Assembly (NCBI GenBank): GCA_025558095.1
Contig: JAIVFI010000006.1
Location: 124,001-188,000 of the forward strand
Length of the DNA stretch: 64,000 bases
Origin: Hyaloraphidium curvatum SAG 235-1
Lineage: Eukaryota; Fungi; Monoblepharomycota
Direction: 5' to 3'
Shown here: positions 1 through 64,000 of the stretch, piece after piece
Layout of the letters: each line of letters starts with the position of its first letter
How positions within the stretch are numbered: position 1 is the first letter of the stretch
Translations under genes and position numbers: made by a program
Notes under the pieces: generated by a model
What the model was told of the DNA's origin: nothing
Database searches by the model: none
The model's input: the letters and a program-made list of their open reading frames with translations, nothing else

Positions 1-825
1 AATCGGACTGCGTGCGCTTCGGGACCGGCGCAGGGGACGCGGTGATGTCCTGCCAATTCGTCGACGACATCATCATCGGCATCATGATCGAAGCCATTGA
101 TGGTCCTTCACACACAGTGGGGAACGCGGGGCCGGTGTACATGCGCGGGGGCGACCCGGCACATGGGTACTTTCTTCCCCTCACCGGCTCCATGCGATTC
201 GACAGTGGTGAGATTTGTCCACAGCCAAACGACGAGGCATTGCTGATTTTCCTTCTCTGCGCATGGATTGCCAGCCGACATGGACGATCTAATGGCAAGA
301 AACATACTCGAGGACATAATTGTGCACGAAATGGGCCACATTCTCGGCTTCGGCAGCCTCTGGATCTACTCCGTTCTGCTCTCGCCATCCAACTGCGTTG
401 CACTTGTGGCAGCCGGCAACACAGTATCCGGGGCGCGGTTCCTCGGCGCCCAGGCTAACTCTACCTTGCCTGCGGTTGATCCGAACAACTACTTGGGGCT
501 AACCTACGTGCCGGTTGAGGACGGCGGAGGCAACGGGACGTCCTGCACGCATTGGAAGGAATCCGTGTTCAAGAAGGAGCTCATGACGGGCTGGCTTCCG
601 AACGGCGGTGGCACCCCGCTCAGCCTCACGACCGTCATGAGCCTCGCCGACTTGGGGTACGGCGTTAACACCGCCAGCCCCTACATCAGCCTGACTTTCG
701 ACCTCGGGGACCCGACCATGACGCCTGATCACCGGCGGCGGGCCGTAATGGAGGAGGGCGGTGTGTGGCTCACTGGATGCACCGATGTCTTTGGTCCGCC
801 AGTGGTGGTCCCCATGCCCGAATGA
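1..825 (+). CDS. Leishmanolysin-like (peptidase M8) zinc metalloprotease, 5'-truncated by the window edge
   Basis: HEMGHILGFG zincin motif, then VPVEDGGGNGTSCTHWKE and ELMTG (third His and Met-turn region). Intron 208-274 (GTGAG...CCAG) joins ...MRFDS to ADMDDL. Confidence 0.8.
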
Positions 826-1904
826 GCCCGCTGTATACAAACGATGTAAAGCAAGCCATCATCACTGCCAACGAGCTATTGGCAGCGATCCCGCAGCGCG
901 CCGCGTCGCACCGTTCGTTCCTGTCCGGACGGCAGGTCTCACCCAAGGGGTATCAAATCGGCAAGGGGAGGTGTCCGTCCCCGTCCCGTGCTGCGACACA
1001 CAAAGGTCCCGCCCGGCGATGCGACGTAGGCAATGCGAGAGAACCGATCGTTGGCGGCATACACCGGCAGCGACCCCGCAGCCCGCCGCATCGCCCCGTC
1101 CTTCCCGGTCCGCACCGCACGGCGACGGGGCGCGGGCCGTACCCGAAGTTGTACCTCCCCCAGTACAGCGGCGGTCCCAGCTTCCGTCCGGTCGCGCCCA
1201 GGCCTTTCCGGTGCTCGAAATGCAGATTCGGCCCGGAGGGTGCGTGGGGCACTACAGGCAGGTGGCTTCCCCTGCAGTCCATCATGGCACCCGGCCCGCG
1301 CAGAGCTGGATCAAGAGGACGTCGAAAGTGATGCCGAGAAGCATCATTATTTGGCGCCCCGCTGCCAGCGCTTCGAGGCTCCCTCTTTGGACACCAGGTC
1401 CGTCCGGCCTTGGGGGAGTCGATTCGCAATGACGCGGTGCGCAACGGAAAGCTGCGCACCAGCGTTATGCAATGGTCCCGGCATTCGGCGGAGGTGCTCG
1501 CCGGCGGCTGCCGCGCCTCATCAACCCTGGGATCGACCAGCCGCGGACACGGGTGCGCCTGACTGCCCTTCGGCCCAGCGCCGGCCCCGGCGTTGGCCCC
1601 CACGCGGCGCTGCCACAGCGATCTCAAAATCACAGCACCGAAGGCTTCGATTCGGGGAAGCCGCGGCTGCGCCTCGTCGGCGGCCGGAACAGGGTGTCGG
1701 GTGGAACGGTGACGTGGCGCGACTCGAAGCGCGGCCGCACCCCCCTCCTCCCGCGGCGCGTCTCCGAATCGGCGAGAATCGCCACGCTAGCACGGCGATC
1801 TCTCGTCTTCGCCAGCAGCGCCGCGTGGCCCCCGTGAGCTGCGGTCGGTCGGACGACCGGGTGTCGCGGGAAGCCTCTCATCACCCATCAGCAGCTCCGC
1901 GCCT

Positions 1905-3042
1905 CTATATCCCCCCCACGACAAACTCGGCGCTCTTTGCGCTCCCCACGCTCCCCGCGCTCCCCGTACTCGCCGCGCTCCCCTTCCTCGCCCTCCTCCT
2001 CCCCTCGGCCCTCCCCGCCTGCTGTTCCTGCACGGCCGCGGGGGGGAGCGGCGCCTCGGGAAGCGAGCTGAGGTACACGTAGTACGGGATCCGCACGAAG
2101 CCAAGGGACATCCAGTCGTTCCTGTAGGAGCGCGAGAAGGAGGGGGGGAGGCGGTGTTCGAGGTACAGCCGGCGTTCGGGGGCGAGGTGGATGCCGTCGA
2201 ATGCGAACCAGGAGCTGTCCGGAACGGCGCGTGAGACGGGAGTGGAACGGCAAGGGGGGCGGACGACGCACGTCCAGAAGCTCCGCGCGGCCCAGCTGGT
2301 CCTGCGGAGGGGGTCGGGGTGCCCCGTGGGCGCGGCCAGGTGGGAGGTGTAGAAGTCGACGACGGCGAGGGTGCCGTGCGGGCGGAGGAGGGAGAGGGCG
2401 TGGTCGACGGCGGGGAATGGCGAGGGCATCATCGAGACTGGAACAAATGGGGGCGTCGGCTTCGACCGCAAAAGGACGCGGCATCCACTCACGCGAGTAG
2501 CTGAAGGTCACGAGCCCCGCGCGCCCCTGGCCGTCCCACCCGTCCGGCCGCCACACCGTCGCGTCGCCGCACACGACCTCGACGTTGTCCCAGCCCAGCT
2601 TGGCGAACCGCTCCCGCGCCACGTCGCACAGCGACGGCGTCAGGTCTACCAAATAGACTTTCTCGAACACGTCGGCAAGGTGCAGCCCCGGGCGCACCCT
2701 TTCCAATGCCGCGGCCATGGCCTCGACGTTGTACCCCGTGCCGCCGCCGAGGTCGATCCAGGTCGTCGTGCGCCCCTCCCCCGAATCGCGGCGGTGGAGC
2801 ACCGCCGCCACGGCCCTCTCCAGCATCTCCTCGCGGCCCTTCAGCAGCACCCCGCGCGTGGCGTCGTACGAGCCCGCCTGCGCCGCGTAGAACTCCTCCA
2901 GCGCCGCCTGGTGGCCCTTGAGCCCCTTGCGCTGGGGCGCGAACCGCGCGGAGAGCGACTCGGCGAGGGACCGCAGGCCGACGGCGCGGAGCAGCGGCAG
3001 CACGAGCACCGCCAAAACGAACGTCAGCGCGTGTCCGAGCAT
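1905..3042 (-). CDS. SAM-dependent methyltransferase, BtaB-like (N-terminal half of betaine lipid synthase BTA1)
   Basis: LEEFYAAQAGSYDATRGVLLKGREEML, WIDLGGGTGYN, VYLVDLTPSLCDVARERF, TFSYSLSMMP, VVDFY, WFAFDGI...RRLYLE, IPYYVY. Introns 2438-2492 and 2215-2271. Confidence 0.8.
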
Positions 3043-3246
3043 TCTCAACAGGGAAGGAGGGGTATCTGGGGCGGAATGGGCCTTCAGAAAAAGTCGGGTG
3101 CCGCCGGGAGGTTCTGAGAGGTCCGCACGGTGCGCTGTTCTGGCTCGTATCTGCGATCGACGCGATCAATCGCTGTTCCCCGGAGCTCATATCGAGCGAT
3201 TCAGGTTCCGCGGACTCTTCTCTGAGCTTCCCGAGTTGACGCTGAA

Positions 3247-3966
3247 ATGACCGCGGTGTACTCGTCCGTCACGGCGTTCCCGCCGGTGCCGCCGCCGCTC
3301 CCGGCGTCGCCCCTCCTCCCCGCCGCGGCCCGCGCCGTCACGCTCAACGGCACCGCCGTCGCCGCCGCGCTGCCCGCCGAGCCCGCGCTGCCCTCCGCCA
3401 AGCCCGCCGCCGCCGACGTGTCGTTCCTCGGCCAGATCGAGCTGCTCGGCCCCGACGCAGAGGCCGCCGCGGCGCTCGCGTTTCCTTCTGTGGCGCCCCG
3501 CACCCTCCCCGCCGGCGCCGCGGTCCCCATCGACTTCGCGGGGCAGAAGTGCACGCTGTACAGGATGTGCGACACCAACTTCCGCCTCGTCGTGCGGACC
3601 CCCGGCGGCACCCAAGCCGCGCTGGACGCCCTCAACGTAATCGGCACCGAAAGCGGCCTGAAGCGCCTCCGCTTCGTCGACGCCTCCCCCGCCTACGCCA
3701 AAATCTCCGTGCTCTCCGGCACCCCAGCCCCCTTCTCGGGCGTGTGGACGCCCAAGGCCCGCCCGGCCGTCGCCGAGCTGCCGCCGGGGAGGTTCACCGT
3801 CGGACGGTTCGGGGACGACCACGGCACGCCGCTGGTGGTGGGGAGGCCGACGGAGGGGGAGTACGAGGTGTTTTGCGCGGTGGGGGACGCGGAGAAGGTG
3901 TGGGCGGGGCTGGAGAAGGTGGAGGCGGTCGGCGCGGAGGCGTGGATCAAGTTCGTGGGGGTGTGA
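3247..3966 (+). CDS. Putative GcvT/sarcosine-oxidase-gamma-like folate-binding-fold protein
   Basis: Strong coding bias. ADVSFLGQIELLGPDA resembles the GCV_T DxSxxGxIExxGPDA motif, and GEYEVFCAVGDAEKVWAGL resembles GxEI...LW. Confidence 0.5.
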   Translation: MTAVYSSVTAFPPVPPPLPASPLLPAAARAVTLNGTAVAAALPAEPALPSAKPAAADVSFLGQIELLGPDAEAAAALAFPSVAPRTLPAGAAVPIDFAGQKCTLYRMCDTNFRLVVRTPGGTQAALDALNVIGTESGLKRLRFVDASPAYAKISVLSGTPAPFSGVWTPKARPAVAELPPGRFTVGRFGDDHGTPLVVGRPTEGEYEVFCAVGDAEKVWAGLEKVEAVGAEAWIKFVGV

Positions 3967-4904
3967 GGATGTGGGGATGGGTTTTGGGACCTTTGAGGCT
4001 GGCAACGATGGCGGAACCGCAGCAAGGCACACTCCGATATAGACTGTGGCACGACGGTGATAATGGCAAGGACTGCCGGACCGCCACCTCATCACGCCCT
4101 CCACCGCGACTGCCCAACGAGGCGCGGCCCAGCCCGGCACGACCGTCGCCGCAATGACGACGATTTTGCCGGCGCTGTTCCCCGCGCCGCTGCGGCCCTG
4201 CGCTCCCGGTCGGTGCCGGCCGCGGGTGGGGCGCCCCTCGGCCAAAGTGCCGGACGTGCCCCTGTGCCACCACGCCGACGAAGCGCAGCAGCTGCGGCCA
4301 AGCATCCCCGCCGGACGACGGAGATACCTGGGCTCGATTCCTGCCGCGCCGCTTCCCGCCATCGCGTCGGGACGCCGCCCCGCGCTCCACGGCCCGTCGA
4401 CCACTGCCTCGGGGCACACGAGGCGCGGCTCGCGCGGCTGGCACATCGCCGCGCTCGCGCGGTGATGGCCGCCTTTTTCCGAGCCGCGCCGCTCCGGCCT
4501 GAGCTCGTTCCCGGAACATGCCACGTCACCGTTCCCACCGGCGGCCAGGGCCGTCGGCGAGGCGCAGCCTGGGCGACCCATGCATCGCCGCATTGAAGCA
4601 GCGATAGTTGGTGTTGCTGGGGGCTTCGCCGTGTGGGGGAGCAAGGCTGAGTCCATGCACGGGCCGGCCCGAAGGGAACCGGCAACCCGCAAGTGCGCCG
4701 TGTCCTTGGACATTGCTTCGGAACAGGTGCTTTGGGACCCCCCAAAATTCATGCCTCATGCCTTTTGCAGAACCTTCAGATGCGTTCGATCTGGTTGCGC
4801 GCGTGGTGCGCGGCGAGTCGATGCATGGGAGACTGCCAAGGCGTCGCGCATTCCATCGAACTTCCACCGCCTTACGTCCCCCACACACCCACACACGGAG
4901 GCCG

Positions 4905-6353
4905 ATGGAGCGCCGCGACGAGCCCGCGCGCCCGCCCGGCCCTTTCGAGCCCACCGCGGCTGAGTGGAGCGCGCTGTTCCCGGCGCCGCCCGGTGCGCGC
5001 GACGAGTCGCGGCTGGAGCCGGGCGGGCCTTACCCGGCGCGCGACCCGCTGACGCGATCGGCGCTCTTCGCGGCCCTGCGCGGCCAGCGGCTGGCGGCGT
5101 TTGTCTCGCGCGGGCAGCTGCTGCTGGGCCCGGCCGCGGCGCACCAGGGCCGCAACGCGTCGGCACCGGCGCTGCTGAGCGTCGCGCTGCTCGGCCCGTT
5201 GTGGGTTTTCAACGGCGCCAGCACGCTGTTCCCGCGCGCGCAGCTCGCGGTCGCGACCGCCGTCAACGCCGCGTGGGTCGCGTTCGTGCTCGCCTCCAGC
5301 TGGGCCGCCGAGCTCGGCGTGAGGGGTCACACCTCGTCCAATCGCTCGGCGTTCATGGCCGCCGACATGTCGGCCACCCCGTACGCCGGCGTTGCGCGCT
5401 GGTGGGCCGTGGCCCCGCCGGGTGCGTCGGAGCTCACACGGCATACCCCCGGCGACCGCCTGTGCCCGTGCTGCGCGTGCGTGGGCGCTGTGCCGGACGG
5501 CGCCGCGGCAGAGGTCCTGGCGTGGACGGTGTTCAGCATGGCCCTGCTGAGCTTCCTCCAGACCGCCATGGTCTGGACCCCGATCGTCACGTTCGCGGCG
5601 CGGACGTGGTCGACGCCCTGGAGCGCCTTCCTCGCTGCCGCGTTCCTCGTCACGAAAGAGGCCTACCATCTGGTGCAGCACCTCCCCTACAATGCCCTGT
5701 CGCACCCACCCCTCGAGATCCCCAAGCGGCTGCGCCACCGCGCCGTGCTCCTCACCCTGCGCGATCTTGTCTCGCGCCTGGAGCTCGAAGCGGCCTCCGC
5801 AAAGGCGCAATCGTGCTGCTGCGCCGGCGACCCGCCGACCCCGATCTCCGCCGAGCCGTACGTGGCCCTCCACGCCGAGCTGCTGCGGTCTTGGGACGCC
5901 CAGATCCGCGGCGCCTTCCTCTCCCACGGCCTCCTCCTCACCTGGGGCCTCTTCACCGTCGTCCTGGGAGTCATATTTGCCTCGGCCGGCTCCTGCATCC
6001 CCGTCTGGATCCCGCTCTACCTCCTCGAGATCGTCCTCATCCTCCTCCGCAACCTCCTCCTCACGGCCGCCCTCAACTCGGGCGTCGCCAGCGTGCGCTC
6101 GCTCCTCTCGGACGCGTCCAAATCCCTCCTCCGGCTGCCCACACCCGCCGCGCGCCGCCACGCGGAGCTGCTCCGCGCCTACGCGGCCGACGATCCCCGC
6201 GGACGGTGGCTGGGCGTCCCGGTCGGGTACGGGTTCGCGCGCACCGCGGCCGCGTCGCTGTTCACCCTGGCGCTGGGGGCGTGGACCGTCGCGAGGGGTT
6301 TCGGCGTCGCCATCGTGCTGGAGAGCGCGTGCGGGGGGATGCCGGTCGGGTGA
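4905..6353 (+). CDS. 7-TM membrane protein, expanded family copy 1 (candidate GR-like/7TM ion channel)
   Basis: ATG 4905, intronless, about 7 hydrophobic segments. Shares EWxALxP, ARW, H-x6-CPCCAC, WTPIVT, RLRHRA, GSCIP and LGVPVGYG...SLFTLALGAW with four other loci in the window. Confidence 0.75.
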   Translation: MERRDEPARPPGPFEPTAAEWSALFPAPPGARDESRLEPGGPYPARDPLTRSALFAALRGQRLAAFVSRGQLLLGPAAAHQGRNASAPALLSVALLGPLWVFNGASTLFPRAQLAVATAVNAAWVAFVLASSWAAELGVRGHTSSNRSAFMAADMSATPYAGVARWWAVAPPGASELTRHTPGDRLCPCCACVGAVPDGAAAEVLAWTVFSMALLSFLQTAMVWTPIVTFAARTWSTPWSAFLAAAFLVTKEAYHLVQHLPYNALSHPPLEIPKRLRHRAVLLTLRDLVSRLELEAASAKAQSCCCAGDPPTPISAEPYVALHAELLRSWDAQIRGAFLSHGLLLTWGLFTVVLGVIFASAGSCIPVWIPLYLLEIVLILLRNLLLTAALNSGVASVRSLLSDASKSLLRLPTPAARRHAELLRAYAADDPRGRWLGVPVGYGFARTAAASLFTLALGAWTVARGFGVAIVLESACGGMPVG

Positions 6354-6608
6354 GGGGGACGCGGTACGTGCATCGCATTTGGAACGACGGACAATACAGA
6401 CGTTGGTCGGTCGTCGTCTTCCAGGCAGGGAGGCGTTCAAAGTCGCCGACCGGGCCAATCACCAACCGCCGTCCTCGTGGGCATGATCTGTAGATCTTGT
6501 TTGTCTCCATGATTCAGTGATCCTTATGTGCTGTACAGGTAGCTGCAGGAAGTGACTCGACCAACAGTCAGCGTTCGCCTCTGGGCTCTCGACGACCGCA
6601 ACCAAGCC

Positions 6609-7458
6609 ATGGACACCAAAGAACCCAACGAATTCAAGCTCGCCATCAACGGCATGCAGCTTCTGGTGCGGTCGCTGCGCGGGGGGGACGCTGGCGGCGC
6701 GAACATTTGTCCTGGTGCACGCCAACATCTCCGACCTCCGCTCCTGGGACACGACCGCACCGATCCTCGCCAACGACAGCTCTGTCCCCAGCGTCACGTG
6801 GTACTCGCGCTGCTACGCTTGGCCAAACGACCCCGTGCTCCCCGGCGCGGACGATCCCTGGGAAGCGCACGCCGACGACCTGGCCGCTCTGATCGAAGCC
6901 CTTTCGCTGGGCCCGGCCGTCATCGCGGGCAACTCGTCGGGGGCTTTCATCGCGCTGCTGCTCGCCCGCAGGAAGCCGGAGCTCGTGCGCGCCCTGGTGC
7001 TCGAGGAGCCGCCCGCGGTCCCGCTGTTGTCGGCCTTCATTCCCATCATTTCTTTCGGAGCGCGCGTCATCGGCCCCACCATCGACGCGTTCCGCCGCGG
7101 AGACGACCAAGCCGCGCTCCAGATCTTTGCCAGGGGCGTCTGCGGCGACGCGCACTTCGAGGCCCTGTCCGCCGAGCGCAGGCAGCAGATGCGGGACAAC
7201 CTGGCACCCCACAAGGCCGTGCTGCTGGGATCGGGCCTGCCCGACTTCTCCAAGGCCGATGCGAAAGCGATCGCCGCGCCGACGCTGCTCGTGACCGGAC
7301 AGCACACCGTGGCGGCGCACAGGCACGTCAACAGGAGGCTCGCCGAACTGATTCCTGGTGCAATGGAGGTGATCGTCGAGGGTGCTTCGCATCCGGTTCA
7401 TGAGGATAGGCCTTTGCTCGTCGGCAAGCTGATCCTTGGCTGGCTCGGCGAGGTGTGA
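6609..7458 (+). CDS. Alpha/beta hydrolase, apparently frameshifted at a G7 run (6681-6687)
   Basis: FVLVHANISDLRSW, nucleophile motif GNSSG, LVLEEPP, GASHPVHED. The N-terminus MDTKEPNEFKLAINGMQL lies in another frame and no AG acceptor bridges the two. Confidence 0.7.
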
Positions 7459-7586
7459 CGGACGTTGAGGGCAGGGAGGGAAGAAGTGCTGCTTCGAAAC
7501 GCAGTCTCGTCTTCTTTTCTGTGATGTAGGAAAAGAAATATCGTACTTCTCCGCTCCACCGGGCAAAGCCTGTCCGTCCGAGTCCT

Positions 7587-9166
7587 CTAAGCGTTGAAGT
7601 CGATGATCTGGGTGCAATCGGATAATCAGAGACGAGCTCAATTCCACTGCGAGCAAAACCAACCGCGCGACCGGCAACCTGGAAGCTGGAAAGAAAAAGG
7701 AGGTCAGCATCTGCAGTCATCATACGGAGAGAGCGTCCTCACTTCTTGAGCTTCTGCACCGCATTGTGAAAGTCCTTGAAGGGGAACACCTGGAGCGGGA
7801 TTGCCGGGAATCAGCAATGTCCGCCCGCTCTTTCGCCGGAAGCTAACCTCGAACACGGGCTTGACAAGACCGCGGGCGGCAAAAGCGAGGGCCTCGTCCG
7901 TCTCGGACATGCTGCCGACCATCGAGCCCCTGATCGTCAGCCGCTTCATGCACATGTACTAGAGACAAGGGAAAGTGATTAGCCTCCAGGCGCGCGGTAG
8001 GCCGAGATCAATCACGAACCATCGGGTCGGCGCCGGCAATGGTCGTCCCGGCCGTGGCTTCGCAAACAGAAAGTCAGTGATTCCCAACGACATTGAGCTC
8101 GCCGAAAACTCACGAAGGCCAACGCAGACCATGGTGCCGCCCTGGCGCAGGAAGAAAGGAGCGGGCTCGTAGGCGCTCTTGGTGCCTCCGGTCACGACGA
8201 CGGCGTGGGCACCGCCGCCCGTGACTTCCTGGACCTTGGCGGGGATGTCCTTGACCTCCTTGAAGTCGATGAAGACCTCGGCCCCGAGGCTCTTGCACAG
8301 CTCCTCCTTGTCCTTGCCACTGTCGATGGCAACGATGCGGCACCCGAGTATTTTCGCGTACTGCACGCCGAAGTGCCCCACGCCGCCGCCGGCGCCCGGA
8401 ATCACTACCCAATCTCCGGGTTTCGTTCCTGCCTTCTTAAGCGCGGCCCACACGGTGGCACCTATAATGAGTTAGGGGATTAGAACACCTCGCAGCCAAG
8501 TTGGAACTACCACACACCAGAGCACATAATCGGGCCAGCAATGAGGTCTGAAACGCCCTCCGGGATGCGAGTAGTGTAGCGGGCCGGGCTGACCAAGTAC
8601 TGAGCGTAGGAGCCGTTGACAATCACGCCCGTGGCGACGGCCTTGCTGCACGCGGTCTCCATGCCGTTCCTGCAGAATTCGCACACATGGCAGACGTCCA
8701 TGACGGGCTTGACCCCCGCCCGGTCGCCGACTTTCCACCCCTCGACGCCCTCGCCGACCTTCACGACGACACCCGCGCCCTCGTGTCCGGTGCAGTCGCA
8801 GCCCATGGGCATACCCCAGTCCTGGAGCATGACGTGCACATCCTGACGTTGGAAGCATCAGCGGAGCCTGAAACACGCGCTTCCGGACGGTCACCCACGC
8901 TGTGGCAAAGGCCGGTGCAGTTGAGACGGAGCAGCAGCTCGCCGGCCTTGGGCTCGGGGACGGGGTAGTTCTCCTCCGCGGTAATGACGAACTGCTCGCC
9001 CTTGGTGGTGCAAACACCAGCGCGGCCGACCTTCGGGATGGGGCCGTCGGCCGGAGGGGCTGCGGGCGACACGGTTGTAGCCCGAGAGAAGAGGACTCAT
9101 TGAGCGAGCCGGAAGCCCGAAAAGACGCGTCTAACGCGTACCAGGGGCCTGAGTCTGGTTGGGCAT
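7587..9166 (-). CDS. Zinc-dependent alcohol dehydrogenase (MDR family), multi-intron
   Basis: CTGLCHSD, GHEGAG, structural Zn site CHVCEFC...C, PIMCSG, GAGGGVG; ends VAGRAIIDFNA*. First intron 9060-9141. Confidence 0.92.
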
Positions 9167-9388
9167 CGTGCACCAGGAGCGATAGAAAGTCAAGTGCGAG
9201 AGAGGGCGCTCTGTGCGGAGTTGTTGTCGGGAGCGGCGGCAGCCACGGAACCCGCGCCGCCGACGAAAGTCGGCGATCGCGTCAAACTGTGGCAAACTTT
9301 CCCAGGACTCGTCAAGGAGCAAGATCATGCTCATCTATTCGGTCAGACTATTCCGCATGGGCACTTACTCCCGTTTGCGGCAGACAGC

Positions 9389-10924
9389 TCAGACCAGGGC
9401 AAAGAATCTCCACTTTGCCCCCTCGAACCGCAGCCACACAACAAAGAAGAGGCTTCCCATTGTCACGGCGAACCCGTAGATGCACATTGGCCACCAGTTC
9501 GTGGACAGTCGCTCTCCGTTGGGGCCAAACACGGTGTTGCTGTCGATCAGCGCCCCTCCGATGGGCGCACCGGCGAGCGTGCCGATAACGAAAGACGTGT
9601 AGACCATCCCCATCTTTCCTCCCAAGTTGTCGTTCCCGAGCACCTTGGCGATGCAGACCGGGTACAGGGATACGAATCCGCCCGTCATGAGCCCGTAGCT
9701 GATCGCAAAGGCGATGAGGGATCCGAACGACCTCGAGACGGGCAGGCAGAGGAAGAGCACCGCGCAGAGGACCTGCGAAACGGTCCACATGTTCAGCGGA
9801 CCGGTGTAGTCGCTGACGAGGGGGAGCAGAAAGCGGCCGACGGTCGAGCCGACGCTCATCATCGACGATGCCAGCGCCGCCTGCGAGCCGTTGAGGCCTA
9901 TGCTCGCGCCGAACTGGGCAAGAAAGATGTAGGGCAGGTAGAAGGCGAAGCACTGCAACAGGCCCATCGCCCAAAACGCATTGAACTGACGGCCTTTGAA
10001 GTAGCTCGGGTCAAAGAACGAGGTCAACTTGAACCGCACGTTTGGGTTTGGCTTCACGTTGAACGGTCGGACGAACCAGCCCGCAGCCATCCCGATGACA
10101 CCCGAAACCGCGCCGTTGATCCTCAGAGCATTGGCCCAGCCGAGCGAGGACAGCACGGCCTGCGTGTAGTTGGCCGCAACGAAGCCTCCGACTCCGGAGC
10201 CCATGATCGCAACGCCGACGCCGAGGCCTCGCCGTTTCACGAACCAGCCCGGTATGCCAGCCTGTGCCGGGAGGTACATGCCGGCCCACGCAACGCCGAC
10301 CATGAACCCCTGGGTGATATAGAGCACCCAAAGCGCGCTGGCGAACGAGGCAAGCATGTACGAGACGAGGAGAAGAAAGGAACCCCCCATTGCGACCGGG
10401 CGGAATCCATACTTGTTCATGAAGACCGACATGATCGGCCCGAACATGCCCCAGACGGCGCTCGCAATCGCCCCGATGAACGAGACGGCAAACGAAGAGC
10501 TGCCGGGAAAGGTGTCCGACAGAACAAAGTATCTCTGGTAAACCCCTATGGAATCGCGCAGCCCGATGGAGGAGAACGCGAGACAGAAGCCAGCAAAGAC
10601 GACAGTCCAAGCCTCGAGGCCACCATCGGGCGGCTTGGGTGGTTGCGGCGCCGAGGAGGCTTCCAAGTCCTTCGGGATCCCGACGCCGGTGTCGTCCTCG
10701 ATGACCAGAGCTTCGAGAGGATCCTTTGTGCCGCCCGTGCCCGAGGCTTTCGCAACGCCCACGCCGGTGTCGTCCTCTATGAGCAGGGTTTCAGGCGGCT
10801 CCTTCGATTTCGCCGCGTCCGAGTCCCGGGTCGTGTGCTCTTCCCGCGTCACGGTATCCCTGCCATCGTTCGAAAAGTCGCCGTCCAACGTGTCCGCCGC
10901 CGTTTTCGTCGGCGATTCTGCCAT
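9389..10924 (-). CDS. MFS monocarboxylate transporter (MCT/Mch-like)
   Basis: PPDGGLEAWTVV, KYGFRPV, WFVKRRGLGVGVAIMGSGVGG, about 12 TM, intronless. Confidence 0.9.
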   Translation of the reverse strand: MAESPTKTAADTLDGDFSNDGRDTVTREEHTTRDSDAAKSKEPPETLLIEDDTGVGVAKASGTGGTKDPLEALVIEDDTGVGIPKDLEASSAPQPPKPPDGGLEAWTVVFAGFCLAFSSIGLRDSIGVYQRYFVLSDTFPGSSSFAVSFIGAIASAVWGMFGPIMSVFMNKYGFRPVAMGGSFLLLVSYMLASFASALWVLYITQGFMVGVAWAGMYLPAQAGIPGWFVKRRGLGVGVAIMGSGVGGFVAANYTQAVLSSLGWANALRINGAVSGVIGMAAGWFVRPFNVKPNPNVRFKLTSFFDPSYFKGRQFNAFWAMGLLQCFAFYLPYIFLAQFGASIGLNGSQAALASSMMSVGSTVGRFLLPLVSDYTGPLNMWTVSQVLCAVLFLCLPVSRSFGSLIAFAISYGLMTGGFVSLYPVCIAKVLGNDNLGGKMGMVYTSFVIGTLAGAPIGGALIDSNTVFGPNGERLSTNWWPMCIYGFAVTMGSLFFVVWLRFEGAKWRFFALV

Positions 10925-11055
10925 GGCTGTGGCGTTCGCCGTTGTGGGAGGCAGAGCGGGGGCGGAATTGGACGAGGCGCAAAACCCGGACGAACCACGA
11001 ATCTTCAGAAGCGATTCGTCCGCGACAAAGGTCGCGTAGTGATCGCTACAAGAGA

Positions 11056-12129
11056 TCAAGTGCCCTCGTCGCCTCCCGCTGCATCCCACACGTGATTGCT
11101 TGGCACTGCGCCCCAGAACACATTCTCGAAGTGTTCCTCCCAACCCATCCTCGCGTAGAGGCCCCTTGCCTTTGCAGCCGCCGAAAGAACGAGGTTGCTG
11201 GCTCCCAATTCACGGGCCAGCGTGATAGCGTGCCCAAGGAGCAGGGTACCCAGGCCCCCCGATCGGGCTTCAGGGGCAACGGTGAGATCCGCAAGTTGAG
11301 CGACGCTGGAGCTTCGCGGGAAGAAAAGGGAGAAGCAAGCTACTGCCTGACCATCGGCAGCTTGCAGTAAGTAGTGTCGCCATCCAAGGTGGGAGCCATT
11401 TTCCCACGGGCAAAGGTGCAAGCTCTTTGTCCAATGTACTGCAAGCTCCGGCGTTGCTCCGTCGTGCGTTCGTCCCCGGCAATAGATATCGCACCATGTC
11501 CCAAACAGGCTAGGGTCGCGGATAATGACAATGCGCATCCCCGCACGCAGTTCCGGGGCAGGCGCGTCGGAGGGCGACAAAGGCCGAAGCATCGCGTGCT
11601 CAGTCACAAGATAAGAGTACCGCGGCGGTGGGCTCGCATCATTGGAAGGTACGAAACCTCCGGAAGCAGCTTGTTCGAGGAACCAGGTCCACGCGTCGAG
11701 GTTCACCACCGCTCCGCTCGCGAGGTCCACAGGAAACATCCACAAGATGGCAATAAGCCCATTCCCCGCAATCTCGTACAGATGTTTGACGAGCAGAGAG
11801 AGAAGCGGGGACGACGGCACCGTCCCCGTGCGCGGTTCCCCATCTTCCCGCAGCGCCGTCAGGAGCGGCAAGAGCCGGCCCCACGCGAATCCCGACATCC
11901 CCGACGAGTACACGTAGACGGGGTCAGAAACTGAATGAAAGCGCCACCAGATTGGCTTTTCGTGAGCTCTCGCGTAGTCGTCATCCTCGGCGCGGACTTC
12001 GGTGACGACCGGCGCTTCCGCTGGGCCCGTCACCTCGAGCACCCGCGCCTGCGAAGCTCGCAGGTGGTGCCAGGGCACCGAGCGCATCTCAGCTACGAGA
12101 TTGTTCGCTATTGAGGCAGCGTCGCTCAT
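11056..12129 (-). CDS. GNAT-family N-acetyltransferase (C-terminal GNAT domain)
   Basis: LTVAPEARSGGLGTLLL acetyl-CoA motif A, and ARGLYARMGW. Confidence 0.8.
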   Translation of the reverse strand: MSDAASIANNLVAEMRSVPWHHLRASQARVLEVTGPAEAPVVTEVRAEDDDYARAHEKPIWWRFHSVSDPVYVYSSGMSGFAWGRLLPLLTALREDGEPRTGTVPSSPLLSLLVKHLYEIAGNGLIAILWMFPVDLASGAVVNLDAWTWFLEQAASGGFVPSNDASPPPRYSYLVTEHAMLRPLSPSDAPAPELRAGMRIVIIRDPSLFGTWCDIYCRGRTHDGATPELAVHWTKSLHLCPWENGSHLGWRHYLLQAADGQAVACFSLFFPRSSSVAQLADLTVAPEARSGGLGTLLLGHAITLARELGASNLVLSAAAKARGLYARMGWEEHFENVFWGAVPSNHVWDAAGGDEGT

Positions 12130-12235
12130 CGCGAAGAAACCGGAAACAGATCAAAGCGGGGTGGCAAGTGGGCACGGATCGTCGTCGGCTGCCCAATCAT
12201 CGATCATTGGAATCTCAAGTCAACACAATGTGGTT

Positions 12236-14862
12236 CTAGGTATCATCCGCATCCGGTGCTGGCGCGCTCTGCCGGAGCCTTGCCTGCTGCGCCGCTTCCT
12301 TGCCCCTCGAAACCCAACGATCGCACCATCCGGCCGCCTCGCGCCAACCCTCCTTCCCGCCTCCGACAGTGGGCACGCAGCGCCTCACCCCGCACCCAGC
12401 GGCGAGTCCGGTGACCAGCATCTCGAGCTCCGTGAAGCTGGAGTGCTCCGAGTAGGGCACGTCCACGATCGTCACGAGCTGGTGCGGCTGGTAGGGCCGG
12501 AGGTGGTGCAGTGAAAAGTTGCGATTGGGGGAGCCTCCCTGCGCCGAGTGCGGCATGCCGCGGCCTTTCGCGGTCCACGTCCATCCCGTCGGTCGGATGC
12601 CGACCACGCGGTCGAAGCGACCGCCCTTCTGCTTGACTTTGGCAAGGATCTCCAGCAGCGAATCCACGCGAACCTGTCCCATGCTGACCACGTGCACGGC
12701 AGCCTTGGTCGGATCGTTGGTGAGAAGAGCGGAAAGCGCCGCATCCTCTTGGCACTCGAGAAGTCCTCTTTTGGAACCGTCGGCAAAGATCAACGTCGAG
12801 AGCGAAGTTGCGAGAGCCTTGTAGAGCCGCTCCTTGCCGATCTGGTAGGAGCCGCACACCACGAGCGTCGTCGAAGGTCTCGGGGCCGCAGGTCGCGCAG
12901 ATGGCAGAAAGCAAGACGCCAGCGTTCCTCTCTCCCGTTCCGGCTCTTCCGGAGCGGCCTTCTTCGCCTTTGGAACGGTTCGAACTGACGTGAACCAGCC
13001 CAACAAGCCACCGATGACGCCCTTGCCGCTGCGGTTAGCGGCACCGCGGCCCTGAATCGTCTCCCGACGGAGGCGGCCCAACTCCTCCCTCACGACCTCC
13101 TTCACGCCTCCGCCATCGGACGCCACTCCGCGCCGGATGAGCTCGCAGACGGTCTCGATAACCCGCTCCTGTGCGGGAAAGCGGTGATCCGGCTTCGCGT
13201 ACGTCGTGTCCAGAAACAGAACGTCCAGGGGGTGCGGGAGCAGCAGGAAGGGATGCGCGAGCATTGCAGGTGTCGCCCGGAAATCGCCGGTGTGCAGGTA
13301 GGAGCGTGTCGTCGGGCCAGGGTGCTGCACGTGGAAAAGGACGAGAACTGAGCCAGGGCAGCTGGGAAGGAAGGTACGTCAAGGGGAGTCGCGAGCTGGG
13401 GAAGAACCGAGACCTACTGGTTCGCGTCGATGGTCTGAACGCGCACCATGCTCCGAGGCCCGTCAGGAACCATGAGCTCGCCTTCGAACGGCAGAGTCAC
13501 CAGCTTTTCCTCGGGCACCTTCAGCTGCTTCATGCAGAGGTTCTTCGTCACCGAGGAACAGTAGATCGGCGCCCTTTTCCCGTTTTTTGTCAGCCCCCCG
13601 AAATGGTCTGCGTGGTAGTGGGTCAGGAAGTAACCTGTTGCCCACTCGACTTCCCCATATCCAAAAGCGTCCACGAGGAAACCCGTACCCGGAACCTTCT
13701 TGTGGAACGGCGGCGGCCTCTTCGGCCCCCCGGCGGAGCCCCACGGCGTCCATCGGCTTTCCGGTAAGGGCTCTGGCACTTCTTCCGCCGCTTCCGCATC
13801 ACCAAGTCCGAAAAACGTCATCAAAGACCGCTGCTGAGGAGGCCCGTTGCTCGGTCTAGCGTCCGCAACAGATTTGTCCTCGATCTTCTCAGCCTCGGGA
13901 GTGGATGACAACGAGATCGCCCCGCCATTGCTGCCACGGCGTCGCTTCAGAGAGGGTCCGGCTTCCGCCTGGCTCCCACGGTCGAGGCAACGGTTGACGT
14001 GCGACTCCGCAACCAAAGGCTTCATCTGCTGCAATGATGCCGAGCACACAGGGCACTGCTGCTCGGCGTCGGCGGGACTCCGGTTTGGTGTACTATCGAG
14101 AGCCTCCAAAACGCGCGGATCCGTTGCAGCAGGAGTCGTCCCGACGATTTGCCGCTCAAGGTCGTCCAAATCCGCGGGATCGAACTCCAAATCATCGAAT
14201 TCGCAATTGTCCACGCCTCCGATCCCAGCCTCGCGGTATGCGTTTTCGTCCACATCTTGGTCAAAGAAGCCTTCGGGCACGAAGTCTTCGTCCGGAGGTG
14301 GCTCCCAAGGCTCCGCAAATAGGTCCTCATCGCCTTCCGGGCATGGCGGCGGTTCAACTGCTTCGTCTGGAAAGGCGTCGTCCAGAGGAAAGTTTTCGAC
14401 TACCGACCCGCGCTGCTCGAAGTCGTCCACCGCGGTTCGGGCACCGAAGCTGACCGGCAGGGGAAGCGACGCCGCCGCGCTCATTGCTGGAGATGCGGAG
14501 AGATCCGGGTCCGATAGCAGGTCCACGACTTCGTCTCGCGTCGGGCGCTCGGCGGAGAAAGTGTCGAACTTAATAGCACTGTCGCCGGGCTGGCCGGCAC
14601 CGCCCTCTCCCCCGTCCGGCGCGTCGTCCGAAGACAGGATCTCGACCGCCGTCCCGTTCCATCGCGTTCGCGGTGCCGATGGTGGCCGTTGCCCCGCGCT
14701 GGCAGAGAAGAAAGGTGGTCGCCTGGCTCTTTCCGCCTGCGGCCTGAGGAAAGCGTCCAGCGTTCCAGAGCCCTTCGAGACGCTCTCGGCCCCTTTTTTC
14801 TGCTGGGCCTTGCCGGCACCGGGCGTCTTTGAGGCAGCCCGCCCTCCCTTCGCGTTGACCAT
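12236..14862 (-). CDS. PSO2: DNA interstrand cross-link repair nuclease Pso2/SNM1A (MBL-beta-CASP)
   Basis: UBZ finger CPVC...HVNRC, PIP box QRSLMTFF, THYHADH, DANH|CPGS (intron 13362-13417), LHTGDFR, LDTTY, IGKER, PTGW, VPYSEHSSF. Confidence 0.92.
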
Positions 14863-14992
14863 CGTGCCCTGTTTCACATTGGGACGGAAGAACCTGTCAC
14901 CATCGCAGGCGTTTACAAGCACTCGTCAATTTCCTTCGGTCCAACAAAAATGCATTGATCCGTGCCTGTGGGACTAGGAGCTCTATAGCAAA

Positions 14993-16494
14993 TCATAGCC
15001 TCGACTTCCCCTTGTCGTCCTCCGCCGTGTCCACGTAGTCGGGATCGACATTCACGACCGCCTTCCCGTACGTCCGCCTCCGCGCGAGATCAACGAGGCC
15101 CTTCGGGATCTCCTCCAGGCCCTTGTACACGCTCGGATAGATGACGGGCCGCGACGACGTCTCCTGGAACACCTTGAAAATCCCAGTCCATTGCCCAGGC
15201 ACGACGGACGGGTCCTGTCGCGCGTTCTCGCCCGCCCGGACGCCGATAACCGAGACCTGCTTCACGAGGATCCGATTCGTCCTGCGAATGACGTTGTGAG
15301 AAAGATTTCCACAGCGGAGTGACGCAACACGCACGGCACTCTTTCCGGGTCGACAGAGGCGTCGCGGGCAACAAAGCCAATGAGCAAGATGCGGGCTCCA
15401 AAGGCGCAGCAACGCAGGCTGTCGTTGACCAAGGCCACCGGGTCGTAGATGAGGTCCGCGCCGATCTTCATCGCCGACCGTCCTTTCTGCTTGGCGATCT
15501 TGTTGACCTCCTCCCACCACTTGTCCTTCGTGTAGTCGATGGCGTAGTCCGCACCCTCTTTCAGGCAAAGCTCCCGCTTGGCGGGAGTGGAAGCCGTCGC
15601 GATGACTGTCGATCCGAAGTACTTGGCGACATGGATTGCCGAGAGTCCCACGCCTTGACAGGATGTCGGTCACAAATCGGCAGCGAAACATGAAAGGAAG
15701 CTAAACTGACCTCCAGCAGCAGCATGAATTAGCACAATGTCGTCTTTGGTTCACCTCAGCAAGAGCAACGAAGGCGACGTGAAGAACAACATCCCCACCC
15801 TTTTTGATGTTTCCTCGGAGCACAAGTCCGGCCCAGGCAGTCGAGTAGTTTGCCATAACGTTGACCGATTGCCTTAGCGTAAGCTGAGGTGGCAGCTTGA
15901 AGATCCGGTACTTTTGCACCTCGTCCACGGCGAAGACCGTCGACCAGCAACCAGCATGGTGCGCGGCTCCTCCAAAGACTGACATCCACAGAATCAGAGC
16001 CTTCTCCAGGAGCCGCCGTAAACAACCAACCGCGGTCTCCGACCCTCCAGACCTCCCCGTCGCCATCACGGCCTCCGTTCTTCTGCAGCTCCGACCCAAG
16101 CTCCTTCACAATTCCTGCCCATTCGCCACCCTGGCGGCAGGTCCGAGGTGAACGAAGGATCATGTACAAGAGCACAGAGGACATACGGGGGTGAACGGAA
16201 CCTTCGGACGATGCTGGTGCTTCCCTGTGGGAGACGGTCAAACTGAGCGTGCAATCGCGTACGTTGGGGAGCGATTGCACCTTGAACGACCAAAAATTCC
16301 GCATAGTTCAGCCCGACGAACTTCACGTCCACCAGAAGGCCCTTGGGGGGGCACACGGGGTCCGGCACCGATTCAATCTTCAGCGGCAGCAGAAGTGCCG
16401 GGTCCGTCGGAGCCCCGATGGGACTCTCATTGGACGACGCTCCAATCAGCGACGGGTGTGCCTTGACGTATTCGCGGACGACTACGGCCCTCAT
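14993..16494 (-). CDS. NADPH:quinone oxidoreductase-like MDR protein, multi-intron
   Basis: MRAVVVREY, VGLNYAE, NYSTAWAGL, IHAAAGG/VGLSAIHVAK, GADYAIDY, RRTYGKAVV. Confidence 0.85.
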
Positions 16495-16634
16495 CGTATC
16501 TTTGGTCGGAGATGGGCGGGTAAACGCTGGGCCGCTCCCACTCGGCGGCCAAACAAGACCTTCGAAGACGATCGCAAGGAGGACAAGAGAAAGCAGTCTA
16601 TACATATCCAACATCATAGTCATTACACAGTGAA

Positions 16635-19600
16635 TCAAAGCTCTCCGTTGATGATGGCCTCCACAGTCTGCCCGATGAACTGCTTCTTCGGGGCCATGTC
16701 CAGTCCGAAGACGACGGTGAGCTCCTCCCGGACCTTTTTCTTGGTGAGAGACTGCAGGTCGTGTGTAGACAGCAGCACCCTGATCTGATAGACGATCTCG
16801 TCGTCCGACGGCATGCCGCCGTCCGTGACCGGGGTCGGCTGGATCGGGGGCGGAGCAACGGTCGGCAGAGCTGCAGCGACAGCCCGCAAGTCCATGGCCT
16901 GCATGGGATCCGGCATCACCATGCCCATGCCCGGCACCACGGCGCCATTGGGCATCATGACCATCTCGGGCAGGGGAGCGAGAGGCTGGCCCTGGCCGCG
17001 CATGATCTCCGAGTAGGTGACGGGGTATCCGCCGACGGGGATGATCGCCGGTGATCCGTAGTTGTTGCTCCCCGAAGCCACCGATCCCGACACGTTGGAG
17101 CCCGCGTAGTTGGATCCGGCGACCGAGAAGCGCGCGTTGGTCTCCGCCACGGAAGCAGGTCGCGTCATGGCAGGCGCTGGGGAGGCGAACGACAGCCTGT
17201 TGCTTCGAGGGTCCTGCAGGACACCGCTCGCAGGCCTGGTGACCGCGTCCTGCTCCGCAGGCGAGAGCATCGCGCTCTTCTGCGTCGGCGTCTGTGCCGG
17301 CACCTGCTTGGTGATGTCCTGCACGTACTTCTCCCAGGTGCACGTGGGGACCACCGCGGGATCGAACGAATCCGTGTCGGCGACGTGGACCTCCTTGCCG
17401 TTGGAGCCAGCCACGCGGCGAGTGTTGCCCCACGAAAAGTCGTCAAAGTGCCAGAAGGAGTAGAGGGGAAGGAAGAGGTTGAAGAAAGGCATGGCAACGA
17501 TCGAGATGAGCATCCAGCCGATGTGCTCGAACTTGCGCTTGATGATGAAGATGATCATCTGCAGACCGTACGCGACCGCCAGCATGATGAGGGACAGCGT
17601 CGGGGCGGTCTGCTGCTGGATCGACGCGTAGATGAGGTAGCAGAGGTAGGCGACTGCAGCCGGCATCGTCAGGGTCGCGAAGAGATCCAAGGCGACGACG
17701 AAGCGCATGGAGAAGCAGAGGAAGCCGCAGAGTTGGCCTACGAGGAGAAGCTCGTACCTGGGAAGTTCGGTGAGAATCGGACGATGTTTGACGGAACGAC
17801 GGACTCACTGGTTGTGAATCGTGCTGTTGATCCAGCGCCGCCGCTGCGAAAGGAGAACCTCGATCTTGTCCGGCACGACGGTCATGCAGTGGGCGTCGGG
17901 GGTGAACTTGTTGCGGAAGTCCGGGAAGTGCTTCAGCATGAGCGTCGTCAGGTAGCGGTCTTCTCCGAGGGAGAGCAGGTTCTTCTTGTGCAGCGTGTCG
18001 ACCTTGCACACCGAGTACTCCTCGAGGAGCTCCGACGCGATAAGCAGCGGCTTAGCCTTCGCCGTCGTCCGAATGCGGTACATGCTGAAGCAACCGGGGA
18101 GGCAGGTGACGTTTCCGAAGAGCGATTCGAAGGCCTTGGCAAGGTGGTGCGAGATGTAGTACTCGTAGACCTGCAGCAAATCGGTCAAGACCCAGCCCAT
18201 TAGCCTCCAAGCCGTTGAAACCCACCTGCATCATCGTGACCAAGGACGACTTCTCGTTCGCGATTCGGGTCTCGCCGCAGATGCCCATGACCTGGGTGTC
18301 GTGCATCATGCACGAGACGAGCCGGTTCAGCGAGTCGCCCATGACCTCGGTGTCGGCGTCGACCATGAGGACGAATTCGTAGGCCCACGGGTCGACGCCG
18401 ATGTTGACCTGGATCTGGCGGTAGATCTCGAGCTCCATGGGGGTCATCGAGGTGCGGTGGTGGACCTTGTTGAGGAACCGCATGAGCACCATCTGCGAGT
18501 CGCGCTTGCCGCGGTTGCCCGGCCGGTTGGTCTCGGTCTCCAGCCCGCACTTGACGACGACCACGAAGGGGATGCTGCGCGCCTGCACCGAGTAGAAGCC
18601 GCTGTAGACCCGGGCCTTGTTGTGCTGCTTGCTGCCCTCGCCGATCGCGACGTAGTCGAGCGCGGGGTGCTCGTCCTCGACGGCGTGCATGTCGACGCCA
18701 AAGATCTGGAGCACGATCTCCGGGGTCGACTTCTCGTTGCCGCTGCCCCGGATCATGCCGTCCGCCACGACGAAGAGAAGTTTCCTGTCGTCGACGTACG
18801 AGAGCAGGGCCAGCGAATCGATGGTCTTGCGGAGCGACTCCTCGCCCTCGGTGTAGCAGGGAACCATGCAGATGGTGTACTTGTCCAGGTCCTCGGGGAT
18901 CCGCTTGGACGAGAGCTGCATCGCGGCGAGGAACCGGACCACCATGATGGACACCAGCACGGCAGCGACGCCGTAGGTGATCCACACCGAGACGGCGCAC
19001 TGGACCTGGTTCCGGCGGTCGACGACGCCCATGAAGTAGGCCTTTTCCAGGCAGGGCATGGCGTTGCGCAGGCTGCTGGCCCAGACCGAGGCGTCGCGGC
19101 CCTTGTAGTTCTCAAAGATCGCCATGGTGGCCGGCCCGAACCAGGCCTCCTCCGCGTTCAGGATCATGGTGATGTCGTAGATGCGGTCGTTGACGATCAT
19201 CCACGCGTCCCTGTCCGTGTTGTGCGTCTGCACCTGCGAGAGCTGGAACGCAAGCGGTCCGATCAGGCGGATGGGGATCTGGCCGTACTTGATCTTGCGG
19301 GCGACGGTCGCCGTGTCGTGGCAGTAGCCGGGGATCCTGGGCTTGATGGCGCAGCGGGCGTTGACCTCGTCCGTGTAGTTCTGCTGCCTCCTGACCAGGG
19401 CCCGCCTCGAGCTCGGGGCTGTGCACTCCTCCGGCGGAGACAGGTCGGCCGGGTTGTAGCGCGGGAAGTACTTGGAGACATCCTGGCCCTTGTACTGGAA
19501 GTACGTGTTCTGCAGGTCCAGGTCGTTGTCGTTGCCGGTGGTGTGGTAGAACTCGGACATGTCGTAGACGTAGCCGTTCCACGACATCCACAGGTCGTGC

Positions 19601-22600
19601 GCGTCGAAGTTGTCGTGCGCCTTGACTTCTTCGGTGCTGTACACGTTGGATTTCGGGCACAGCAGGGCACCGAGGCCCACGACAAAGAAGAGGAGGAGCG
19701 CGCAGAGCCAGAGGACGATAATGTTGAGCGAGACCTGGAGGCGGTGATAGGTCAAGCTTCGGCCGAGACAATGCGAGCGACGGATCTCACCTTCTCGCGC
19801 CACGCCTGCCTCACGTCCTCCCGCTTCATCTTGCCCCAGTGGATCAGGGTCCATTCCGGGATCCAGAAGGTGTTGAAGGTCGTCAGCCCCATCCAGCACC
19901 TCCTGCTGAAGCTGTACTTGGGCTTGGCCACCTGCTCGGCTTTGATGACCTTCTTGCCGCCCGCGGGCGACTCGGCTTTCTGCTCCGCCTCGGCGGTGCC
20001 GGCCACGGCCTCCTCGTCCAGCGAGTTGATGTCGATGTTGATCAGGCTCGCCCGGCTGAGTGCCTTGCCGATCTGCGCCTTGGGCGAGGTGGCCTCGGCG
20101 CCGGGCGACAGGTCCGCGATCAGCCCCGTCTTGGCCACCTCGGCCTCCCAGGCCGCGTACTCCTCTTTCTCCTCGGGCGACAGCGGAGCCCGGTGGATGC
20201 GGCGGTGCTCCATGGGGAGCGTCGAATCCAGCTGGCCCTCGAGCGATCGCCACAGCGCCTCCGAGATGAGGACCTTTTCGTTGCCGACGGCGATCTGGTC
20301 GGGCGTCCAGCCGACCTTGTCCACCACCTCCTTGGTGAGGCGCTTCATCTCGACCGCCGTCGCGACGATCTCCTTCTCCACGTCGGCCTCGGGCATCAGG
20401 ATGCCCTTGTAGCGGTTGAGGAAGTAGGAGAAGGTGCACGAGACGGCAAAGTCCTGCAAAGCGTACAGCATTCAGCACCGACTCGCAAGGAAGCAGAACT
20501 GCAGGGGAAACGAACCTTGCTCAGGGCCTTGGCGAGCTTGGTCAACTCAAAGGCCTGGATCTGCTGCCTGACCCTGTCGTCCTTGAACACGCCGGCCTCG
20601 GACGTCGAGTTGGGGTTGATGCAGAACACGAACCAGCATCGGACCTCGCGGAAGGTCCCCACGAGCTCGTCCAGGCTGTCCCGGAAGTGCGAGAACACCG
20701 ACGAGTTGCTGAGCTCGTCCGCCCCGGGGGTCAGCGGCGTGTGCAGGCTGCCGTAGCTGGTCGCAGCCAGGCCTCCGGGGTTGGACCCCTTGGTGAGCGA
20801 TTCGGCCGACACGCGCAGCGAGCCGGGGGCGCGGACCGAGAGCGGCGTCCGGGGCGGCGCGGCCTCGAAGACGAGCCCCTTGCGGCCGGCCTGCCGGACC
20901 GTCGGCCTGTGCGTGCTGAGCAGCCGGCGGGCGCCGACGAGCGCCTTGGCGTTCTTGGGGTGCCTCTGCGTCTCGAGCTTGGTCTCGCTGAAGAGCGCCG
21001 AGAGGAAGCTCTTGATCTTGGACCCGCCCGGCGCGCGGAAGAGCTTGAGGTAGTCCGCCGACACGGCCACTCGGTCCCGCTGGAGCAGGCCCCCGGCGTC
21101 GTACATGACGGGCTGGGCGTAGTGCTTGATGGAGAACTTGCCCTTGGCCTGCCCGCTGAGCCCGAGGTAGGGGCTCTTGCCGAGGCCCTTGGCAAAGAGG
21201 CCGACCAGCTCGGGGCCCGAGACGGGCTTGGTGGCCTTCTGGCACTGCTCGTCCAGCACGGCGATGATGCCGTTGGGCCGGGCGTCGAAGACGTCGAGGC
21301 AGGTCGGCGACGCGCTCGGGCCGTCGGGCACGGGCAGGCCCTCGGCGGCGAGCACCTTGTGCTGCGCATCCAGCAGGTCCTCCTGAGCAAAGCGCTGCAG
21401 CTTCTCGGCGGCGTAGTTGTTGATGAGCTGCTGGAGAACGTTCTTGGTCGAGTTTTCGAACCCGGCAAAGTCCACGATCCCGACAAAGTTGGAGCCCGAG
21501 TTGTTGGCCAGGCGGGTGTTGATGTGCTCGACCAAATACGTGAAGAGCAGCGAGTAGATGGTCGTCACGAGGCCGTCCCTGGCGTCGCGCGCCTGCTCGG
21601 GATCCAGGAAGTCGGTGCACATGCTGTCGCCGACGAGCGCGGACCGGTTGGTCAGGGCGCTCTCCAGGTCGTCCACGCCGACCTCCATGAGCTCGGCGGC
21701 CAGTTCGAGCGCCTCCCTGTTCTTGACGTAGGCCTGGTCGCCGGGGCGGTACGTCTCCCTCGCGAACTCGACGTTGCCCAGGTGCAGGATGGCCGAGAGC
21801 GTCTGCAAGATGGAGGTCTGCACCTTCTTGGTCAGGCCGAGCGTCTTCATGACCAGCCGCAGGTTGGCTAGGCCCTCAGTGTCCGCAGCATGGTCCGCGC
21901 GGCTCGAGGACGAGCCGGCCCCGCCGAGGTACGCGAACCGGTCGCCGAGCCGGAACTTGCTCTTTTCCTCGTGCGTGGCGCCCGCGAGCAGGTAGTCGAA
22001 GACGTGGAAGGGCTTCTCTCCGGCGGGGAGCTGGGGGATGCGCCAGCTCTCGAGCGAGAAGGTGACGAGCTTGGCGCCGGCGATGGTGCCGTCGACGTCG
22101 TACTGCACCTCGACGTAGCGGTTGAAGCGCGAGGCATTCCTGTTTGCCAGGGTGCCGGCGTTGCCGAACGCTTCGAGGACGAACTGCGAGTTGTAGATTT
22201 CGGTGGGGAGGTGCGACTTGTCCTCGGCGGCGCGGGTGCTGTCAAGGCACCGGTCAGTGAAAGGAGCTGGCCCACGACCGCGCAAACCCACTTGAGGTAG
22301 ATCAACTGCTGCAAGAACAGCTTGCTCGCCTCGGTCTTGCCGGACCCGCTCTCTCCGCTAGTTGCGTGGCGGCGTTAGATCCAGCCCGGCCCTCCGGCCA
22401 AGATACCACCGCACCTGAACACCACCACCTGGTCCTCCCCGCTCGAAATCATGTGCATGTACGCGCTGCTCGCCATTTCAAACACGTGCGGCGGCACCTG
22501 CACCCCCGTGTCGACCTTCAGCGTGCCCGTCTTTGACGGCACCGCCGGTTTCCCGGCGGAAGCCGCGGCGGTGAGGCAGTCCAGGTCGAACGCCGAGTTG

Positions 22601-22894
22601 TGCGCCGCATTCGAGGCCACCTGCTTGTGCGGGTTGACCGAGACCAGGACGCGGGGCCCGATGCGGGTGTAGACGGCGTCCTTGGCGTGCCGCTCCTTCA
22701 GGTTGGCGCAGACCGAGTCGTCCGTGGCCGCGTCCGGGTTGGCCGCCATGTCGGGCCGACCGGTGCGGAGCGAGGCCTGCGCATCGTCGGACGGCGGCGC
22801 CGGCTCCTTCTTTTTCCTGCGGAACGAGGGGGCCTGCGGGAGCGGGGGATGAGAGGTCCGCCCTCGACGGGCCAGCCGCAGCGGCGCCCACCAT
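16635..22894 (-). CDS. Myosin-motor-domain chitin synthase (class V-type) with cytochrome-b5-like and DEK-C domains
   Basis: P-loop [26 protein letters not shown]. Chitin synthase motifs [50 protein letters not shown]-terminal DEK-like [10 protein letters not shown]. About 7 introns. Confidence 0.95.
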
Positions 22895-23203
22895 CGTGCC
22901 CCGCCGTCCTCAACTCAGCTACCCGCGATGCCCGTCGCCGGCCGTGCGGAAAGTGCGTGGAAGTGCGCGCGCGGGCCGAGCACTGTTTGTTGGCCCGAGC
23001 GGCGCGGCGCTGTTTGCGCGCGGGCCGCGGGGGTCCGCCGCCGCCGGGGCCGGGCGGCGCGGCGAATCGCGGCGCAAAGGGGGCCGCGCGGTGGTGCGGC
23101 GGTGATTGGGCGCCGCGGCGGGGGGGTGCGCGGGGATGCTTCGGAGTGCGTGGGCGGCAGAGCGGCACGCGGAGGCGGTGCACAAACAACGGAACCGCGT
23201 GCC

Positions 23204-23757
23204 ATGGTCCTCGCCAGGTGGGCCGTCCGTCACCTCGATCCCCGAATGTAAAGTTAACAATGGCTTACCATCGCCGATTCCGGGCTCTCTTGCCTCCGAT
23301 GGCCTCCGGCGGACCGCGTTCCCGCTTCCCCTCCTCGCGGCATTCCCCGTGCTCCCCGCCCCATCAGCGTCGCGTTCGAGGTCTTTGGACGCGTCCAGGG
23401 CGTCTTTTTCCGGAAGTATGCCGTCGCCGAGGCGCACCGGGTCGGTGCCGTCGTGCAAGCGGGGCGGCATGGGGAGTGCTGACGTACCCTCGCCGGCAGC
23501 TCAAGCTCTTCGGCTGGATCAGGAACACCGAGTCCGACACCGTTCAGGGGGTCGCTCAGGGCAAGAAAGAAGCAGTGGATGAGTTGTGAGGCCCTCTCCG
23601 TGCTGCTCATGAGCCGTGGACTGACGGGAATATGTTGGACAGCAAGACCTGGCTCTCGACGAAAGGATCACCCCGGTCGCAGATCGAACGGGCCGAGTTT
23701 TCGGACGAGAGGGAGCTGAGCAAGCTGGAATACTCGTCTTTCCAGGTCCGGCGGTGA
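23204..23757 (+). CDS. Acylphosphatase (3 exons; not represented in the ORF track)
   Basis: Spliced product MVLAS|[24 protein letters not shown]|[21 protein letters not shown]...E|[20 protein letters not shown]...FQVRR*, with the signatures GRVQGVFFR and GWIRN. First intron 23218-23367. Confidence 0.92.
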
Positions 23758-24045
23758 TCTTGGACGTGCGGCATTCGGTCTCTGGGCACCGGGCGCTCCA
23801 GCTCGGGCTCAAGATCCTGTTCGGATTGCCGGCAATCACCACATCGCCACCATGGCAGCCTGCTGCCCCCAAGAAACACGCGGCGATCCGGCACGCCCGA
23901 GAAACACCGAGTTACCGGCAACCATCGCCCGTTTCCGGCGCAGGCGACCTCCCGACCCGCTCCGACCCCGGCAACCTCCTCCCGGCCCTCGGCACCGTCC
24001 AAACCCAAGCAAGAAGCCTTCCTCCCTCTGCCTGCCGGCGAACCC

Positions 24046-24200
24046 TAATCCCCGATCTTCATCCCACACTTGGTGCACTGCTTGATGCTCCGACCCGGCG
24101 GGCAGCAGCAGAAGTCTGTCGGGCAACCATGTTAGCACCTCCTCCACACCGGAAACACCGAGAAAGACACTTTCTGAACGGACAGCAGAAGACACTTTGG
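24046..24200 (-). pseudogene. Dead partial duplicate of the 3' end of the BRI3-like gene at 28633-29260
   Basis: Encodes FCCPF...FCCCPPGRSIKQCTKCGMKIG. The donor position reads GAAAGT instead of GT, there is a 1-nt loss before the stop, and no 5' part was recognised. Confidence 0.75.
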
Positions 24201-25316
24201 GCCATCGTCCAATACATGATGTCGCGTTCCTAACCCTGATCGATCAACTAGAAGATCATTCCCCTTGTGCGGAGCAAGTGGACGACAACCTCCCGCCGCG
24301 GGGAGACTAGATGCCGCATGGCAATGATAAATGCTGGTTTCGTACCTTTGATCGCCCCGGATTCGGTTCGCCTAGGGGTCAGACGGATCGATCGGTCGTG
24401 GTGCACTCGCCACCGTTTCTGCGTCATGGCCTGAGGAACGACCGGGGTCTTGGCGCCCACCTGCGCCCTCCCGGGACATACTCGCTTCGCGGAAAGTGCT
24501 GCGTTATGTTTGCTGAGGATCGCTCGGCCGCCAGCTGCCGGGAGGAGTCCTGATGGGCCCCTGCACCGCGCCGCCGCGGGTGCGACGACTTCCGCCCCTT
24601 TCCCGTGCTTCGCTCCTTCGCCGGGCTCTCCTGCCGCCGCAATTGGCGGCTACGCGCTCGACGCATGTGTTTCTCACGCCTCGTCTGGCCTGACTTGCTT
24701 TTGGGTGCCTGGACATGTCGGCGTGGGGGACACTGCGTCGCGGACGGGGGCGTCAACACCGGGACACACAGGGGCGGCGAGGCTGGTTCAGCTTCCTCCA
24801 AAGCACTTCCTCCTTTGTCGATGTCTGTGTTCTGCAGCATCCGGGAGTTATGCGAGGCGTTTCTCGGGGGCTGTATTCGCTCTGCGGCTCAGTTTGAGGT
24901 CGACTTTCGGACATCTCTCCTTTGATGGTACCTGACCTTCTGGATGTGCTTGCCATCAACTGAGATGGATGCCGAACATCTTCTTAGGCCGTATCGCTAC
25001 CGAGTCGACGTAGAACTCGGCAGTGAGCGCTTTTCCTACTCCGCGGCATCTCCATTGGAATCGGTACCTACACACGGCAGCGTGGCACATTTCGTCTTCT
25101 GTCCTCGTCGCTCCTCATCGCGGGTATCACATTATCTGAATCTGTACTTTACAAGGCCGGCACGGCACCATCTGCTATTGCACCTCATCGCGGGTATCTC
25201 TTCTGAATCCGAACTCTATCAGGCCATCTGTCTTGCTCGTTGTCTGCTCATCTTGTATCGATCGATCAGCTGGCACGTCAATGAGCAACGTCCCGCGATT
25301 ATTCTCGGACTCTCTC

Positions 25317-27904
25317 TCACCGCGGGAAGAAGCGGTCCATGGGACCGCTCTTCGGCTTCCCGGGTTCTTCTTTCTCAGTCTTCTTGGCCGGCGCGGTCTT
25401 CTTCTTGGCCTTCTTGTCGGTCGCGGCTTTGTCGTTTTCGTTGCCGGGGCCCGGAAGCAGCTTTTTCCAGTCTCTCGCGGCCGGGTTGGTGCGCGGCGCT
25501 CTTGGGAGGAGCTCGTAGTGGCCGTCGAGCGGGTCATCTTCCTCAAGGTCGATGACCGGGCTGGGAGTGAAGTCGAGCCGCACCTGCTTCGGTGCAGAGG
25601 ACCGCCTGCAGGATCAGATAGCGCGGTCAGAGTCGGAAGCAACATCGCTGGCTGGATGGGAGGTAGGCTCACAGTGTGTTGCCCGCAGCGTTCTCCTCCT
25701 CGACAATCCCCTTCAGCAGGCCGTTGAGGATGCTCTCGTCCGCAATCCCGCGCCGAGCAACGGGGCCGGGTGTGGGAGTGCGGGAGAGACCGAACGGGAG
25801 CTGGCCGCTGAGGTCACGACGCGAAAAGGGACGGCTGGCTGGCAGGAGCTCGTCGATCTTGGAGAACCCGCCGTCGGCCGCAACCCTGTTCTTGAGCTTG
25901 CGAGGAGGAAGCCTGAGGATCGATCCCCATGAGTTTCGAGGCCTGCTGTCGGCGTCGGGCACCTACAGTTCCTCATCCGCGTCGTCAATGGCGAAGCCGA
26001 AGTCGCCCTGGGGCCGAGGGGTGTCGGCGCCGGAGAGGAAGCCAAAGACGTCATCGCCCCCGAAGAAGTGCTTGTCGGCCTGCTCCGGCTCGTCTTCGGC
26101 AAGGGCGGCGGGTGCGATCGCCGTCTTCTTCCGCCTCGACTTGGGGCGCGGGTTCCTGTGGATTAATCTGAGCGGCGATTCGGAAGCAGTTCCCGAGGCC
26201 TGCACCCACGTGTCGTCGGGCTCCTCGTCGCTCTCGACGATGGCGCGCCGCGGGCGCTTCTTCGGCAGCCGCGTCTCCTCCTCCTCGTCGTCGACCTCCT
26301 CCGGCCCCGACTCTCCGTTCGCCGCGGCTTCGGCCAGCGCGTCCTTCCTGGTGACGGTGTCGCCGTATCCCTTCGCCCTGAAGTCGGTCTCGGTGTTCAG
26401 GACACTTCCCCCGAGGTACTTGACGTAGTTGTAGACCGGCACGACGTTGCCCGTGCAAGGATCCTTCAGCCAGGTGACATCCTCCTTGCCGGGGATGTTG
26501 TGCTCTGGGTAGCCGGGAAGCTGGACGACGAGGTCCATCTCCAACGACTTTGCCTCAGCCACCCGCTTCACCAGCTCCTCGGCGGACGGAGGCGGATCCT
26601 CGCCGGCCGCCGTTGCCGCGGCGCGGAGTTTCGCGGTGATGACGTCGTCGGGCACGGCCAGGAACGGACGCGCCGAGCCCGGCACGATTCGGCCCCGCAC
26701 TTTGGGATCGGCGTGCTGCTTGAAGTAGGCGACCATCGCGTTGCCGGCGATCCCTTCGGCCTCCGGGTCGATAGTGGTGAACGCGTCGTACCACTGCGTG
26801 GCCTCGGTCTGGGTGATGGATATCTGCGAAACGAAGAAGGGAATGTCAATGAAGGTCGTTGGCAAGCGACCGCCTGCCTACCCTTTCTCGGTGCAAGGAC
26901 GTCTGGAGGACCACGGGCTGCGGCGTCAGCCTGAGCCCCGTCTCCGCAAACCTCTTCTTGGCCGCCTCGAAGTTGGACTTGGCCAGAGCGGCGCGGGTCT
27001 TGGCGGAGCCTGCGGCGTTGTGGGCGACGAGATGCTTCCCGGTCTTCGCCTGGATCTCGTAATGAACGCCGCCGGGACCGAAGTTCTTCTCGGCTGCGAC
27101 CTTGCCGTTGATCCTCCCGTTCGCGGCCAGCGTCTCGGTGGTGGCGACGCCGCCCTCCATTTCCGATTTATCATTCAGGCCCGCGCGCACGTGGCCCGCG
27201 GCCAGCCTCTCCTTCAGCGCCGCGGTGCCCGAGTTCCTGATCGCTTCGCGGCCGTAGGCGGTCATGAAGAGGAGGAGAGAGTGGATGGAGGAGGCCTCGC
27301 CGACGTACAGCGCGATTTCCATCGCGATCTCGTGCTCCTCGTCGTTCGGGAAGCTCATGAGGAAGCCGAGCATCCAGGATGCGATCACGGTGTCGCGGTA
27401 GAGCGGCTTTTCGGGATACAGCGCGCGATGCGACTCGCTGTTGTGTTGGTTCCAAAAGCGCTGCTGGGCGCCCTTCTTCCCGCTGCCGAGGCCCGCGTAG
27501 TACCGCTCCAAGGTTTCGATCATGGCGTCCAAGCCCTTGACCATGTACAGCGACTTGTCCTCGGTCACGGATTCCCTGTTCTTCATCTTCGCGTATTGCA
27601 GCTTTGAGGGGTCGGCGGTCAGCACAGCCTCCTGCGCGTCGGTCTTGTAGCAGCGAAACAGCTCCAGGCAGAATTCCGGGGACGAAAGGAGGCGGCACTT
27701 GAACTTGTTGAAGTTGGTGGGCTCCATCCTCTGCGTGTGCGCGGCGTAGTCTGCCCAGTGGGCCTGCAGTCCCCCGGTGACGAACTCGGCCTCGTTGCGC
27801 AGCCGATTCTCGTCAGGATTCGGGTAGCGCTTCGCAGCCAATGCTGCGACCCTTTGGATGCATTCTTCGGTCGAGATTTTGAACCAGTCCGTGTGCATCG
27901 GCAT
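25317..27904 (-). CDS. Putative GIY-YIG-like endonuclease-domain protein with disordered C-terminal half and PIP-like tail (4 exons)
   Basis: SLYMVKG...RYYAGLG...QQRFWNQH, LYVGEASSI, GLNDKSEMEGG. Intron 26824-26881 plus two more near 25911-25966 and 25604-25672 link the track ORFs; ends GPMDRFFPR*. The gene model is firmer than the function. Confidence 0.5.
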
Positions 27905-28632
27905 CTTGGCGCTAAGATCGATTTCGCTGAAAGCAAAGAGAGCCGGGTGCGAGAAGTAGACGTCCGAGGCGTCCGGCGCGCGTCCGAGGGCACACAACAG
28001 AGTGCGGAAGGTCCGCGTGAACTTGAGGAGGCAGACAGATGGCCGCAGAAGGAGTGCGCGAGGGAACGCGCTCGCGAAGGCGCCGGGCGCCGAGGCGCGG
28101 AGACGCACAGAGGGACGCGCAGCCGCCCAGTCCCGCCGCTCCTCGACAGCGACGACCAAAATGTGGCCTCTGGAGATGGGCACGCCGCGTGGAACGCTGC
28201 GCGGCGTGCACTGGCCCGGCCGCAGAAAAACGGAGGATTCGGGGACGGCGGTCGCATCACGACCGACCGTCAAACTCTGATTCACCGATCATCCCCGAAT
28301 CAACCCGCGAGGACATACAAGGGCTTGACGGAGTAATGAAGTTGATGGTAGTCAAGCCTATTGCTTCATCGCTCCTTTCGGTACCGGTCCGTGTTCGTGG
28401 TGCGTGGGCTCGTGCGCGCTCGCCATGCTTGCCTTCGATCGAGACGTGGACAACAGCGAACCGGCACTTCAAGGCGGAGAATCATCGGACGTGGCGATTG
28501 CTTTCATTGACCTTTATGAAGCCTTGGAACAAATGTTAGGGGCCAGTTGTCGGTGCACGACGCCCCGCAAGTCCCCTCCAGCCCTGCCGTCCTCCGATGA
28601 TCCAGCTTGCAACACCGAGCATGATCACCACT

Positions 28633-29260
28633 TCAATCGCCAATCTTCATCCCGCACTTGGTGCACTGTTTGATACTTCGTCCAGGGGGGCAACAGCAGA
28701 AATCTGCGCGAACCATGTCAGACCCCTCTGCTCCCACGACAAAAAGAAGCACAAAGGCACCCACTAAACGGACAGCAGAAGAGACACAACACCACGTCCT
28801 TGACCGACCAGGCACCGGTCTTGACGAAGTTGTGCTGGCACTGGCTCACATAGACCACCGTCTGCCCCGCCGGCCCCGCCACCTGCGCCGTGTTGGAGTG
28901 GTACACGTATTGCGCCGGCGGTGGGGCGGCGGAGGGCGCGACGTATACGGGCTGCTGCTGGGGGGGAGGGTAGGCGGCGGCGGAGGAGCTCGTTGGGGCC
29001 GGGTAGGGCGAGTATGCGGGCGGAACGTCGGCGGCTGCGAAAGGAGAGGTCACTGCCCCGTCTTTCGGAGAGGAAAAAGTGATTGCAGGCGTCCTTTGGC
29101 CACGATGGCCGGTTCTGCCTCTACGGGGTATCATTCCTCCGGTCCTCCGCAGCTCCCTCCAGCGGCCTGCGACGGTACTTCCGCCGCCGCAAACCCAGCA
29201 GTTCTCCTTCTATCCGTTTCGTCGGCGGTTCCACCTGGCCGCATCCCCACCTTTCGACAT
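28633..29260 (-). CDS. Small Pro/Tyr-rich, Cys-rich membrane-associated protein (BRI3/LITAF-like)
   Basis: PPAY motif, Pro/Gln/Tyr-rich N-terminus, CQH...hydrophobic LCLFCCPF|NFCCCPP...CTKCG. The start exon MSK is inferred. Confidence 0.65.
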
Positions 29261-29441
29261 GTCTGCGCTCTTGCGTGTTTGCTGTGGAACGCCGACCGCA
29301 GCTGCTCCGCCTCGCGCGCGCGACAGGGACCCCTTCAAACTCCGTGCCCTGAATCCATCCGCCTCGTCGAACCCCTTCATCTCCCTCTCCCTCTTCTTCT
29401 CCGCCGGCCGTCGCCCTTCCCGCTTCGCCCCGGCCGCCGCG

Positions 29442-30562
29442 ATGCCCTCGAACCCGGACTCCCCGGCCTCCGCGTCCCCGCCGGCCCCGTTCACCGTCCC
29501 CGAGGGCGCCAAAGTCGTCTTCGGGATCGACATTGGCGGCAGCGGGATCAAAGGCGCCCCCGTGGACGTGGAAAAGGGCAAGATGCTGACGGAGCGGTGC
29601 GTTCCCGCGAGGATGGCCGGCGATCCGGGGTTGACGTGACGGGCAAAGGTTCCGGATCGAGACGCCGCAACCGGCCACGCCCGAGGCGGTGGGAGAGACG
29701 GTGAAGAAGCTGGTGGAGCATTTCGGGTGGACCGGGCCGATAGGCACGTCTCTTGCTCGGCTGCGGAGGGGAGGCGCGTGGGCTGACTGGCCGGCAAGGC
29801 TGCACGTTCCCGGCCATCGTCCACAAGGGGCACACGCTGTCGGCAGCGAATGTGGACGGGAGCTGGCTGAATGCCCACGCGGAGAAGATCCTTTCGGAGG
29901 CGGTGGGGAGGCCGGTGGTGCTGATCAACGGTGGGCGACATCGCACTTCTGTTCGGGCAGCAGGCTAACTGCTCGATCTGTTCATAGACGCCGACGCAGC
30001 AGGACTGGCAGAGGCCGTCTTTGGCGCCGCCAAAGGTACGCGGCCCGAGGCGATCACCCTCCGAGCCGTTCCTCAACCCCCTTCTCCAGGCGTCCCCGGC
30101 ACCGTCTGCGTCCTCACCTTTGGCACCGGCATCGGCTCCGCCCTCGTCGTGGACGGCAAGCTGATCCTCAACACCGAGTTCGGCCACCTCATCTTCCCGA
30201 AACACGAGATCGCAGAGAGGTACTGCGCGGCGAGGGTCAAGGAGGACACGGACATGAAGTGGGACGAGTAGTGGGTTCCTCCGCCCTGCACCGCTCCGAT
30301 CTCGGCCGACCGACCCCCTGCCGCGGCGGATGACAGCTCCAAGCGCGTCAACGAGTACCTCACCCACGTGCAGCTCCTCCTCTCCCCCTCGCTCTTCGTC
30401 GCCGGCGGCGGCATCTCGAAAAAGGCGGACAAGTGGCTCCCCAAGGCCAAGGAAGGCCTGCGGTGCGACGTGGTGCCGGCGGCGCTGCAGAACGAGGCGG
30501 GGATCATCGGCGCGGCGCTGCAGGCCGCGAGGCTGGCGGGGATCGTGGACGTGAAGGTCTGA
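29442..30562 (+). CDS. ppgK: Polyphosphate glucokinase (ROK family, bacterial type) with 5 spliceosomal introns
   Basis: FGIDIGGSGIKGAPVD, RFRIETPQPATPEAV, WTGPIGCTFPA, SAANVDGSW, INDADAAGLAE, LTFGTGIGSA, NTEFGH, GGGISKK, LQNEAGIIGAA. Introns 29597-29648, 29744-29798 (GC-AG), 29931-29987, 30036-30089, 30271-30336. Confidence 0.9.
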
Positions 30563-30880
30563 AGGAGCGAAAAAGGGCGGGAACGGGGAGGTAGATATGT
30601 AATGTAGGCGTGCTACTGAAGTCTTGCGTCGTATTGCGGCCTCTCTGCCATCACATCCAGAATCCCGCAGACAATAGTGATAATCCTTGTCTTGCGATCA
30701 ACGAGATCCATTGGTCGATCTGTATCCTCTTCCCGGCGGATCGCCGGGATGCGGCGATTCGGTAGCGCGTAGGCTGGCTCACGCGTCTTGACCCGTCGGC
30801 TGACGGTCACTTCCCGTCCGCTTCGCCCCACACATTCCGCCCCCAAAACCGCGAATCGCGCCCAGATCGTCCCGCCGGCG

Positions 30881-31230
30881 ATGCGCGCACGTCTCTCGCA
30901 TCTCCTACTTGCCGCCGCCGCTCTCCTCGCGGCGGGATGCCCCGCCGACGCGCAGCTCCGCCTGTCGTGGCAGCGCCCTTTCAAGCTCTTCGATCCCCAG
31001 GGCGGCTGCCCCGCCGGCCGCTACGCCTACGCCCCCTCGGCGGTCAACGACGGCCGCACGATGTACGTGTTCCACTGCGGCAACCGGGCCGCGGGCGAGA
31101 TCGTGGACGTCGTCCGCCGCGCGTCGTGGACGCTGGGCGGGGGCACGTGGACCTTCGCGGGGGACGTCGCGGTGCTGTACCCCTCGTTGGGCGACGCGGG
31201 GATGCTCATCGGGGACGTGGGCACCTGCTC
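30881..31230 (+). pseudogene. Truncated secreted protein, possibly the first blade of a GH43/GH32-like beta-propeller
   Basis: Signal peptide MRARLSHLLLAAAALLAAG, then YAYAPSAV...MYVFHCGN...GEIVD...W...VLYP. Coding-like composition stops near 31230. Confidence 0.4.
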
Positions 31231-31449
31231 AGCATCTGAGTGTGGCGGTAGGAAAGGTAGTGGGCACTTTAGTCCGGTAAGCAATCGAAGGATGTGTACC
31301 ACACTGGCGCGAGGTCGCCGTAGCCGTTACAGCCGGCCGTGCGCAATCTCGCTCCACATTCCATGGCTTGTCGAGAATCCCGCGGGCACCAGGAATCATC
31401 CGTGGCGCTCGAGCGATGAGATGTAACGACAGATACTGATTGCCTTCCG

Positions 31450-31790
31450 CTAACGAGTCCCCCGAGAGCAAGGTGCGATGATGCGCTGTTTCCCGATCCC
31501 TCCGTGCACAACCTCGTTTGGTTTGTGGTCTCGACCTTCGGCCGCCTGCACGACGCGGCGGACGAACAGCTCCGTGTTTGGTCTCGAGAGATCTCTCCCC
31601 CGCGCACCAAATCCGACGGCAAAGACTGGGATGTCGATGGTCTCATGGCCCGCCAGACCGGCCGTCTGCGCGCCGTTGTTCAGCGGGGGCGCGTACTGGG
31701 TTGCCAACAGCTTATGAACAGGTTCAAGGAAGCCTGTACCCGGCAGCTCGGCGGACATCTAACCCCTCCCCTCTTCCCCGAATTCAATGT
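31450..31790 (+). mobile_element. Possible degenerate 3' end of an RLE-type (CRE-like) non-LTR retrotransposon
   Basis: LVWFVVSTFGRLHDAADEQL...LRAVVQRG resembles the FxPxVxETxGxL...LSxAxQRG tail of RLE elements. No RT domain is present. Confidence 0.3.
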
Positions 31791-31924
31791 ATATGGCGTT
31801 ACGTGATGTATCGGGGTTGGGGGGCGCTCAGCGCCTGTGATAGAGATCCGATGCGCTGTGTGGCTGGACTCGCGAGGCCGGGGCCGAAGACCCCAACCTC
31901 GGCGACTCGACGCCACCTCACACA

Positions 31925-33046
31925 ATGGCGTCGCCAGCGAGCTCACCGCCGCGGCCAGTGCCGCAGGTCATTGTCGGGGATGCTGAGACGCCGGAAGAGC
32001 CGGCGGCGGTGGCAGCCGCGGCGGAGCACCCGCCCGCGGAGCCCCCCGCGGACCACCGCTCCTTCAGCGCGCGCATGAAGGGCTTCCTCGGCGGGTCCCG
32101 CCGCAAATCGAGGTCGGAGGACGGCGGCCCCGGCGGGCGCCCGCCGCCGCACGCGGAGCCGCCCGACCCCGCCGCCCGCCGCCGCAGCGTCGACGAGAAG
32201 GAGCCCGGCGCCATGTCGCGCCTCCGCAACGCCTTCCGCCGGAGCTCCACCGTGCACGAGGAGCCCCCGCGCATCGCAACGATCGAGGAGTACCCCGATC
32301 TCCCGCTGCGCATGGACCCGGCTCCCGAGGCAGACCCCGGCGCGCTGCTTACGCCCGACGTCGCCGCCGCCCTGCGGGCAAAGATGCCCTCGCGGTTCCG
32401 CTACAACAACCACTGGGTGCTGCTCTACCGTCTCTCGAGCAACGGCGCGAGCCTCAACACCCTGTACGGCCTCGTCTCGAAGAAGGGCCCAACGGTGTGG
32501 GTCGTCCGCGGCATGGCGGGCCAAAAGGTCGGCGCCTTCGTGGCCTCGCCCGTGCGCAACCCCGGCTGGTCGGGCAGGGACTCGGAGCACTACTACGGCT
32601 CGGGCGAGGGCTTCGTGTTCGAGGTCGTCCGGGGCACGGGCGAGGTGCGCGTGGCCGAGACCACCATGCGCAACTCGCACTACGTCGCCACGCTGCCCGA
32701 CGCCGTCATCTTCGGCGGCTCGGGTGGGGATCCCTACGCGGCGGTGCAGCCGGGGACCAAGGCGGGGGAGGGGATCGCGCTGCAGCTGGGGGACGAGTTC
32801 AGGAGGGCGTGGAGCGAGGGGCAGTGCCCGACGTACGAGCTGAAAGGGATCCCCTTGGGGGCCGAGAGGGACGCGGCGGGGAACCCGGTGGGCGTGCTGG
32901 ACTACGGGGACAGGGGGCTGGCGTACCAGTTTTCGGTCGCGGACGTGGAGATCTGGGGGTTGCGGTTCGGGCGCGAGGCGGGCATCTCGCCGCTCTACAA
33001 CCTGGACGACGGCGAGAGGCTGTACGGCGAGGGGTTGGGGCGGTAA
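31925..33046 (+). CDS. TLDc-domain protein (Oxr1-like)
   Basis: LRAKMPSRF, WVLLYRLSSNGASLNTLY, VGAFV, YYGSGEGFVF, FGG, DVEIWG. Confidence 0.88.
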   Translation: MASPASSPPRPVPQVIVGDAETPEEPAAVAAAAEHPPAEPPADHRSFSARMKGFLGGSRRKSRSEDGGPGGRPPPHAEPPDPAARRRSVDEKEPGAMSRLRNAFRRSSTVHEEPPRIATIEEYPDLPLRMDPAPEADPGALLTPDVAAALRAKMPSRFRYNNHWVLLYRLSSNGASLNTLYGLVSKKGPTVWVVRGMAGQKVGAFVASPVRNPGWSGRDSEHYYGSGEGFVFEVVRGTGEVRVAETTMRNSHYVATLPDAVIFGGSGGDPYAAVQPGTKAGEGIALQLGDEFRRAWSEGQCPTYELKGIPLGAERDAAGNPVGVLDYGDRGLAYQFSVADVEIWGLRFGREAGISPLYNLDDGERLYGEGLGR

Positions 33047-33137
33047 CTGGCTCACGGCGGTGGATGGTGGAAGTCTGAAGAGGCTGCGTGCTCGAATTGC
33101 TGCACTGTGTCTAGATTAGGGCGTACATGGAACTCTT

Positions 33138-33183
33138 GGCAAGCAATAAGATACCCAAACGAATGTACAGAGACTACATGATC
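33138..33183. repeat. 46-bp direct repeat, copy 1
   Basis: ggcaagcaataagatacccaaacgaatgtacagagactacatgatc; 40/46 identical to 34558-34603. Confidence 0.85.
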
Positions 33184-33202
33184 CAGGTCTATGGGCCAAC
33201 AC

Positions 33203-34409
33203 TCACACCACCGGAGGCTTGTACTTGTAGCTCTCCCTGATGTTGCGCACGGTCCACTCGCCGGCCCTGACGGGCGGGTACTTTGCCCCCGACGGCCCCA
33301 GGCAGGTCGGCAGGCATTCCACCACGGCGCCGTAATCCGCGCCGAAAAAGAAGACCAGCGAGTACCGGTCCCCGCCCGAGAGGTTGACCACCCGATGCAC
33401 GGTCGACCGGTACACGTCGTTGGTCCAGCGCATCATGCAGTCGCCGATGTTGATGAGCAGGCAGCCCGGGACGGGAGGCGCGGCGACCCATTCCGAGCTG
33501 GCGTTGAGGACCTGGAGGCCGTCGGCGTCCTGCGCGAGGATCGTGAAGCATTCGTAGTCGGTCTGCCGATGCGGGCGTGAGGGAGGCTTCCCGGCGAGCC
33601 TCTTGCCAACCCACGTGGGCGCCGATCCCGATCTCGGTCCCCCTCTTCTTCGGGCTCTGGGGCGGGTAGTGAAGCATCCTGAGCTGGCCCATCGGCTTGG
33701 TGATCTTGTCCTCGAACCACGTCTCGGGCAGCCCGAGCGCCAGCGCGAAACCCCTGAAGATCCTCCGCCCCGCGCGCACCATCTCGTCCACGTACTCGTT
33801 CACGGGATCCGCCATCTCGGAGCGGGCCACGGAGGCCGGGAACATGTTTGGGCCGTACATCGGGTTGCCGGCCAGGAAGTCGGGGTCGTCGGGTGGCAGG
33901 TCCAGGCCCACCTCGAGGGCCTCGTGGATGTCGGCGGCGTCGGGATTGTTGATGTCCGCGTTGAGCCCGCCGTAGCCGACGTAGCCGCGGTGGCGGGTGC
34001 CCTTGTTGATGTCGAGCTCCAGCTTTTCCTCCTCGGGGAGCGCAAAGAAGAGCTTGGAGGCCGCAAAAGCGGCATTGATCGCCGCTTCCGGCACACCGTG
34101 GTTCTTGACGTAGAGAAAGCCGACGCGTCGGCATGCGCGGTCGATCTCTCTTGCCACGGCCATCCTCTTGTCCGGATCCGGGGAATCGAGGCCGGCAATG
34201 TCCACAATGGGTATCTCGCTGAAGTCCAAGGTCTTCGCCGTCGTGTCCTGCCTATCGATGGAAACGGCGCGCTGCTGCAGATCCGCGGGCGCAGGCGCGG
34301 CGACGTGCGCGGCGGACAGGCGAGGCTGGGGAGGGGGGGGAGCGGCCGAAAGGTGCGACGCGAGCTGCCGCGCACGACGCGGTGCCGGAGGCATCGTCTG
34401 TTCGGCCAT
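33203..34409 (-). CDS. 2-oxoglutarate/Fe(II) dioxygenase, IPNS-like
   Basis: IPIVDI, GFLYVKNHGV, LRMLHYPPQ, GAH|TDYECFTIL (HxD split by an intron near 33563-33614), NIGD, STVHRV, RYS. Confidence 0.92.
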
Positions 34410-34557
34410 GGAGGTCGACTGCCACGCCGCGCAAAGGAGAGATCGCGAGATCGCACTGGCGTCCTTGCGTCGGGCGGAGATAGGCCAACCAGCCGCCAGC
34501 GGCCTGGCCGCCCGCCGTTGCTCCGCTTCGCACACCGCTTACTGGTGGGTCCGTTGC

Positions 34558-34603
34558 GGCAAGAATTTAGATACCCAAACGAATGTGCAGGGACTACACG
34601 ATC
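34558..34603. repeat. 46-bp direct repeat, copy 2
   Basis: ggcaagaatttagatacccaaacgaatgtgcagggactacacgatc. Confidence 0.85.
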
Positions 34604-34650
34604 GAGCCAACGGGACAACCAGCGCTCGATCCCCCATCCCCTTCCCCCAA

Positions 34651-35874
34651 TCAGAGGAACGAGTACTCGCTGTTGACCCGCTCCGCCTCCTCCGCGGCCA
34701 TGATCACCAGCGACCTCGCGTACATGGGCCAGAACCCGCGGTACAGGCTCGTGTAGCCCACCCAGAAGCTCCTCGCGCGGTCCACGACGCCCTCCCCCGC
34801 CGCGGGCCCCTCCTCCCTCGACACGCGCAGGAAGACGTCCAGCACGCCCGCGTAGGGCTGCGCCGAGACCGCGACGACGGTCGGGTACGACGGGTCCGGG
34901 ACCTTCTCCGCCGCCTCGACGTTGGGGGTCGAGGGGATCAGCCGGCGCTTGCGGTGCGGCACGGCCTGGGCGTAGAGCCGCTTGCGCGCGAGCTCCCACG
35001 GCGCCAGCACGGCCGTCTCGAGGGCCAGCAGGGCGGCCTGGCAGAGGCGGTAGGTGACGGGGTTGAAGGTCGTGGTGAGGTTGAGCACGTGGGTGATGGC
35101 GTAGCCCGAGAGGAGGCGCAGGCCGGGACGGAGGGCGTGGTAGAAGAGAGAGGGGAGGAAGTGCCGGGGGGAGTACCAGGCCAGGACGCCGCCCTCCTCG
35201 TTGGCGATCGTGGCGAGGCAGTGGAAGAGGCCGACGTACTTGGCCTTTTTGTCGTGCGTGGCCTGCACGATAAGGCTGGGCGGGGGGAGGTCACGTCGTT
35301 GCGTGGCGCCGTCCGACGCGTCACACCCACCGGGTCCTCGCCAGCTCCAGCGGGTTGAGCAGGCCCCCGACCACCATGTTGGTGGCGATGTTGATGCCCG
35401 GGTCCGTGTCCTCGAACACGTCCAGCAGATCCAGCATGAGCTCCTCCAAGTTGGGCTGCAGGATCTGCTCGGCCATGAACTGCAGAAAAGTTATAAAGTG
35501 GCCTGCCCAAACCAGCCGGCAATATCTAGTTCAGCCCGATGATCCGAAGAGCCTGCAGTCGGGGTCCCACCGCGGAAGAGCGTGGTGTAGCCGAAGTGGT
35601 CGTACTCGAGCACCTGCCGCAGCGGCTTGACGATGCCGGGCGACAGCGCCGGCAGCTGGCCCTCCGCCTGTTCGCTCCCGCGGTACTGCACCTGCAGCAG
35701 CGTCTCGGCCAGCTGGAACGGCGCGGTCGCGGCGGCGAGGCCGTAGCTGCGCGCGGTGAAGGTGAGCCAGTCCTGGCGCTGCCACGCGGGGTCGTCGAGC
35801 TCGTCGAAGCCGTCGCCCTCGTACAGCGGGATCTGGTCGGCCTTGCCGGCGAGCCGGCCGAACCACGACGCCAT
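34651..35874 (-). CDS. Mitochondrial-carrier-like outer membrane protein, Ugo1/SLC25A46-like
   Basis: Three degenerate carrier motifs: PFQLAETLLQVQY, P...TRLIVQ...KYVGLFHCL...EEGG, and PWELARKRLYAQ...LYRGF. Two introns. Confidence 0.75.
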
Positions 35875-36012
35875 GGCGGGAGCGCGGTCAGGGACTGGAC
35901 GCGCGGCGTGGTCTAAGAGCGGTTGAACCGAACAAAATGATCGGTTGAATTCCTTGATACCATTTCCAGTTGAACCAAGTACGTGAACCAAGTACGCGAA
36001 TCAGGGACCTCA

Positions 36013-36794
36013 ATGTCCGCTCCAGGGAGCGCGCCGGGCGCGGCACCGCCGTCAGCCGAGGAGTGGGCCGCGTTCCAGGCATGGAAAGCCGAGGAGCGGC
36101 GCAAGGAGATGGAGGACTTTGAGCGGTGGCGCGCGCAGCAGGCCGAGGGCGGCCAGAAGCCGGCGGAGCCCGCCGTCGCGCTGTCCGTGTCGGAGGCCAA
36201 GCCGGAGCCGGAGCGGGTCGAGATGCTGCCGCCGAGCTACGACGAGAGCGTGGCCGCGGGGGAACGAGGGAGGCAGCCGGCGCCCGTCGCCGCCCCGGCG
36301 GTCCCACCCGCGAAGACGCCCTCGCCTTCGCTGGCGGACACCTTGGCGCCCCTGGCACCCGCATTAGATCCGGCGACCGCAGCGGGATCCGCTCCGAGAT
36401 CGGGCTCGCGTTCGCGGTCGCCGTCGCCGTCGCGGGTGCTCGAGACCACCGAGGCACCCTGCCCGCAATGCAAAGGTGAGACGCCTCCGATCCGCCTTTT
36501 CTCCCGGCCACCCCACTGATTCCTTCTCCCTGTCGCGCAGGCAAGGGCAAGTGGAACCCCAACGGCGGCATCATCCCCTACCTCGCCGAGAAGATCTCCC
36601 CCTCGAGCGTGCTGCAGACCTGCCCGCACTGCAAGGGCTCCGGCGTCGAACGGACCTCGTCGTACCGCGTCGTGCCGGGTAAGCAGATCGGCGAGGGCGC
36701 GAGACTGGGGATGGTGGGGATGATGGGGCCGGGAGGGATGACGGTGGCGCCGATCGTGACCACCGAGGGGTCAAGGGTCGGGTTCGTGGGATGA
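36013..36794 (+). CDS. Small protein with a PPSY motif and a DnaJ-type CxxCxGxG zinc-finger pair
   Basis: CPQCK|GKG (intron 36476-36540) and CPHCKGSG; LPPSY; no J domain. Confidence 0.65.
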
Positions 36795-37183
36795 GAGACC
36801 GGCCGGTGGAGCGGGCCGGCGTGCACGTCGTGCACTACAGTGTTAAAGTGTATCTGACTGCTCTTATTGAGTGATGGTCACACATGTGGTGAACGCATCG
36901 TTTTCGACGCACTGCAGGATTCTCGGGCGATCCGTCGGGTCACGAGATGTAGGCGAATCTCGCCAGGGCGGTGACATCCCGGGGCCAGTGGCATTGATGG
37001 CGCATTAAACACGAGTGTTTTTCATGGCATGGATGGATCGCAGCAGTGCGATGGACGATGTTCACTGAGCATTCATCGCAAGGACTCGCACCATCATCCG
37101 CCATCGCCAGCAGTGCCACAACCGGCTGTGACTCCCTCCTTTGGGAGCGAAGCCACCACATTCCCCGCCCGAATCGCACACAG

Positions 37184-38830
37184 ATGAAGTGCCAAGGAAC
37201 CACCCAGGACCCCGCGCTCCTCATCGGGTGGAGACGGTGCAAAAACAGTGCCCAACAGGGGAGGAAGTACTGCGCGACCCACCCGCGATGCTGCGCCGTC
37301 CGCAACGGGGCACGATGCAGCGCGGGCGTCGTTGACGAAGGCCAGCTCTGCGATACGTGTTCCACCGCCCGGGCGGCCAAGCGCGCCCCGTTACCGCCCG
37401 CCAAGGCCGAGCTGAACGCTCCCGACGCCCCCCCGAGCTATGATGCGCCGTGGAACCCTGCTCCCCGCACCTCCATTCCCTGGCGACACATATTCCTGCT
37501 CATCGGACTCGTTCTCGGCGCGGGATGCCTCACTTTCCTCTCCTGGCGCGCGGGGCAGGCCATCCACTGCTCCTTCATCCAAACGCTGGCGGCGCTCGAG
37601 GCCGCCGCGTCCCGCATCGACGCTGCGACGGCTAGGTTAGCCGCTGCCATGGAGGGCCTGAGGTCCGCAGGCGTCTCGTTGGCCAAGCTGGCCGTGCTTG
37701 CATCGGCGTTTTTGGTTCTCGTGCCCCTCGCGATTTCGGCGTTTTGGGTTCTCGTGCCCCTCGCGGTTTCGGTCTTCGGGGTAGCGCGTCGGTGGCATGC
37801 GTCAATGGGAGCGCTCCGGGCGGCATCCCAGCCGCCGCGCGCTCTTGCTTCACCCGGAGTCAGCGAGACACACCCGCGGCTTGATTCTCCGGGAGCTCCG
37901 CATGGCGGGGTCAAGTCAACGCATCCGATCCAAGCTTCTGTACCTCGGGATCAGGACACCCCGGCTCCGCCGCTTCATTTTCAGCCCGTACGTGAGCAAC
38001 CGCTGTCAGCAGCGGTTATTGATAGCATCGAACAGGGCGCCCCTGCGCCCGCAGTACCTGTGCCATCTATCGCAGCAGATGCCGCAGAACAGAGAAGCCT
38101 AGAGATCGCACCGAAAGATGCTGCCGGGGAACAAGCAGTTGTCGGCAACGCGGATGCCGTCTGTCGTGCTCCGGAGAACACACCGATCTCGGATGGTCGC
38201 AACCAACATCTCGACGACGCCATCCTGGCGACGCTCCTGGACGATATGGAGCTAGCATACCAGAGCGCGACCCAGGATCCTGTTGTTGGTGCTTCCAGCA
38301 GCCGTGTTGCGGCGGAACCAGAAGCAGCAGCGACGGCCGCGCCTGCGCCCGCGGCGTCCAGGCTGGTTCCGTCGCTGGACCTGACCCCGCCCGGAACCCC
38401 CGCCAAACCCGGGCGGGCGCCGTCCCCCGCACCTAGCGAAGGATCCACGCAGGCCGGGGAGGCCGGCATCGCGGACGACGGGGAGCGGCCGAGGCCCGAT
38501 CCGGGCTTCTCCGAGCTGGTCTCCTTGATGCGGGATCTGGTGATCAGGATCGGGAGCCTGGAGGAGCGCGTCGGATCAGCACTCGCTGATAGGGACGACG
38601 TGCGACGGGAGATCCAGGAGGCGAACGACGAGCTCGAACGGAGGGCCGCAGAAGCCAACACGGCACTCAGACGCATCGCGGCGGAGGTAAACGAGGCGAC
38701 GCGGCTGAAGCTGGAGAAAGCCTTGGGCCAGTTGGAGGCGGCGCTGCAGGAAAAGGTCGCCCGGGCCAACAAGGAGCTGGTCGATCAGGCTGCTGGGATG
38801 TCCGGAGGTCGTGTCAATAAGGCAGCCTGA
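37184..38830 (+). CDS. Hypothetical membrane protein: Cys/His-rich N-terminus, TM segments, C-terminal coiled coil
   Basis: CQGTT...RRCKN...YCATH.RC...RC...LCDTC, PPSY, hydrophobic segments, heptad-rich tail. Confidence 0.65.
   Translation: MKCQGTTQDPALLIGWRRCKNSAQQGRKYCATHPRCCAVRNGARCSAGVVDEGQLCDTCSTARAAKRAPLPPAKAELNAPDAPPSYDAPWNPAPRTSIPWRHIFLLIGLVLGAGCLTFLSWRAGQAIHCSFIQTLAALEAAASRIDAATARLAAAMEGLRSAGVSLAKLAVLASAFLVLVPLAISAFWVLVPLAVSVFGVARRWHASMGALRAASQPPRALASPGVSETHPRLDSPGAPHGGVKSTHPIQASVPRDQDTPAPPLHFQPVREQPLSAAVIDSIEQGAPAPAVPVPSIAADAAEQRSLEIAPKDAAGEQAVVGNADAVCRAPENTPISDGRNQHLDDAILATLLDDMELAYQSATQDPVVGASSSRVAAEPEAAATAAPAPAASRLVPSLDLTPPGTPAKPGRAPSPAPSEGSTQAGEAGIADDGERPRPDPGFSELVSLMRDLVIRIGSLEERVGSALADRDDVRREIQEANDELERRAAEANTALRRIAAEVNEATRLKLEKALGQLEAALQEKVARANKELVDQAAGMSGGRVNKAA
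37703..37768 (+). repeat. 33-bp tandem duplication inside a TM segment
   Basis: Encodes SAFLVLVPLAI followed by SAFWVLVPLAV. Confidence 0.85.
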
Positions 38831-38912
38831 TGGTTCCGGCTCTGATTCCACTATCCTCTTCTCACAATCTGTACGAACTCGTCCACCATACATTACAAAT
38901 CATGATCAGTTG

Positions 38913-40379
38913 TCAGACAATCAAAGGCGGTACCATCTTCGCTCTCCCTTTCTTCCCGCAGTTCCCTGCCTCGCCAAGGTGCGCGATCATCTCCGAAAAG
39001 GTGCTCACGGGGGTGAAGCGGATCTCGTCTCCGCATGCGAGGCCAAACTGGACCATCAGCCCCACGAGCAAGTGCACGATGTGCCGCGGCATCGACTCAG
39101 TGCAATGCGCAGGGAGCAGGGGCCGGAAATCGATAGCATGCGGTATCGCGGACCAGATTGTCTCGCGGTCCGGTCCGTTGGCATCCGTTGCGAGGAGCAC
39201 TGGCATCTGCGCCGGCAGCGAGGCGGTCAGTTCCGGGAGCCGGGTAAGATTCACACCACAGGGCACGGGACCGTTCTTCGCCGGGTTGCGGAGAAGGTTC
39301 ATGCAAATGCCGTTCGTTGCGTCCCCCCGCCTCATCTGAACGCCAGCAAAGGTGGGCAGCGATAAAGGAGCTGCCTCTTGCCGTCCGGGAGATAAACAGG
39401 ACTGCAGACCGCGAAGCGCCGCGAGAGACTCATGCGATAGTCCACGACGCCGCGGATCAGGCTCGGCTTCGGCGGCAGCTAGGAAGCGATCCAGAGACTC
39501 CGGCCGAAAAGGAATCTGCGGCTTGCCGGCCAAAGCCTTCCGAGCCACATCGGCCCCGAGATCCTGTACCCACGCGTTGAAAGGCAGGTGCTCGGGCTCG
39601 TCCATAGCGCCCACAATCTTGCCAGGGAATCCGGGAACCACGAGCGGATAGTAGCTACGGAGAGGCCACGGCACGCCGACAAATACCAAATCAGTACCGC
39701 CCGGAGGTGCCAGTACGTTCGGCACCCCAGCTGAAGCTGGTGCCTCGGTCGTGAACGAAAAGTGCTCCCAGCATCGGAACTCGCCAAAGACTGACATGTC
39801 GTCCGGCAGCTTCCTCCCCATGAAGGCAAAAAACTCCCTCATCAAGGTCACGTTGGACATGAACTTGGCCTGCGCATCGTGGTACTGCTGTTGCGTAGCG
39901 CAAACCACGGGCGGCGGTCGCCCGACTGGGGACTCTGTCTGTCGCGCGAGCGCGGCCAGTGCCTCGTCTTCGAACACCCACAGCGTCCTACTGTCCCTCT
40001 CGTCCAGCCCCGAAACGCTCAAATTGAACAAGATTCCGGCATCAGTGTTGTCTGTCATCCAGTTGTCCATGATCCTGAACTGCGGCAGGGCGACTCGGGC
40101 AGAAGCGCAGCGGAGCGCGACCTCTTTGCCTCTGTCAAAGAACCGAATGGTACCCTGCTCCAGGCCTCTGGCAAAGGGCAGCAGCCCCACGAGACCGAGG
40201 ATCTGGTTCGTCGGTCCGTTGTGTCCTCGCGCGCACAGGGTCGACACGACGATGCAGTGCGGATCCCCCGGCCCGGTTGAGGGACGAGGAAACGACGACG
40301 CCGCGACCAGGCCGCCCAGGACCAGCGTGACAAGTGCTCGCGCCGGGCCGTAAGGTGATTGCGCGCCGCGATGAACCAT
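38913..40379 (-). CDS. Type II membrane glycosyltransferase, O-fucosyltransferase-like (GT-B)
   Basis: N-terminal anchor, GPTNQ, GVQMRRGD, LLATD, STFSEMI. Confidence 0.6.
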   Translation of the reverse strand: MVHRGAQSPYGPARALVTLVLGGLVAASSFPRPSTGPGDPHCIVVSTLCARGHNGPTNQILGLVGLLPFARGLEQGTIRFFDRGKEVALRCASARVALPQFRIMDNWMTDNTDAGILFNLSVSGLDERDSRTLWVFEDEALAALARQTESPVGRPPPVVCATQQQYHDAQAKFMSNVTLMREFFAFMGRKLPDDMSVFGEFRCWEHFSFTTEAPASAGVPNVLAPPGGTDLVFVGVPWPLRSYYPLVVPGFPGKIVGAMDEPEHLPFNAWVQDLGADVARKALAGKPQIPFRPESLDRFLAAAEAEPDPRRRGLSHESLAALRGLQSCLSPGRQEAAPLSLPTFAGVQMRRGDATNGICMNLLRNPAKNGPVPCGVNLTRLPELTASLPAQMPVLLATDANGPDRETIWSAIPHAIDFRPLLPAHCTESMPRHIVHLLVGLMVQFGLACGDEIRFTPVSTFSEMIAHLGEAGNCGKKGRAKMVPPLIV

Positions 40380-40621
40380 CGCCGCTCGGTGTACGGGGGC
40401 CCGGTGGGGGACGCGGCAAGGACCCGAATCCGGTTGGGTCCTTTGTTTCCACAGCTCGAGTGGCCGCATCCCTCGAGGCAACAGAGCCGTCACCTATACC
40501 ATCTACATCACTCGCATCGGCCGTTAGTAGAGATCCTGAATGTTAGTGGGCCCGGAAAGTTCTATGTTACCCAGTTGGAATGTGCACGGATGGACAAGGC
40601 CGAACTCTGTTGACGGCTACA

Positions 40622-43600
40622 TCACGAGTTCGCCTCGAACTTGCTCGTGTAGAACGTGATCCGCAGCCCAGCATCCTCCCACGACGCCGTGCTCTTTTCC
40701 GTCACCCATCGGCCCCCGGGCGCCTCGCGCACGTGGGCGTTCACGGCGAGAAGGAGATCGTCCAGGTCGTCGTCCGCGTTGGGAGGGTACTGCCGCTCGG
40801 CTTCCGTCTTGTTCAGCCAGCGGATGAACTTCATGTTGCGGGAACGCCGCAGGGAGCTGAGTGCCGGGCGAGGCAGGCGCCAGCCGGTAGCGAGAACGTC
40901 CAGGAGCGCCGGGTCCTCGATGGATACATCCTCCTCCGGCGGAGGGAGGCGGAAGCGCCGCGGATGGGCGAGTTTGCGTGCCCGGTGCTCCATGGTAGGG
41001 GCAACGTCCTTTGGCGCTTTCGCGCGCGCGCCCGGAAGCATCCGGCCCCGCGCGAGCTTCTTCATGTCCACTGGCGGTCTCACCAGCTTCGAAGTCTCGA
41101 AGACCATGAGAAGAAGACCTGCAAACGAGGAAAGAAACATGGCTAAGAGATGGCGCAGCCGGGACCAGCTAGCGCCAACCCACCAGCATCGGGGTTCCTG
41201 ATGATCTTCTTCTTCGTCTTGTATCCAGGACGGCGGTGCGCATCTTTGCCGTGGAGGAGCTGCGCGAGGGCGTATTCTTCCAGCCTGATGTCCGTCTTGA
41301 GCTGGGCCGTCCGCGCCTTCTCCATCTCGTACAGGTTCCGTATGAAGGTGGCGTTCATCTGCCGGCGGTGCCGCCCCTGGTTCTCAGCCAACCGCAGCTT
41401 CAGGTCCCCGACGGAGAGGTTGGCCGGGTTCGCCGGCAGCTTCCAGTAGTCGATGAGCTGCCGCGAGCGCTCCCGCAGCGGCGGCTCCGACTTGCGCAGG
41501 CTGCGCAGCTCTGACACCGGGCGCGGGTACTCCACCCCGGGCACGCGCGGCGGCATCCGCGCCAACTTCTGGATCCGCGTGTGCAGCCGTGCGCCTTTGA
41601 CCTTGGGCGCGATCTGCTCCAGCGTCGCCAGCTGCACCTTCCGCGCCTCCTCCGCCGCCGCCTTGGGTTTTGGACCGCGCCTCCTGGGCGGTGTCGCCAC
41701 CGGAGAGGTCTCGACGCTCTGCGGCGCCTTGGCAGGCTTCGGCGGAGGCAACTCCCCGGGCTTGCGCTTGACCTTGACGACGTTGCTGTCGGTGTCGTCG
41801 ATCGTGTAGGTACGCGTCGGCCCGCGAGGCGCTTGCCCAACCCGGTAGGTGCGGTAGATTGCGTACTTGAGAGCTGATGGAACTCCGTTGAAAACCATGG
41901 TCAACAGCTGACCACAGATGCCTTACCTGCAGCGCGGTTGATCACCGTCTCCTGCCTCGTCGTCCAATTCTGCATCCCGTACTTGGGCCCCATCCCCGTC
42001 AGCAGCTGGAACACCTCTTGGTCCGCGTTGGCCGGGTACTCGGCCTGCGCCTCGTAGTCCATGAGCCAGTTGACGAAGCGCGCGTTGCGCTTCTGCCGCA
42101 GCTTCTTGAACACGTCGATCACCGTCAGCCCGGCCTCGCGCGCGGCGGGGTCGGCCACGTCGGGGATGCGGTACTGGTAGTCCTCCGAGTCGCGCTTGTA
42201 CTGCATCATGGCCGCCTGCTCGTTGAAGGTGACCACGAGGCCCTGCCGTGCCCGGTTGAGGGGGCGCTGCGGGCCCATCAGGCATCGGCGGAGGTTGCGC
42301 TTAAGGATGAGGTGCTTGGAGCGGCCCTCGATGGCGCGCAGCGAGTCGACCGTCTCGAGGTACTGCAGCGTCTGCTCGTCGGCAGCAGACATGCCCAGCG
42401 GGGCCTCGACCTTGTCCACGGCCTTGGGCTCGGGCTTGCTGAGCACCGAAATGTGCAGCACCCTGTTGTCGGGGTTCTGCGAACAGAAGGCAGCGAGTCA
42501 GCTCCGTTCCGCGGGCGACATCGAGCACGACCCACGTATTCGACCCGGAAGCAGTTCTCGTCCTTGCACAGCAGCTTGACCCTCTCCGCGTACTCCCCCT
42601 CCTCCGTCCACTCGTGCCCATCGACCGCCATCTCCCCTTCGGCTGGCGGCTGCAGCACCTTGGCCCCCATCCCGGCCTTCCACTCCCTCCACAGCCCCAG
42701 CACCTCCCCGTCCCCGTCCTCGCTGGCGATCGCGAACGCGATCTTCTCGAGGCTCTGCACGAGGTAGTCCGCCGTGTAGACGGGGTACCCGTGGATCCCC
42801 AGCAGCCTGCGACAGGCGTCCTCGAAGTCCGCCGCCGCGCGGACGGGCGCGAGCTCGACGAAGGCCGCGCGGAGGAAGCGCCGGACCAGGCGGAGCACCT
42901 CGGCGTAGGCGTCGGGCTTGCCGTCGGGGCCCGACGGGGGGCTGCCGGCGTCGGAGCCGCCGTCGGCCGAGGGGGTCGCGGGGACCTCCTGCAGCCCGAG
43001 GGAGACGGCGGTGTCGTTGACCTCCTCGCGGCGGTCGATGGCCTTGCAGGCCTCTTTGACCTTGAGCAGGCGCGAGTAGATCGTCTGTGGGTTTGGCGGT
43101 CGTCAGCGACGCCCAGAAGCTTGTCCGACATCCGCAGAACCCACCGAAAAGAGCCGGAAGAAGCAAAACACGTTCTCGTTGGCGAACAGCAGGTCCCCCT
43201 TCCCCTTCTCCCCCTTGGCCGGCCTGTCATCCTCCCCCACGTGGAAAAAATCCCTCACGAACCCCGCCGCGAACCCCCTCACCGCCGCCGTCTCCTCCGC
43301 ATCCGCCGCCCCGAGCCCGAGGTAGTAGTCCAGCACCGCGCCCACGTCCGCAAACACGTCCGCGTCCGGGAACTCTGCCGTCCAGCCGCTCCTGCCCCCC
43401 TCGATCTCGACGAGGAAGGCCTTTGGCGAGATGGCCTTCTTGTCGTTGGCCCGCGCCGCGATGCCGCGGTAATCCAGCGCCTTGGCAAAGTTCTTGGCGT
43501 CGTCGGGCACCCAGACCGTCTCGTTCCTCTGCCTCCGGAACGCCTTCCACTCCTCGTCCTTGGCCTTCAGGCGCGCCAGGACCACCGGCACCGCGGCCGC

Positions 43601-45279
43601 GGGCGCGTCGCTCAGCGCCTGGAGCACCTCCCTCGCCGGCGCGCCGTCCCCGTACACCCGCTCCAGCGCGAGCAGCGGCAGCGCGCGCGACCTGCCCCCC
43701 AGGCTCCAAGCGGGCAACCTCAGCTTCCCCTTCTCCTCCTCCCCCATCCCGCGCAGCCGCTTCGCCACGGGCTCCAGCAGCCTCACCAGGAAGAGGTTGG
43801 TATCGATACCCAGGTCCACCTCCAGGCGCTCGTCCTCGGTCCTGTGCATCGCGTCCTCGAAGTGGTTCCGGTGGGCCGGGGTGCCCGACGCCTCGCCGGC
43901 AAAGGCGCCCCCGGGCTGCGCGTCCTCGCTGATGAAGGTGGGGTGCGAGACCCACTGGTCGTTGAGGACGGACTGGCAGAGGAGGTCGCGGCCCGAGGAC
44001 TTGGCGATGGGGAACTGCGGGCGCGTGAGCGGGAAGCCGGGGGCGGGCGCAAGGGAGGGGGACGTACGTTGGCGGGGTACTTGCGGTACGAGTGGCCGTT
44101 GCGCTTGGCGGAGCGGAGGTCGACATCGGGCTTTCGCGCAGCGTTGAATGCTGTGGATTACAAGAGGTCACGGAGTAAGACCATGATTGTCAGACCGCCG
44201 GATTTCGCAACCCACGCTTGTCCTCCTCCTCCTGCTCCTGCTGTATCTCCTCCGCCTTGTCCGCCTTTGGCTTCTCCGCTGACGGGATCACCGGCAGCCC
44301 CGAGGTCATGACGTAGTCCCGCGTCTTGAACCTCGGCCGGACCACCTCCCTCAGCATCCGCGCGAGCTCCTTGGCCCCCGGCCCGCGCCCGAAAAAGGGG
44401 CGCGAGCGCTCCAGCAGGGTGCGCCGGTCGATCACCTCGTAGCTGAAGAGGGAAAGCAGCTTCAGGTACTCCCGGTAGACGGCCTTGGGGAGGCGCTCCC
44501 GGAGGAGCTCCACGAAGCGGATCTCGTCGGGGCGCTCCGGAGGGTTCAGGCCCAGCCGCTCGGAGAGGGAGGTGCGGGGGGTGGCGTCGCCGCGGGCGCG
44601 CTTGCCCGGGGGCAGGGAAAGGAGGTCCGAGGGGTCCGATGGACGGCGCTTGCGGGTCGGTTCGCGGGGGTCGTACGCGACCGAGGCCGACTCGGGGAGG
44701 AACTGGGAGAAGCCCGAGGCGAGGTCGGGGTGGTCCTTGAAGAGGTCGCGGATGCGGATGACGGTGAGCGGCGGGGTGAGGCTGGAAAAACGAGGGTGGG
44801 TTCGTGGGCAAGGCAGCGCGTGCCAGAATCCCGGGCAGAGAGAGAACGCGAAAGCAGGGGTGGAACGCGTCAGAATGATTTTTCGCGCATCGGGGAACGC
44901 ATCCCCTGTGGCAGGCAACCCACATCTGCGCGCGAAAGTCCTTCATCGTGTCCAGGAACCTCTTGTACGTGTCCGGGTCCGAGCGCTGCAGCCGCTGCCT
45001 CACGGCGTCCAGGTACACGATTGCCGCCTGCCGCGTGTCTGCGGCGTTGAAGCTGACCTGCGGCACGGGGTCGACGACCATCGCGAGGCGCGCGGTCGGG
45101 CCGGCCGACTGCGCGGGGGAGGCGGGGCCGGGGTCGGCGGCGGGCGGCGGGCCGTGCGGGGCGGCGGGCGCGGGGGCCGTGGGGGAGGGCGGCCGCGAAG
45201 AGCCCGCCAGCCGCCCGTGTCCGAGGGGAGGCGGGGGCGGCAGGCTCCCCAGGGGCGTCACCCCGAGCGGGTTCGACAT
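40622..45279 (-). CDS. SIN3: Sin3-like transcriptional corepressor with two PAH domains and an extended C-terminus
   Basis: PAH AIVYLDAVRQ...YKRFLDTMKDF...LFKDHPDLASGFSQFLP; PAH3-like YREYLKLLSLF; HID SYRK...SGRD...VLNDQWVSHPT...EDERLEVD; KALDYRG; LFANENVFCFFRLF; FEDACR; ENCFRVEY. Confidence 0.85.
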
Positions 45280-45607
45280 GGCGGGGGAGCGCTCACGCCG
45301 CGGCCGCTGGCATCGACCGCGCGGGCGGCGCGGATGCTCCCCAATAAAGCGCCCTCGCGCGGTCCCGCGGCGGCGGCGGCGGGGGAGGGCGCGGCACCCG
45401 CGTGTGATCTGCGCGTGATCGCTCGGAAAACGGTGGTGACTCTCGCGCGGGAGGTTAGCGCCTTCCCGTAACTGGACGGCCGCCTAAACGACTGATAGGG
45501 CGAAAACTCTGGGCCCGGCGTCCCACTCCGAATCGCGGATCTCTCTCTCCAGCCACGCCATGCAGAAACCGTGCCGCATTCTTTATTGTATATGTCATTC
45601 AAAGTGT

Positions 45608-46765
45608 TCAACTGTCGTTGGTCAACCTTTCCCATACCCATTCCGTGCTTCTGGAGAATCCAACGATCCCCATCCCGGCAGCGAGGACGAACTTCTTGCC
45701 GGCATCCAGGACGGCAAAGCGGGCCCGCCAGCCCTCGCTGAACTGGTCCTGGAGGCGGATTAGCACCGCCAGCTTGTCGTGGTAGGCATCCTGAGCATCC
45801 CGCGGATCCAGAGAATCGAGCAGATCAGCCACCGCAAGCTGCAGCGCCCGATGCTGCAGGCGGACCGTGACTTCGATCGCCTGTGGCACGTAGCAAGGCA
45901 CAGCGGTGACGACGTTGAAGGGGTAGTATAGCACGATCATGACGATGTAGAGGACCGCCGCGACGGCCCATGGCGAAGAGTAAATGGCTGGGGCAAGGGA
46001 AACGAGTGGCGTGTAGCCGAAGAAGAACCAGTTCAGAGCTCCAGTCACGGCAAGGAAGAGCAGGGAAATGACAGCGAAGCGGCTTGCAGAGCTCGCCAGC
46101 CCGCCCGCACACGATGCGAGGGTGCAGGGACATCGCAAATCCCCGGCCACGTGCTGGAGCAACACGCCGTCGCGGAGGCTTGCTTTGCCTTTGTGCGAGA
46201 CGTTCTCGACGTCGTCCCGGCCGGGTTCCGAGCTCCTGGCAGCGTCCAGCAGCTCACTCTAACGTGCAAATCCGGCAAATGCATTGCTGTCGCCCGCGAC
46301 GTTCAGTGGCCCGATTTCTTCCTTCGGCAGTCGCTTGTTTCTCAACGCGTTGCTGAGCAGCAAGGGCAGCAGCGCGATCCACTGTGCGACGAGACCGGCG
46401 ACTATGCGGGACGTTGTGAACTTTTCGCTGCCCAGATAAAAGACCGCGACCCAGCACGCGAGGGTGGCGAGGCCGACGAGCACGGTGCGAAATGAGAAGG
46501 AGGCGAGCGCGATGGGCAGAGCCGCAATCCGAAAAGTGGCCAGGCGGCGCAGGGGCGGCCACCTTTCCAACGCGCGCAAAAAGCGCGGCGTGTCGAGCGG
46601 GGAAGCCGCGCGCGCGTCGCCCGCGATGTCGCCGCCGGTCGGGTGCCGCGGCACGGGGAACCGCTCGGGCGGCGCAGCGGGGATGAGAGCGAGCCACGCC
46701 CGCGGCGAGTAATCGGCGCCGGTCGCCTTCTCCAAGGGCGCCAACGGGCCGGACTGCGAGGGCAT
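45608..46765 (-). pseudogene. 7-TM family copy 2, pseudogene
   Basis: The conserved FARW reads FAR* (TAG at 46259-46261). The frame continues with LLQHVAGDLRCPCTLASC, YTPLVS and RLQHRA, and lacks the last two TMs. Confidence 0.8.
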
Positions 46766-47186
46766 GTGGTTATCGGTCGGCATATGTAGCTTGTCCGAGG
46801 ACGCGATCGAGTAGTCCGACGCGACCCGCGCTCCTCTGACCACCAGCAGCGCATCGTGCACTTGCTCCAGGGCTGATGATATCTCGCCAATGCAGAAACG
46901 TACCTCATCTCCCCGTCAGCACCTGTTTCGGAGATGATGGAGCGCTGCCAAGGCAGGGACCGGCGGGAAACATGAGGGAGGCTGTGCTGGAACTCCCCTA
47001 GCTGACCTGGTTGGGCAGTTTCCGCTCAAGAAATTGTGCTACGACTCACTCTGTAGCTTTCTCTTCACTGACTACCCAACGACGACCTGACGCTGGTTGT
47101 CATTCTTTGTATCTCGGACGGTGCTGCCCGAGTGGCGATGGATCCGCACGGTCTGCCGCAACAAGTCAGCCATGAACAGTTCTTCA

Positions 47187-48707
47187 ATGTCGGAGGGCGA
47201 CGCACCCGCGGAGCCGCCCGCGCCGTTCAAGCTGCTGCCGGTGGAATGGGTCGCGCTGCTGCCGCACGCGGCGGGGCGCTCCAACGCTTCGGACCCCGCG
47301 GGTGCGCGTCGCGCTTCTGACCCCCTCACGTCGACACGACTGCTCGAGCTGCTACCCGACCCACTTCTCCGCGGAGTCGTGCGCTTCCAGCTGCTTGTTG
47401 CACGGCTGCGGCCGCCGCGCTCTATGGCCTTAGTGAGCCTGCTCCACATTTTCCTGTATTGCGCGACCACCGCGATTACGCCGGTCTTCAATGCCGGCTA
47501 CTTTGCTGTGCCCCAGCTGGCGGCTGGACTGGCCACCGTGTACCTTTTCCTCCTCGTCAACACGTTGGCACTCATCCCGAGCGTCGTCACTGCGGGGCGG
47601 CTGGGGATAGTGTCGTCGGACACCGCCGCCGGCGACAGTTGTCTCGGAGCGCCAGCCCGGTGGCAGGAACTGGTGCTCTACTCTGCGGTGCGCACCCAAA
47701 ATCCGGAGGCTGTGGAGGACAAAGGAGACACAGCCGCTTCGTCTCGGTCTTCTCTCATCATTCACAACGACAATGAAGGAGAACATTGCCCTTGCCCCTC
47801 CCCGGCCTGTTCGGGTGGCCTTGCACGCAAAGCCGCGGTCGTACGCCTCGCGCTTATGCCGCTGCTCGGCATCGTTGTGTTTGTGGCACTCGACATCATT
47901 GGACAATGGACTCCTATCGTGACTTTTGCCTCGATCACATGGACTACGGCATGGTCGACCATTGTCGTCGTTTTGCAGTTTCTCACCGCAATCCCGCAAA
48001 ACTACTTTATTGCGTTTGCTTTCGCATCCACCTCTTTCGGACTGGACCACGGCAGATTCACGGCCTTCACTCGGCGGTTGCGGCGCCGGGCAATGAAGCT
48101 CGCCCTCGATTCGATGCTGGACCGCCACGAACACGCCTTCATCCATGGACCGTCAAATTCGCCCATCACATCAACATTTCCGGGCCACGAGACGTACGCT
48201 GAGCTGCACACACAGCTCGCAATCCGCTGGCAAGAAGCTGCGCACCCCGATGCGCTTTTGGAGCTTACTATGTTCTACACCGTGTTGCCGGTCGTCTGCT
48301 CCGTCGTCAACATGATTGCCGGTAGCTGCATTCCCGCCATATACATCTCGAGCCTGGTCATTGTCCTCTTCATGGTTTCCGGGGCCCTCAGCACGGCTTC
48401 AGCGAGCAACGCCTCCATCTCGGACATCTGCGATCTTTACATTGCCGCGCAGCGCCGCGCGCGCGAACTTGCAGCCGCGTACCCGCAGCCGAGCGCCACA
48501 CTGCATTCCCTGCGCGCGCACGACGCGCTCCTGTCGAGCTGCATAACTGACGCCGACCGTGCGGGGGCCAAGGTATTGGGGTTCAGGATCGGCCGCGGCA
48601 CGATACGGGCTGCTATTGCGACTCTTCTGACAATTGCCGTGGGGTTGTGGGGAATCCTGCGCGGCCTTGGAATCCGGATTACGATGGATATTGCGTGCCC
48701 AAGATGA
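47187..48707 (+). CDS. 7-TM family copy 3 (tandem paralog A)
   Basis: Intronless, 7 hydrophobic segments. H-x7-CPCPSPAC, WTPIVT, RLRRRA, GSCIP, LGFRIGRGTIRAAIATLLTIAVGLWGILRG, IACPR*. Confidence 0.85.
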   Translation: MSEGDAPAEPPAPFKLLPVEWVALLPHAAGRSNASDPAGARRASDPLTSTRLLELLPDPLLRGVVRFQLLVARLRPPRSMALVSLLHIFLYCATTAITPVFNAGYFAVPQLAAGLATVYLFLLVNTLALIPSVVTAGRLGIVSSDTAAGDSCLGAPARWQELVLYSAVRTQNPEAVEDKGDTAASSRSSLIIHNDNEGEHCPCPSPACSGGLARKAAVVRLALMPLLGIVVFVALDIIGQWTPIVTFASITWTTAWSTIVVVLQFLTAIPQNYFIAFAFASTSFGLDHGRFTAFTRRLRRRAMKLALDSMLDRHEHAFIHGPSNSPITSTFPGHETYAELHTQLAIRWQEAAHPDALLELTMFYTVLPVVCSVVNMIAGSCIPAIYISSLVIVLFMVSGALSTASASNASISDICDLYIAAQRRARELAAAYPQPSATLHSLRAHDALLSSCITDADRAGAKVLGFRIGRGTIRAAIATLLTIAVGLWGILRGLGIRITMDIACPR

Positions 48708-49022
48708 CAGTTCGGTTTCATTCAAGTGTGGTGGTCTGATCGAGCGCCAAGCTAGCCCGTTGTAAGGTCGTCGCGGTCGAACATCGTGTAGAACCAGGCA
48801 CCGTTCGCGGCCGCAAGCGTGGCGGCCAAGAACCGCAGCGGATCGACCTCGAGGCCCCGAAGAAGCGACAGAATGATGGATGATTTCTCACAGATCATGC
48901 TCAGATACGTAGCTCGAGGTCCTATGCGATGCTTGTGAACCCTTCAAGTTCATCAACTGATGATGTCACCCACGGGTCGTCGCCCTTTGCAACCTCGACC
49001 ACTCGACCACGACACTATCGCA

Positions 49023-50537
49023 ATGTCGGAGGGCGACGCGCCGGCAGAGCCGCCCGCGCCGTTCAAGCTGCTGCCGGTGGAATGGGTCGCGCTGCTGCCG
49101 CACGCGGCGTCACGGTCGAACGCGTCGGACCCGGCAGCCGCGCGGCGCTCCGCGAACCCCCTCACGTCGGCGCGTCTCCTCGCGCTGCTACCCGACAGAC
49201 TCCTCCGCGGGGTCGTGCGCTTCCAGCTGCTCGCTGCGCAGCTGCGGCCGCCGCGCTCCATCCCCCTCGTGAACCTGCTCCACGTTGTCATGTTCGGTGC
49301 GGCGACCGCGATTGTGCCTGCCTTCAACGCCGGCTACTTTGCCGTGCCCCAGCTGGCCGCAGGTCTCGCTACCGTATACCTCTTCCTCCTCATCTTCGGG
49401 CTGGCAGGCGCGTCGACCGCCGTCACTGTGTGGCGGCTTGGGATCGTGTCGTCGGACCTAGCCGCCGGCGACAGCTGCCTTGGATCCCCGGCACGGTGGC
49501 AGGAGCTTGTGGTCTACTTTGAGGGGCGCACCCAGGACCCCGAGGCCGTAGAGGGCAAGGGCGACGTAGCGACTTCGTCTCCGCTCATCGCTCACGATGA
49601 CGCTGACGGAAAGCTCTGCCCGTGTTGTCTCCCCGCTTGTTCCGGTGGCCTTAGTCGCCAAGCCGCGGTCGTACGTTTGATTCTTTTGCCACTAACTGGC
49701 CTTGTTGTGTTCGTGGCATTCGATGTCATGGGGCAGTGGACTCCTATCGTGACCTTTGCCTCGACCACATGGACTACCGTCTGGTCAACAGTTGTGATCG
49801 TTTTGCAACTTGTCAGTGGAATCCCGCAAAACTTCATGTATGCTTTCGCCTTCGACTCCACCTCATTTGGCCTCGACCAGGGCAGATTCACCATTGTTAC
49901 CCGGCGGCTGCGGCGTCGGGCAATGAAGCTCGCTGTGGATTCGATGCTGGACCGCCACGCGCACGCCTTTGTTCACGGACCGTCGCAGTCGGCCAGCACG
50001 TCAGCCTTTCCCGACCACGAGACGTACGCGCAGCTGCACGCGCAACTTGCAATCCGCTGGCAAGAAGCTGCGCACACCGACGTGCTTCTTGAAATGACTT
50101 CGATGTTTACCGCGTTGCCGGTCGTCTGCTCCGTCGTCAACATGATCGTCGGTGGCTGCATCCCCGTCATCTACGTCACGAGCCTGGTCTTTGTCCTCCT
50201 CATGGTTTCGGGGGCCCTCAGCGCGGCCTCGGCAAGCAATGCCTCTATTTCGGACATCAGCGAGCTATATGTCGCCGCCCGGCACCGCGCGCGCGAACTC
50301 GCCGCCGCGCATCCGCAGCCGAGCGCCGCTCTGCACTCTCTGCACGCGCACGACGCGCTTCTGTCGAGCTGCATCGTCGAGGCCGAGAACGCGGGCGCAA
50401 AAGTCTTGGGGTTCAGGATCGGCCGCGGAACGATCCGTGCCGCCATTGCAACTCTCCTGACAATCGCCGTGGGCTTGTGGGGCATACTGCGTGGCCTCGG
50501 GATCCGAATCTCGTTGGACATTGCGTGCCCGAGGTGA
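49023..50537 (+). CDS. 7-TM family copy 4 (tandem paralog B)
   Basis: Colinear with 47187-48707, with an identical N-terminus MSEGDAPAEPPAPFKLLPVEWVALLPHAA and an identical last helix. Confidence 0.85.
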   Translation: MSEGDAPAEPPAPFKLLPVEWVALLPHAASRSNASDPAAARRSANPLTSARLLALLPDRLLRGVVRFQLLAAQLRPPRSIPLVNLLHVVMFGAATAIVPAFNAGYFAVPQLAAGLATVYLFLLIFGLAGASTAVTVWRLGIVSSDLAAGDSCLGSPARWQELVVYFEGRTQDPEAVEGKGDVATSSPLIAHDDADGKLCPCCLPACSGGLSRQAAVVRLILLPLTGLVVFVAFDVMGQWTPIVTFASTTWTTVWSTVVIVLQLVSGIPQNFMYAFAFDSTSFGLDQGRFTIVTRRLRRRAMKLAVDSMLDRHAHAFVHGPSQSASTSAFPDHETYAQLHAQLAIRWQEAAHTDVLLEMTSMFTALPVVCSVVNMIVGGCIPVIYVTSLVFVLLMVSGALSAASASNASISDISELYVAARHRARELAAAHPQPSAALHSLHAHDALLSSCIVEAENAGAKVLGFRIGRGTIRAAIATLLTIAVGLWGILRGLGIRISLDIACPR

Positions 50538-50592
50538 CAGCTGGTTCGTTGTTGTTCAATTGTGTACGACTGTCGGACATACAGCACATCAA

Positions 50593-51843
50593 CTAGCCCG
50601 TGCGTGCGTACATGTCGTCGCCCTCCAGCAGGGTTCGGAACCAAACGTCGTTCCGCGCGGCCGCCGCCGACCACCGCTGCTGCGGGTCGACCTCGAGACA
50701 CCTCGACACCCAGGCCTTTCCCTCGCAAGAGACTCCGGCCCAATCGGATCCGTCCATTTCCGCAACCCAGCTCCGGTCGAGGAGACGCTGCAGCAGTGTC
50801 GGCGCCGGCTCCCTGCTCCTCGACTCGTCCACGCATATCGGGAAACGCCCCGAGAGCATCACGAACACCGAGACGCCGAGCGACCACAGATCCACCTCGT
50901 ACCCATACGAGCGCACGTGCTCGCCGACGAGGACCTCGGGAGCCACGTAGGGAAAAGAGCCGCACTGCGTCTGCAGCAGCCGCTGTCGGGAGCTCGGGGG
51001 AAAGGCCATCGTCGTGGCGATGCCAAAGTCCCCGAGCTTCACCGTCAGCGCAGCCGGGTGAGGGTAGGGGAATGGCACGATGGCCGGAGATGCTGGCGCT
51101 GGATTTCGGATGACGACTTGTGGAGAGTCCTTGCTCATGTCGTACACGAGTGAAGACGGTGCCGGCGAGGGAAGCCCTCCGTTCTCAGAAGTAGCGACCA
51201 GAACATTCTGCAACGAGTGTCAGTCGATAAAGAATGCGACAGAGTTCGAATTGCGCACCTCGAGCTTCAGGTCCCTGTGCACGACGCCGACGCCATGCAG
51301 GTATGCCAGCGCATCCACGAGTTGCCACGCCACGTCCCGTGCCTCACGCTCGGGGAGATATTCCCGGTCCGCAACCAGCTCGTAGAGCTCCCCGCCGGCA
51401 ACGTACTCGAACTGCAGGTACACCCGCTGCGGCGTCTCGAACGCCTCGAAGAGGCGAACGACATTCGGATGACGAACGGTCTTGGCGATGCGGACCTCGC
51501 GGAGCAGGTTTCGCAGATGCGCACGGTCCCTGATTTGCGCCTTGTCGATGACCTTCACCGCGAATGGCGTCGGCTCGTGCGGCTCGCCGGGAGGGTGGTC
51601 CGGCGGCGGGCGGGCGTGCGCGAGGACGACGGAGGACTGGGAGCCGCGACCGAGCAGCCTTCCCCAGCGGAACTTTGCCGCCAAGCTGAGGCGAGCGTCT
51701 CCGCCGAGCTCGGGATGGTCCGCGCCCGAAGTCGAGGGGTCTGTCGCCGCCGGGTGGGCGGGAAGCCCGCGCGGATCCGACGCTCCGGCGAGGCCCGTGG
51801 TCGCGCGGACGGCCAACGACCCGCCAGAACCGGAAAAGGGCAT
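50593..51843 (-). CDS. Ser/Thr protein kinase, CAMK-like
   Basis: LGRGSQS, FAVKVI, HPNVVRL, GGEL, HRDLKLE|NVL (intron 51208-51258), DFG, CGSFPYVAPE, DLWSLGV. Confidence 0.92.
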
Positions 51844-52385
51844 TGCGCTCCTGCGTAAGGGGCACCCTCTGGGTCCGCGGCGCCGCGAAAATCGTGTGGC
51901 CTTGCGACGGAGTTTTGGAGATGTTGATTTGCCGCCGGGGTACGGAGTTCCACCCTCTGCGGCTTCACTGCGTGCTTAACTCTCGACGGTCACGACGGGG
52001 AAGCAATGGAAGACTTTGGCAGAGACTTAGGCCGCGCTGCGGCACCTGCAGTGCTTTGGCCCCTGAGGATGTTGAAGTGCCACTCACGCTGTCTCCCAGC
52101 GCAAGCCACGAGCCCTCATCCATCGGATCGTCCCAGATCATCCCTCGAGGTCCACAGGCAGTGATGCGGACACATTCTAGTTGGATGCTATTGGCATACG
52201 ACGGGGCGCCGGAGTGGAGGCGGTGATCGGCGCCATCTCTGATCGGCGCCAACAATGGCGGCGGCCCGATCGCCCCGGTTATCTTGTGCGGCGCTTCCGT
52301 CTTCCGCTCCCATTCGAAGAGGCTGCCCTCCCGAGAGGACACGACCTCCGAGGTTCCTCATCTTCTCCAAAAGTTCCTACCCGCG

Positions 52386-53725
52386 ATGGCCGGAGGCTCG
52401 GAGGGCCGCAATGTGGGCCCGCCCGGCGCACCGGACGCGTCCCACCTCCCGCTCACCCACCCTCCAGGTCCGCATCCTGTTCTACGGCTTCGGCCTGATG
52501 AACCAGATCGCCCTCGGCCTGCTGCTCAGCCTGCGCCCGGCGGGGACGTGCGACATCGTCGGCGTGGTGGACCGCAACGCGTCGCGCAAAGGGCGGCCGG
52601 TCGGCGAGATCCTGCTGGAGAACCCGACCGTGAAGGACATCGTTTTCCGGCAGACGGCGAACGGGACGGCCGTCGCCACGGAGGTCCCGGAGCATGTCGC
52701 GAAGATGGTCGTGCGGGACCCCGCCGAGGCGGCCGACGTGATCCGCGAGACGAAGCCGGACGTGTGCTTCCTCGCCACGCGGGCGTTCATCAAGGAGATC
52801 GAGGCGGAGCTGGAGCTGCTGATCGAGCACGGGGTGGACGTGATGACCATCGCGGAGGAGGCGCTGTTCCCGCTCGAGTCGGAGGTGCCGGAGATGGCGG
52901 CGGCGCTCGAGGCAAAGGCGAAGGAGAAGGGGGTCAGGATCCTGGGGTGAGCTGTTCATGTCATTCGACCGAACGAGCCGGCGTTGTTGACTGCCGTGCC
53001 GTAGGACTGGTTTCAACGATTCCGGGTGGTGTGTCTTGGCACAAACCGGCGCGTCGATGGTGGGCGTTCCGGACGCCCGTGTGCCCCAACCCCCTCCGGA
53101 ACTGACGCGTTCCCGCCAGATGATCAACATGACCAAGATCGTCGCCTCCATCTCCTGGGATTGCCGCGACTACGGCTCGGCGGTCAACCAGTACGTCGGC
53201 GTCTCGCTCACCCCGGAAGCCTTCCAGAAGGAGATCGTCGAGCCGTCCCTCACGGCGCCCTCCGTGGACTCTCCCGCGTGCTACTCCATCGCCGCGGGGC
53301 TGGGACTCACGCCGCTGAAGGGCTCGCTGCGGCACGAGACGAAGCCGTTCCTCGCCAAGACGCGGCTGTACTCGGAGGCGCTCAAGACGTGGATCGAGCC
53401 GGGCAACGTCAAGGGGCAGGAGATCCAGTGCATCCTTGACACGGAGGAGGGCGTGCAGGTCGTCTGCGAGAGCCTGGGCTACCTGTTTGGCGAGCCCGGC
53501 TCGGACCTGGAGGAGGCGGAGGAGATGAAGGTCTCGATGTGGGGCGGGATCCCCGAGACCATGGTGATCAGGAGCAAGGACGTCAAGGGGCGCTTCCTGA
53601 CGTGCACGCCGATGGTCAACCGCCTCCCTCAGCTCCTGGCGGCCAAGCCGGGCTTCGTGACGCCGGACATGCTTCCGCCCCCGAGCTACCTCGCAAAGGG
53701 GATCCCGAAGATCCAAAAACCGTAG
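52386..53725 (+). CDS. DapB-like NAD(P)-dependent amine dehydrogenase (2,4-diaminopentanoate dehydrogenase/Ord family), 3 introns
   Basis: ILFYGFGLM, IVGVVD...GRPVGE, PDVCFLAT, GVDVMTIAEEALFP, AKEKGVRILGTGFND, DYG...VGVSLTPEAF, IEPGNVKG, MVNRLPQLLAAKPGFVT. Confidence 0.8.
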
Positions 53726-53835
53726 CATAATAATGTAATCGACATGGATCGAGTGGATGTGTGCCAAGAACGGACGGCGGAGGCGATGTGCTGACGGCGC
53801 CGCTCAGGGTCCGGCAAGGATCGAGCTCGTGCACC

Positions 53836-55975
53836 ATGGACGCGACTCCGGCCGGCGGCGACGCGTCTCTGCCGTCGGATTCGCAAGTCGAGACTCTTGT
53901 TGACGCGCCGGACGGCGATGCGGGGCCGGCGGAGTCGTACGGGGGCACCCGCACCGCGGACCTCACCGCGGAGGTGGCGCGCCTCGTCGCCGAGCAGGTC
54001 GCCGAGGCGTTTGCCGAGCGCGGCGACCGCGACGCGGAGGAGCCGCCGGAAGTGCCCGCGGAGTTGGCGGCGCGCGTCGTCGCCTCCGCCGGCGACGCCG
54101 CCGTCTTCGTCTGCCTGTGCGCGATGGGCCGCTTCGCGTCGAGCTCGGCGCCGCGGGCGGACGACAAGGAGGAAGCCATGCTCGGACACGACGATCTGCA
54201 GTGGTCGCGCTCGCTCTACTGCGAGCTGCTCGCGATCGCCGTGCTGAACGCCCTGCTCGAGGAGCGCGGCATCTCCCACGTCATGACGCACGTCCTCGCC
54301 GCCGTCTACCCCAACAGCGAGCCCGTGGACATGCCCGAGGGTGCGGGCCTTGCGGCTTCGCTCGTCAACAGGCTGGAGCGGATCGGCGAGGACTCGGGCC
54401 CGGAATCGGCCCTGGAGCAGGGGCTCGAGTGCGGCGCCCGCCAGTTCATCGAGCACAAGGTCGTCGCCATGACCGTCGACGCCATCTGGAACGGCACGAT
54501 CGTCTATACCGAGAACCAGAGCAGCGATCCCGAGGTCACGGTGCCCAAGCACATCGCAGACCCGGGCCACGCGGACGTCGGCTTCGGCGCGCTCTTCCGC
54601 GGCATCGGCCGCCTGCGCGTGCCGGCCAACCAGGTCCTCGTGAACCAGGCCATGTTCCTCGTCTTTCTGGTCATCTACTCGGTCCTTATCAACAACCGGC
54701 ACCAGAACCCGACGCCGCTCGAGTACGCCTTTTTCGTCTTCGGGATCAGCTACACCTTTGGCGAGCTCGCCCAGGTCGGCAAGCTCGGCATCCGGCTGTA
54801 CCTCACCGACAGCTGGAACACCGTCGACATCCTGCTGTGGACGAGCTTCACCGCCGCCCTCGTCATCCGGATCTACACCCTGGCCGAGTTCCCGCCCGCG
54901 CCCGGCATCTTTGGCATCCAGCCCGCGAGGGAGGACCTCGAGATTGATTTCAAGAAGCGCGGAAGGTCGGCCTGGGTCGAGCGCTACTACGACATTCTCT
55001 CCCTCATGGCGGTGCCGCTCTGGCTGCGGATCCTCGCCGTCTTCAACGAGTGCGTCGACCGGCGCTCCCTCCTCCTCTCACCCGCACTGACCCTCCCTTG
55101 TCGCCCCGCAGGAACGAGTTCGTCGCGACGACCATCATCACCGTGCAGCGCCTCATGCGGGACTCGCTCATGTTCCTCATCCTCCTCGTGCCCGTCACCG
55201 TCGGCTTCGCGCAGGGCATGCTCGGCCTGGAGCCCAACCGGGAGGCGTTGGACGGCGCCGGGTTCACGGGGACGTTCCTTTGGCTGCTGCGCGGGTTCAT
55301 CGGCGACCTCGGTGGGCCTCGGTCCTTGTTTGCGCCGTCGGTTCGGCGCTGATTCGGTCGGCAGACTTTGACTCGGCCGCGGATTTCGACCCCTTCTGGG
55401 GCCCGCTCTTCTACGGCGCCTACATCCTCCTCGGCTACATCATCCTGCTCAACCTCCTCGTCGCCATCTTCTGCGAGAGCTTCTCCGGTGCGTCCAACCG
55501 TGCGCCCCACCGTTCCCGTGCTCAGACCCGCCGCGCAGAGATCGTCTCGGCCTCCGGGTACCAGTTCCACGCGCAGCGCACCGTCGCCACCCTGCAGCTC
55601 TCGGACCGGCGCCGCTCGTACCCCTTCCCCGTCCCGCTCAACGTGCCCGGCTGGCTGCTGACCGCCCCCGCGCGGCTCTGCCTTCCCGCGGGGACCGCGG
55701 CGGGGTGGGTCGCCGCGGTCTGGTGGGCGCTGTGCATGCCGCTGCACGTTGCGGTGGCGGCGTGGGAGGAGGGGAGGTACTGGATCCGCGGGCTTTTCGT
55801 CGGTCCGGGGGCGGGCGGCGGGGGGAAGCGGGCGGCCGCGGGGGAGGACAAGGCGCAGGCGCCGCCGGCGGAGGAGGGGAAGGAGGCCGCGGGCGGGTTC
55901 GCTGGGTTGGTGGCGGAGCTGCTGGAGGCCAAGGTGGGATCGGACGGCGGGGAGGTCGCGGAAGGGGAGATCTAA
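53836..55975 (+). CDS. Fungal TRP cation channel, Yvc1/TRPY1-like
   Basis: CELLAI, SALE...ARQFI...VDAIWNGTI, RLRVP, LYLTDSWNTVD, LLNLLVAIF, PFPVPLN. Six TMs, three introns. Confidence 0.82.
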
Positions 55976-56170
55976 TCGCGCCGCCGGCAGTCCATCAACC
56001 AGGGACAGGCCGACCATCTACTCGCGCTCCACCGCGGCGTTCTCGAATCGTTGCCCCGCGCCATCACCACCGCGTAACGGGCCGACGCCTCTAGTTCCGC
56101 CCGCATCCTCCGGCCGCCATCCGCAAACGGCCGATGTAGCTTAAACGGCCCAAAAATCCGCCTCCGCACT

Positions 56171-57150
56171 TCACAGCCGCGCACCCTCCCCCTGTTTGAC
56201 CGGCTCCACGTCCAACCCGACCACGTCCCGCAGCCACGGCCTCACCCGCTCCGTGATCTCGCCCTCCTCCCCGTACCAGAAGTGGTCCGCGCCCTCGACC
56301 ACCTCCACCCGCAGCCGCTCCTTGTCCAGCCGCGGCAGCAGGCCCTGCCTGTAGTTCCCCGCCAGGTCGTCCTCCGAGCCGAAGAGGAGCAGCTTCGGGC
56401 CGCGGTACCGCGACGCGTTGTTCAGCACGAGCGTGCCCGAGTAGAGGGTGATCTTGTCGAGGGCGCCGAAGGGGTAGGAGATCGAGAGCCAGCCCACGAT
56501 CGGGTTGGGTTGGCCGGGAGGGGTGGGGGAGGGGGAGATCGGGGTGGGGGGGAAGGATTCGTGGGCCACGGAACCGGTGACCATCGCCTGTCGTTCGCGG
56601 GGGAGCGGGTGAGCTGCCGGGTCTCGGGAACGCGGCCAAGAAAACGCACGCCATAGGAGTACCCGCACAGGACAAAGTTTTTCGGCCGCGGCGGCGCGAA
56701 GGCGTCCGAGTAGAGCATGTAGCGGATCGCGCTGCGGATGTCGCCCTCCTCGTCCTCGCCGCTGTTGCTGGTCGAGCCGCCGCTTCGTCCGACGCCCCTA
56801 ACAAAACAGCACCGGGTGTTAGAAGGACGGGATAGGGAATTTGGGCGGAACAGCGCACCGGAAGTTGAGGCGGCACGTGCCGTAGCCGAGGCCTGCGGGA
56901 GACGTGTCAACGGAGCCCCGCCACGCCGGCCGCGCGGACGCCCACCCGTCGCGAGCTCGTGCAGCGCGGCGACCACGTTGTTGTGCATGTTGCCGCCCAT
57001 CGGGCCGTACGGGTGGCAGATGACGAAATAGGTGCCGCCGCCGTCCGCGTCGGACCGCGTGGGCCGCTGGATCCGCGCCTCGAGCTGCATCGGGTCGTAC
57101 AGCGACGGGATCATTACCGCCTCGCTGGCGTCGGGCCGGAGGTACGCCAT
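56171..57150 (-). CDS. Alpha/beta hydrolase (HPYxPMGG-type)
   Basis: CHPYGPMGGNMHNNVV, NFR|GVGRS, GYSYG, ISYP, GADHFW. Three introns. Confidence 0.88.
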
Positions 57151-57258
57151 GGCGCGGGACGCGCGCCGGAGGGCGGGGAACAGACGGCGAATCGTGGAGG
57201 TGGCGGGCCGACGCCGGGCCGAGTCCACTCATCACTCGAAGTCCTCGTACATGGTCCG

Positions 57259-58245
57259 CTACTCGGCCTTGCCGGCCTTGCCGTCCGTCTTTCCGATCTC
57301 CCCCTCCTTGCGCCGGATGACCCAGTAGAAGTACGAGCCGTACCCGATCGCGACCAGCCGCGCCAGCCCCCCGAGAAGCACCTGCGTCGCGGCCCCCCAA
57401 ATGCTCCCCGCCGGCCCCATCCCCGCCGTGGCCAAGTTCAGGAACCATCCGTCGACGCCGATGCCGATGTACGGCGTCCAGTGCTCCATGCCGTCGGCGA
57501 TCGCGCGTCCCACGACGTCGGCCGACACGGTCTCGGTGGCGGCGGTCAGCACGGCGGTCAGCGCCGGCAGGCTGCGCTTCTCCTCCTCCAGCTGCGGGGT
57601 GTCGGTGTTGGGCGGCATGCACAGCGAGACGAGCACGTTGCGGTTGTACAGCTCCTGCGAAAGCACCTCGAACAGGCCGCGCAGGGCAAACTTGGAGGCC
57701 GAGTATGCGGCGTAGCCGTAGATGCCCGCTGCGCCGGCCTGCGACGACACGATCACGACGCGGCCGCCGGTCGCGGGCACGTGCGGCACGCAGGCGCGGA
57801 TCAGGTTGGCGACGCCGACGACGTTGACCCTGAACAGGTCCACGAACTTGTCCGCGGTCGACTCCAGGAACAGCCCGGGCCCCGCCGCGCCGGCATTCGC
57901 GACGACGGCGTCGATCGCGCCGTGCGCGCCGGCGATCTCCTCGACGGCCGCGTCGACGGCCTTTTCGTCCGTCACGTCGCACGCGTGCACCGACACCTTG
58001 CCGCCCAGTGCCTCGAGCTCCTTCTTGGCCGCGTCCAGCGGCTCCCTCCGCCGCGCGAGCAGCGCCACGTGCGCGCCGCGCCGCACGAGCTCCGCCGCCG
58101 CGGCCTTGCCGATGCCCGACGACCCGCCCGAGACGACGCACACGCGCCCGCGCAGCGAGAACCGCTTGGGCGCGCCGAACCACGAGAGCGCCGCGACGAG
58201 GCTGACGCCCGCGATCACGAGGCTGGCGACCGCTGCGAGGCCCAT
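57259..58245 (-). CDS. TSC10: 3-ketodihydrosphingosine reductase (SDR)
   Basis: N-terminal TM, SGGSSGIG, YSASKFALRGL, PPNTDTP, C-terminal hydrophobic segment. Confidence 0.85.
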   Translation of the reverse strand: MGLAAVASLVIAGVSLVAALSWFGAPKRFSLRGRVCVVSGGSSGIGKAAAAELVRRGAHVALLARRREPLDAAKKELEALGGKVSVHACDVTDEKAVDAAVEEIAGAHGAIDAVVANAGAAGPGLFLESTADKFVDLFRVNVVGVANLIRACVPHVPATGGRVVIVSSQAGAAGIYGYAAYSASKFALRGLFEVLSQELYNRNVLVSLCMPPNTDTPQLEEEKRSLPALTAVLTAATETVSADVVGRAIADGMEHWTPYIGIGVDGWFLNLATAGMGPAGSIWGAATQVLLGGLARLVAIGYGSYFYWVIRRKEGEIGKTDGKAGKAE

Positions 58246-58478
58246 TTGGAGCGTGGGACGCGCAAAAGCGATGGCGGATGAAATCGGATTGGGCGCTTTA
58301 GAGCCGAATTTCTCTGGTATCGCGCAAGTCTGCCACGGGGGCTTGACTTCTTAGACGCCATCGGGCCGACTCCAAAGTCGGAGAAAACGTCCCCCAGCTC
58401 CCTCGTCGGCGGCGTCCCCCAGGCTCTGGATCTCTGGCAGCTGAAGACGAAGTTCCCGGACGTACGCAGAGTTGCGAG

Positions 58479-59366
58479 ATGGCCGCCGACGGCGTATCGG
58501 ACCTCGCCTACGAGACCTTCCCCGTCGGCCCGTTGCAGTGCAACTGCCTCCTCGTCTACTCCAAAAGCACGCGCCGTGCCGTGGTCATCGACGCAGGCGG
58601 CGACGCCGACGTCATCGTGCGGGAGCTGCGGTCGCGCAACCTGACGCCGGACGCCGTCTTGGCCACCCACGGCCACCTGGACCACATCCTCGCCGCCGCG
58701 GAGGTCAAGCGCGCGTTCCCGGGGTGCAAAACCGCGATCGGGAAGGACGACCGCTTCCTGTGGGACGCGTTGGCGGAGCAGGCGCGCCTCTTCGGCCTCC
58801 CCATGGAGGAATCCCAGATCCCCGGCCCGCCCGACGTCGAAATCGCCGGCGACGCCGACGTCCTCCTCGGCGACGGCACCGCCATCGGCCGCGCGCTGCA
58901 CACTCCCGGCCACTCCCCGGGCTCGACGTGCTACCACTTCCCCTCGATCTCGCTGCTGGCGTCGGGCGACACGCTGTTCCAGCAGTCCGTGGGGAGGACG
59001 GACCTGTGGGGGTCGGATTTCGAGCAGATGAGCGAGTCGATACGGACGAGGCTGTACACGCTGCCGGGTCAGACGTGGGTTATTCCGGGGCACGGGGGGA
59101 AGACAAAGATACACCTCGAGGCCAAGGTTGGTCCCACTGTCAGCAGGCGAGTCGGGCGTCGCCTGATTCACCTTCGGCGTGAAAACCCACAGTGGAACCC
59201 TTTCGTCCGCGCCGACGACCCCGACTCGATCGACGGCAACTCCAAGCTCTCGCCCCTCGAGCACGCCGCGGCCCTGCTGCACGGCACCGTGCGCGCACCC
59301 AGGCCGCACGCGTGCAGGGGTTGTGACGCGTTGGCGAGCTGGAGGGAGGCGCCGCCGAGGATGTGA
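58479..59366 (+). CDS. MBL-fold metallo-hydrolase (YcbL/glyoxalase II-like)
   Basis: PVGPLQCNC, THGHLDH, HTPGHSPGS, SGDTLF...GRTDL, IPGHG. Likely in-frame intron at about 59127-59192 before WNPFV. Confidence 0.9.
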   Translation: MAADGVSDLAYETFPVGPLQCNCLLVYSKSTRRAVVIDAGGDADVIVRELRSRNLTPDAVLATHGHLDHILAAAEVKRAFPGCKTAIGKDDRFLWDALAEQARLFGLPMEESQIPGPPDVEIAGDADVLLGDGTAIGRALHTPGHSPGSTCYHFPSISLLASGDTLFQQSVGRTDLWGSDFEQMSESIRTRLYTLPGQTWVIPGHGGKTKIHLEAKVGPTVSRRVGRRLIHLRRENPQWNPFVRADDPDSIDGNSKLSPLEHAAALLHGTVRAPRPHACRGCDALASWREAPPRM

Positions 59367-59594
59367 GGTGGGGCTGGGTCTGGAGGTGCAGGCGGAGGGC
59401 GGAATGGGTGGTTGGGGCGCTGGTGTTTCGGACGACGTCACCACGGTTAACGGAATCTCTAAATCCTCCTGCGTGCCCCGCCCCATTCATCTGTCTCTCT
59501 CTCGCTGATGTATTGGATGAGACTTGATGTCCTCAATCTTGTTGCGAAGGATCAGTCCGCTCGCGGGGATCGCGCGGCGTCTCATAGCAAATGG

Positions 59595-61304
59595 ATGCGC
59601 TTCCGCTGCTCTGAACGCGCGCTCACGCGCCGCCTCCTCCGTCGTTTCCTCATCGGCTGCGCGTTCGCCGCCTTTGCCGCCTATTTCGCCGCGCCGCCCC
59701 GCACCGGCGAGCACAATGTGCGCGCGTACGGGGCAAGGGGCGATGGAACTTCCCTGGACACCGCGGCGATACAGCGGGCCATCGACGCCGCCTTTTCCGC
59801 GGGCGGCGGCACGGTGATCCTGCCCGCCGGCGACTACCTTTCCTTTTCGCTGCGCCTGCGGAGCCGCGTGGGCCTCCGCTTCGAGCACGGCGCGATCCTG
59901 CGCGCTGCCACCCCCGGGAAGCACGCGGGCAGCTACGATGCGCCCGAGCCGAACCCCTGGGACGCGTACCAGGATTTTGGACACAGCCATTGGCGCAACA
60001 GCCTGATCTGGGGCGAAAGCGTCGAGCACGTCTCCATCTCCGGCCCGGGCCGGATTCTGGGAGACGGCCTCGTGCGCCGCGGCCCCGGCCCTCGCCGCGC
60101 AGAGCGCCCAGGCGACACGCCGGGCACGCTGAAGGACGCCGCCGACGCCTCCCGCGCCGTGGACCCCGAGGGCAGGGGCCTCGCCCGGGGGAACGGCACC
60201 GCCTGGAGCGACGAGTTCGACGGCATGGTCGGCGAGGGGAACAAGGCCATCGCGCTCAAACTGTCCCGCCACGTCGCCGTGCGCGATCTCACCATCGTCA
60301 ACGGCGGCCACTTTGCTGTGCTCGCCACCGGCGTGGACCGCCTCGTGATCGAGAACGTCAAAGTCGACACCATGCGCGACGGCTTCGACATCGACTCGTG
60401 CCGGCACGTCCGCATCTCCAACTGCGTCATCAACACCCCCAACGACGACGCCATCGTCCTCAAGAGCTCCTTCGCCCTCGGCTACGCCCGAGCCACCGAG
60501 CACGTCTCCATCGCCGGCTGTCGGGTCAGTGGGTTCGACCCCGGCACCCTCCTGGACGGCACCCGCGGCCGCACACAGAAGCTCGCGCCCGACCGCGACG
60601 GTCCCACCGGCCGGATCAAGCTCGGCACCGAGTCCAACGGCGGCTTCCGCGACGTCTCCATCAACAACTGCGTCTTCGAGCGGAGCCGCGGCATCGCCCT
60701 CGAGACCGTGGACGGCGGCCCGCTCGAAAACGTGCGCATCTCGGACATCGTCATGCGCGACGTGACCACCGCCCCCATCTTCCTCCGCGTCGGCGCGCGC
60801 ATGCGCGGCCCGGAAGGCGCCCGCGTCTCCGGCATGCGCGGCATCCTCCTGACAAACATCACCGCCTACAACGCCGAGCCCCGCTATTCATCCATCATCG
60901 CCGGCCTGCCCGATCACCCCATCAATGGCGTCGAGCTGAGCGGCATCCGCGTGGTCTCGGCCGGCGGTGGCACCCGCGAGCAGGCCGCCCGAGTGCTCGC
61001 TGAGAACGAGCAGGGGTACCCAGAGCCCTCCATGTTCGGCGTCACCCCGAGCCACGGGCTCTACATCCGCCACGCACGGGGGTTTGTGGTCCGGAACGCC
61101 AGCTTCCGCACGCTGGAGCCCGACGCGCGCCCAGCGGTCGTTGTCGAGCGGGCGGACGGCGTGCTTTTCGACGGGGCCTCGGGCGCGCGGCGCCCGGGCC
61201 AAGGCGCGGACTTTGTTGCCAAGAGCGTGCGGGGCCTGGTCGTGCGCAACCGACCGGGTCACCCCGATCGAAAGGTTACAAACGCGGAGCGGGAGGAGTT
61301 TTGA
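59595..61304 (+). CDS. Glycoside hydrolase family 28 (bacterial-type polygalacturonase/rhamnogalacturonidase-like), intronless
   Basis: NVRAYGARGDG, AIQRAIDAA, YQDFGHSHWRNSLIWGE, RDGFDIDSC, PNDDAIVLKS, GRIKLGTESNGGF, YPEPSMFG. Confidence 0.9.
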   Translation: MRFRCSERALTRRLLRRFLIGCAFAAFAAYFAAPPRTGEHNVRAYGARGDGTSLDTAAIQRAIDAAFSAGGGTVILPAGDYLSFSLRLRSRVGLRFEHGAILRAATPGKHAGSYDAPEPNPWDAYQDFGHSHWRNSLIWGESVEHVSISGPGRILGDGLVRRGPGPRRAERPGDTPGTLKDAADASRAVDPEGRGLARGNGTAWSDEFDGMVGEGNKAIALKLSRHVAVRDLTIVNGGHFAVLATGVDRLVIENVKVDTMRDGFDIDSCRHVRISNCVINTPNDDAIVLKSSFALGYARATEHVSIAGCRVSGFDPGTLLDGTRGRTQKLAPDRDGPTGRIKLGTESNGGFRDVSINNCVFERSRGIALETVDGGPLENVRISDIVMRDVTTAPIFLRVGARMRGPEGARVSGMRGILLTNITAYNAEPRYSSIIAGLPDHPINGVELSGIRVVSAGGGTREQAARVLAENEQGYPEPSMFGVTPSHGLYIRHARGFVVRNASFRTLEPDARPAVVVERADGVLFDGASGARRPGQGADFVAKSVRGLVVRNRPGHPDRKVTNAEREEF

Positions 61305-61500
61305 CCGTGGCTTTCGCCGGGAGGACGGGTCGTCTCCAGCACTACGGCCGAGGGCCTCGTTGATCCATCTACCTCTGCTTCGGAAAACACATCCATGTTC
61401 CTTCTGCCTCGTCTAGCTTGGTGCGAGTCCGGTGCCTCCTGCTGATCCCCAGGATCGAAGATTCCGTCCCTAACACCCCAACCAAACAGACCCGCCCACG

Positions 61501-63031
61501 ATGACCTCTCCGCCGCCCACGAATCGCGCCCCGCCGGATTTCTCGCAGCAAGAATGGCTTGCCTTGTTCCCCTGGCCGGCCAAGGACCCCGGGGTCGGCC
61601 TCCCGGCGGAGGACGACGAAGACGCGCTCCCCGACGCGTCGGAGCCCCCACGCGAGGCGGAACCGCTGGACGCGCACACCCTCGCCGCCGCGCTGGCGCC
61701 GTGGCCGCACTTGCGGGGGCTGGCGCGGCTGCAGCGGTCGAGTGCAGTGCAGTCGGCCGTGCACGCCAAGCTGTGGCGAGCGCTCCGGCTGCTCGCCTTC
61801 GCGGCGGCCTCGTGCGCCCTGCTCTCCTTCGTCCCTTCGGCCTCGGGAGGACAGTTCGGCACAAAGCAGACCGCCGCCTTTGGCGCCGCGTTCGTTGGCC
61901 TACTTTTGGCCTTGAACGTTGCAGTCTTCCGAAAAGTGCCGTGGACAGAGATGGCATGGAGCTATGACGCGGATCCCCTCGCGGGCTTCGTCCGCTGGTG
62001 CGAGCTCGTTGAGGCCGACCGAGCCATGGGCAAGGACGGCGCGGCGGGCTCGGTTCTGCTGCGGCACTGGGACTCGGACGAAAAGTGTCCCTGCGCGACC
62101 TGCCTGGCCGATCTCGGCCATTCTATTCTGCGGCAATTCACGTGGATTATTGCGCTGCGCTTCGTGGTGGGCGGCTTTGCTACCTGGTTGCTGGCGTTCT
62201 GGACGCCGCTCGTGACCCTGGGGAGCGCTGTCTGGAGCAGCCCTTGGGCCGTTGCCGGGCTCGTTCTCGTAGTCCACATCGTCACCTTTTATCCACTGAA
62301 TGCATTCGCCCGGAACACGCGGTGCTCGGGGGCCATGACGCCCACCCTCCGGCTCCTCCGCCGGGCCGTCGCCGCGAACCTGATGTCCGTGCTGGACGCC
62401 TGCCGGGGTACTCCGGGCGCGGATGGAGACTACAGTCGGCATGTTGACTTGATGATCCAGCTCCGGCGTCGGCTCGCCGCTGCAGCGACCGTGAGGCTGT
62501 CCGCATTGGAGGATATGTCCCGGATTTGGCTGGTAACGAGCTTGAGCTACGTCGTTTCCATGATAATCGTCGCCGTAAGTGCTTGTCTTCCCCCGCGCGC
62601 CGTCCGCACTTCTGATGTGCCCGCAGGCTGTCGGTTCGTGCATCACCGCCGGAAGCATCTCCACCTTTGGCTTCCTCTTTTGCGTCTCCTGCTTCGACAT
62701 ATACCTCTCCGCGTACGCCAACGGCCTGGCTTCGGACGCCGGCAAGCTCTACGACGCCGCCCTCGTGCGCCTGCGGGAACGCCGCGCCCGCGATCCCGAG
62801 GGCCAGGCCATCGACCACGCGCACGAGCAGCGCATCGTGCGCGTCGAAGGCCTGCTGCGATCGTACCGGGACGTCGCGGGCCTGCAGGCGACCTTCTTTG
62901 GGTTCCCGATCACCTTCCGCGTCGTGCGGACGCTCCTCGTGACGACCTTCACCGTGGCGATCGGTCTCTGGAGCCTGCTGCGGAGCGCGGGGCTGACGTT
63001 CACAATCGAGAGCATATGTCCTTCTTGGTGA
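61501..63031 (+). CDS. 7-TM family copy 5 (one intron)
   Basis: EWLALFP, GFVRW, LLRHWDSDEKCPCATC, WTPLVT, RLLRRA. Intron 62575-62626 precedes AVGSCI; ends FFGFPITFRVVRTLLVTTFTVAIGLWSLLR...ESICPSW*. Confidence 0.82.
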
Positions 63032-63596
63032 TCTTGCTGCGCCACCGCCAGCCGAAGGTGGACTGCTCTCACATTCATGGACGGCGCTGCACAGCTGTGC
63101 TGTGCGGGGACAGCCAGTGCATGCAGCGGCGCCGTCTGCGAAGGGAAGGCGGACGGGAAGCGTTCATTAGGAGCGAGGCTGCTCTTCTGGACTTTGGAGG
63201 GCAATAGAAAACAGCCAAGTGTTGGGCAGTAGTCTGCCGTGTTCGTACCCGGACCTTTTGTCGCCCTCACTCAGACGGAGGAGCTGGGCCTGTCGCCGAC
63301 GAGGCCCGCGGCGGCTTCTTCGGCGGGCCCTGTCCGTGCTCCCCGCTCCTGCGCCACGCTATGCACGATCCGGCGCGGCGGTGCTGATTTCGTTCGGAAG
63401 CGGATAGACCGCGGAATGCGGTGTTTCGGCCGCCTGGAACCTTCGGCCGCTTTGCCGACCGTTCGGGACGCTGCTGCGCCGCAGTTCCCGAAATCGAGAC
63501 CCTACATAAGCACCCCCTTGGCACCGCACAGCACCACCGCGAGCTCGAATCCAAAGCCACGAACACTCAAATAAAGCCAAAACTCTATCGGCAGCA

Positions 63597-64000
63597 ATGG
63601 CCCGCCTGAGCGCCTTCGCCGCCGCCCTCCTGCTCGCGGCCCTGGCTGCGTCCCTGCTGCCGTCGGCGCACGCCCGCCCGAGTCCCCCCGCGAACTGTCC
63701 CCCCGGCACCGTCAAGTGCCTCAACGGCTTCTGTGCCCAGAACATCTACGCCTGCCAGGGCCTCCGCGCCCGCGGCCTCGCTCCCCCCGTGGTCCCCCGG
63801 TTCGTGGCGCCCGACGCCCACCCCACCGACGAATTCAGGGCCGCCCTCGCCGACACTTGCACCTCCGCCGGCTGGACCCTCTGCCCAAGCAGCTCCATCT
63901 GCTCCCCCAGCGCCGACCTGTGCCCCAGGACCTGCGCCGACCTCGGCTGGAGCACCTGCCAGGACGGCGGCTGCGTGCCTTCGGCCGACCAGTGCCCGGA
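63597..64000 (+). CDS. Secreted Cys-rich repeat protein, runs off the window
   Basis: Signal peptide MARLSAFAAALLLAALAASLLPSAHA, then three 4-Cys modules: CPPGTVKCLNGFCAQNIYAC, CTSAGWTLCPSSSICSPSADLC, CADLGWSTCQDGGCVPSADQC. Confidence 0.75.
   Translation, partial: MARLSAFAAALLLAALAASLLPSAHARPSPPANCPPGTVKCLNGFCAQNIYACQGLRARGLAPPVVPRFVAPDAHPTDEFRAALADTCTSAGWTLCPSSSICSPSADLCPRTCADLGWSTCQDGGCVPSADQCP

What the first reader, a model, noticed from the sequence alone, without database searches (positions are those of the whole stretch)
45608..50537. Expanded, unannotated 7-TM family resembling gustatory-receptor-like/7TM ion channels: candidate fungal chemoreceptor repertoire
Seen: five homologs in 64 kb (4905-6353, 45608-46765, 47187-48707, 49023-50537, 61501-63031). 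The intact copies have seven hydrophobic segments, short TM1-2, TM3-4 and TM5-6 loops, long TM2-3 and TM4-5 loops, and TM6 running into an amphipathic helix (SNASISDICDLY...RARELA). The best-conserved part is the last helix, (L/F)G(F/V)x(I/V)xxxxxRxxxxTLxTxAxGxW. Known: insect Gr/Or, plant DUF3537 and GR-like proteins of unicellular eukaryotes, including chytrids, have this loop pattern and a most-conserved split TM7 preceded by G-F-x-hydrophobic. Inference: these are ligand-gated 7TM channels. The mix of tandem, dispersed and dead copies is the birth-and-death pattern typical of chemoreceptor families.
Basis: partly seen in the sequence, partly recalled or inferred. Interest (0 to 1): 0.88.

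Follow-up and report, generated by a model that had tools for sequence, protein, structure and literature searches.

The report
Huge odorant-receptor-like channel family in fungus
The early-branching fungus Hyaloraphidium curvatum carries roughly 450 genes (five in this window) for seven-helix membrane proteins whose predicted shape is that of insect smell and taste receptor channels. That would be by far the largest such repertoire seen outside animals.

Summary
The window holds five members of one family: three intact single-exon genes, one intact gene with a 52-nt intron, and one pseudogene.

The genome is Hyaloraphidium curvatum (Monoblepharomycota). A family motif occurs 312 times against 2 for the control, which implies about 450 copies. 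A profile search found 474 protein clusters, and all named ones sampled were H. curvatum 'hypothetical proteins'.

No sequence method links the family to anything known (Pfam, PDB hmmsearch, 7tm_7 and DUF3537 models).

Structure does. Two AlphaFold2 models (pLDDT 90 and 92) each have the same eight insect OR/GR/Orco chains as the top eight of 48,161 PDB representatives (Z 8.9-12.8, 300-347 residues aligned). All 7TMIC hallmarks are present:
- seven TMs with a predicted N-in/C-out topology;
- long TM4-6;
- a split TM7a/7b;
- TM7b as the best-conserved part.

A four-copy model packs through TM6 extension and TM7a (score 0.55, best control 0.00). The tandem pair is under purifying selection (dN/dS 0.24; TM7b 0.02).

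Channel and chemoreceptor function remain inferred. I found no published description. Other first-stage notes flagged the same family elsewhere in this genome.

The parts
4905..6353 (+). Copy A: intact single-exon family gene of 482 aa.
   Evidence: Covers the whole family HMM (1-495, E 8e-136). AF2 model pLDDT 92.0, pTM 0.90. The top 8 of 48,161 PDB representatives are insect OR/GR/Orco, Z 8.9-12.8.
45608..46765 (-). Copy D: pseudogene, head-to-head with the tandem pair.
   Evidence: Only HMM positions 11-356 are present, in two pieces. A TAG at 46259-46261 sits where the conserved Trp (W159) belongs. No TM5-TM7 coding sequence lies downstream in any frame. It is only about 30-37% identical to any paralog, so it is an old lineage.
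47187..48707 (+). Copy B: intact single-exon gene of 506 aa. It is the reference for residue numbering.
   Evidence: Full HMM match, E 4e-141. AF2 model pLDDT 89.6, pTM 0.89. Structure matches.
47763..47810 (+). Invariant His/Cys motif (H193, C201, C203, C208) at the end of the long TM2-TM3 loop. The loop is predicted to be cytoplasmic, and the motif is a candidate metal site.
   Evidence: Invariant in 60 of 60 paralogs and nearly invariant in 112. Local pLDDT is 96-97. Metal binding is inferred and was not tested.
48402..48563 (+). TM6 cytoplasmic extension plus TM7a (residues 406-459). This is the predicted 'anchor domain' that makes the subunit contacts.
   Evidence: Helices 384-431 and 437-459 in the AF2 model. 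Confident contacts in the four-copy model lie at residues 419-435 of one subunit and 437-458 of the next.
48594..48665 (+). TM7b (residues 470-493): the most conserved helix and the candidate pore-lining helix.
   Evidence: Mean conservation 0.65 against 0.28-0.38 for TM1-6. R474 is invariant and T482 is present in 58 of 60. dN/dS is 0.02 in the tandem pair.
49023..50537 (+). Copy C: intact single-exon gene of 504 aa, a tandem duplicate of B.
   Evidence: Full HMM match, E 2e-138. It is 78% identical to B. dS 0.59, dN 0.14, dN/dS 0.24.
61501..62574 (+). Copy E, exon 1 (358 codons; N-terminus to TM5).
   Evidence: HMM 11-370. Aligns to paralog P0145 residues 16-369.
62575..62626 (+). Copy E intron: 52 nt, GTAAGT...CTGAT...CAG, phase 0.
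   Evidence: Sequence read. The two exon translations resume the family motif (A-V-G-S-C-I) exactly after the intron. They align to P0145 without a gap at 369|370.
62627..63031 (+). Copy E, exon 2 (TM5-6 loop to the C-terminus, with stop codon).
   Evidence: HMM 361-495, E 4e-37. It is 62% identical to P0145 residues 370-502.

Best explanation
These loci belong to a family of about 450 genes, restricted to the Hyaloraphidium lineage, that encode 470-540-aa seven-transmembrane proteins. Their fold is that of the 7TMIC superfamily: insect odorant and gustatory receptors, animal GRLs and plant DUF3537.

Proposed mechanism:
- Each protein inserts with its N-terminus in the cytoplasm and its C-terminus outside.
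- TM1-6 form a variable bundle that, in insect receptors, holds the ligand pocket.
- The cytoplasmic extensions of TM4-6 plus TM7a form an anchor domain through which four subunits assemble.
- The highly conserved TM7b lines a central cation pore that opens on ligand binding.

Features specific to this family:
- a 64-73-residue cytoplasmic TM2-TM3 loop ending in an invariant H-x6/7-C-x-C-x4-C motif, a possible Zn or regulatory site;
- an invariant extracellular Cys pair, one in the TM5-6 loop and one in the C-terminal tail.

Shown: the family exists, its size, its coding constraint, its predicted fold and its predicted topology.

Inferred: tetramer formation (model only), pore, ligand gating and sensory role.

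I put about 0.9 on the 7TMIC fold and about 0.45 on ligand-gated channel or chemoreceptor function.
For: Family and organism.
- 60 and 112 full-length paralogs align end to end with invariant H193, C201, C203, C208, C381, N408, G465, R474 and C504.
- 312 motif matches in the genome against 2 for the control. Motif sensitivity is 103 of 149, which gives about 450 copies.
- 474 clusters at E<=1e-3 and 306 at E<=1e-30.
- 19 of 20 sampled representatives are H. curvatum 'hypothetical proteins'; the 20th is a metagenome cluster.

Fold.
- AF2 models reach pLDDT 89.6 / pTM 0.89 and pLDDT 92.0 / pTM 0.90.
- An exhaustive VIA-align search of 48,161 PDB representatives puts eight OR/GR/Orco chains at ranks 1-8 for both models. 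For copy B: Z 9.9-12.8, 300-344 residues aligned, rmsd 5.3-6.2. For copy A: Z 8.9-12.8. The next rows have Z <= 8.9 and at most 264 residues aligned.
- A second look over Foldseek's best 1000 chains ranks 20 OR/GR/Orco entries first (Z 9.9-13.9, including 6c70 Orco at Z 11.0 with 332 aligned). It then drops to Z 8.4.
- Foldseek's top hits are Gr43a, BmGr9 and Gr64a (prob 0.98-1.0, E 0.05-0.06).
- The ESM Atlas shape search returns a cnidarian cluster (TM 0.56/0.69), 7tm_7, GUR-4 and DUF3537 clusters. The feature search also lists DUF3537.
- From background knowledge, the AF2 weights predate the first 7TMIC structure (6c70, released 2018-08-22). The fold is therefore not recalled from training.

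Hallmarks as defined in PMC9998090.
- Seven TMs.
- K+R density of 0.09-0.15 in the N-terminus, IL1, IL2 and IL3, against 0.01-0.04 in EL1-3 and the C-terminal tail. This indicates N-in/C-out.
- Long TM4, TM5 and TM6 helices (255-320, 336-379, 384-431).
- TM7 split into 437-459 and 470-493 by a short hairpin.
- TM7b is the most conserved helix.

Assembly.
- The four-copy model of residues 258-506 scores 0.55, with the best of 3 controls at 0.00.
- In the tool's calibration, that mark was reached by 21 of 30 proteins solved as pairs of one chain and by 0 of 23 solved as single chains.
- The runs agree in at least 73% of contacts, and the partner's pLDDT is at least 60.
- The interface is TM6 extension against the neighbour's TM7a.

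Selection. The tandem pair has dN/dS 0.24 overall, 0.02 in TM7b and the C-terminus, and 0.51-0.58 in TM1-2 and TM5-6.
Against: - No sequence-level link exists to any 7TMIC. Pfam finds nothing for 60 members. The 7tm_7 and DUF3537 HMMs find nothing in the genome. A profile search of PDB sequences finds no OR or GR.
- The animal GR TM7 motif is absent in 0 of 126.
- Foldseek E-values are weak (0.05-0.3) and its TM-scores are 0.3-0.44. Z values of 12-14 lie in the range the tool warns can arise for helical bundles.
- The long TM2-3 loop differs from insect receptors.
- The tetramer score comes from ESMFold2 without an alignment, at pLDDT about 61. It lies outside the tool's calibration, which used two copies, and it may reflect memory of solved OR/GR tetramers.
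- No non-animal 7TMIC has a demonstrated channel function (PMC9998090).
- H. curvatum is non-flagellated (PMC8371127), so chemotaxis is not an obvious use.
- Expression is not shown. The one run that holds the region is only guessed to be RNA.
Confidence: 0.6

Rival explanations
1. The proteins have the 7TMIC fold and may be true distant homologues, but they are not chemoreceptors. They could be constitutive or otherwise gated channels, or scaffolding membrane proteins of internal membranes. The expansion would then serve another purpose, for example cell-surface variation, self/non-self recognition or defence.
For: - The function of every non-animal 7TMIC is unknown, and PHTF-type members are not known receptors (PMC9998090; bioRxiv 10.1101/2023.08.30.555482).
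- The family has a long IL1, which is a Class-B-like trait.
- It has a strictly conserved cytoplasmic His/Cys motif that no insect receptor has.
- The organism is non-motile.
Against: The variation pattern is that of receptor repertoires.
- About 450 very divergent paralogs, with median pairwise identity 27%.
- Variable TM1-6 with a conserved TM7b and anchor domain.
- Tandem arrays plus a pseudogene.
Confidence: 0.3
2. The family is an unrelated, lineage-specific helical membrane protein family. Its resemblance to OR/GR structures would be convergent, or a generic helical-bundle match, and it would work as something else such as a transporter.
For: - Sequence searches give no link.
- Z of 12-14 and TM-scores of 0.3-0.44 are modest.
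- The tool notes that helical models can reach Z 13-14 against unrelated chains.
Against: - For two models, the eight OR/GR/Orco representatives fill ranks 1-8 among 48,161 chains. Alignments cover 85-95% of the targets from TM1 to TM7b, while unrelated rows align at most 264 residues.
- The specific hallmarks are all present: N-in topology, long TM4-6, split TM7, most-conserved TM7b.
- No transporter or GPCR scores with any confidence.
Confidence: 0.08
3. The ORFs are not real genes. They would be chance open frames in a 65% GC genome, or a repeat or transposon-borne sequence.
For: - GC-rich DNA gives many long spurious ORFs.
- The copy number is very high.
Against: - Protein-level conservation holds across paralogs only 25-30% identical, with invariant residues.
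- dN/dS is 0.24 at dS 0.59.
- The structure models are confident.
- The flanks of the tandem pair are unrelated.
- The genes are annotated models in GenBank.
- Relatives occur in a 54% GC environmental eukaryote.
Confidence: 0.02

Closest known systems
Insect odorant receptors, Orco and gustatory receptors (solved examples: 6c70 Orco, 7lic MhOR5, 8v00 AaegOR10, 8jm9 Gr43a, 8vc1 BmGr9)
   Same: - Predicted helix packing over about 300-350 residues (Z up to 13.9).
- Seven TMs, N-in/C-out.
- Long TM4-6 forming an anchor domain, and a split TM7a/7b.
- TM7b is the best-conserved part.
- Predicted tetramer contacts lie in the anchor region.
- A large, highly divergent, tandem-and-dispersed gene family with pseudogenes.
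   Different: - Sequence identity is only 6-12% (VIA-align; Foldseek alignments up to 13%), with no HMM match to 7tm_6 or 7tm_7.
- The (T/S)Y-x5-(Q/K/E)(F/L/M) TM7 motif is absent.
- IL1 is long (64-73 aa) and carries an invariant His/Cys3 motif.
- There is an invariant EL3/C-tail Cys pair and an N-terminal cytoplasmic region of about 75 aa.
- The host is a non-motile unicellular fungus without neurons.
Chytrid GRLs (SpunGRL1 and SpalGRL1 of Spizellomyces; Benton et al. 2020, PMC7746228)
   Same: Fungal (chytridiomyceta) proteins with 7TMIC topology and a poorly conserved TM7 motif.
   Different: - Those are single-copy genes that profile methods can link to GRL/DUF3537. This family has about 450 copies and no detectable sequence link.
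Plant DUF3537 proteins (PF12056)
   Same: - A non-animal 7TMIC family whose TM7 motif is unrecognisable.
- Structural match in the ESM Atlas (TM 0.43/0.60 over residues 177-494), and listed by the feature search.
   Different: - The PF12056 HMM does not match.
- Plants have 4-12 copies (PMC7746228).
- DUF3537 has a long IL3 rather than a long IL1.
Class-B (PHTF-like) eukaryotic 7TMICs (Himmel et al. 2023, bioRxiv 10.1101/2023.08.30.555482)
   Same: Stereotyped 7TMIC features plus a long intracellular TM2-TM3 loop.
   Different: - No PHTF-like protein appeared among the structural or feature neighbours. The nearest clusters are Class-A types (7tm_7, GUR, DUF3537).
- Class assignment was not resolved here.

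Membership tests
7TMIC superfamily (structure-defined; criteria of Benton & Himmel 2023, PMC9998090) | Seven TM helices with an intracellular N-terminus | tested here: met
   Seven hydrophobic segments and seven membrane helices in the AF2 models. K+R density is 0.09-0.15 in the N-terminus, IL1, IL2 and IL3, against 0.01-0.04 in EL1-3 and the C-tail, over 60 paralogs. The topology is predicted, not measured.
7TMIC superfamily | Characteristic TM packing, superposable on Orco, ORs and GRs | tested here: met
   Ranks 1-8 of 48,161 PDB representatives are OR/GR/Orco for two paralog models (Z 8.9-12.8, 300-347 aligned). 6c70_A gives Z 11.0 with 332 aligned.
7TMIC superfamily | Long TM4, TM5 and TM6 projecting into the cytoplasm (anchor domain) | tested here: met
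   Model helices 255-282 plus 288-320, 336-351 plus 355-379, and 384-431. In copy A they are 238-266 plus 271-301, 318-362 and 368-409.
7TMIC superfamily | TM7 split into a cytoplasmic TM7a and a membrane TM7b | tested here: met
   Helices 437-459 and 470-493 are separated by a short two-strand hairpin. The same arrangement occurs in copy A, at 414-428 and 442-465.
7TMIC superfamily | Tetrameric assembly through the anchor domain around a TM7b pore | tested here: inconclusive
   The four-copy model scores 0.55 against a best control of 0.00. Its contacts are TM6 extension (419-435) against TM7a (437-458). This is a prediction only, outside the tool's calibration, and possibly from memory. No confident TM7b contacts were listed.
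7TMIC superfamily | Ligand-gated cation channel activity | not testable with these tools
   This needs electrophysiology or imaging of expressed protein.
Animal GR/GRL family (Pfam 7tm_7, PF08395) | Match to the family HMM | tested here: not met
   No Pfam hit for the 4 window proteins at E<=10 or for the 60 members at E<=1. PF08395 finds nothing in the whole genome at E<=10, but that search's controls also rang nowhere.
Animal GR/GRL family (Pfam 7tm_7, PF08395) | TM7 motif (T/S)Y-h5-(Q/K/E)(F/L/M) (PMC7746228) | tested here: not met
   0 of 126 full-length members carry it in the last 60 residues, even with Y/F allowed.
Plant DUF3537 (PF12056) | Match to the family HMM | tested here: not met
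   Only structural and feature-level resemblance was seen.
Class-B PHTF-like 7TMIC | [quoted passage not shown] | tested here: inconclusive
   IL1 averages 64 residues (73 in copy B). That is longer than in insect receptors. No PHTF-like neighbour was recovered.
GPCR (rhodopsin-like and other 7TM receptors) | N-out/C-in topology and the GPCR helix bundle | tested here: not met
   The charge bias indicates N-in. No GPCR appears among the listed structural matches.

The most novel reading that the evidence does not exclude
Hyaloraphidium has independently built a repertoire of about 450 tetrameric, ligand-gated 7TMIC channels. This would be a true chemosensory or environment-sensing receptor family in a fungus, comparable in size to or larger than insect OR+GR repertoires. 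It would carry a family-specific cytoplasmic His/Cys3 (metal or redox) regulatory module. Large odorant-receptor-type repertoires would then not be an animal invention, and a culturable microbe would be available for studying how such channels are tuned.
Probability: 0.35. Interest if true: 0.92.

Novelty: new variant of a known kind. Interest (0 to 1): 0.8.

Why it matters
7TMICs outside animals are known only as single genes or small families: 1 in Spizellomyces, up to 6 in protists and 4-12 in plants (PMC7746228). None of them has a known function.

A family of roughly 450 divergent, selectively constrained members in a 32-Mb fungal genome is about one gene per 70 kb. It would be the largest non-animal 7TMIC repertoire. 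It would also be the first case of receptor-like birth-and-death expansion of this fold outside Metazoa.

This makes two open questions directly testable in a culturable microbe:
- whether non-animal 7TMICs are ligand-gated channels;
- what they sense.

It also offers hundreds of natural sequence variants for structure-function work. Finally, it shows that sequence-based annotation misses an entire large family, since every member is labelled 'hypothetical protein'.

Tried and rejected
- Word-indexed protein searches with copy B and with the 60-member profile returned only the query itself.
- A profile search against PDB sequences gave one irrelevant hit at E 0.023.
- Pfam scans of 4 and then 60 members gave nothing. 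PF08395 and PF12056 found nothing in the genome.
- Metagenome scans gave nothing further. The A2 profile was too variable to search with. A3 and P0151 found no new relatives.
- I first read copy E as frameshifted. I rejected that in favour of a 52-nt intron.
- Copy D as a recent inverted duplicate of the tandem pair is rejected. It is at most 37% identical to any paralog.
- A transposon or repeat origin is rejected, because the paralogs are 25-30% identical and their flanks are unrelated.
- GPCR and transporter folds are rejected.
- Expression could not be settled. The single run holding the region is only guessed to be RNA. Its contigs cover the four family loci but not the 46530-47210 spacer, which fits a transcriptome but does not prove one.
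- The first motif spacing I tried (H-x7-C) fitted only copy B's subgroup. The family consensus is H-x3-D-x2-C-P-C.
Full report
**What is in the window**

The window is 64 kb at about 65% GC. It corresponds to contig 6, positions 124001-188000, of a 31.9-Mb, 55-contig assembly.

I built a family HMM from 60 paralogs and scanned all six frames.
- Copy A, 4905-6353 (+): intact, 482 aa.
- Copy B, 47187-48707 (+): intact, 506 aa.
- Copy C, 49023-50537 (+): intact, 504 aa.
- Copy D, 45608-46765 (-): only HMM positions 11-356.
- Copy E, 61501-63031 (+): matches in two reading frames.

B and C are tandem duplicates, 78% identical. A and E are about 29-33% identical to them.

Copy D is a pseudogene. 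TAG at 46259-46261 replaces the conserved Trp of the A-R-W motif, and nothing encoding TM5-7 follows in any frame. It is at most 37% identical to any paralog, so it is an old lineage rather than a dead copy of B or C.

Copy E is not broken. A 52-nt intron (GTAAGT...CTGAT...CAG, phase 0) lies at 62575-62626. Translated separately, exon 1 ends in TM5 and exon 2 starts with the family's A-x-G-S-C-I loop motif. The two pieces align to paralog P0145 at residues 16-369 and 370-502 with no gap.

The neighbouring genes are unrelated: a protein kinase, a TRPY1/YVC1-like channel and a GH28 hydrolase.

**Organism and family size**

I sampled 20 family representatives. Nineteen are GenBank 'hypothetical protein DFJ74DRAFT_...' entries from Hyaloraphidium curvatum, on contigs whose lengths match this assembly. 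H. curvatum belongs to Monoblepharomycota, in the chytridiomyceta clade. It is an atypical non-flagellated fungus first described as a colourless alga (PMC8371127).

Several counts agree on the size of the family.
- The genome search scored 89 matches out of 747 first-look candidates. Nearly all were single open frames covering the whole model.
- From 70 fetched loci I recovered 57 further full-length ORFs of 470-543 aa.
- A profile search of 1.84 billion representatives found 474 proteins at E<=1e-3, 426 at E<=1e-10 and 306 at E<=1e-30.
- The back-translated motif H-x3-D-x2-C-P-C occurs 312 times in the genome, against 2 for the reversed control. It is present in 103 of 149 known members. That implies about 450 copies, or about one per 70 kb.

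Copies lie on most contigs, on both strands and in local arrays. One example is six motif hits within 33 kb on contig 1.

The family is old and diverse. Median pairwise identity is 27%, and median nearest-neighbour identity is 38% among representatives.

The only relatives outside H. curvatum are fragments on environmental eukaryotic contigs. P0144/P0151 lie on a 54% GC contig and are 53% identical to the closest H. curvatum member. P0155 is a second such fragment.

**Are they real, constrained genes?**

Yes.
- Across 60 paralogs, H193, C201, C203, C208, C381, N408, G465, R474 and C504 are invariant.
- The tandem pair has dS 0.59, dN 0.14 and dN/dS 0.24.
- By region, dN/dS is 0.02 in TM7b and the C-terminus, 0.15-0.20 in the cytoplasmic parts and 0.51-0.58 in TM1-2 and TM5-6.

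**Sequence-level identity**

None was found.
- Pfam gives no hit for the window proteins or for 60 members.
- A profile search of PDB sequences finds no receptor.
- The 7tm_7 and DUF3537 HMMs find nothing in the genome.
- The animal GR TM7 motif is absent in 0 of 126 members.

**Structure**

AlphaFold2 with the 60-paralog alignment gives a confident model of copy B (pLDDT 89.6, pTM 0.89). With 112 sequences, copy A, which is 28% identical to B, gives pLDDT 92.0 and pTM 0.90.

The structure searches agree with each other.
- An exhaustive structural alignment against 48,161 PDB representatives places the same eight chains at ranks 1-8 for both models. They are AaegOR10, ApisOR5, MhOR5, AgamOR28, BmGr9, Gr43a, Orco and Gr64a.
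- For copy B these give Z 9.9-12.8, 300-344 residues aligned and rmsd 5.3-6.2. For copy A they give Z 8.9-12.8 and 303-347 aligned.
- Below them, Z falls to 8.9 or less, with at most 264 residues aligned. Those rows are mostly cytoplasmic helical bundles matching the anchor region.
- Re-aligning Foldseek's best 1000 chains puts 20 OR/GR/Orco entries first (Z 9.9-13.9; Orco 6c70 at Z 11.0 with 332 aligned). The next hit is a syntaxin at Z 8.4.
- Foldseek itself ranks Gr43a, BmGr9 and Gr64a first, with probability 0.98-1.0 but weak E-values of 0.05-0.06.
- The ESM Atlas shape search returns a cnidarian cluster (TM 0.56/0.69) and clusters carrying 7tm_7, GUR-4 and DUF3537. The language-model feature search also lists DUF3537.
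- From background knowledge, the AF2 weights were trained before any 7TMIC structure was released (6c70 came out in August 2018). The model is therefore not a recollection.

**Hallmarks**

Benton & Himmel (PMC9998090) define 7TMICs by four features: seven TMs with an intracellular N-terminus, characteristic packing, long TM4-6 forming the anchor domain, and TM7 split into 7a and 7b. All four are present here.
- TM1 is 77-95, TM2 is 108-138, TM3 is 212-246 and TM4 is 255-282, continuing as helix 288-320.
- TM5 is 336/355-379.
- TM6 is a single 48-residue helix, 384-431.
- TM7a is 437-459, followed by a short hairpin, and TM7b is 470-493.
- Lys+Arg density over 60 paralogs is 0.09-0.15 per residue in the N-terminus, IL1, IL2, TM6 extension and IL3. 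It is 0.01-0.04 in EL1, EL2, EL3 and the C-tail. This is the N-in/C-out orientation, opposite to GPCRs.
- TM7b is the most conserved helix, at 0.65 against 0.28-0.38 for the others.

**Assembly**

I modelled four copies of residues 258-506.
- The score was 0.55, and the best of 3 controls was 0.00.
- In the tool's calibration, the mark was reached by 21 of 30 proteins solved as pairs of one chain and by 0 of 23 solved as single chains.
- The runs agree in at least 73% of contacts, and the partner's pLDDT is at least 60.
- On eukaryotes the mark was reached by 17 of 29 and 0 of 30. The tool warns that a pass may come from memory of solved complexes and that four copies lie outside its calibration.
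- The confident contacts join the TM6 extension (419-435) of one subunit to TM7a (437-458) of the next, in a ring. In ORs the anchor domain makes most inter-subunit contacts in the same region (PMC9998090).

This supports a tetramer but does not show one.

**Family-specific features**

- The TM2-TM3 loop is long, at 64 residues on average. It ends in the invariant H-x6/7-C-x-C-x4-C motif, modelled at pLDDT 96-97.
- With N-in topology this loop is cytoplasmic. A metal (Zn) or redox-sensing site is a reasonable inference, but I did not test it.
- A long IL1 is described for Class-B (PHTF-like) 7TMICs (bioRxiv 10.1101/2023.08.30.555482). All structural neighbours found here are Class-A types, so the class is unresolved.
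- The invariant C381 (TM5-6 loop) and C504 (C-tail) are both predicted to be extracellular. They sit on paired short strands in the model, which would fit a disulfide.

**Interpretation**

These are 7TMIC-type proteins, and the family shows the tandem, dispersed and dead-copy pattern.

The proposed function is a tetrameric ligand-gated cation channel with a variable pocket and a conserved pore. It rests on analogy, on the tetramer model and on the selection pattern. I rate it at about 0.45. The main rival, at about 0.3, is that the fold serves a non-chemosensory role. Convergence or a generic bundle match (about 0.08) and artefact (about 0.02) are unlikely.

**Novelty**

Published fungal 7TMICs are a single GRL in each of two Spizellomyces species (PMC7746228), plus unspecified chytrid and blastoclad entries in Himmel et al.. 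Full-text searches found no paper linking Hyaloraphidium or monoblepharids with gustatory receptors or 7TMICs.

Other first-stage notes of this scan flagged the same family on other pieces of this genome. They also flagged the Cys motifs and the pseudogene in this window.

I class the finding as a new variant of a known kind. The fold is known. New here are a sequence family with no detectable link to known ones, extra conserved modules, and an expansion without precedent outside animals.

**Limits**

- Expression is unproven. The one public run holding the region is only guessed to be RNA. Its contigs cover copies D, B and C and the downstream gene, but not the 46530-47210 spacer.
- I could not compare the family with chytrid GRL or PHTF sequences, or search other eukaryotic genomes.
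- Only the best 150 of the 474 hits could be seen.

Noticed in passing
window 53761-55371 (+): An ORF matches the TRPY1 N-terminal linker domain, PKD_channel, Ion_trans and YVC1_C. It is probably a TRPY1/YVC1-like cation channel gene, possibly with introns.
   Followed up: no
window 59508-61304 (+): A GH28 / pectate-lyase-like beta-helix ORF lies directly upstream of family copy E. Another first-stage note calls it a bacterial-type GH28.
   Followed up: no
window 47148-47210 and 48984-49046: The 5' ends of tandem copies B and C share a 63-nt stretch. This made the public run's assembler join 49046 back to 47211 in one contig. It may mean gene conversion or a shared 5' UTR and start region, since the sequence further upstream is unrelated.
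   Followed up: partly
window 45551-46529: A contig of the public run (depth 85) covers most of pseudogene D and ends in an Illumina adapter. If the run is RNA, the pseudogene is transcribed.
   Followed up: no
G000:C10:808980-809009 (+) and 813188-813217 (-): Two family motif sites have identical 30-mers on opposite strands, 4.2 kb apart. This suggests a very recent inverted duplication of a family member.
   Followed up: no
G000:C1:704002-736677 and G000:C5:784007-816948: Dense arrays of family members, each with six motif hits within about 33 kb on mixed strands. These are good material for tests of recent selection.
   Followed up: no
L071 (JGI metagenome 3300043314, contig Ga0480381_0040092), 237-1208: A family member lies on a 54% GC environmental contig next to an SNF2-like gene. 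It is 53% identical to the closest H. curvatum paralog. An uncultured relative of different base composition therefore shares the family. A second such fragment (P0155) lies beside split cytochrome P450 exons.
   Followed up: partly
window 62575-62626: Most family genes are single-exon in a genome that has introns. Copy E carries a 52-nt intron just before the TM5-6 loop, and its closest paralog P0145 is collinear across that point.
   Followed up: partly
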